From Prasinococcaceae sp. CCMP 1430 (taxonomy: Eukaryota > Plantae > Prasinodermophyta), in contig RQSC01000030.1 of the NCBI GenBank assembly GCA_013416795.1, forward strand, positions 51,637-85,264: DNA of 33,628 nucleotides, read 5' to 3'. This document shows, piece after piece, positions 1 to 33,628 of the stretch. Every line of letters starts with the position of its first letter. Position 1 is the first letter of the stretch. Made by a program: the position numbers and the translations under genes. Under the pieces are notes generated by a model. It was not told the origin of the DNA, made no database searches, and saw only the letters and a list, made by a program, of their open reading frames with translations.

Positions 1-8
1 GCGCGCTC

Positions 9-2354
9 GTGGGTGACGCGCGCACGGTGGTCGAGATTGGCGGCGCCGCCGAGGCGGGCGCGCGCGGCGAGGCCGGCCTCGGAGCGCAGGGCCGAAACGG
101 CCACGCCGGCGCTGCCATCAATGGCGCCGATGACGATTCGGGGGAGAGTGGCAAGAAGAAGGCGGACGAGGGCGACGCCTCGCGTGCCGAGATGAATGGC
201 GGCGCCTCGCACTGGCAGCCTGCCTCGCTCGCGTCCGTGGCGGGAAGTTCAGACGTCAGCGGCGGCGGCGGTGGCGGCGGCGACAAGGGCGGCGCCAGCG
301 CCACGCCGCGCGGGGGCTCGGTGGTGCTGCAGTTCTTTGACCTCACGAAGGACGTAGACACCTTTACGGGCGAGCGCAAGCGCGTGCTGCACGGCGTGAG
401 CGGCGAGGCGGTGCCGGGTGAGGTGTTGGTCCTCATGGGCCCGTCGGGGAGCGGGAAGACGACGCTCCTCAACTCGCTGCATCCGGAGCGCCGCGGGGAG
501 CACTGCGGCGGGCTGGTGACCTTCAACGGCTACCCCATGCGCAAGAGCTTCAAGCGCAAGATCGCGTACGTCCTGCAGGAGGACCTGTTCTACCCCGGGC
601 TCACCGTCAACGAGACGCTCACCTTCACGGCGCGCCTGCGCCTCAGCGGCACCGACGCCTCCAAGCGCCAAGCGGTCGCCGACATCGTGGAAACGCTCGG
701 CCTGGGCAAGTGCGCGCACTCGCCCATCATGCTCTGCTCGGGGGGCGAGAAGAAGCGCACGTCCATCGCCACCGAAATGCTCACCGACCCCAGCCTGCTG
801 CTGCTCGACGAGCCCACCTCGGGGCTGGACTCCACGACGGCCGCCGCGCTCGTGGCCACGCTCAAGAGCGTCGCGCGCACGGGCGGGCGCACGGTGGTTG
901 CGAGCATCCACCAGCCCTCGAGCCCGGTGTACGCCAGCTTTGACACCGTCATGCTCCTCTGCGACGGGAAGACAGCCTACTACGGCCCGCCCGCTGGCAC
1001 CACGCCGTACTTTCGCGAGCTGGGGTACGCGTGCCCCAGTGAGTACAACCCGGCGGACTTCATTATGGACATGGTCAATGTGCCCGGCGAGGAGGGCGTG
1101 AAGACCAAGCAGGCCATGATCGCCGCCTTCGCCGAGGGCAAGTGCACCACGATGTTCGACCCCTCGCGTCGCGGCGCCCGGGCGGCCGAGACCGCGCGCG
1201 ACCGCGCGGCGACGCTCCAGGGCAAGTCGAAGAGCAAGGTGTTCTTGGCCACCTTCAGCAAGCTCACCGGCAGGTCAGGCGCCCTGGGCGCCACCGCCAG
1301 CAACATCGCGCCTTCGAAAGCGGAGCTCACTCCGAGTCTGCCCTCGCTCGAGGAGGCCGAGGAGGGTTCGGCAGACACGCCGGCGGATGCCAGCGCCGAG
1401 GCCACGCCCGCAAAGGTCAAATCGGTCAAGTCGGTCAAGTCGCAGGAGGTCGTGGACGACGAGGGCCCCAAGTGGGCGTCCTCGTGGGCCCTGCAGACAT
1501 GGATCCTCACGCAGCGCTCGTTCCGCGTGGCCAAGGGCGAGGTGGTGACGATGCTCAACCTCGTGCAGTGCCTCCTACTGGCCGTGATCAGCGGCATCCT
1601 ATGGCTGCGCCTCGACTTCACCGAGAGCCAGGTCAACAATCGCGCGGGCTTCATTTTCTTCATTTTCACCTTCTGGCCCTTCCAGGCGCTCTTCAGCGCG
1701 CTGCTCACGTTCCCCAACGAGCGGCCGATTCTGTCCAAGGAGCGCGCCAGCGGGTCGTACAGGCTGAGCGCGTACTTCTGGGCCAAGAGCTTCGCCGAGG
1801 CGCCGCTGCGGCTCATATTCCCCACGCTGTACCAGATTATTTCGTACTGGATGGTCGGCGTGCGCGACGATGCGGGCGTCTTCTTCGCCTTCGTGGTCTT
1901 CCAGGACATCGCCGTGCTCACCGCCGAGTCCATCGGCTTCTGGATCGGCACGGCCTTCTTCAACATGCGCGCGGCGCTGGTCGCCGCGTCGGTCATCATG
2001 CTCACCCTGATGCTTCTGGGCGGCTTCTTCATCCGCAACATTCCGTCGTGGATTTCGTGGCTGAGGTACCTCTCGCACTTCAAGTATGCGAACGACGCCG
2101 CCTTGGGGCTGGTCTTTGACACGAACACGCCCTGCGATGGCTCCGGCCTGCTGCCATCGTGCGACAACTCCGCCGAGGGCTTCGCCACCAGCTCGGAGGT
2201 GCTCGACTTCCTCGACGTGCAGGGCAGCGTCGGCTTCAACGTGGGACTGCTCATCGCCATGGCTGTTGGGCTGCGCTGCCTGGCGTACCTGAACCTGCGC
2301 TTCATCAAAGCGCCGACCGCGGGTTCGCCGGCGGCGATGGCCATGCGGAGATAG
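9..2354 (+). CDS. ABCG-family (White-like) half ABC transporter, NBD-TMD, apparently intronless; 5' end uncertain (track start is GTG, first in-frame ATG at 192, frame may open before the window)
   Basis: Walker A GPSGSGKTT, Q-loop YVLQED, signature CSGGEKKR, Walker B LLLLDEPTSGLD, H-loop SIHQP, NPADF motif, C-terminal multi-TM region with KERASGSY and WISWLRYLSHFKYA; TAG at 2352-2354. Confidence 0.95.
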   Translation: MGDARTVVEIGGAAEAGARGEAGLGAQGRNGHAGAAINGADDDSGESGKKKADEGDASRAEMNGGASHWQPASLASVAGSSDVSGGGGGGGDKGGASATPRGGSVVLQFFDLTKDVDTFTGERKRVLHGVSGEAVPGEVLVLMGPSGSGKTTLLNSLHPERRGEHCGGLVTFNGYPMRKSFKRKIAYVLQEDLFYPGLTVNETLTFTARLRLSGTDASKRQAVADIVETLGLGKCAHSPIMLCSGGEKKRTSIATEMLTDPSLLLLDEPTSGLDSTTAAALVATLKSVARTGGRTVVASIHQPSSPVYASFDTVMLLCDGKTAYYGPPAGTTPYFRELGYACPSEYNPADFIMDMVNVPGEEGVKTKQAMIAAFAEGKCTTMFDPSRRGARAAETARDRAATLQGKSKSKVFLATFSKLTGRSGALGATASNIAPSKAELTPSLPSLEEAEEGSADTPADASAEATPAKVKSVKSVKSQEVVDDEGPKWASSWALQTWILTQRSFRVAKGEVVTMLNLVQCLLLAVISGILWLRLDFTESQVNNRAGFIFFIFTFWPFQALFSALLTFPNERPILSKERASGSYRLSAYFWAKSFAEAPLRLIFPTLYQIISYWMVGVRDDAGVFFAFVVFQDIAVLTAESIGFWIGTAFFNMRAALVAASVIMLTLMLLGGFFIRNIPSWISWLRYLSHFKYANDAALGLVFDTNTPCDGSGLLPSCDNSAEGFATSSEVLDFLDVQGSVGFNVGLLIAMAVGLRCLAYLNLRFIKAPTAGSPAAMAMRR

Positions 2355-2451
2355 GAGCGCTCTGGACGCAGGCAGGCCCTCAAGAGCGCAGCGCGCGGTG
2401 GCATTAGGCACACCATGATGATGCCCCGTCCATCTTTAACGAAGCCCGTCT

Positions 2452-2456
2452 TTACA
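2452..2456 (-). terminator. Green-algal-type TGTAA poly(A) signal for the hydrolase (others at 5352-5356 minus, 10867-10871 plus, 20032-20036 plus)
   Basis: TGTAA lies on the sense strand at or shortly after the stop codons of four genes; UGUAA is the established chlorophyte signal. Confidence 0.6.
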
Positions 2457-2578
2457 TCACAGAGCACGCGGCAACAGCGCGCCCTTCGGCGGCGCCCTGT
2501 TCTCAAAAATAATATGCTGCGCGGTGCAGACAGAGGTAGGTGACCATTGCGCAACAGCGCGCACCGGCCGCGCGCGGC

Positions 2579-3671
2579 CTAGCGCGCGGCGCGCGCGGAG
2601 AAGAAGCGCACGACCTCGGCGTGCACGCGCGCGCGGCCGGGCTCCGACAGCAGGTTGTGGTACATGCCCTCGCACGTCACGAAGCGCGCGCCCGCGCGCT
2701 CGCGGAGCAGCTCGGAGCCGCGAGGGTCGGTCGCCTGATCGTCGGGCGAGTGCATCGTGAGCAGCGGCACGTGCTCGGCGCGCAAGATGCCCATGTCGGC
2801 CTGCGCTGCCTTCGTTGCCTGGTAGTACTCTCGCGCGACGCGCACGACGGTGGGTGCGCCGTGATCTACGCACAGCGGATCGCGGGCCGCCTGCTGGTTC
2901 AGCTGGGGCGCCACTGGGTTGCGCGGGGTTCCTTTGGCCACCCCCAGCGTCGGCGCCACGGCGCTCGCCACGCCCGAGAGGGGCAGCAGGAAGCGGTTGA
3001 ACCCTCGCTCCACCGCGCGCTCCAGGCTGAGCATGGGCGCCACCAGCGCCAAGCCGCCGCGAGCGAAGAGGTGCGGTTTGCGCTGCGCGGCGCGCGTCGC
3101 CACGCAGCCTCCCATCGAGCAGCCCAAGACGAAGAGGGGTGTTGGAGCGGCGCCTTCGCCCGCCGCCGCCGCCTCGGCCTCACCCAAGAGCGTCATCGCC
3201 TCGGCCATGCCCAGTGCGTCGTCCACCAGGCTGTCGAAGCTCGGGAAGAACGCGCGCATGCTGTTCAGGCCGGCGACCTCGGACACGGACGGCAGCGCGC
3301 CCTCGCTGAGGCCGAACGACTGGTGGTCGTAGGCCACCACCTCGAAGCCCGCCCGGTTGAGCGCGGCGATCACCGAGCCCTCGTACGACCGCGCGGGCGA
3401 GTCGCGCGCAATGTCGCCCGGCAGCGGCACCAGCATCTCGAAGCGGGCGTGCACACCGTGGCCGTGCAGGGCGAGCACGCGCCCCTTCGGGAGCGCGCCC
3501 GGGGCCAGGCCGCGCGCGCGCCACGTGTACGTCGCGAGGGAGTTCCCGCTGGCGCCGCGGATTCTCGCGAACTGCGCTCCGGCGAGCTCGTGCTCCGCGG
3601 GCGGCGGCGGCTCCGTCGCGGGCAGCACGCAGAATCGCGCCGCCTCGAGGGCCGCGCGCCGCGCGCGCAGC
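2579..3671 (-). CDS. alpha/beta-hydrolase of the monoacylglycerol lipase/lysophospholipase (Hydrolase_4)-like family; 5' end lies in or beyond gap 3672-3892
   Basis: LHGHG oxyanion region, YDHQSFGLSEG, nucleophile elbow GCSMGG, acid region HSPDDQATD, catalytic His GMYHNLLSEP; TAG at 2581-2579; TGTAA on minus strand at 2452-2456. Confidence 0.88.
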
Positions 3672-4058
3672 NNNNNNNNNNNNNNNNNNNNNNNNNNNNN
3701 NNNNNNNNNNNNNNNNNNNNNNNNNNNNNNNNNNNNNNNNNNNNNNNNNNNNNNNNNNNNNNNNNNNNNNNNNNNNNNNNNNNNNNNNNNNNNNNNNNNN
3801 NNNNNNNNNNNNNNNNNNNNNNNNNNNNNNNNNNNNNNNNNNNNNNNNNNNNNNNNNNNNNNNNNNNNNNNNNNNNNNNNNNNNNNNNNNNNGCGGTCCC
3901 ACCGCGCGCGCGCGCGCGCCCATCCCGGGACAGAGGGCGTGAGAGCCCCGCGGAGGACAAGGACCAGGACAACGGGGGGGGAGGTGGAGGACAGGACGGA
4001 GGGCAGGGGAGGGAGGGCGGGGCAAGGGGGAAGGCACGGCAGGGGGAGCGCCCCTGCT

Positions 4059-4088
4059 GCGCGCGCGCGCGCGCGCGCGCGCGCGCGC
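4059..4088. repeat. Pure (GC)15 dinucleotide tract
   Basis: 30 uninterrupted alternating G/C bases. Confidence 0.95.
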
Positions 4089-4245
4089 CTTTCCCCCCCA
4101 AACTCCAATTCGGGTCACGTCGCAACACGCACCTCCACCCCATCCAAAAACACCATCCCAATAAACCCTAATCACAACCGCAACCCCATCGAACGGCGAC
4201 GGGGGGGGCGCCGAATCTTCCGGCCCGCGCGCGCCGCCGCGCCCG

Positions 4246-4412
4246 TTGGCGACGCGCCCCTTGGTTGGAAGTGAGGGGGCCCCGCCCTGGGGATTGGGTT
4301 TTGATGTTTGGGGGTAAAAGAAGGGTTTAGATGCGATTGGCGACGCCACGCGCCCCTTGGTTGGAAGTGCGGGAGCCCCGCTGGGGGATTGGGTTGTGAT
4401 GTTTGGGGGTAA
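4246..4412 (+). repeat. Two-copy imperfect direct repeat of about 72-76 bp (4246-4317, 4337-4412)
   Basis: Both copies read ttggcgac..gcgccccttggttggaagtg..ccccg..tggggattgggtt.tgatgtttgggggtaa. Confidence 0.9.
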
Positions 4413-4493
4413 GATTTTAGGGTTAGATTTTGCGGCGCCGAGCACGCGACTCGCCATCACGCGCCCGTTCGGGCGGACGCGCGGGTCAGGCCC

Positions 4494-4611
4494 ATGCGTT
4501 TTGATGCCAAGGCGGGTCCAAATCCAGACCCCAAATGGTACAGAACGCCTGACGGATGCGTTTTGATGGACTGCTGTACGAATGCGGGTCCAAACCCAGA
4601 CCCCAAATGGT
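4494..4611 (+). repeat. Two-copy imperfect direct repeat (4494-4539, 4556-4611)
   Basis: atgcgttttgatg...gcgggtccaaa(t/c)ccagaccccaaatggt occurs twice. Confidence 0.88.
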
Positions 4612-4979
4612 GCGTGACCACAAATCCCATCACTTCGGGTGCGTTCGTTGCGGGCGCTTTCGCGCGCGCGAAGGCGAGGACGAGTAGCCCGTGGGTACAT
4701 GTGATGTTACTTTGTGTGTTTTGATGTGGCCTTATCCGCGGGTGGCTGAGAGACGCCGCGCGCGCGCGCGCCACGCGTGCGTGCGGGGGCGCGCGGGGGC
4801 GGNNNNNNNNNNNNNNNNNNNNNNNNNNNNNNNNNNNNNNNNNNNNNNNNNNNNNNNNNNNNNNNNNNNNNNNNNNCGCGCAAGCGCCGGCCCCCCTCGC
4901 TTTCGCTGACGCGGAGGCGGCCTACGGCGCACCGTCCCGCCGGCGCCCGCGCGCGCGCGTGCCGCGTGGCCGGCTGCAG

Positions 4980-5228
4980 AGTACAAGGGCTCCAAGTGGA
5001 ACTTCGCGACGCTGCTCGGCGTGCTCTTCATCGCGACGCCGCTCGCTGGGCTCGCTTTCGCGTACTTCTCCTACGGCGTGGTGCGTCCAGGCGCCCGTCG
5101 CCTGTCGCACGTCGCGCGTGTGCGAGCTCGCGCGTGCACGACCGCCTGCGCGCGACTGAGCGCGCGTACTGACCAGCCCCTCCGCCCTTCCATCTCCCTA
5201 CGCGCGCGCGCCTCAGCTGTGGGGTTGA
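4980..5228 (+). CDS. 3' exons of a small single-TM protein of unknown function (exons 4980-5080, 5217-5228): ..YKGSKWNFATLLGVLFIATPLAGLAFAYFSYGV|LWG*; 5' exon(s) probably in gap 4803-4876
   Basis: Branch GCTGAC near 4905 and CAG acceptor 4977-4979; donor GTGCGT 5081; branch ACTGAC 5168; CAG acceptor ending 5216; GC3-rich codons; hydrophobic helix. Confidence 0.7.
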
Positions 5229-5367
5229 GCGGTAACGCCACCGCCCTTGAAGTCCATTTTCGGCCCTTCGGACTTTCGCGATCGTTCCGCGGGCGGCGCG
5301 CGCGCCGCGCTCGCGTGTGCGCGATGTGAGCGCCCCGCGACGCGGCACAGCTTACAACCGCGCGCCC

Positions 5368-7248
5368 CTATGCGTCTCCGCCCGCCGTCGCCCACTTGCG
5401 CTTGAGCGAGATGAAGCTGAGCTGCGCCTCAACCTCAAGCGAGGCGAGCTTCTTGACCGCCGGGCGCAGCTGCTCCATGTGCGCGTTCGCTTCCTGCAAT
5501 GAGGCGTGCGCACGCGTGCGCACGGGCATGTGTGCGTGAGCGACTCCTCGGCGCTGCGCCCGGCGCTCGCGCACCAGCCTGAATGCGCGCACAAAGTCGC
5601 ACACGCGCGTGCATGCGCGTGGGAGAGGACGCACCTTGGAGAAACCGCCTCCCCTTGCCTGACCGTACACGGTGGTTCCCCCGGCGCCATCGGCCCCACC
5701 GCCCTCCGCGCCGCCGCCCACGGCGCCCGCGAGGCCCGCCGGGAGCTCCATGCCCGCACCCATGCGCTCCACGCGCCGCTGGAGGCGGTCTTCGACAGCT
5801 TTGAGAAGCGCACGCTCGTCCTGCCAGATGGTGTGCTTCTGGATGTCGTGCTTCGCGGGCTTGGGCGTCGTGAGCCACGGCTTGTATCCCTGTGCGCGCG
5901 CGTGCAAATGCGCGGCACGCGCGCGTTCGTGTCAGCGTCGGCGGCCGCACGCCATCACCTCAAGAGGGCGTACTCCGGGCACCCTCATATTAGGAATACT
6001 GACAGTGATTGCTGTATCAACACGACCGACAGGCGGTCCTTCAGGCAGTACGAATAATCTGTTGAATCACAGGACGCCAATGCGCGCGCGAGAGAGAGCG
6101 CGCGTCCGCGCTCCAGCGGCGCGCTCACCTTCTTTGAGCAGTACCACACGCGCTCCGGCTCGGTGGCGACGAAGCTCACCGCGAGGCCCATGCAGTCGGC
6201 GCGGCCGACGCGGCCGATGCGGTGCACGTAGTCCTCCGACTTGTCGGGCAGCGTCATGTTGATGACAAACGGCAGCCCGCTGACGTCGATGCCGCGCGCG
6301 GCCACGTCGGTGGCGATGAGCAGGCGGAAGGCGCCGCTCTTGAAGCCCTCGAGGTTGCGCCGCCGCTCGTGCATGTCGCGCGCGCCGGCGAGCACCGCGC
6401 AGCTGTAGCGACTCTCCGGGCCGCTCTCGCGCTGCCCGGAGAACTTGGACGCCGCGCCGCCCGCCGCCATGAGGAACTTCTCCAGGTTGTCGCAGTCGTG
6501 GTTGGTGCGGCAGAAGACAATGGCCTGCTCGATCTTGAGCGCGTCGACGAGCCGCAGCAGCATGCGCGGCTTGAGGCGCTTCACCGCCTCGCTCCAGCAC
6601 TCCCTGGACGCGCTGCCCACGCCGACGTCGTCCCACGCGTGGCAGCCGTCCGTGGGCACGGCGGGCTCGCTCTGCAGCCAGCTGCGGTCCTCCTTCGGGT
6701 CAACGCTCACCACCACGTGGTCGACCGCCTCGGGCACGGCGTCCTTGCCCTTGAGGTCCACCCACGTGGGGTTTTCGGTGAGCTCGCCCGCGAGCTTCCT
6801 CACGTCCGGCGAGTGCAGCGTCGCCGAGAACATGAGCGTCTGCAGGCGGTGCGTGCCCGTGCCGCGCTTGGGCAGCCTGTTGAAGAGCTTGCGGATGTCG
6901 TCGGCGTTGCCCGTGTCAAGCAGCCGGTCGGCCTCGTCGAGCACGAAGAAGCGCACCGCGCTCACGTCGAGCTTGCCCTGGCGGATCCAGTCGGCCACGC
7001 AGCGCGGCGTGCCCACCACCACGTCCACGCCCTCCTCCAGCTGCCGCGCCTGCTTCTTGTGGTCGATGCCGCCCACAAACAGCCCCGCGCGCAGCTCGGG
7101 CGCCACCATGTACCGCTTGTACTGCTCGATGCACTGGTAGACCTGCTCGGCGAGGTCACGCGCGGGCTCGAGGATGATGGCGAGCGGCTTGGTGCCCCCC
7201 GCGGCCGCCTCCGCCGCCGCGGCGGCCTCGTCGGCGGCCGCGTCGCGC
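5368..7248 (-). CDS. DDX1: DEAD-box RNA helicase, DDX1 orthologue-like; exons (gap)7248-6129, 5889-5635, 5493-5368; N-terminus in gap 7249-7757
   Basis: LEPARDLAEQ, LDEADRLL, FSATLHS, VDLKGKDAVPEAVDHVVV, IVFCRTNHDCDNLE, TDVAARGID, NMTLPDKSEDYVHRIGRVGRADCMGLAVSFV, VWYC. The VDLKG, CDNLE and GRVGRA-x-x-MGLA segments are DDX1-specific as I recall them. GT-AG introns 6128-5890 and 5634-5494 restore the frame. Confidence 0.9.
5980..6076 (-). ncRNA. Candidate intronic box C/D snoRNA in the DDX1 intron
   Basis: AT-richer block on the host sense strand: C-like GTGATT (6070-6065), D' CTGA, GACCG/CGGTC hairpin, C'-like GTGTTGA, D-like ATGA (5988-5985), and a terminal stem cgtcc/gggtg with two G-U pairs; boxes C and D are non-canonical. 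Confidence 0.3.
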
Positions 7249-7830
7249 NNNNNNNNNNNNNNNNNNNNNNNNNNNNNNNNNNNNNNNNNNNNNNNNNNNN
7301 NNNNNNNNNNNNNNNNNNNNNNNNNNNNNNNNNNNNNNNNNNNNNNNNNNNNNNNNNNNNNNNNNNNNNNNNNNNNNNNNNNNNNNNNNNNNNNNNNNNN
7401 NNNNNNNNNNNNNNNNNNNNNNNNNNNNNNNNNNNNNNNNNNNNNNNNNNNNNNNNNNNNNNNNNNNNNNNNNNNNNNNNNNNNNNNNNNNNNNNNNNNN
7501 NNNNNNNNNNNNNNNNNNNNNNNNNNNNNNNNNNNNNNNNNNNNNNNNNNNNNNNNNNNNNNNNNNNNNNNNNNNNNNNNNNNNNNNNNNNNNNNNNNNN
7601 NNNNNNNNNNNNNNNNNNNNNNNNNNNNNNNNNNNNNNNNNNNNNNNNNNNNNNNNNNNNNNNNNNNNNNNNNNNNNNNNNNNNNNNNNNNNNNNNNNNN
7701 NNNNNNNNNNNNNNNNNNNNNNNNNNNNNNNNNNNNNNNNNNNNNNNNNNNNNNNNNCGCGAACCGCGCGCGCGCGCCGGCGCGCGCTGTGGCGGCCGCG
7801 CGCCGCGAGCGAGCGAGAGACACACCAGGC

Positions 7831-7936
7831 GCACACACACACACGCACGCACGGGCACACACACACACACACGCACACACGCACACACACGCACACACAC
7901 ACACGCACACACACACACACACACACACGCACGCAC
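7831..7936. repeat. Imperfect (CA)n/(CG)n microsatellite, probably in the DDX1 5' intron or UTR
   Basis: Visible cacacacac/cacgcac run. Confidence 0.9.
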
Positions 7937-8087
7937 GCGTGGCGGCGGCGCCTGCCTGGTGCCTCCCCCACCCCCAACTTTTTCTTTTTTTTCTTTTTTG
8001 CGCGCATTTCTCCGAAGAATTCCCCGCCCGCATACATAACAAACAAATGATGAATTCCCGGCTTTTTGTGGCGCGGCGCGCCGGGAG

Positions 8088-8211
8088 CCGGACCGCGCGG
8101 GCTACGACAATTCGAAGTACGAACAATGAACCCACGGGCGAGCTAAAGCGTTGCCCGGACCGCACGCGCTACGACAATTCGAAGTACGAACAATTACCCC
8201 ACGGGCGAGCT
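8088..8211 (+). repeat. 67-bp-period two-copy direct repeat in the divergent DDX1/PPR promoter region
   Basis: ccggaccgc..gctacgacaattcgaagtacgaacaat...cccacgggcgagct starts at 8088 and 8155. Confidence 0.92.
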
Positions 8212-8351
8212 TACACATTTTTCATGCGTGCATTTTTTTTTATTTTGCGGATGTGCGCCGACGCCCTCATCCCCCCCCCCCCCCCNGCTCGCCGGGCCGC
8301 GCAAAGAGGCGTGGGCGAGGGTGAGTTCCGCGGGGAGGGAGAGCGGGCGAG

Positions 8352-10871
8352 ATGTCGCCCGCCGCCGACGGCGGGGCGAGCGTGCCCTTGGCGGGCAAGG
8401 CGCTCGCGGCGGGCAGCGCGGCGGTCGTGAGCGCCGTGCTCATGAACCCGTTCCAGCTGGTGTCGACGCGCATGCAGGCGGCCGGAGCAGGGGCGTACCG
8501 CGGCGTGGCGGCGTGCGGATGCGGCGCCGGCGGCGCCGGCGGCGCGCGCGCGCTCCTCCGGGACCTGCTGCGCGACTGCGATGGAGCCGCGGGGGGCAGA
8601 GCGATGGGCGACCAGGCCAGGCTCGCGGCGCTCGCCGAGTCGACCGCGGAGAGCTGGGACAAAGAGAGCTTCGACCACGCGCTGGAAGAGCTCGCCGAGC
8701 GCGCGCCCGACGCCGAGCAGGCCCTGCGGCTGCTCGACCCGCTGGGGCGCCTGGCTGAGCTGGGCGACGCGGAGGTGCTCGCGTGCGCCAAGGAGCTGCT
8801 GGCGGTGCCTCGGGCGTGCGGCACGGCCGCCGTGCGCGCAGCCGCGGCGCGCTCGCACCGGAGCGTCTACTGGACGCGGCGCGAGGCCGCGCGTGTCGCT
8901 GCGGCGCTGCCCGAGTGGCAGCGCGCCGTGTTCGAGAGCGTCGCGATAGCGAGCCCCGACGACATCGGTGACATCCTCGCTGAGGGGATCGCCGACGCCG
9001 CCGTCGCGCGCGTCGTGCGCCGCGCGGCGCACCGCCGCGGTACGTCGCAGCGCTACGTCGAAAGGGTGCTCGAGGACGAGGGCGTGCGAGACTTCAGCGC
9101 CGCGCAGCTGCGCGTGCTGCAGGGCGCGCTGCCGCCACTCGAGCGCGCCGTGCTCGAGAGGCACGTCGGCGGAAGCCACGCGCACGCGCGAGAAAGCGCG
9201 ACCGACGGCGGCGAGGAGCCGCACGCGATTCGTGACCCGGAGCTCGCCGAGATTACGCGGGCCATCGGCGAGGGTGCTGTCGCGGCCACACCCGCAGAGG
9301 CCGCCGACCTCTGTCGAGTGCGCGCGCCGCGCTTCTGGAGTTCGCCCCCCGAGCCGCCCATGCATTCGCGCACAAATGAGGCGAGCCCCGAGGAGACGCG
9401 CAAGGAGACGCGCCTGGACGAGCTGCTGCGTTGCCTGGGAGACACGCCCGCCTCTCTAGCCATACGGCAGGCCGACGTCGATGGGCGTTTGGCGGCCTTG
9501 GCAGACGACCGAGTTCGCGAGCTCGTCGCGCGGCTTCTCTCTCTCGGCCGGAGCGAGGGAAATGTGGCGGACAAGGTGCTCGCCGTGGATGTGCTCAACG
9601 AGGCGTTCGAGTGGGATGCAAAGGGGCTCGACGCGGCGGCAGCATGCTTGCCTGCGGCAGACGCTCTGCTGCTGCGCGCGCATGCGAACACGCCCGACGC
9701 CGAGGCGAGGCGGCTGGCGGCGCTCGGTGCGATGGTGGCGGAGCGCGTGCGCGCGTTTGAGGCCGGGCCGCGGCACAACCCGCTCGCACAGCGTGCGCGG
9801 GGGCGTGGAAGTCCGGCGGCGTCCAGCGCCTCCAGAGCGAAATCGAGCACGCCCGAGTACGAGGACATGATCGCCGAGGAGCTACGCGCACTGCTCGGGT
9901 CCGAGGAATGGACGCCTGCGCGCGCGGGCAAACTGATGGCGATGCTGCCCGCGGGGCGTTGCATGCGCCTGGTGGCCGAGCTCGATCTTGGCGGCCCCAC
10001 GGCTGCCATTGCCAATCGCGAGCTGCGCGCGCTCGCCCAAGCCGTGCGCGCGTGCGTGGAGGACGCGCGCGCGAGCAGCGTGGGCGGTCGGGTGAGCGGG
10101 GCGCATGTTGGGCGGCGCATAAAGCAGGAGCTCTGGCGCTCGTCGGCGGAGATCACGTCCGACAGCCTGCTGGAGCTCCTGTCGAGCGTCCCCGGTACGG
10201 CGGCGGTGAGCTTGCTGTCGCTTTGCCGCGCCCTGGTCGGGCCAGCCCACTACGAGGTCACCGTTGGCGCGGTCCTCGCCGAAGGTGAACTGGAGGTTGC
10301 GTGCACGTTGCTGGACGACTCGGCGCGCGCGGGGCTGCCGCTCACCCGAGGCGCGTGCGAGGGCGTGCTGCTGGGCTGCGCGGCGCTGCTCGAAGACGAC
10401 GGAATGAGCAGCAGTGGCGCCGAGCGTCTCATAGGTTCGGCCTCGACGTGGAATCGGGTGGACGGCCTGCTCGAGCAGGCCGCCCGGCAGGGCATCACGC
10501 CGGGCACGAGGGTGTTCAACGCACTCATCAGCGCCGCGTGCGCGGGCGGCGACACGGGGCGCGCCACGGGCCTTCTCAAGGCCATGCGCGCGTCGGGCGT
10601 GCAAGCCGACGGCGGCACGTATGCGCCACTGGTGGGCCACCTGGTGGCCTCCGGCGCGCTGCGGCGCGCGGCGAGACTGATCGACGCGCTGCGGGCGCGC
10701 GCGGGTCCGAGCGCTCTGGCGGGCGCCTACGCAGCGGCGGTGGCGGCCGCGCCTGAGGCTGAGGTCGCCGCCTTCTTCGAGGAGGCCGCGCGCGCGGACG
10801 ACTTGGACGCCGCCGCGCTCCTTGAGAAGGCCGCGCGCGCGGAGGATCACGCCGTATCCGCCGATGTGTAA
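8352..10871 (+). CDS. 839-aa helical-repeat protein with C-terminal PPR motifs and an N-terminal degenerate mitochondrial-carrier-like repeat
   Basis: Long ATG-TAA ORF; PPR motifs RVFNALISAACAGGDTGRATGLLKAMRASGVQAD and GTYAPLVGHLVASGALRRAARLIDAL (about 10508-10720) plus degenerate ones upstream; N-terminal NPFQLVSTRMQ..YRGVAAC..GARALLR. Confidence 0.8.
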   Translation: MSPAADGGASVPLAGKALAAGSAAVVSAVLMNPFQLVSTRMQAAGAGAYRGVAACGCGAGGAGGARALLRDLLRDCDGAAGGRAMGDQARLAALAESTAESWDKESFDHALEELAERAPDAEQALRLLDPLGRLAELGDAEVLACAKELLAVPRACGTAAVRAAAARSHRSVYWTRREAARVAAALPEWQRAVFESVAIASPDDIGDILAEGIADAAVARVVRRAAHRRGTSQRYVERVLEDEGVRDFSAAQLRVLQGALPPLERAVLERHVGGSHAHARESATDGGEEPHAIRDPELAEITRAIGEGAVAATPAEAADLCRVRAPRFWSSPPEPPMHSRTNEASPEETRKETRLDELLRCLGDTPASLAIRQADVDGRLAALADDRVRELVARLLSLGRSEGNVADKVLAVDVLNEAFEWDAKGLDAAAACLPAADALLLRAHANTPDAEARRLAALGAMVAERVRAFEAGPRHNPLAQRARGRGSPAASSASRAKSSTPEYEDMIAEELRALLGSEEWTPARAGKLMAMLPAGRCMRLVAELDLGGPTAAIANRELRALAQAVRACVEDARASSVGGRVSGAHVGRRIKQELWRSSAEITSDSLLELLSSVPGTAAVSLLSLCRALVGPAHYEVTVGAVLAEGELEVACTLLDDSARAGLPLTRGACEGVLLGCAALLEDDGMSSSGAERLIGSASTWNRVDGLLEQAARQGITPGTRVFNALISAACAGGDTGRATGLLKAMRASGVQADGGTYAPLVGHLVASGALRRAARLIDALRARAGPSALAGAYAAAVAAAPEAEVAAFFEEAARADDLDAAALLEKAARAEDHAVSADV

Positions 10872-11106
10872 ACGATGTATCTGTACCTGTACTGTCACGA
10901 ATCGCACCCCATTCGTGCGCACGATCAGCGAGACAGCGCTCGGCAGTTGCGCGGTCGCGCGGCCAGCCGCATGCCCACTCCCCCTCGGCATCCTCAGCGC
11001 CCGCTTCGGTCACCTCCACCGCGGCCTCTTCTTCCCCCTCCGTCCCTTCCTCCTTTGCCAGCTCCCCCTCGTCCTTGTCCAGTGCCTCAGATTCCCCCTC
11101 CGCCCC

Positions 11107-11320
11107 GCGCGCCTCCCTCCCCCGCCTCGGTCGGATCCCTCCTCCGCCGTCGTGCGCCTCCCCCTCCGCCTCCTCCGCCTCGTGCGCCTCCCTCCTCCGC
11201 CTCGCCGTCGTGCGCCTCCCTCCTCCTCCTCCGCCCCGTGCGCCTCCCTCCCCCGCCTCGGATCCCTCCTCCGCCTCGCCGTCGTGCGCCTCCCTCCCCC
11301 GCCTCGCCGTCGTACGCCTC
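11107..11320. repeat. Degenerate C-rich minisatellite, about 7 units of about 25-30 bp (cgtgcgcctccctcc(c/t)ccgcctcg[ccgt])
   Basis: Recurrent cgtgcgcctccctcc core; unit lengths are not multiples of 3. Confidence 0.85.
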
Positions 11321-11484
11321 CTGCTGCTGGCGGATGGGCTCGCTCGGAGTCCGCCAGACCCTGAACCCCAACCCCAACCCCGGCCGCGGGCGCGCGGGCG
11401 CCGCGCGCGCGAGATTTTTTCGAACGCGCGCCTTCGAAAATCACACGCAAAAAAATACGTAGGGGCGGTTCGCTACCCACCCCC

Positions 11485-11800
11485 GTGGCGTGGTGTAATC
11501 TAAATGATATCAAAAACGTCGGAAGTATCCCATTTGGGATCCGCATCTTTGTCGCCATCAAAATCAAAGGCCGTCAACAGAGTCCAGTTGGCATCAACGG
11601 ACAACCGACATCCAACAGCCCGGAAACACACCACCAAAAGGGTAGTGTGCAGTGCCCACGGGATATCTATCACCATGCTTAATTTCCATGCGCCTCCAGC
11701 GCCGAAGAGATTTGGTAAGGGTTCGTGTTTAGGTATAGATCGCACATCATGTCTCACTTTGATGAGTGAAGAGGGTCTATGTACTGTATCATTCCGCATG
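11485..11800. other. Low-GC intergenic island of unknown origin
   Basis: Hand count 119 G+C in 240 nt (about 50%) for 11521-11760, well below the flanking genes; only short ORFs without host codon bias. Confidence 0.6.
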
Positions 11801-12140
11801 CAGGGCGGACACGCCCGCGGCGCAAATATCTTGCGCTGACTGTACCAGGCGCGTGTACCGCGCGCGCCCGCGCGGCGCGCGCGAGCTGCGAGGGCCCAGG
11901 AGCGGGGGAGGGGGCTTCACACCGCGCACGCCGCGCGCCGCGCGCGACCGACCGCGCCGCGCGCGCGCGCGCGTGGCGCCGCGGCGGCCGGTGAAACCGT
12001 TTACGGAAAGCGAATTCAAATCCGCTGTTTTGATGCAAGAATACCTACGGGAAAACAATTTCAGTAAGCGCTGAATCCGCGTTGCGGAGCTGGTTGGGTG
12101 CACGCGTACGACGACGTCACTCTCACTCGGCGTGGCATGT

Positions 12141-12236
12141 GCGCGGGAAAATTTGGACGGGATTTAGATCCGTCGAATGTGAGTATATGCATTGGGCTAG
12201 TTGGATTTTGGGAGAGAAGTTCCGTGTTTTGGCGCG
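12141..12236. promoter_or_regulatory. Pair of E2F-consensus sites upstream of the PHD-GNAT gene (GCGCGGGAAAA 12141-12151; TTTTGGCGCG 12227-12236)
   Basis: Both match TTTSSCGC, one on each strand, 300-390 bp before ATG 12532. Confidence 0.45.
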
Positions 12237-12531
12237 CGGCGCTGCCTCGCTCCCTCGCTGCCCCCCCCCTCCCTGCCACCGCTCCCCTCCTCCCCGCCCC
12301 CCTCGGACGTCCGAGCGACGCGCCTCGGGCCTGTCGCGTGTGTGCCCGGCGTGGACACGCCCGTGCCACTCCGCGCACGCGAGCGCCCTGGCTCGAACGC
12401 ACATCTACATATCACCGTGAGGGCCTACGCGCACGCGCGTGGCGGTATTAGCGCGGCGCTCATTGCATGCATTCACCTCGTGGGGTGAAGAAAGCGGCCT
12501 ACCGACGCGAGTGTGAGTACTACCCACCCAC

Positions 12532-15204
12532 ATGCCCACCCACAGTCTCGCAGGGNCGCAGCGACGAGGCGAGGCGCCGCCACAGCGGGAACGAACCCAA
12601 AATGCGACCACCAGCACGACGGCGCCGTCCGACGAGGAGGAGGCACGGTGCGCTTGCGTGCTGGGAGCGTGCACGCATCGCGGGGCCGGCGAGTCGCCCA
12701 AGCCGCGCGCGCCAAAGCCGTCGGTGTCGGATGGCGGGGCCGCGGTGGCGGCCGCCGCCGCCGCGGCGAGCTCCCCGTCGGCGTTCCCCGCGGGGAAACG
12801 TGGCATCCACAAGGCGAGCTGCTCGTGCGTGATTTGCCGGACGCGCGCGGAGAAGGCGAGGCGCGACGCCGCAGGCGAGGTGCGGCCGCCCGCGCTTCGA
12901 CGGCCGCGCGTGCGACAGCGCGGCGCGGGCGGCACCGCCTCGCCGCGGCGCTCGAAGGCGGACAGGGAGCGCAAGGAGCGCTCCGATGCTGTGTCTACTG
13001 CGGCCGCTGCGCTCGGCGTGTCGCCGTACGAAGACCCGCTGCAGGCGGTGGCTGCCGCAGAGCTCGCGTCCGCGCTTGCCGATACCCAGGCGCGCGCACA
13101 TACTGCAGAGGCAGCCGAGGCTGTCATTATGCGCCTGCAGGCGGTAGGCGCGCTCGACGGCGAGGTGGTGGAGTATCGGACGCCCGTGCCGCCGAGGGGC
13201 CTCGGCATGGGCGACGCTGCGGGGGCCGTGCGCGCGCGGCCGCTGCATCCGCCGCGCGGCACGCTCGAGGCGGGCGGCGGTGTGCGATGTCCGTGCGCGC
13301 GCTGTGCGACGCGCGCGGCTGCTGTCGCCGCCGGCGGCGGCGCCAGCGCGGGTGGAGGCAACGGCATCGGCGGAGGGATAGGCGGCGTGGTGTCGCTCGC
13401 GGAGATGGCCGCGCACTGCGGCGGCGGCCTTGGCGACAAGCGCCACTGCGTCGACTCGCTCTACCTGAGCGCCAGCGGCATCTCCCTCAGGCAGCACGTC
13501 GCCAACATGCGAGCGGTCGCGAGCAATGGCGGTGCGCATTCGCCGCAGGTGCCGCCCGGCGACGGCTCGGGTGGCTCGGGCGCCGCGGCCAGCGGCACGC
13601 CGCTGCGGCTGGCCACGCCGCGCCCGACAGCGCAAGGCAACAGCTCGAGGCGCGATCCCTTTGTCGAGAGCGTAGGCTCTGACATTGCGGAGAACGAGCA
13701 GCTGCGGTACGTGGACTGCACGAGCGGCCGCACGCTTCTCGAGGGCTGCCGGCGCGGCATCGGCATCCTGTGCGGTTGCTGCTCGCGCATCGTGACCCCG
13801 TCCACTTTCGAGGCACACGCGCACACCCGCGCGGGAGGCGCGCGTCTGCGCGCGGCGTATGACTGCATCATCTGCGAGGACGGGCGCTCGCTGCGCCAGG
13901 TGGTGGCGGACAGGGAGCGGCGGCTGGGGAAGAGTGGCACGGGGGCGGCGGCCGCCGCCTCCGCGGCAGCCGCGCGCGCGCGCGCGCCGGTGCGAGGCGC
14001 TCGCAGCGGCTCGCGGTCGCGCGGGCGACCTCGCAAGGATCGCCAGGCTGCCGGCAAGGTCAGCGATGGCAAGTCGCTCCCGGGGCTGGTCGAGCGCTGC
14101 CGGCGGCTGGCGGCCGACCTGGACATCGTGCAGGGCGGCTGCGTGCTGTGCCGCGCGTCCGACTTTGACCTGGACTCGTTCGGCCCGCGCACCATGATGG
14201 TGTGCGACCAGTGCGAGCGCGAGTTTCACGTGGGCTGCCTGTCGCGCTTCGGGCGCGCGGACCTCAAGGCGCTGCCCGAGGGCGAGTGGTTCTGCTCGGC
14301 GGACTGCGCGGCGATCAGCGCGTCGCTGCAGGCGCAGGTGGAGGCCGACGTCGGCACACAGAGCGTGCTGCCAGGCGACAGCCGCTGGGCGGAGCACACC
14401 TTCACCGTGCTGCGCGGGACCAGCGACGCGGGCGAGGCCGGCGCGCTCGCGCCCAACCCCGCGCGGGAGAAGATCCTTTCGGCGGCGCTCCGCATCATCA
14501 CGTCCTCGTTCGACCCCATCACCGATCTGAGCTCGGGCAAGGACCTCTTGCCGCTCATGGTGTACTCGCGCTCGCTGTCGGACCATGACTTCACGAACAT
14601 GATGTGCTTCGTGGTCAGCCACAGGGGCAAGCCGGTGTGCGCGGCGACTGTGCGCGTGTTCGGCCGGCGGCTCGCGGAGATGCCCCTGGTCGCCACCGAC
14701 GTGCGGGCCCGCCGCCAGGGCCACTGCCGCGCGCTGGTGCTGGCGGTCGAGCGAGTGCTTGCCGCCGCGGGCGTGGAAAAGCTCGGGCTCCCCGCGGCTC
14801 CCACGGCGGTCGGCACGTGGGTGCACGGCTTCGGCTTCAGCGAGATGTCGCTGGAGGAGCGCAAGTTCGCGCGCTCGGAGCTCCGCATGATGCACTTCCC
14901 GGGCTCGACGCTCCTCGCCAAGGACGTGCGCATGCCGCAGCCCGTCGCCGCCTCGCCCATGCCGAACAAAACCCTGCTCGGCGCCAGCGGCGGTGCGAGC
15001 GGGGCGCGGCCCGCGTCGGCACGCGCGCACGCGCACGCCGAGCCGCAGCCGGTCGACAGCGACTCGGACGGCCACTACTCCGACGCCGAGACCGATCCCG
15101 AGGGCGACAGCAGCGGAGGATCCCTCGTGGGGTGGGGGGACGACCCCTCCTTCCGCAGCGCCGACGCGCCGTCCGACACCGACGGAAGCGACGACGACTA
15201 CTGA
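12532..15204 (+). CDS. IDM1/ROS4-like plant-type chromatin protein: two Jas/Tify-binding-like Cys/His domains, PHD finger, GNAT acetyltransferase; start codon uncertain
   Basis: RCPCARC..SLAEMAAHCGG..SLYLSASGISL and ILCGCCSRIVTPSTFEAHA..IICEDGRSL; PHD CVLC..FGPRTMMVCDQCEREFHVGCL..LPEGEWFCSADC; GNAT SFDPITD..GKDLLPLMVY..VCAATVRVFGRRLAEMPLVAT..RRQGHCRAL..LPAAPTAVGTWVHGFGF. Confidence 0.9.
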   Translation: MPTHSLAGXQRRGEAPPQRERTQNATTSTTAPSDEEEARCACVLGACTHRGAGESPKPRAPKPSVSDGGAAVAAAAAAASSPSAFPAGKRGIHKASCSCVICRTRAEKARRDAAGEVRPPALRRPRVRQRGAGGTASPRRSKADRERKERSDAVSTAAAALGVSPYEDPLQAVAAAELASALADTQARAHTAEAAEAVIMRLQAVGALDGEVVEYRTPVPPRGLGMGDAAGAVRARPLHPPRGTLEAGGGVRCPCARCATRAAAVAAGGGASAGGGNGIGGGIGGVVSLAEMAAHCGGGLGDKRHCVDSLYLSASGISLRQHVANMRAVASNGGAHSPQVPPGDGSGGSGAAASGTPLRLATPRPTAQGNSSRRDPFVESVGSDIAENEQLRYVDCTSGRTLLEGCRRGIGILCGCCSRIVTPSTFEAHAHTRAGGARLRAAYDCIICEDGRSLRQVVADRERRLGKSGTGAAAAASAAAARARAPVRGARSGSRSRGRPRKDRQAAGKVSDGKSLPGLVERCRRLAADLDIVQGGCVLCRASDFDLDSFGPRTMMVCDQCEREFHVGCLSRFGRADLKALPEGEWFCSADCAAISASLQAQVEADVGTQSVLPGDSRWAEHTFTVLRGTSDAGEAGALAPNPAREKILSAALRIITSSFDPITDLSSGKDLLPLMVYSRSLSDHDFTNMMCFVVSHRGKPVCAATVRVFGRRLAEMPLVATDVRARRQGHCRALVLAVERVLAAAGVEKLGLPAAPTAVGTWVHGFGFSEMSLEERKFARSELRMMHFPGSTLLAKDVRMPQPVAASPMPNKTLLGASGGASGARPASARAHAHAEPQPVDSDSDGHYSDAETDPEGDSSGGSLVGWGDDPSFRSADAPSDTDGSDDDY

Positions 15205-15549
15205 GCGCGCGCCGCTCCCTCTGACCCCCCGACCCCGACCCCGGCCCCGCGCGCGCGGCGCGAGCGGCACGGCTGCGACGCGCCCGACGCTCTCGAGGTA
15301 ACGCTACAGTATGTATTTGTACGCTCGCGCGGCCGGCGGCGAGTACGCGCGCGAGGCGATCACCTTCCTCCGCCCGCGGAAGGGGCGCTCCTCGGCGTCT
15401 GCGTCGGCGGGGGGCGCGCAGCGCACCCTCCCCGAGAAGAAGCACCCCTTGTCCGCGCGCCACTGCCACGTGCGGCAGCCGGCGTCGCCGACCCGCCCCC
15501 GCCCCCGCCCCCGCCCCTCTCCTTGACCCGCGGGCGGGGCGCGGACGGC

Positions 15550-16746
15550 ATGGCGGGGCGGCCGCGGGTAGCAGTGGTGGGCGGGATGGGGCTAGACGTG
15601 ATGGCGACGCTTGGCGCCGGGGCGGCACCGCGCGGCAGCACGGCGCCTGGGCGTGTGCGCTTCGCCCATGGCGGCGTGGGGCGCAACATTGCCGAGGCAC
15701 TCGCGGCGCTGGGCTGCGACGCGGCGATGGTCGGTGCCGTCGGCCGCGACGACGCGGGGGGTGCGTTGCTAGCGGCGCTCGAGGCGCGCGGCGTGCGCAC
15801 CCGGGCGGTGCGCCGCGTCGAGGGCGCGCGCACACAGGTCGTCGCGTGCGTCTTCGGCGTGAACGGCGACCTCCATGTTGGTGTTGCGGACACAGCCATC
15901 ACTGAGGCGGGCGTGAGCGCGGAGTGGGTGAGGAGCACGGCATCGCACGCTCTTGAGGGCGCGGCATGGGTCGTGCTCGATGCAAACCTGGATGCAGACG
16001 CGCTACTCGCGGCGGCTGACGCCGCCGCCAGCACGGGGGCCAAGCTGTGGCTCGAACCGGTATCAGTAGCCAAAGCGGCGAGGGTGGTGCCGGCCCTGGG
16101 CGTCGCCGCGGCAGTGTCGCCGAATGCAGGTGCGCACCATCCAGCGCCTCCGCGAGCCCGCCATCCCTGCCGGCGCTCTGCAGCCGCGCGAGAGTAGGAC
16201 GTGCGCAAGCGCGTACCGCGCACTGCGACGAGCCTTTGCCGGCGGGCCGGTGGCGCCACGAGCGCGGGACGCTGACACCTGCTGCGCGTGTTGCTCCCCA
16301 CGCGCACATGCCGTCGTGCACTCGCCGTCACGCGCCGCGTCGCAGCTGAGCTCGCCGTGCTCACCGAGGCAGTCGGCGGTGCTGCGCAGGCCTCGGAGCT
16401 CCGAGACGCGCTCCTTCGGGCGGGTGGGGACCATCGGGCACCGGTCGCCGCCGTGGCTGCTGCGGCGAATGTGCTGCTGGGCGCCGGCGTGCAGGTGGTG
16501 CTCACCACGCTCGGTTCGCGCGGGGCCCTGCTCTCGTCCCGTGAGGCAGCGTCGTGCGAGGGCGGAGCACGTCGCGCGAGCGTGTCGCACGTGCATGTCG
16601 GCGTCGCGCCCGACGTGCGCGTGGCGAACGTGAGCGGCGCTGGCGACTGCCAAGTCGCCGCGATCATCGCATCACTCGCGGCGGGCGCGCCTCTTGGCGA
16701 GGCTGCACGGCGCGGCGCGGCCGCCGCCGGCATCGCCGCGCACTGA
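15550..16746 (+). CDS. PfkB-family sugar/nucleoside kinase, most like pseudouridine kinase (PsuK/PUKI); exons 15550-16129, 16346-16746
   Basis: [60 protein letters not shown], spliced SPNA|[17 protein letters not shown]; intron GTGCGC..GCTGAC..CAG 16130-16345. Confidence 0.88.
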
Positions 16747-16814
16747 CACACACTGGCACACACACACACACGTGCGCGCACGCCCACGCATACGCGCGCG
16801 TACACGCACACGCA

Positions 16815-16864
<50 letters not shown>

Positions 16865-17112
16865 CACACACACACACACACGCACACACACACACACACA
16901 CGCACAAGCACACGCACACGCACACACACACACACGCATACGCGCGCGCACACACACGCACACGCACACCCGCACGCGCACACGCACACACACACGCACG
17001 CACGCACGCACACACACACACACCATACACACCATCACACACACACACGCACACACACGCATACGCGCGCACACACACACGCACACGCACACGCGCGCGT
17101 ACACGCACACAC
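16747..17112. repeat. Long compound (CA)n/(CACG)n microsatellite directly after the PfkB stop
   Basis: About 365 bp of alternating purine-pyrimidine repeats. Confidence 0.95.
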
Positions 17113-17282
17113 GCTGCCAACATCCGCGCGCACGGCGCCTCGGCCCCGCGCCAAAATGAATGCTTTTTCACGTTGATTTTGATGGGACGCGCGGTTAGGG
17201 GTGATGCGACCTGCGAAAAGGGGCTTTCGTATGCCGTGCGCGCGGCATCGAGGTTTGGAGTTTTAGGGTAAGAGAAGGGATA

Positions 17283-17290
17283 TAGGGTTT
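17283..17290 (-). promoter_or_regulatory. Telo-box (AAACCCTA on minus strand) upstream of eIF1AD; others at 4163-4170 and 27730-27737
   Basis: Exact TAGGGTTT about 230 bp before ATG 17518; telo-boxes are established in plant translation-apparatus promoters. Confidence 0.35.
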
Positions 17291-17344
17291 AACTTTTTCG
17301 GTGTCTCTGTGCGTGCGTGTGCGGCGGCTGCCGGCTGCCGAGCG

Positions 17345-17378
17345 GCGCCAGCCGGAGTGCGTGTGCGTGTGCGTGTGC

Positions 17379-17445
<67 letters not shown>
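17345..17445. repeat. (TG)n microsatellite in the eIF1AD 5' region
   Basis: About 30 uninterrupted TG units plus a TGCG lead-in. Confidence 0.95.
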
Positions 17446-17517
17446 ACACGGCGCGCACGCTCAAGCACACAAACAAGGTCGCGCGCACGCGCGCGCGTTC
17501 GCGCGGCCGCTGCGGCG

Positions 17518-17922
17518 ATGAGCCGGCGCCGGCGGCACGTGGGCGCGGAGGCGCTTTCGCGCGAGTGCCCCGAGCTCGCTGAGTGCGAGGAGGTCGCGCG
17601 CGTGGTCGCCACGCGCGGCTCCAACCAGGTCGAGGTCGAGCTCGGCAGCGCGGCCGACGGCGACGCGGTGAGCGCGCGCACGCGCGCACACGCACGCGCA
17701 CGCACGCACGCGCACGCACGCCTGGCGACTTCCACGCTGCTGACTCCCGCGCCCGCGCGCGCGCAGCCCGCGCTGGTGCTCCTGCCCGCGCGGTTCCACA
17801 AGAAGCTGTGGATCAGGCGCGGCGGCTTCGTCGTGGTCGACTGCGGCGACGGCGGCGGCGGCGGCGAGGGAGGGGGGGGCGCGGGGGATGGCGAGGCGGG
17901 CGGCAAGGTGCGCAGCATCGTG

Positions 17923-17983
<61 letters not shown>

Positions 17984-18489
17984 GCACACACTCAAGTAGA
18001 CACATCCGCACACTCACTCACGCGCTGACTGGCACCGGCGCGGCCGCGGGTGCTGCGAGGCGACGAAGGTTCGCGGCAGCATCACCCGCGTGCTGTACGA
18101 GTCGCAGGAGCGCGAGCTGCGGCGCACGCCGCGCTGGCCGGCGCGCTTCGCGGGGGGCGGCGCGGGCGGGGGCGACGCCGCAACCCCCGCCAACACCCGC
18201 TGACCTGGCTCCAGTCGGTCCAAGCGCTGCCCTGGCAGACGCCGCGCGGCGGCGCGCGCTGCTCGAGGCGGAGCTGCTGCCGCCCTCGGGCAGCGAGGAC
18301 GAGGGCGAGGGCGAGGGCGAGGGCGAGGGGGAGGAGGGGGGCGGCGAGGCGCAGCTCGCGGCGACGCTCGCGCCGCGCAACCGCAACCGCGGCTGGGGGG
18401 TGCGCACGTACGGCGACGAGCTCAGCTCGTCCGAGGACGAGGAGGGCGAGGAGGACGGGGCGGGGGGCGAGGGGGACGGCACGGGCTAG
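17518..18489 (+). CDS. EIF1AD: eIF1A-domain-containing protein (EIF1AD); exons 17518-17667, 17767-17907, 18069-about 18159, about 18239-18489 (last intron inferred and non-canonical)
   Basis: VARVVATRGSNQVEVE, LVLLPARFHKKLWIRRGGFVVV, KVRGSITRVLY, RWPARF, acidic tail with RNRNR; introns 17668-17766 (GTGAGC..CAG) and 17908-18068 (GTGCGC..AAG) with GCTGAC branch sites. Confidence 0.88.
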
Positions 18490-18586
18490 AGCGCCCGCCT
18501 GCGGCCTCCGCGTAGTACTCCCTGTCTAGATTGCAACGCGCGAGCGAGCGTTCGCGCACCTGCACTCGCGCAGCGCACGCGCGCGC

Positions 18587-18610
18587 ACATACACACACAG
18601 CGAACGCACC

Positions 18611-18662
<52 letters not shown>

Positions 18663-18730
18663 CGCATGCATTGAACGCACACACAGCGCACGCGCCGAAC
18701 ACACACGCAGCTCACACACAGCGCGCACGC
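18587..18730. repeat. (CA)n microsatellite downstream of eIF1AD
   Basis: Visible CA run of about 20 units plus degenerate flanks. Confidence 0.9.
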
Positions 18731-19740
18731 ACACGGCGCTCCGCCCCGCGCCCCGTCCAGCGCACCCCCTCGCCGGCCGAGAGAAAAAAACATTCTTTTT
18801 CCTTTTCCCGTTGAGAATTCCGCCCGAATTCGGCCGCAAAAAAAGAACTTTAAAAAAAAACAAAAAAAAAAAAAAAACGGGNNNNNNNNNNNNNNNNNNN
18901 NNNNNNNNNNNNNNNNNNNNNNNNNNNNNNNNNNNNNNNNNNNNNNNNNNNNNNNNNNNNNNNNNNNNNNNNNNNNNNNNNNNNNNNNNNNNNNNNNNNN
19001 NNNNNNNNNNNNNNNNNNNNNNNNNNNNNNNNNNNNNNNNNNNNNNNNNNNNNNNNNNNNNNNNNNNNNNNNNNNNNNNNNNNNNNNNNNNNNNNNNNNN
19101 NNNNNNNNNNNNNNNNNNNNNNNNNNNNNNNNNNNNNNNNNNNNNNNNNNNNNNNNNNNNNNNNNNNNNNNNNNNNNNNNNNNNNNNNNNNNNNNNNNNN
19201 NNNNNNNNNNNNNNNNNNNNNNNNNNNNNNNNNNNNNNNNNNNNNNNNNNNNNNNNNNNNNNNNNNNNNNNNNNNNNNNNNNNNNNNNNNNNNNNNNNNN
19301 NNNNNNNNNNNNNNNNNNNNNNNNNNNNNNNNNNNNNNNNNNNNNNNNNNNNNNNNNNNNNNNNNNNNNNNNNNNNNNNNNNNNNNNNNNNNNNNNNNNN
19401 NNNNNNNNNNNNNNNNNNNNNNNNNNNNNNNNNNNNNNNNNNNNNNNNNNNNNNNNNNNNNNNNNNNNNNNNNNNNNNNNNNNNNNNNNNNNNNNNNNNN
19501 NNNNNNNNNNNNNNNNNNNNNNNNNNNNNNNNNNNNNNNNNNNNNNNNNNNNNNNNNNNNNNNNNNNNNNNNNNNNNNNNNNNNNNNNNNNNNNNNNNNN
19601 NNNNNNNNNNNNNNNNNNNNNNNNNNNNNNNNNNNNNNNNNNNNNNNNNNNNNNNNNNNNNNNNNNNNNNNNNNNNNNNNNNNNNNNNNNNNNNNNNNNN
19701 NNNNNNNNNNNNNNNNNNNNNNNNNNNNNNNNNNNNNNNN

Positions 19741-19983
19741 GCAGCTGCGGGCGCTGCCGCGGGCGCCGCCGCCGCCGCGGCGGCGATGCCGCGCCCCATG
19801 TTCGGCTTTGGCATGCCCTTTGGCATGGGCTTCGGCATGCCCATGATGATGCCCTTCGGCATGGGCATGCCCATGATGATGATGGGCGGCGGCGGCTTCC
19901 TCGGTGGCTACCTGCTCTTCAAGATGGTGTCGCTCATCGCCGTCGTGTACCTCATCACGCGCATGACCAAGGACGACCGCTAA
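19741..19983 (+). CDS. C-terminal part of an unknown membrane protein with a Met/Gly/Phe/Pro-rich region and C-terminal TM helix; 5' part in gap 18882-19740
   Basis: GC3-biased frame MPRPMFGFGMPFGMGFGMPMMMPFGMGMPMMMMGGGGFLGGYLLFKMVSLIAVVYLITRMTKDDR*, with TGTAA at 20032. Confidence 0.75.
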   Translation, partial: AAAGAAAGAAAAAAAMPRPMFGFGMPFGMGFGMPMMMPFGMGMPMMMMGGGGFLGGYLLFKMVSLIAVVYLITRMTKDDR

Positions 19984-20133
19984 GCCGAGCGGATCGGCGG
20001 CTACCGCGCGGACATTCCTCGGTGTTCGATATGTAAGTGTTGTTCTACGTAGCGCGGGCCTCTCTCCATCGCGCGCGGCGCCGCCAGTCCGTACGTCGAA
20101 GCCGCCCACAGCGTGGTTTTTAAAATTGCTGGC

Positions 20134-21221
20134 CTACGCGGGCGGCGCTCCTGCGCCACTGCCGGCTCCGGCAGGCGCGCCCACTGGCGTCGACTGCGAT
20201 AGCACCCCGACGACAGATCTGCGAGTGCGAGCGGGCGCGCGTCAGACTCTTGCACGCGAGGGGGCGCACGCGAGCAAGGCCGCGCGGGAGCGCACCTGAG
20301 CCTGAGCGTCTCCGGGTGCGCCTCTCCAAGGGCCTTCTCCGCGATCTGCGCGGCGCGCGCGTAGTTGAGCACCGCGCCGCGGCCGTTTCGCATGCTGAGG
20401 TACACATCCCCCAGCGCGGCGTGCGCGCTCATGCACATGGTACTCTCTGCACCGCCGCCCTCGCAGGCCTTCGCACACGCCAGGGCGCGCAGCCCAAAGC
20501 CAACGGCCTCCTTGAAGAGCGCGACAGCCTCGGGTGGGAGGGTTTCTGGCAGCGTGTTCGCGCTGGCAAGGGTCGCCCCGTCAGTGAGCGCCTGCGAGGG
20601 CGTCGCACCGCATGCGACCAGCGCAGCCGACTGCCTCAGCTGGGAGACGCCCGACAGAGCCATGGCGTACTGTGGCGTCTCGCGCAGCGACGCCGCTTTG
20701 TCCGAGTCGCCCTCCGCGAGAGCGAGCGCCTCCTGGTATTTGGCATCCGCGCCGTCGTACTCCCGCAGCTCCAGGTGCACCGACGCGCGATGGCACAGCG
20801 CATCGATCTGCAGGGCCTCGGGCGTCACGCGGCCGTACAGGAAAATCTCGGCGCCGCCCTCCTCCTTGAGCCACTCCGGCGGCTCTGTGGCGATTCTGTG
20901 CAGCTTGTCGGCTGCCGCGGCTGCCTGCGGCGCGTGTGCGCGCCGGCCCGAGGAACGCTCCTCCTCCCAGGTCGAGCAAAGCCCCAGCAGCGCCGCGCAC
21001 ACGTGCATGGAGCCCTCGCCCATGTGCTGCTCGCCCTTAAGCATGAGCACCTCGTAGATGCCGCGCGCGTTCTCCGCGTCGCCCATCGCGCGCCGCAGCC
21101 GCAGCGCGGCCGCCATGCCCTGGTCGAACGCCCGCAGGTAGTCCGCGGCGTCGTCTGCCGGCGCCGCAGGAGGCCCATCCGCGCCGCCAACGCCGCCACT
21201 CGCCGGTGGCGAGTCCCCCAT
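20134..21221 (-). CDS. TPR-like helical-repeat protein (kinesin-light-chain-type TPR at the C-terminus); exons 21221-20296, 20218-20134
   Basis: ALCHRASVHLELREYDGADAKYQEALALAE and AHAALGDVYLSMRNGRGAVLNYARAAQIAEKALGEAHPETL; intron GTGCGC..TCTGAC..CAG 20295-20219. Confidence 0.75.
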
Positions 21222-21638
21222 CGTCGCCCGCCGGAGACGCCCGCCCGCGCCTGCGCGCNNNNNNNNNNNNNNNNNNNNNNNNNNNNNNNNNNNNNNNNNN
21301 NNNNNNNNNNNNNNNNNNNNNNNNNNNNNNNNNNNNNNNNNNNNNNNNNNNNNNNNNNNNNNNNNNNNNNNNNNNNNNNNNNNNNNNNNNNNNNNNNNNN
21401 NNNNNNNNNNNNNNNNNNNNNNNNNNNNNNNNNNNNNNNNNNNNNNNNNNNNNNNNNNNNNNNNNNNNNNNNNNNNNNNNNNNNNNNNNNNNNNNNNNNN
21501 NNNNNNNNNNNNNNNNNNNNCGCGATTTGGGGGGATGAGCGAGCGCTGATCAGCGCGCGCCACACCCGCGACGCGCCAGGCGGCGCTCCTCGCCCTCTCC
21601 TGCCTGCTGCTGCGCGATCGGCGGCGCGAGGGGGCGGG

Positions 21639-22299
21639 ATGGCGTGCTCTAGGTCGTCGACGGCGATGGCCGCGCCCGCGCGCGGCGCGGCGGCGCCGGC
21701 GGGTGGCGCGGCGGCCATGGAGGCGGCCCACGTCGCCGAGGCGGACGAGCTCCTGCGCGGTCTGAGAGAGAAAGTGCGCGCCATGGAGGCCGTGCACAAG
21801 TCGGTCGTGCGAATCGCTGCGCAGGCGGGCGCGCGCACACGCGAGCTCGGGCCGGGCAGAGCGGGAAAGGCCAAAGGCAAGGAGGGCGGCGGCGGCGGCG
21901 GCAGCAGCGAGCGCATCACCATGGCGACGCTGGGCGCGCAGCTGGCCGCACTCGCCTCTGAGGCCGAGAGTTCCTACGGTCGCGAGTGCGCGCTCGCGTC
22001 GGCCGCAGTCCAAGCCGCCGCTGCGCCCGCGGCGTGGGATGCGGCAGACGGTGGCGAGGCTGCGCTGGAGTCATTGGGCGCGCTGCTCGCGGCGCAACCG
22101 AATGTGGACGCCAGCCTCGAAGGGAGCCTACAGCTCAGGTGCGAGCTGCGCGGACACGCGCGAGCGCTGCTCGCCCGCGCGCCTCGCCCGCGCGCGCTTG
22201 CGCGCGCGCCGCTGACGCCGTGCGCTCGGCCGTGCAACAAGGCTCGACGGACTGCGAGAGATGCTCGATTGGGCCAGCACGAGCTCGCGCGCCATCTAG
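21639..22299 (+). CDS. Small helical protein, possibly of the C1orf109/AFG2-interacting (CK2S) family; exons 21639-22138, 22242-22299
   Basis: Protein-like frame with ESSYGRECALASAAV..LESLGALLAAQPNVD, recalling the plant family C-terminus (Y-x-x-E-x-x-L-K..L-x-x-LL-x-x-QPNI) from memory; intron GTGCGA..GCTGAC..AAG 22139-22241. The gene is likely, the family uncertain. Confidence 0.55.
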
Positions 22300-22593
22300 C
22301 GAACGAGCGCCATCGCTGCGACGCGCGAGGCGCGCGCTGGCCGGCCGGGCAAGGTTTCGCTCGACGGCGCTGCTCTAGCGGCGCTGCGCTCGAGCGCCCG
22401 CGGGGGCCTCCCGCGCTCCATCCCATCCCGACCCCCCGCGCGAGAGCGCGCAGGCAGTGGCCACTTGTTGTATCATACGTGGACTGTACGGCATATGCGT
22501 CCATCGCCGCCGCCCGCGCGCCCGCCCACGCGCGCGCGCGCGCGCGCGCTCCTTCAGCGCCCGGGGTAGCGAGCTGTCGCACGCCGCGGATGC

Positions 22594-23205
22594 TCAGCGG
22601 CCGTTGCCGAGGCCGAGAAACCAGAAGAGCGAGGGCATGCCCGGCGCCGGGGCGCGCGCGGCGTCCTGTCCGTATACGGACACCTGGGCGTGGGATGGGG
22701 TGAACAGGAAGATGCCGTCGCCGACGTTCTCGACGTGGCCGCCCAGCGCGATCGTCGAGCCCGCGAGGAAGTCCACCGCGCGCTGCGCCTCGATCGGGTC
22801 GGCGAAGCCGCGCGTGGAGAACACGAGCGCCTTGCCCGCGCGCAGCTCCTCGGTGGCCGCGTCCCACACCTGCTCGAAGCTCTCCGGCTCGAGGCGCATC
22901 ATGGCGTAGTACTCCGAGTGCTCCGAGTGGTAGCTCTGCTCGGGGCCCTGCGTCACGTCGAGCATGGCCGGCGCCGCGTAGCGGGCACCCGTGGCGTGCT
23001 GCGCGTGCTGCGCGGGCGCGTGCTGCGCCGCGAGCGCGGTCGCGCCGCCCAGCAGCGCGAAGCTCGTTCGGCGACGGGTGCACGAGCCCGCCGCGCGGCC
23101 GCCCGCCGCGCAGTGGCAGCAGCACCCCCTCGACCGCGCCCGACGCAGCTCTATCCGCGCCCCGCAGCGGGGGGGGGGGAAGGAGGGGGGCGTCCAGGGT
23201 GGCAC
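22594..23205 (-). CDS. sepF: SepF (YlmF/Cdv2) cell-division protein homologue with N-terminal extension; core 22890-22678; true start unresolved (track start is GTG, first in-frame ATG at 22965)
   Basis: EPESFEQ..LRAGKALVF..DPIEAQRAVDFLAGSTIALGGHVENVGDGIFLFTPSHAQVS matches the SepF core (EP-x-SF..AQR-x-VDF-x-x-G-x-x-x-A-x-x-G-H..-x-G-x-x-IFLFTP-x-x-V-x-VS); near-100% GC3 host-like codons. Confidence 0.9.
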   Translation of the reverse strand: MPPWTPPSFPPPRCGARIELRRARSRGCCCHCAAGGRAAGSCTRRRTSFALLGGATALAAQHAPAQHAQHATGARYAAPAMLDVTQGPEQSYHSEHSEYYAMMRLEPESFEQVWDAATEELRAGKALVFSTRGFADPIEAQRAVDFLAGSTIALGGHVENVGDGIFLFTPSHAQVSVYGQDAARAPAPGMPSLFWFLGLGNGR

Positions 23206-24136
23206 CCAAACCCCACCCCAAACTTCCCTCCCATTTCACGGCAATCAAATACATCGCTCGCGTCGGCAAAGCGCCGCACACAACACCATTCCCCTCATCA
23301 CATCCCCGCGCGCATCGAATCCACGCGCTCCAAACATGACCTTCTGCGTTTTACCTTTGGGTACGTCGATGCATGCGGGCGGAGTACCCCGGTGCGCGTT
23401 GGATGATCCTGGTACGATCCAAAGCAGACCCCGTCTTTGCGGGTGCTCGAACCGGTTGTTCCGCGGGTTTCGACCGGGGTCACGTACGCCCGGACGAGGG
23501 TTTGGTTCGCAGGTTCAATCCGGGGGGGATCTCGCACCCGTGGAGATCTCGGATCGCGCGGGCAGCGGATAACAGCACTCCCTCCCTTCTGTCCCGGTCT
23601 GAGCCCCGCCCATCCGGGGAAAACCTCCCAACGCGAACGCACACACCGGGTCTATCGCCCGGGCGCACCCGGGGGACGCGCCCGATTGCCCGGGGATGCG
23701 GAGGCTCCGACGAGCCAGGCCAGTCGGCGTGGGTGGATTCGATGATGCTGTCACACCACGAGTTATGAGTATCTCCCGTGGGTATGTTTGAGGTGAATGT
23801 AGATGTGGTATTTTGATGGCGCTCGGGGGGCCGGGGGGGACGGCGAAACGGGCCTCGAACGGACGCGCGCGCGCAGGCGCGCGCGCTCCCCCCTCCACAC
23901 ACCCGCTCCCCCCACCCTTCCCCCCCCCCTGCGCGCCACACCACACGCGCACTCCCACCACTCCCAACACCGCCACATACGCACCGCACACACGTTTCTC
24001 TGTCTCGCGCGCGCTCGCGCCCCGCCCGCGCGCGCGCGCGCGCGAATAATTTTCGAATTCGCGCGCCGCCGGACGCGCGGACGCGTTCCCGCCAAAAAAA
24101 AGAAAATAAAAAGAAAAAGAAAAAGAAAAAATGGGT

Positions 24137-24408
24137 GGAAGTCCGTCCGACCGTACGGCGAATGGCCGAATGCCCAAAAAAGAAAAAAGAAAAAAGAAAA
24201 AGAAAAAGTGGGGGGAGGTCCTTCGGACCGTATGTATTGCGAATGGCCAAATGCCAAAAAATGAAAAAGAAAAAGAAAAGAAAAAGGAAAAGGAAGGGGA
24301 GGTCCGTCCGACCGTATGTACGGCGGATGGCCGAATGCCAAAAAAGAAAAAAAGAAAAAGAAAAAAGAAAAAGTGGCGGGAGGTCCGACAGACCGTACGG
24401 CGAATGCC
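24137..24408 (+). repeat. Four-copy tandem repeat of about 80 bp: conserved core ggaggtccgtccgaccgta(tgta)cggcgaatggccgaatgcc separated by (GAAAAA)n tracts
   Basis: Cores at 24137-24175, 24214-24255, 24298-24339, 24379-24408; periods 77, 84, 81. Confidence 0.92.
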
Positions 24409-24594
24409 GCGCGTCGGTCTCGAATCAACGCATGATAGTGCTTTCCCGTGGGGCGCGTACACGCGCGCGCGCGACTCGCATTGCCGCCACGCGCCGCAGA
24501 GCGGAGCCCATCAGATCGCATCGAGTGCGTGCCGTCGACTCGGGAGTGTTTGAGTTTCGATGCTTTGTTTGGGTGCGGGCTTCGGTTTCGGCGC

Positions 24595-24694
24595 GGCAGT
24601 GCGTTTTGATGCGGCGGCGTTCCCCGGCAGTGCGTTTTGATGCGGCGGCGTTCCCCCGCGCGCGCGCGCGCGCGCGCGCGCGCGCGCGCGCGCG
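24595..24694 (+). repeat. Exact 31-bp tandem duplication (24595-24625, 24626-24656) followed by a pure (CG)19 tract (24657-24694)
   Basis: ggcagtgcgttttgatgcggcggcgttcccc twice, then 38 alternating C/G bases. Confidence 0.95.
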
Positions 24695-24749
24695 TTTGAA
24701 CCGCGCGCAGGCGCAGGCGCAGGGCGGGGCGGGGCCGCGGAAGGCCCCT

Positions 24750-24799
24750 GGGCGGGGGCAAGGGCCAGGGCCAGGGCCAGGGCCAGGGCAGGGCAGGGG
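24750..24799 (+). repeat. (GGGCCA)n/(GGGCA)n G-tract repeat with G-quadruplex consensus
   Basis: At least 8 GGG runs separated by 1-3 nt. Confidence 0.7.
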
Positions 24800-25165
24800 T
24801 GGCCCCGAGCCCCCACTCCCGTGTCCGCGCCACGGTCGCGCCACCTGGCGCGATCCCACACCCACCCACACACACACTCGCGCGCCACACACCTTCCTGT
24901 GGGGAGGCCTCCCCACCACCACCACCTGGCGCGCCTCCGCTCCGGGGCGCGCCACACGGACGGCGGCGGCGTGCCCGCGCGCACGCGCGCCGGGAGCCGC
25001 CCGGCCAGGCGCGGTCGGAGCGGCTGCGCTGCCTCGAGCTCCCTAGGGTTGGCCCGCTCCCGGCTCGGGCGCGCCGCGCCGCCGACGGCTGCCCAGCCCG
25101 CGTTGCGCGCGTGCGCGAGAAAGCGAGAGCGTGGCAGGGTTGCTGACGCGGCGCGCCGCGCGCAG

Positions 25166-25444
25166 AGTTTCCGCCCGGCTTCAACCCGTCGTCGGTGAAG
25201 CTGGCGCTCGACGGCGGGGCGCGGACGGCGCTGACGCGCGCCGACGGCGGCTTCGCCTTCGACGACGTGCTGCCGGGCGTCTACCTCCTCGAAGCGCACG
25301 CGGTGGGGTACACGTTCCCGCAGCTGCGCGTCGAGGTGACGCCGTCCTCCGCGGACGGCGTGGTGCGGTGGGCGACGGCGGCCACCAAGGTTCGCGCGCG
25401 CCCACCCACACATGCACACGACTTCATCACACACACACACACAT

Positions 25445-25480
<36 letters not shown>

Positions 25481-27552
25481 ACACGCACATGCACACGCAC
25501 ACGCAAACTCGCGCACACGCGCCTGGTCGGCTCGGTCCCGCATAGCGCGGCGCCGCGCGCCGCCCGCGCCTCCGCCGCGGCTGACCTCACCCCCCCCCAG
25601 CCGCCGCGCGGCGCGGCTCTGGGCGCGGGCGCGGGCGCCAGCGTGGCGCGCATGCACCTCATGGGCGAGGTCGTGGGCTGCCGCGGCTTCCCGGCGGGAA
25701 AGGCCTACTGCGCGGAGTGGTGGCTTGCAGCGGGATCCGAGTGGGCGCTCGAGGCGGGCGAGGTGCGCGGCCGCACGCAGGCGGCGTTCAGCGGGCCCGC
25801 CGACGTCGCGGCGCCGCAACGCGGCGCGCTGTGCGCGTGGGGCCACCCCATTCAGGTGTGCTACGTCACGCCGACGATGCAGGGCTGGCCGAAGCTGTGC
25901 GTGGCCATCCGCAGCGTCGATCCCGACGGCGGGCTGTGGCCGACGCCGGCGTCGGGCACGGAGGCGCCCGTGGCGTACGGCGTGGCGCCCCTCCCGCAGA
26001 CCCCCGGCGAGCACGACGTGGAGATCCAGTGCTGGCAGCCGTGCGACCGGAGCACGCGCGCCTCGGATGAGGCCTTCGCCTTCTTCACGGGCCTGCGCCC
26101 GGAGCTCAACGACGCCAACACGGCCCTTGTGGCCGACCGCGCGGGCGCCTTCGCCCGCGGCATGGTGACGCACGGCGTTGGCACGGTCGTCGCGCGCGTG
26201 ACCGTGCTCACGCGCGACATCGAGAACGCGCGCATGTTTGCCGCCGCGCCGTGGCACCGTGCGAAGGGCGCGGTCGCCACGCGCCCCGCGGGCGACGCTG
26301 ACGCGGACAGCGACAGCGATGGCGAGGTGCGCGTGCCCCCCGGACTCAGCCTGGACGGCCCGATGGACGACCGTGAGCGCGCGAGGCGCGAGGCGCTCTT
26401 CGAGGCGCGAGCGCTCCGCGTGGCGAGCGACGCCTCCATCACTGGACCTCCGGACATCGTCATCCACCCGACCAGCGCCACGGTCCCTGCGGGCACCCTG
26501 CTCACGCTGCGAGTGGCCGCCGGCGGGCAGCCGCCTCTCGCGTATCAGTGGGAGCGCGACGGGCAGGTGCTCGAGGGCCAGACCGAGCGCTTCATGCGCA
26601 TCAAGGTAGGTCGCGCCCGCGTGCGCGCCCCTCTGCTTTCGTGCGCTGCTGCGCGTGCACTGACGCCTGCGCTCTGCGCGAATGCTCTCGGCCGCAACAG
26701 GTACGCCGCATCGGCGAATACACGTGCGTCGTGCGAAATCTGCTGGGTGCGGTGCGCTCCAAGGGCGCCAAGGTGGCCCTCAGCGCGGCCGCGGGCGACG
26801 AGGGCGTCTTCGCGCGGCTCAACCGCCTGCTGGCCAATTCCGAGAGGCGCATTCGCCAGCTCTTCGGCAAGTACGACGCGGACGAGACTGGCACGCTGGA
26901 GCGCGACGAGTTGCGCAATTTCATGCGCGAGCTGCTGCCAGGCGCGACGCGCCCCGAGTTGCGCTACCTGCAGGCGCTCATGGACGTGGACGGTGATGGC
27001 TCGCTGTCCTTCCTGGAGCTCGTGCAGTCCATCCGCACCTGCCGCACGCTCGCCGACGCCGCGTCGGGCAGGCGTGGGGTGGGGCAGACCAACGCGCGCT
27101 TCAGCCGCGTCATGGGCAAGCTAGTTGCATCCGTAGCAGGGACAGGCGGGGGCTCGCAGGACCTCAAGGTGCGCGATGGGGGCGCACGCGCGCCGGGCGC
27201 TCTGCGCGCTGCGGCGCGCGCACCAGAGCTAACGCGCCGCCGCCCGTGCTCCGTGCGACGCTCGTTGGCGCCTCCCCAGGCCGTTTTCGATAGGTATGAC
27301 AAGGACAACTCAGGCACGCTCGACCAGCGCGAGCTCTCGAAGCTGTTGCGCGAGGTCACGAAGCCAGAAAACAACGACGAGCTCCGCTTCCTCATCGCGA
27401 GCGTGCTCCACACCGCCGACGTCGACGGCAACGGCGAGATCGGCTTCGGCGAGCTGGAGCGCGTCGTGCGGCGCATCACGCTCAAGGACGTCCAGTTGCC
27501 CCTGCCCGAGGGCAGGCAGCCCGTCGAGCGGGCGTACGGGCCCGTCGCGTGA
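25166..27552 (+). CDS. Multidomain protein: EMC7-like beta-sandwich + B9 (B9D2-like) domain + Ig I-set-like domain + four EF-hands; exons 25166-25389, 25601-26605, 26701-27168, 27280-27552; 5' exon/ATG not found (internal ATG at 25652)
   Basis: EMC7-like SVKLALDGGARTALTRADGGFAFDDVLPGVYLLEAHAVGYTFPQLRVEV; B9 MHLMGEVVGCRGF..RGRTQ..WGHPI..QGWPKL..AYGVAPLPQTPGEH..WQP..FFTGLRPEL; Ig PPDIVIHP..YQWERDG..|..GEYTCVVRNLLGAVRS; EF loops DADETGTLERDE, DVDGDGSLSFLE, DKDNSGTLDQRE, DVDGNGEIGFGE; all three introns are GT-AG with branch motifs and keep frame. Confidence 0.85.
25425..25520. repeat. (CA)n microsatellite within intron 25390-25600
   Basis: Visible CA run. Confidence 0.9.
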
Positions 27553-28145
27553 GGGCGCGGCGACGCATCGCCTCGCGCCCGCCAGCGCAGGGCCTGCCGC
27601 GGCCGCGGCCTCCATATAACAAAGGCCGGACGGTGGCCACTCAGACTCAGACCCCGCCCAGTCCCTGCATCTGCACCCGCATCCCTCCCGTCTCTCCTCG
27701 TTCTGAAAGACACGAGCGCGCGTGCTTCGAAACCCTACCGGACATGCGTACGTACAGTGCGTGTGCAGTACAGTACAGTGTGCAGTACAAGTCCACATGC
27801 ACTTGGCGAGGGGCGCGGGCACCGCACGTCACGAGGGCCAGCAGGAGCGAATCTAAGCCCAAATCCAAATCTGAAGTCTGCTGCGGTTCGTGTGTTGGTC
27901 GCGAAGATATATAATTATTGCACCGTTGGTTGGTTTCGATCAGAATAACGAGCTCGAATTCAAAGGTTCCCCCCCAACCGACGCGCGGCCGTCGCAGCAG
28001 CGGCCGGCTTGACCGGCGCGCCCCACAGCGCGCGCGGGAGGCGAGGGAGGGGAAAGGCGAGGGGGAGGGGGGAGGCGAGGGGGCGTGGCTTGGACCCAGC
28101 CCTGCGTTGCGCCGCCACTGCCGTCTGCGGTCGCGGCGACGGGTG

Positions 28146-29426
28146 ATGGGCGGCGCGAGGGTCGCGCCGCTGGAAGGCGGCGCGGCGCTGCCGTCGGACG
28201 AGACGCAGACGTCCGCGGTGGCGGCGCCGGCGATGGGCGGCGCGAAGGTTGCGCCATCCGACAGCGGCGCGGCGCGACCATCGGACAAAGCGCTCCGGAC
28301 CCTCCGCACCATGCGCACCCTGCGCACCATGTGGACCTTGCAGTCGCTGGCCCCGGTGGGTCCGCCCATCGCGCTGCGCAAGAAGGGCACGATGCGATCG
28401 CTCGCTGCCGGGGGCAACGGCGCCGAGGAGGACGTGGCGTTCGACGTTGACGAGCATTCGCTGCTAACCAACCTCTGTCGAGCGTCATACCTGGACCCCG
28501 ATTCGGCGCAATATTGGGCTGAGGGGCCCAAAGGCGACGGATGCTACTGTGACTTTGGCGGCGAGGCCGACCCGCCATGTCTTCGCGGCGCACTGAAGTT
28601 CGGTTTGGGCAGCGGCGTGGAGCACGAGCTGCTTGAGTTCCACAACCACGAGCGCTCGGACACGCAGGCATTTTTCGCAGCGCCGGTAGCGGCGCCCTCC
28701 GAGCTCGTGATCAGCACGCGCGGCACCAACGGCCTCACTGACGCTTTTACCGACTTGAAGTTCGCCAAGACGCTCTGGGAGCCCGAGGAGGACAGCTACG
28801 AGGAGTTCGAGGCGTGCTTCGCGTGCTGCCGCGAGACGGCCTGCGGCAGCGGCACCCCAAATGTTCATTGGGGCGCGTACAAATCGTTCCTGACCCTCAA
28901 GGACGCGCTCAAGCGGCACGGTACCTTCGCACGCAAGGGTGGACTCACGAAGATCACCGTGTGTGGCCACTCGCTAGGTGGCATTGTGGCGACGTTTGCT
29001 TTTGCGTACTTGCTGCAGCTCAACGGGCCGCGGCGACTCGCCGAGGCGGGGGTCAAGTGCACGCTCTACACAATAGGTTCGGGCAGGCCGGGCAACTCGG
29101 GCTTCAAGGCGCATCTGGAGGCGCTGCTGAAACCATTGCAAGACAAGGGCCTGGGGCGGATCTTGCGGCTCGTGAACGACTTGGACGTCATCCCGCGCCT
29201 GCCTCCCTTTTCACGCTTCGGCTACACGCACGTCGGTGAGCTGTACATGTTCACGGACTCTAAGCGCGAAGATCCGCCCCATCCGGGCAAGGCGCTCCTG
29301 TTCGTGGGCGGACAGCAAGACAAGGCCAATACCTCCACGCTCGAGTCGATCAAGCGGTGTGGCGAGCTCATGGGCGACCACTGTGGCCTTGCGTACCTCA
29401 AGTGCGTCCAGGACCAGCGCCGGTAG
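28146..29426 (+). CDS. Class-3 (fungal-type fold) lipase, intronless, with a duplicated N-terminal peptide
   Basis: VISTRGT lid/oxyanion region, VHWGAYKSF, VCGHSLGG nucleophile, YTIGSGRPGN, RLVNDLDVIPRLPP (acid), YTHVG, DHCGLAY (His); ATG 28146, TAG 29424-29426. Confidence 0.92.
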   Translation: MGGARVAPLEGGAALPSDETQTSAVAAPAMGGAKVAPSDSGAARPSDKALRTLRTMRTLRTMWTLQSLAPVGPPIALRKKGTMRSLAAGGNGAEEDVAFDVDEHSLLTNLCRASYLDPDSAQYWAEGPKGDGCYCDFGGEADPPCLRGALKFGLGSGVEHELLEFHNHERSDTQAFFAAPVAAPSELVISTRGTNGLTDAFTDLKFAKTLWEPEEDSYEEFEACFACCRETACGSGTPNVHWGAYKSFLTLKDALKRHGTFARKGGLTKITVCGHSLGGIVATFAFAYLLQLNGPRRLAEAGVKCTLYTIGSGRPGNSGFKAHLEALLKPLQDKGLGRILRLVNDLDVIPRLPPFSRFGYTHVGELYMFTDSKREDPPHPGKALLFVGGQQDKANTSTLESIKRCGELMGDHCGLAYLKCVQDQRR

Positions 29427-29631
29427 CGAGATCGGCGCGCTGGCCGCCGTGAGCGCTGGCCGCGTAGCTGCCGCGTGCCTCTCCCCGCGCGGCTACCCCT
29501 GCTCGACTCGCGCGAGACATCGACATCGAGGATTGCCGCCATCCGGGTCCATCGCCTCGCGAATGATATCAATGGTGCCATAGCAGTATGCAGCACTAGT
29601 CTATAGTAACAGCAGAGACGCGCGCGCGCAG

Positions 29632-32600
29632 TCACGAGAGGGTTCTCCACTGGAGGTGAAGATAGACGGTGCCTGCGCTGGAGCCATCCGCTGCTCGCAG
29701 GTCGAGCGCCACGTCGCCGCCCGAGCTCTGCGTGACATCCAGCAACGAGCTGCACGAGGCGCTGCCGATGTCGCGCCCGCCGCTGCGCGCGCAGATGGCG
29801 CCCGCCAGCCATGACCACGCTCCGGCCAACGCCCGGTCTGGTCGGTGGCGCACGAGCACGTGCAAGTTTTGCGACAGCTCCGTGCGCGTGATGTTGTTGA
29901 ATTGGAAGGTTTGCCGCCAGTAGCAGTTTGAGCCCTCGGCCGATTCGCTCTTGAAACGGTCGCTCGCCAGCGTCAGAACCACCTCCGGATTGAGCGACCT
30001 GTCAGGCACCCACGAGGAGCTCAGCCTCTTGCCACGCACGAGCTCCACGAAGAGCGTGCCACGCATCTCGCCGTCAGTCCTCGCAGGTGAGTCGCTTCGC
30101 GCTGCTCTGCTCGACACGAATGGCTTGAAGCTCGTCGCGAGCGTGACGCTGCCGTGCTTGACGCCCACAAGCCTGTGAGTACGGACCTCCCTGCCAATGG
30201 CTGGCGTGTCCTTGCCGATGACGCCAATGTCTACGGGAGTAATGCCCATGAAGTCCGAACCGCTCTTGATCGTCTCCTCGTCGATCATCTCACGCGGCGT
30301 GCACTTGCCGTACGGTAGGAAGCGCACGTCGCGGAGCACGGACTGGATGTTCTCCATGCTGCCGCCGGCACCCTTCAGCAACCTGCTGCGCTTGCTGCCC
30401 GCGGGTCCATCACGGTGCTTGCTCTCGTTTGTTGCTCCCTTCACCTTCGTGCCTGCGCGCCATTGCACGCGCCGCCTGATGGCGCGCGCTACCGCCGAGA
30501 CACTGCCCGCAATCTTTCGCGCAGCACGTGACCATGGTATGGTCGTAAGGTGATCGTATGCGTCGATCTCCTCCTTGGCAGCTGCCTCAGACACAAGCGC
30601 CTCGAGCTCTGCGCCTCGGTTGTACGCGGCGGTCCTCTCCAGTCGCTCGTACACTCCGCGCAGCCCACAGGCCGCAAGCGTGGAGCTGCACACAGCGCCT
30701 CCGACGTCTCGATCGAACACGCCCACCCACACTCGCAGCGCCCGCGAGCTCGCCGGGACCTCGAATGTGAGCCGCGCCCCTTTGTCGCTGCGTATGCCGT
30801 CGCCGCTGTGTTGTGAAGCGTCCCACCGCGGGTTTAGAGTGCGAGCCATGGTCTTCGTAGCTCGCGCTCGGCGCGCGTAGGGCGGTGCAACGCCAGCGCT
30901 GAGGCCCTCGGCGGCGTCGATCATCACGACCACGTACGGGTCACTCGAGCCTTTGAGCACATCGGTGATGATGAGGTCGGCGGCCGACATCACCTCGACC
31001 ACAAGCACGCCCGCGGCGGCCGCGGCCCGCCCGCCGATGAGTGCCGCCATGTCATCATCCGCGGGGTCCACCAGGGGCACATGCGCAAAGGCAGGCTCGC
31101 ACAAGGCGCGTCGCACGAGAGTGCGCATGAGGACGCGTTTGCACAGCCGCGCCCCTGGCAGGTCAAGCAGCGGCAAAGGTGGCAGCAGACCACACACGCG
31201 CACACCGACGCACGCGTCCACCGTCGGGTCCTCCAGCAGCGAAAGCGACACGCCGCCGACCACAGGAGGCGCGGCCAGCAGCGGGTGCAGGCGGATGCGC
31301 GCCTTTGCAATCAGCAAGACCTCGCTCACCTCCACACCACACGCCGCCAGGGGGTTGCCCAGCGGCGCAACCCGTACGCCCACCCGAAGGTCCCCCGCCA
31401 GCCGCAGCGCGACCTCAAGGCACACCTGCGCATGGGAGCCGCCGGAGGACCCCGTGCCAGACGGCGATGTGGACGCGTGCAGTGCCTCTACCGTCGGTGG
31501 GAGCTCACCCAACTCCACCGATAGCTGCGGTCTCAAAATCGCATCTGCGGCCGCGTCGTGCTCCATGCCCCGCATGAGGCTGACGAGGCCGAGATCGTTG
31601 AGGCGCCGCACCTCCGCCCGCACGGCGACACGAAGCAGCGGCCAAAGCGTGCAAATGATTTCATCCATCCAGTGCGCGCGCTCCCAAGCAGTGGAGGCCG
31701 TCCACGCGGGCAGCGCAGACGGTGCGATTGCGCGTGCGAGCGACGCAAGCTGTTGCGGCGACAGCGTGAGCGGTAGCATTGCAGCGTCGTGCGCGGCGAG
31801 CGCGCGGCCGAGGTGGAACTCGTCGGGGATGCTCAGAGCGCGCGCCACCCCGCGTGCGAGCGGACACGCCACCTCATTCTCGCGGCGCTGTCGGGCGTCT
31901 TTCGCTGGCGTGAGTGTCGATGCCAGCGAAGGCGGTGAAGGCGTCGATGTGTCCGGACGCGAGAGGCTCTTCGCTTTGGGCGAGTGCAGCACCTTGCCCG
32001 CGAATGTCGCCGTCGTCGAGCGCGGCGTCAGCGGTGGCGCTGCAGATGATACCATGCGCCGCGACGGCGAGCGCGGCGGCGTATCCTCCAGCATGCCCTC
32101 CCGCGAATCCTTCGGCAAGTCCTTGGCAATTAAGGGCGCGTAAAACGACTCCGTGGCGAGCTGGTGCTCGACGACCTCGTCGGCGGGTACCGCGGCCGTG
32201 GCTGTATACACGCAACGCATGTACACCTCGCCGCGGATCGAGCGCGACTGCCCTCGCGCGAGCCCCCGAACCCTCCCCATTATCTTGCCGGTACTGCCTG
32301 AGGGCGGCGTGAGGACGTACCAGCCCTCGACCTCCTTGCCCGGCTGCCTGGCCACGCCAGCCACGTCCAACCTCACAAATCCCAACAGGTCGTCGCGATT
32401 GAAACGATCCCAGTCAAACACGCGCACGACGAGCGCCTCCACGCTCGGGTTGAACACCGGGAAGGACGCTCGAAAGCGCCACTCGGGGTCCAGCGTTTGC
32501 GGGCACACCTCGGAGCGCATCGCGCCACGGTCGAGCGCGGCACGCCGCGAGTGGTGGGCGCGGCGGGACGTGAGCCCGGCTTCAAGGTACGGATCCGAAG

Positions 32601-33628
32601 TACCGCCGCGGTCAGAGGTTCGCAGGCCACGCGCGCGGTCCACGCGGATGTGCAGGTAGCCCAGTGGGTGCGTGGATAGCATGCGCGCGATGGCTTGCTC
32701 GCGCGACTTGGTGGTGCGGTCGAACACCACCGGAAGCACCTTCGGCGAGACGATCGTGTCGCGCACCACCTGGCGCAGCACGTGGCGAAGCGCCTCGTTT
32801 AGGCCGAAGAAGGCGTCCAAATGCACGCGCGGCAGCCCCGGCGCAGGCACCGCCGCGAGGTCATAATCGATTGCGGGCATCTCAGGGAAGGTCATGGACA
32901 GCCCGCCCACGAGCGGCAGCCGTGACAGGAGCGGCGCCAGCCGCACGCGTAGCGTGCCCTCGACCCGCAGGTTGGTCACGTGCACGGAGAGCGGCGCCAC
33001 GTTGGCGTATATGGCCGGACCGCGCACGCTGAAGGCAATCGATGGCTCGCCCCGCCAGCGCACCGACACGAAGAGCAACAACTCACCCTCTGACTCCACT
33101 CCGGCGCCCGCGTCCTCTGGGGCGCCCCCCTCCGCGCGCTCGGTGCGCCTCCCGTCCTTTCCCCCCTCTTTCCCGTCCGTCGCCGCGCTGGCCCCCACGA
33201 CTACGGTCTGCACGCCCGTCACCTGAGGCGGCACGGCGCCCAAGGAGAAGCTGTCGAGCCCCATGCGGCTCACGCCGCGCGGCCGCAGCTCGTGCAGCAT
33301 GGGCTCGATGAGCGCGCGAATGAGCGTGTTGAAGGTGGCGTCGACGGTGCCCCAGACGCTCGCGAGCGCCTCGGAGAGCCACTCGGCGCGCTCCGACTCT
33401 CCGAACTCGATGAAGGCGTTGAGCGGCGGCAGGTGCGGCGGCAGGTGCGGCGCTGCCGCTGCTGCGGCGCGCTCGAGCGCTTGCCGGCCCGCGCGGCGGA
33501 ACGCGTGCGTTGCGGCGGCGATGCGCACCCGACGCCTCCGTCGGCGTCGCGCCGCCCAGCGGCTGTGTGCGACCACCAGCGCGACCCATTGGATGCGGCG
33601 CGCGGCGCGCGCAAGGCCTCGCCGCGCG
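29632..33628 (-). CDS. Synaptotagmin/extended-synaptotagmin-like lipid-transfer protein, SMP-C2-SMP-C2-C2; reading frame stays open to the window end, so the N-terminus (probable membrane anchor) is outside
   Basis: SMP1 ERAEWL..VW..FSLGAVPP..GTLRVRLAPLL..VGGLSMTF (about 33393-32730); C2A SDRGGTSDPY..TLDPEW..VFDWDRFNRDDLLG (about 32667-32311); SMP2 ERAHWMDEII..LW..LGELPP..ARIRLHPLL..VGGVSLSL (about 31686-31070); C2B GSSDPY..TLNPRW..FDRD..DFMG; C2C near the C-terminus. Confidence 0.92.
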   Translation of the reverse strand, partial: ARRGLARAARRIQWVALVVAHSRWAARRRRRRRVRIAAATHAFRRAGRQALERAAAAAAPHLPPHLPPLNAFIEFGESERAEWLSEALASVWGTVDATFNTLIRALIEPMLHELRPRGVSRMGLDSFSLGAVPPQVTGVQTVVVGASAATDGKEGGKDGRRTERAEGGAPEDAGAGVESEGELLLFVSVRWRGEPSIAFSVRGPAIYANVAPLSVHVTNLRVEGTLRVRLAPLLSRLPLVGGLSMTFPEMPAIDYDLAAVPAPGLPRVHLDAFFGLNEALRHVLRQVVRDTIVSPKVLPVVFDRTTKSREQAIARMLSTHPLGYLHIRVDRARGLRTSDRGGTSDPYLEAGLTSRRAHHSRRAALDRGAMRSEVCPQTLDPEWRFRASFPVFNPSVEALVVRVFDWDRFNRDDLLGFVRLDVAGVARQPGKEVEGWYVLTPPSGSTGKIMGRVRGLARGQSRSIRGEVYMRCVYTATAAVPADEVVEHQLATESFYAPLIAKDLPKDSREGMLEDTPPRSPSRRMVSSAAPPLTPRSTTATFAGKVLHSPKAKSLSRPDTSTPSPPSLASTLTPAKDARQRRENEVACPLARGVARALSIPDEFHLGRALAAHDAAMLPLTLSPQQLASLARAIAPSALPAWTASTAWERAHWMDEIICTLWPLLRVAVRAEVRRLNDLGLVSLMRGMEHDAAADAILRPQLSVELGELPPTVEALHASTSPSGTGSSGGSHAQVCLEVALRLAGDLRVGVRVAPLGNPLAACGVEVSEVLLIAKARIRLHPLLAAPPVVGGVSLSLLEDPTVDACVGVRVCGLLPPLPLLDLPGARLCKRVLMRTLVRRALCEPAFAHVPLVDPADDDMAALIGGRAAAAAGVLVVEVMSAADLIITDVLKGSSDPYVVVMIDAAEGLSAGVAPPYARRARATKTMARTLNPRWDASQHSGDGIRSDKGARLTFEVPASSRALRVWVGVFDRDVGGAVCSSTLAACGLRGVYERLERTAAYNRGAELEALVSEAAAKEEIDAYDHLTTIPWSRAARKIAGSVSAVARAIRRRVQWRAGTKVKGATNESKHRDGPAGSKRSRLLKGAGGSMENIQSVLRDVRFLPYGKCTPREMIDEETIKSGSDFMGITPVDIGVIGKDTPAIGREVRTHRLVGVKHGSVTLATSFKPFVSSRAARSDSPARTDGEMRGTLFVELVRGKRLSSSWVPDRSLNPEVVLTLASDRFKSESAEGSNCYWRQTFQFNNITRTELSQNLHVLVRHRPDRALAGAWSWLAGAICARSGGRDIGSASCSSLLDVTQSSGGDVALDLRAADGSSAGTVYLHLQWRTLS

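Follow-up and report, generated by a model that had tools for sequence, protein, structure and literature searches.

The stretch of DNA analysed here, 33,628 nucleotides of a contig from Prasinococcaceae sp. CCMP 1430 and referred to below as the window, carries a nuclear gene for a SepF protein of the cyanobacterial type. We consider it probable that this gene encodes a functional SepF derived from the plastid ancestor, which would act in the stroma as a tether for FtsZ during a plastid division that is linked to peptidoglycan.

The minus-strand open reading frame at 22594-23205 comprises 203 codons. It is present as the preliminary description gave it, except that its 5′ end at 23205 is a merely mechanical GTG start and the first in-frame ATG (M81) lies at 22965. 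The minimal coding sequence from this ATG to the stop (22594..22965, minus strand) gives a protein of 123 aa (P0001); gene calls on two short metagenome contigs from Tara Oceans include an identical protein. Screening against Pfam matched ORF residues 105-175 (22681..22893, minus strand) to PF04472 (DUF552) with an E value of 4.7e-15 and 56 bits (cut-off 27), the alignment spanning profile positions 4-72 of 72; the NCBIfam profile search of the same frame gave no match. The segments EAQRAVDFLAG, LGGH and VGDGIFLFTP are all found in it. In parallel, sequence matches within the PDB were obtained to SepF from B. subtilis (3ZIH and 8HZQ, E 3e-7) and from C. glutamicum (6SAT). An AlphaFold2 model based on a 44-sequence alignment has a mean pLDDT of 77.8, with a core above 90 and disordered tails, and the top 22 Foldseek matches of this model in the PDB are all SepF or SepF-like structures, with a TM score of 0.88 to 3ZIH and of 0.90 to the SepF-FtsZ peptide complex 6SCS (rmsd 1.1-1.6 Å). 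With a significant Pfam match, the quoted segments in place and a SepF fold in the model, the SepF core recognised earlier from the letters alone is confirmed.

Within the 44-sequence SepF alignment, all six invariant and all six near-invariant columns are retained in the window SepF. The core is under purifying selection: its dN/dS relative to the SepF of an uncultured relative (Tara scaffold L004) is 0.41, a ratio in which the extreme GC3 probably lowers dS, and the three SNP positions in the core relative to the Tara contigs L001 and L002 are all synonymous.

The glycine G109 is required for dimer-dimer polymerisation of B. subtilis SepF. Its equivalent, taken from the alignment with the G109K structure 3ZII, is the G of DFLAG (G69 of P0001), which is invariant in the 44 SepFs. 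Residues of C. glutamicum SepF were mapped using the chain of 6SAT, for which residue 63 was taken as the first (PMC7118173). F131, a contact of the FtsZ C-terminal domain, corresponds to F86 of P0001 and is kept, and K125, also an FtsZ contact, corresponds to N80, the basic residue being replaced by Asn. Most green homologues have Ser, Ala or Asn at this site, and cyanobacteria and B. subtilis have Arg. For C. glutamicum SepF it has been reported that F131A alone cripples FtsZ binding, with K125E adding to the effect (PMC7118173). With F131 kept and the K125 equivalent replaced, FtsZ binding by the window SepF is plausible, perhaps with a changed specificity.

An exhaustive HMMER search of 1.84 billion cluster representatives returned 535 matches, with a small top group scoring far above the rest. 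On the evidence of these sequences the gene is not unique to the window alga and belongs to a small family in early-branching green algae. Homologues were identified in Chlorokybus atmophyticus and Mesostigma viride (both from EukProt), in Pycnococcus provasolii (GHP04784.1, named SepF in UniRef, and XRA99630.1) and in Pseudoscourfieldia marina (XRB14093.1), together with a full-length MMETSP transcript product of 233 aa (P0179) and homologues on marine contigs (P0031/P0181), whose adjoining genes carry ankyrin and zf-MYND domains. The SepF of the uncultured relative (P0028) is 71% identical to the window SepF and is found on at least 70 marine contigs, the longest of which is the scaffold L004 (8.4 kb, GC 69%). 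With a profile of the green-lineage proteins, these score 124-207 bits and the next score is 95 bits; the named matches at or below 95 bits are all cyanobacterial. When further chlorophyte homologues were sought with the Pycnococcus protein, the search returned only its own cluster. Likewise, these searches gave no SepF from other green algae that retain peptidoglycan, e.g. Micromonas, which implies that SepF is not obligatory for plastids of this kind. Three bacterial proteins may be mentioned in passing. A 903-aa protein of Serratia (P0034), considered as a multi-SepF protein, was rejected as it is actually a Big_1/invasin protein; a protein of an uncultured bacterium (P0040) joins a pair of SepF domains to a Ser/Thr protein kinase, and another of 440 aa (P0043, likewise from an uncultured bacterium) has two SepF domains. 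Both of the latter come from JGI/IMG and are unusual in their architecture.

In bacterial SepF, a linker of ~50 residues connects an amphipathic membrane peptide at the N-terminus to the core that binds FtsZ (PMC7118173). Orthologues of full length begin with a presequence, after which come a membrane helix, a linker of acidic character and finally the core. The presequence is basic and acid-poor and has a length of 33-84 aa; because it sits ahead of a helix that is extreme N-terminal in bacteria, it looks as a cleavable targeting peptide should. Four orthologues (L004, P0179, Mesostigma and Pycnococcus) have this presequence followed by a motif ending in FLF, which reads ..LMDTVHSFLFE in exon 1 of L004, ..SSFIDRINDFLFAEE in P0179, ..LLGRVHDFLFSED in Mesostigma and ..LSSLANFLFAPP in Pycnococcus. 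In alignments the motif falls on the N-terminal helix of cyanobacterial SepF, and the hydrophobic moments are close (0.65 in P0179 versus 0.63 in a cyanobacterial helix). An N-myristoylation start, MGG..FG in frame 1 as in P0031, was also considered and was rejected, the longer P0181 showing that this segment is internal.

At the opposite end of the protein, the C-terminal tail of the window SepF (PSLFWFLGLGNGR; 22597..22635, minus strand), which has a low pLDDT in the model, carries a motif of the green clade, P-[SG]-L-[FL]-x-F. This motif was found in 11 of the 336 SepF proteins collected, all of them from the green eukaryotic clade, and it is usually followed by basic residues. Its carriers include the window alga, L004, Mesostigma, Chlorokybus, P0179 and P0181, and among the 336 it is absent from Pycnococcus and from all non-green SepFs. 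An interpretation of the tail as an amphipathic helix was not upheld, as the moment is 0.60 in Mesostigma but 0.1-0.2 in the window alga, whose tail is hydrophobic and not amphipathic. The conservation of the motif across the deepest green split argues that it has a function, and membrane binding or the docking of a partner are possible roles. The form P-S-L-F-x-F bears a loose resemblance to P-x-F-L, the core of the peptide at the FtsZ C-terminus to which ARC6 binds.

The 5′ end of the window gene was examined in the light of these architectures. Upstream of M81 (22965) there is no in-frame ATG up to the stop at 23236-23238. The in-frame extension of 80 codons (22966..23205, minus strand) is rich in Arg, Ala and Ser, with 11 R+K and 1 D+E, and in composition it looks like a transit peptide. 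G or C occupies 74 of its 80 third codon positions compared with 122 of the 160 first and second positions (Fisher p 0.002), and in the next 460 nt beyond it, which served as a non-coding control, the GC content by codon position is flat. The extension is probably coding. Moreover, the homologous region in L004 is coding and runs on into exon 1. In view of the upstream codon bias and of this coding region in L004, the window protein very probably begins upstream of M81; a product translated from M81 onwards would lack both a transit peptide and an N-terminal membrane helix.

As for the start itself, a homopolymer of eleven C (23169..23179, minus strand) lies just inside the extension, and a one-base miscall within it, a speculative suggestion, would link the ATG at 23234 or that at 23254 to the SepF frame. 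A short 5′ exon is another possible source of the start. Searches for an exon encoding the presequence and membrane helix in 23150-25420, by tblastn and blastn with L004 exon 1 and the four orthologue motifs and by regular expressions, gave low-complexity matches only, and no N-terminal membrane helix was detected for the window species in this interval. Candidate GT...AG joins for a short intron near 23234-23254 were rejected, as they lead to a stop or to the wrong frame. The Tara contigs L001, L002 and L003, which diverge from the window at 23053, 23005 and 22980, respectively, with no AG acceptor at any of these points, are uninformative on the 5′ end because the three breakpoints differ and the sequences beyond them are mutually unrelated. 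In these contigs, unrelated 5′ parts (L001 1-136, L002 1-80 and L003 1-538) are joined to a window-type SepF of 99% identity, and the part from L001 encodes a dienelactone-hydrolase-like GFCFGG motif. Chimeric assembly at a repeat rich in GC is the most likely source of the junctions, although structural variation between strains is possible.

These features bear on the foremost alternative to a functional tether, namely that a real nuclear gene encodes a product which has ceased to tether the Z ring. The protein might be a relic whose partner or compartment has changed, for example a cytosolic protein translated from M81 or a SepF fold without FtsZ binding. Such an outcome would agree with a first ATG at M81 and with the lack of a detected N-terminal membrane helix in the window species, as well as with the Asn, Ser or Ala at the K125-equivalent site of most green homologues and with a new conserved C-terminal motif, which hints at a new partner. 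We nevertheless regard it as unlikely, since the codon bias extends in frame over the 80 codons upstream, four orthologues have a presequence and then the FLF motif, and the F131 and G109 equivalents are kept along with every invariant position of a core that is under purifying selection.

The ancestry of the protein was assessed from its motifs, its database matches and a phylogeny. All 80 of the named SepF loci from cyanobacteria have the heptad AQRAVDF. It occurs in 0 of the 17 non-cyanobacterial-type SepFs checked, nine of which have variants of it such as AKRIVDF and ARRIIDF. This agrees with the preliminary description, which took the segment EAQRAVDF to be the cyanobacterial version. 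Beyond the green group, the best database matches are free-living cyanobacteria with 43-49% identity over the core. When one genome was kept per bacterial species, the best 80 loci were cyanobacterial with one exception, on a MAG contig that bears the label Rhizobium; as its sequence groups with those of Pseudanabaenales, the contig was probably binned wrongly.

In a maximum likelihood tree of 48 sequences and 138 columns (LG+C20), from whose sampling the plastid sepF of glaucophytes is absent, the green sequences are recovered together as a single group (87/88), as they are in 100% of bootstrap trees, and the green and cyanobacterial SepFs form a clade (98/79) apart from the Firmicutes-type sequences. 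The window SepF pairs with L004, and Mesostigma is sister to Chlorokybus (96/72), as in the species tree. Pycnococcus and two other sequences are long branches, and with a short alignment the tree consequently does not fix the place of the green clade within the cyanobacteria. With this sampling, the phylogeny that had been proposed as a check groups the green clade with cyanobacteria, and the nesting among non-cyanobacterial bacteria that would have spoken against the idea was not seen. Together with the gap in the green profile scores, this joining of the green clade to cyanobacterial SepF supports the suspected cyanobacterial ancestry. The same tree contains a cluster from Thermosynechococcus (P0086), a 101-aa SepF-like protein annotated as Ycf50/DUF552, which has a long branch (2.64). 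It diverges first within the clade that unites cyanobacteria and greens (98/79) and so falls outside the main group of cyanobacterial SepFs; some cyanobacteria may thus have a second SepF type of divergent sequence.

The distribution and the tree fit one ancient endosymbiotic transfer before the split of Prasinodermophyta, Chlorophyta and Streptophyta, followed by many losses. Recent horizontal transfer into the lineage of the window alga alone, with a cyanobacterium or another bacterium as donor, might be read from the patchy occurrence of the gene among green algae and from the free-living cyanobacteria that are its best non-green matches. We judge it to be very improbable, as the homologues from three green phyla constitute one clade with shared derived motifs, in which the sister relationship of Mesostigma and Chlorokybus follows the species tree, and as a large interval in score (124-207 versus 95 bits) separates them from any bacterium; furthermore, the GC3 is fully host-like, and the gene of the uncultured relative has introns and a conserved synteny.

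The GC contents of the SepF core at codon positions 1, 2 and 3 are 0.69, 0.47 and 0.97, respectively. Neighbouring genes have a GC3 of 0.81-0.83, so that the bias noted previously as host-like is indeed present and goes even further in SepF; a genome GC of 69.8% has been reported for Prasinoderma coloniale (PMC7455551). There are seven N gaps in the window and the last ends at 21520, leaving 21521-33628 continuous, as had been stated. This gap-free stretch includes, besides SepF, a divergent B9-C2/Ig gene (25412..27124, plus strand; Pfam B9-C2 E 1e-30), which is its conserved syntenic partner, and two further genes with eukaryotic domains, a class-3 lipase gene (27918-29426, plus strand) and a gene with SMP and C2 domains (29632-33576, minus strand). 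On L004, SepF adjoins a divergent B9-C2/Ig/EF-hand gene (1164-2867) in the same arrangement as in the window. The L004 SepF consists of three exons (4092-4292, 4426-4776 and 5196-5426) joined in frame across two GT-AG introns. The first (GTGCGT...CAG) is 133 nt long; the second (GTGAGT...CAG), of 419 nt, splits the SepF core, and the window gene is uninterrupted there.

The gap-free eukaryotic neighbours, the host-like GC3 and, in the relative, the B9 synteny and the GT-AG introns show that the window SepF is a nuclear gene and not contamination. The strongest evidence comes from the uncultured relative, with its synteny and introns. Likewise, the earlier argument from introns against contamination holds good on a different basis, the introns in the SepF of this close relative and not those of the neighbours in the window. 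Bacterial contamination or an assembly chimera, which a draft assembly with seven N gaps and three short SepF-bearing metagenome contigs with unrelated 5′ ends might bring to mind, has a negligible probability given that no gap lies between SepF and the eukaryotic genes, that a GC3 of 0.97 is unlike that of any cyanobacterial match and that the SepF-B9 arrangement recurs on independent Tara scaffolds of the relative, with spliceosomal introns in SepF.

Several other features of the region were recorded. The spacer of ~2 kb between SepF and the B9 gene shows no coding periodicity and its GC content drops to 0.3-0.5, far under the genome average; it contains an A-rich tandem repeat (24096..24406), in which a unit of ~82 bp recurs in 3.9 copies, as well as runs of (CG)n at 24006-24044 and 24657-24694. 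B9-C2 proteins are of a ciliary transition-zone type, and one adjoins SepF both in the window and in the uncultured relative; Prasinoderma has been described as lacking flagella (PMC7455551). Elsewhere in the window, an ORF of 890 aa at 12532-15204 (plus strand) has IDM1_C, Tify-binding and PHD domains, the layout of a plant IDM1-type histone acetyltransferase.

According to the explanation that we favour, endosymbiotic gene transfer would have carried the gene from the plastid ancestor to the nucleus ahead of the divergence of the green lineages, and the gene would survive only in a few early-branching green algae. By analogy with bacterial SepF, the precursor would be imported into the chloroplast stroma by means of its N-terminal presequence, and the dimeric core would bind plastid FtsZ at its C-terminal peptide. 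A short segment of hydrophobic or amphipathic character, presumably the N-terminal FLF motif in the orthologues and possibly also the C-terminal PSLFxF tail, would hold the complex on the inner envelope membrane. The outcome would be a Z ring that is tethered and bundled in a plastid still making septal peptidoglycan. For the window SepF itself, we infer plastid import, FtsZ binding, membrane anchoring and peptidoglycan coupling by this analogy. All ten core enzymes of peptidoglycan synthesis have been reported in P. coloniale (PMC7455551), and ftsI and ftsW are encoded in some Prasinococcales plastid genomes (PMC4194372).

A nuclear SepF occurs in Prasinodermophyta and early Streptophyta as well as in one or more of the early lineages of chlorophytes, a distribution which suggests that the transfer predates the green radiation, and it would add a component to the ancestral plastid divisome of the green lineage. 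A broader proposal, for which our confidence is limited and which we advance tentatively, is that the last common ancestor of green plants had a nuclear SepF in a largely bacterial-type, peptidoglycan-coupled plastid divisome and that the PSLFxF tail was gained, to serve either for anchoring in the membrane a second time or for the docking of another division protein. If SepF acts as proposed, it would be a second tether of the Z ring alongside ARC6 in the window alga, Mesostigma, Chlorokybus and Pycnococcus. For plastids that have kept peptidoglycan, it could thus provide a handle on how the Z ring is tethered and how it is linked to synthesis of the septal wall, and its clade-specific C-terminal motif, a new feature of green SepF, is a defined element that can be tested.

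The suggestion that this plastid-division component might be undescribed agrees with the literature, in that no publication pairing SepF with a green alga as a nuclear gene was found in a search that covered the literature outside most subscription journals; the SepF match among publications on algae was the plastid-encoded sepF of Cyanophora. In reviews of plastid division, SepF appears solely as a gene encoded by the plastids of glaucophytes, and a publication of 2025 calls it lost in plastid evolution. The Pycnococcus protein has already been named SepF automatically in NCBI and UniRef.

Compared with known systems, the algal protein is closest to cyanobacterial SepF (Cdv2/YlmF of Synechocystis, Anabaena and Nostoc), with which it shares the core, the AQRAVDF heptad and 43-49% identity, and which provides its nearest prokaryotic relatives both in the profile search and in the tree. 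The algal orthologues also share the cyanobacterial layout of helix, acidic linker and core. Unlike its cyanobacterial counterparts, however, the algal gene is nuclear, with the codon bias of its host and with introns in relatives, and the full-length orthologues have a presequence before the helix and most of the family a clade-specific PSLFxF tail; furthermore, the cyanobacterial Arg at the K125-equivalent site is Asn in the window SepF.

The SepF of B. subtilis and C. glutamicum (3ZIH, 8HZQ, 6SAT and 6SCS) has the same fold (TM 0.88-0.90) and shares the G109 and F131 equivalents with the window protein. The identity is ~30%, the K125 equivalent is non-basic in the alga, which has the C-terminal motif in addition, and the N-terminal membrane helix of these bacterial proteins has no counterpart detected in the window species. 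In glaucophytes, sepF is encoded by the plastid (Cyanophora and others; PMC4015805, PMC6330054, bioRxiv 10.1101/109975) and likewise serves an organelle with peptidoglycan and a bacterial-type division apparatus (PMC4015805, PMC6330054). There the gene is still in the plastid genome and is not regulated by the cell cycle (PMC4015805), whereas that of the window alga has moved to the nucleus.

The job proposed for SepF, holding FtsZ at the inner envelope's stromal surface through its C-terminal peptide, is that of ARC6/Ftn2 (ZipN) (PMC4164004). ARC6, the established tether of FtsZ in green plastids, is an unrelated transmembrane protein of the J-domain-like type and is universal in green plastids; next to it, SepF would be an additional, ancestral tether that has been kept in a few lineages only.
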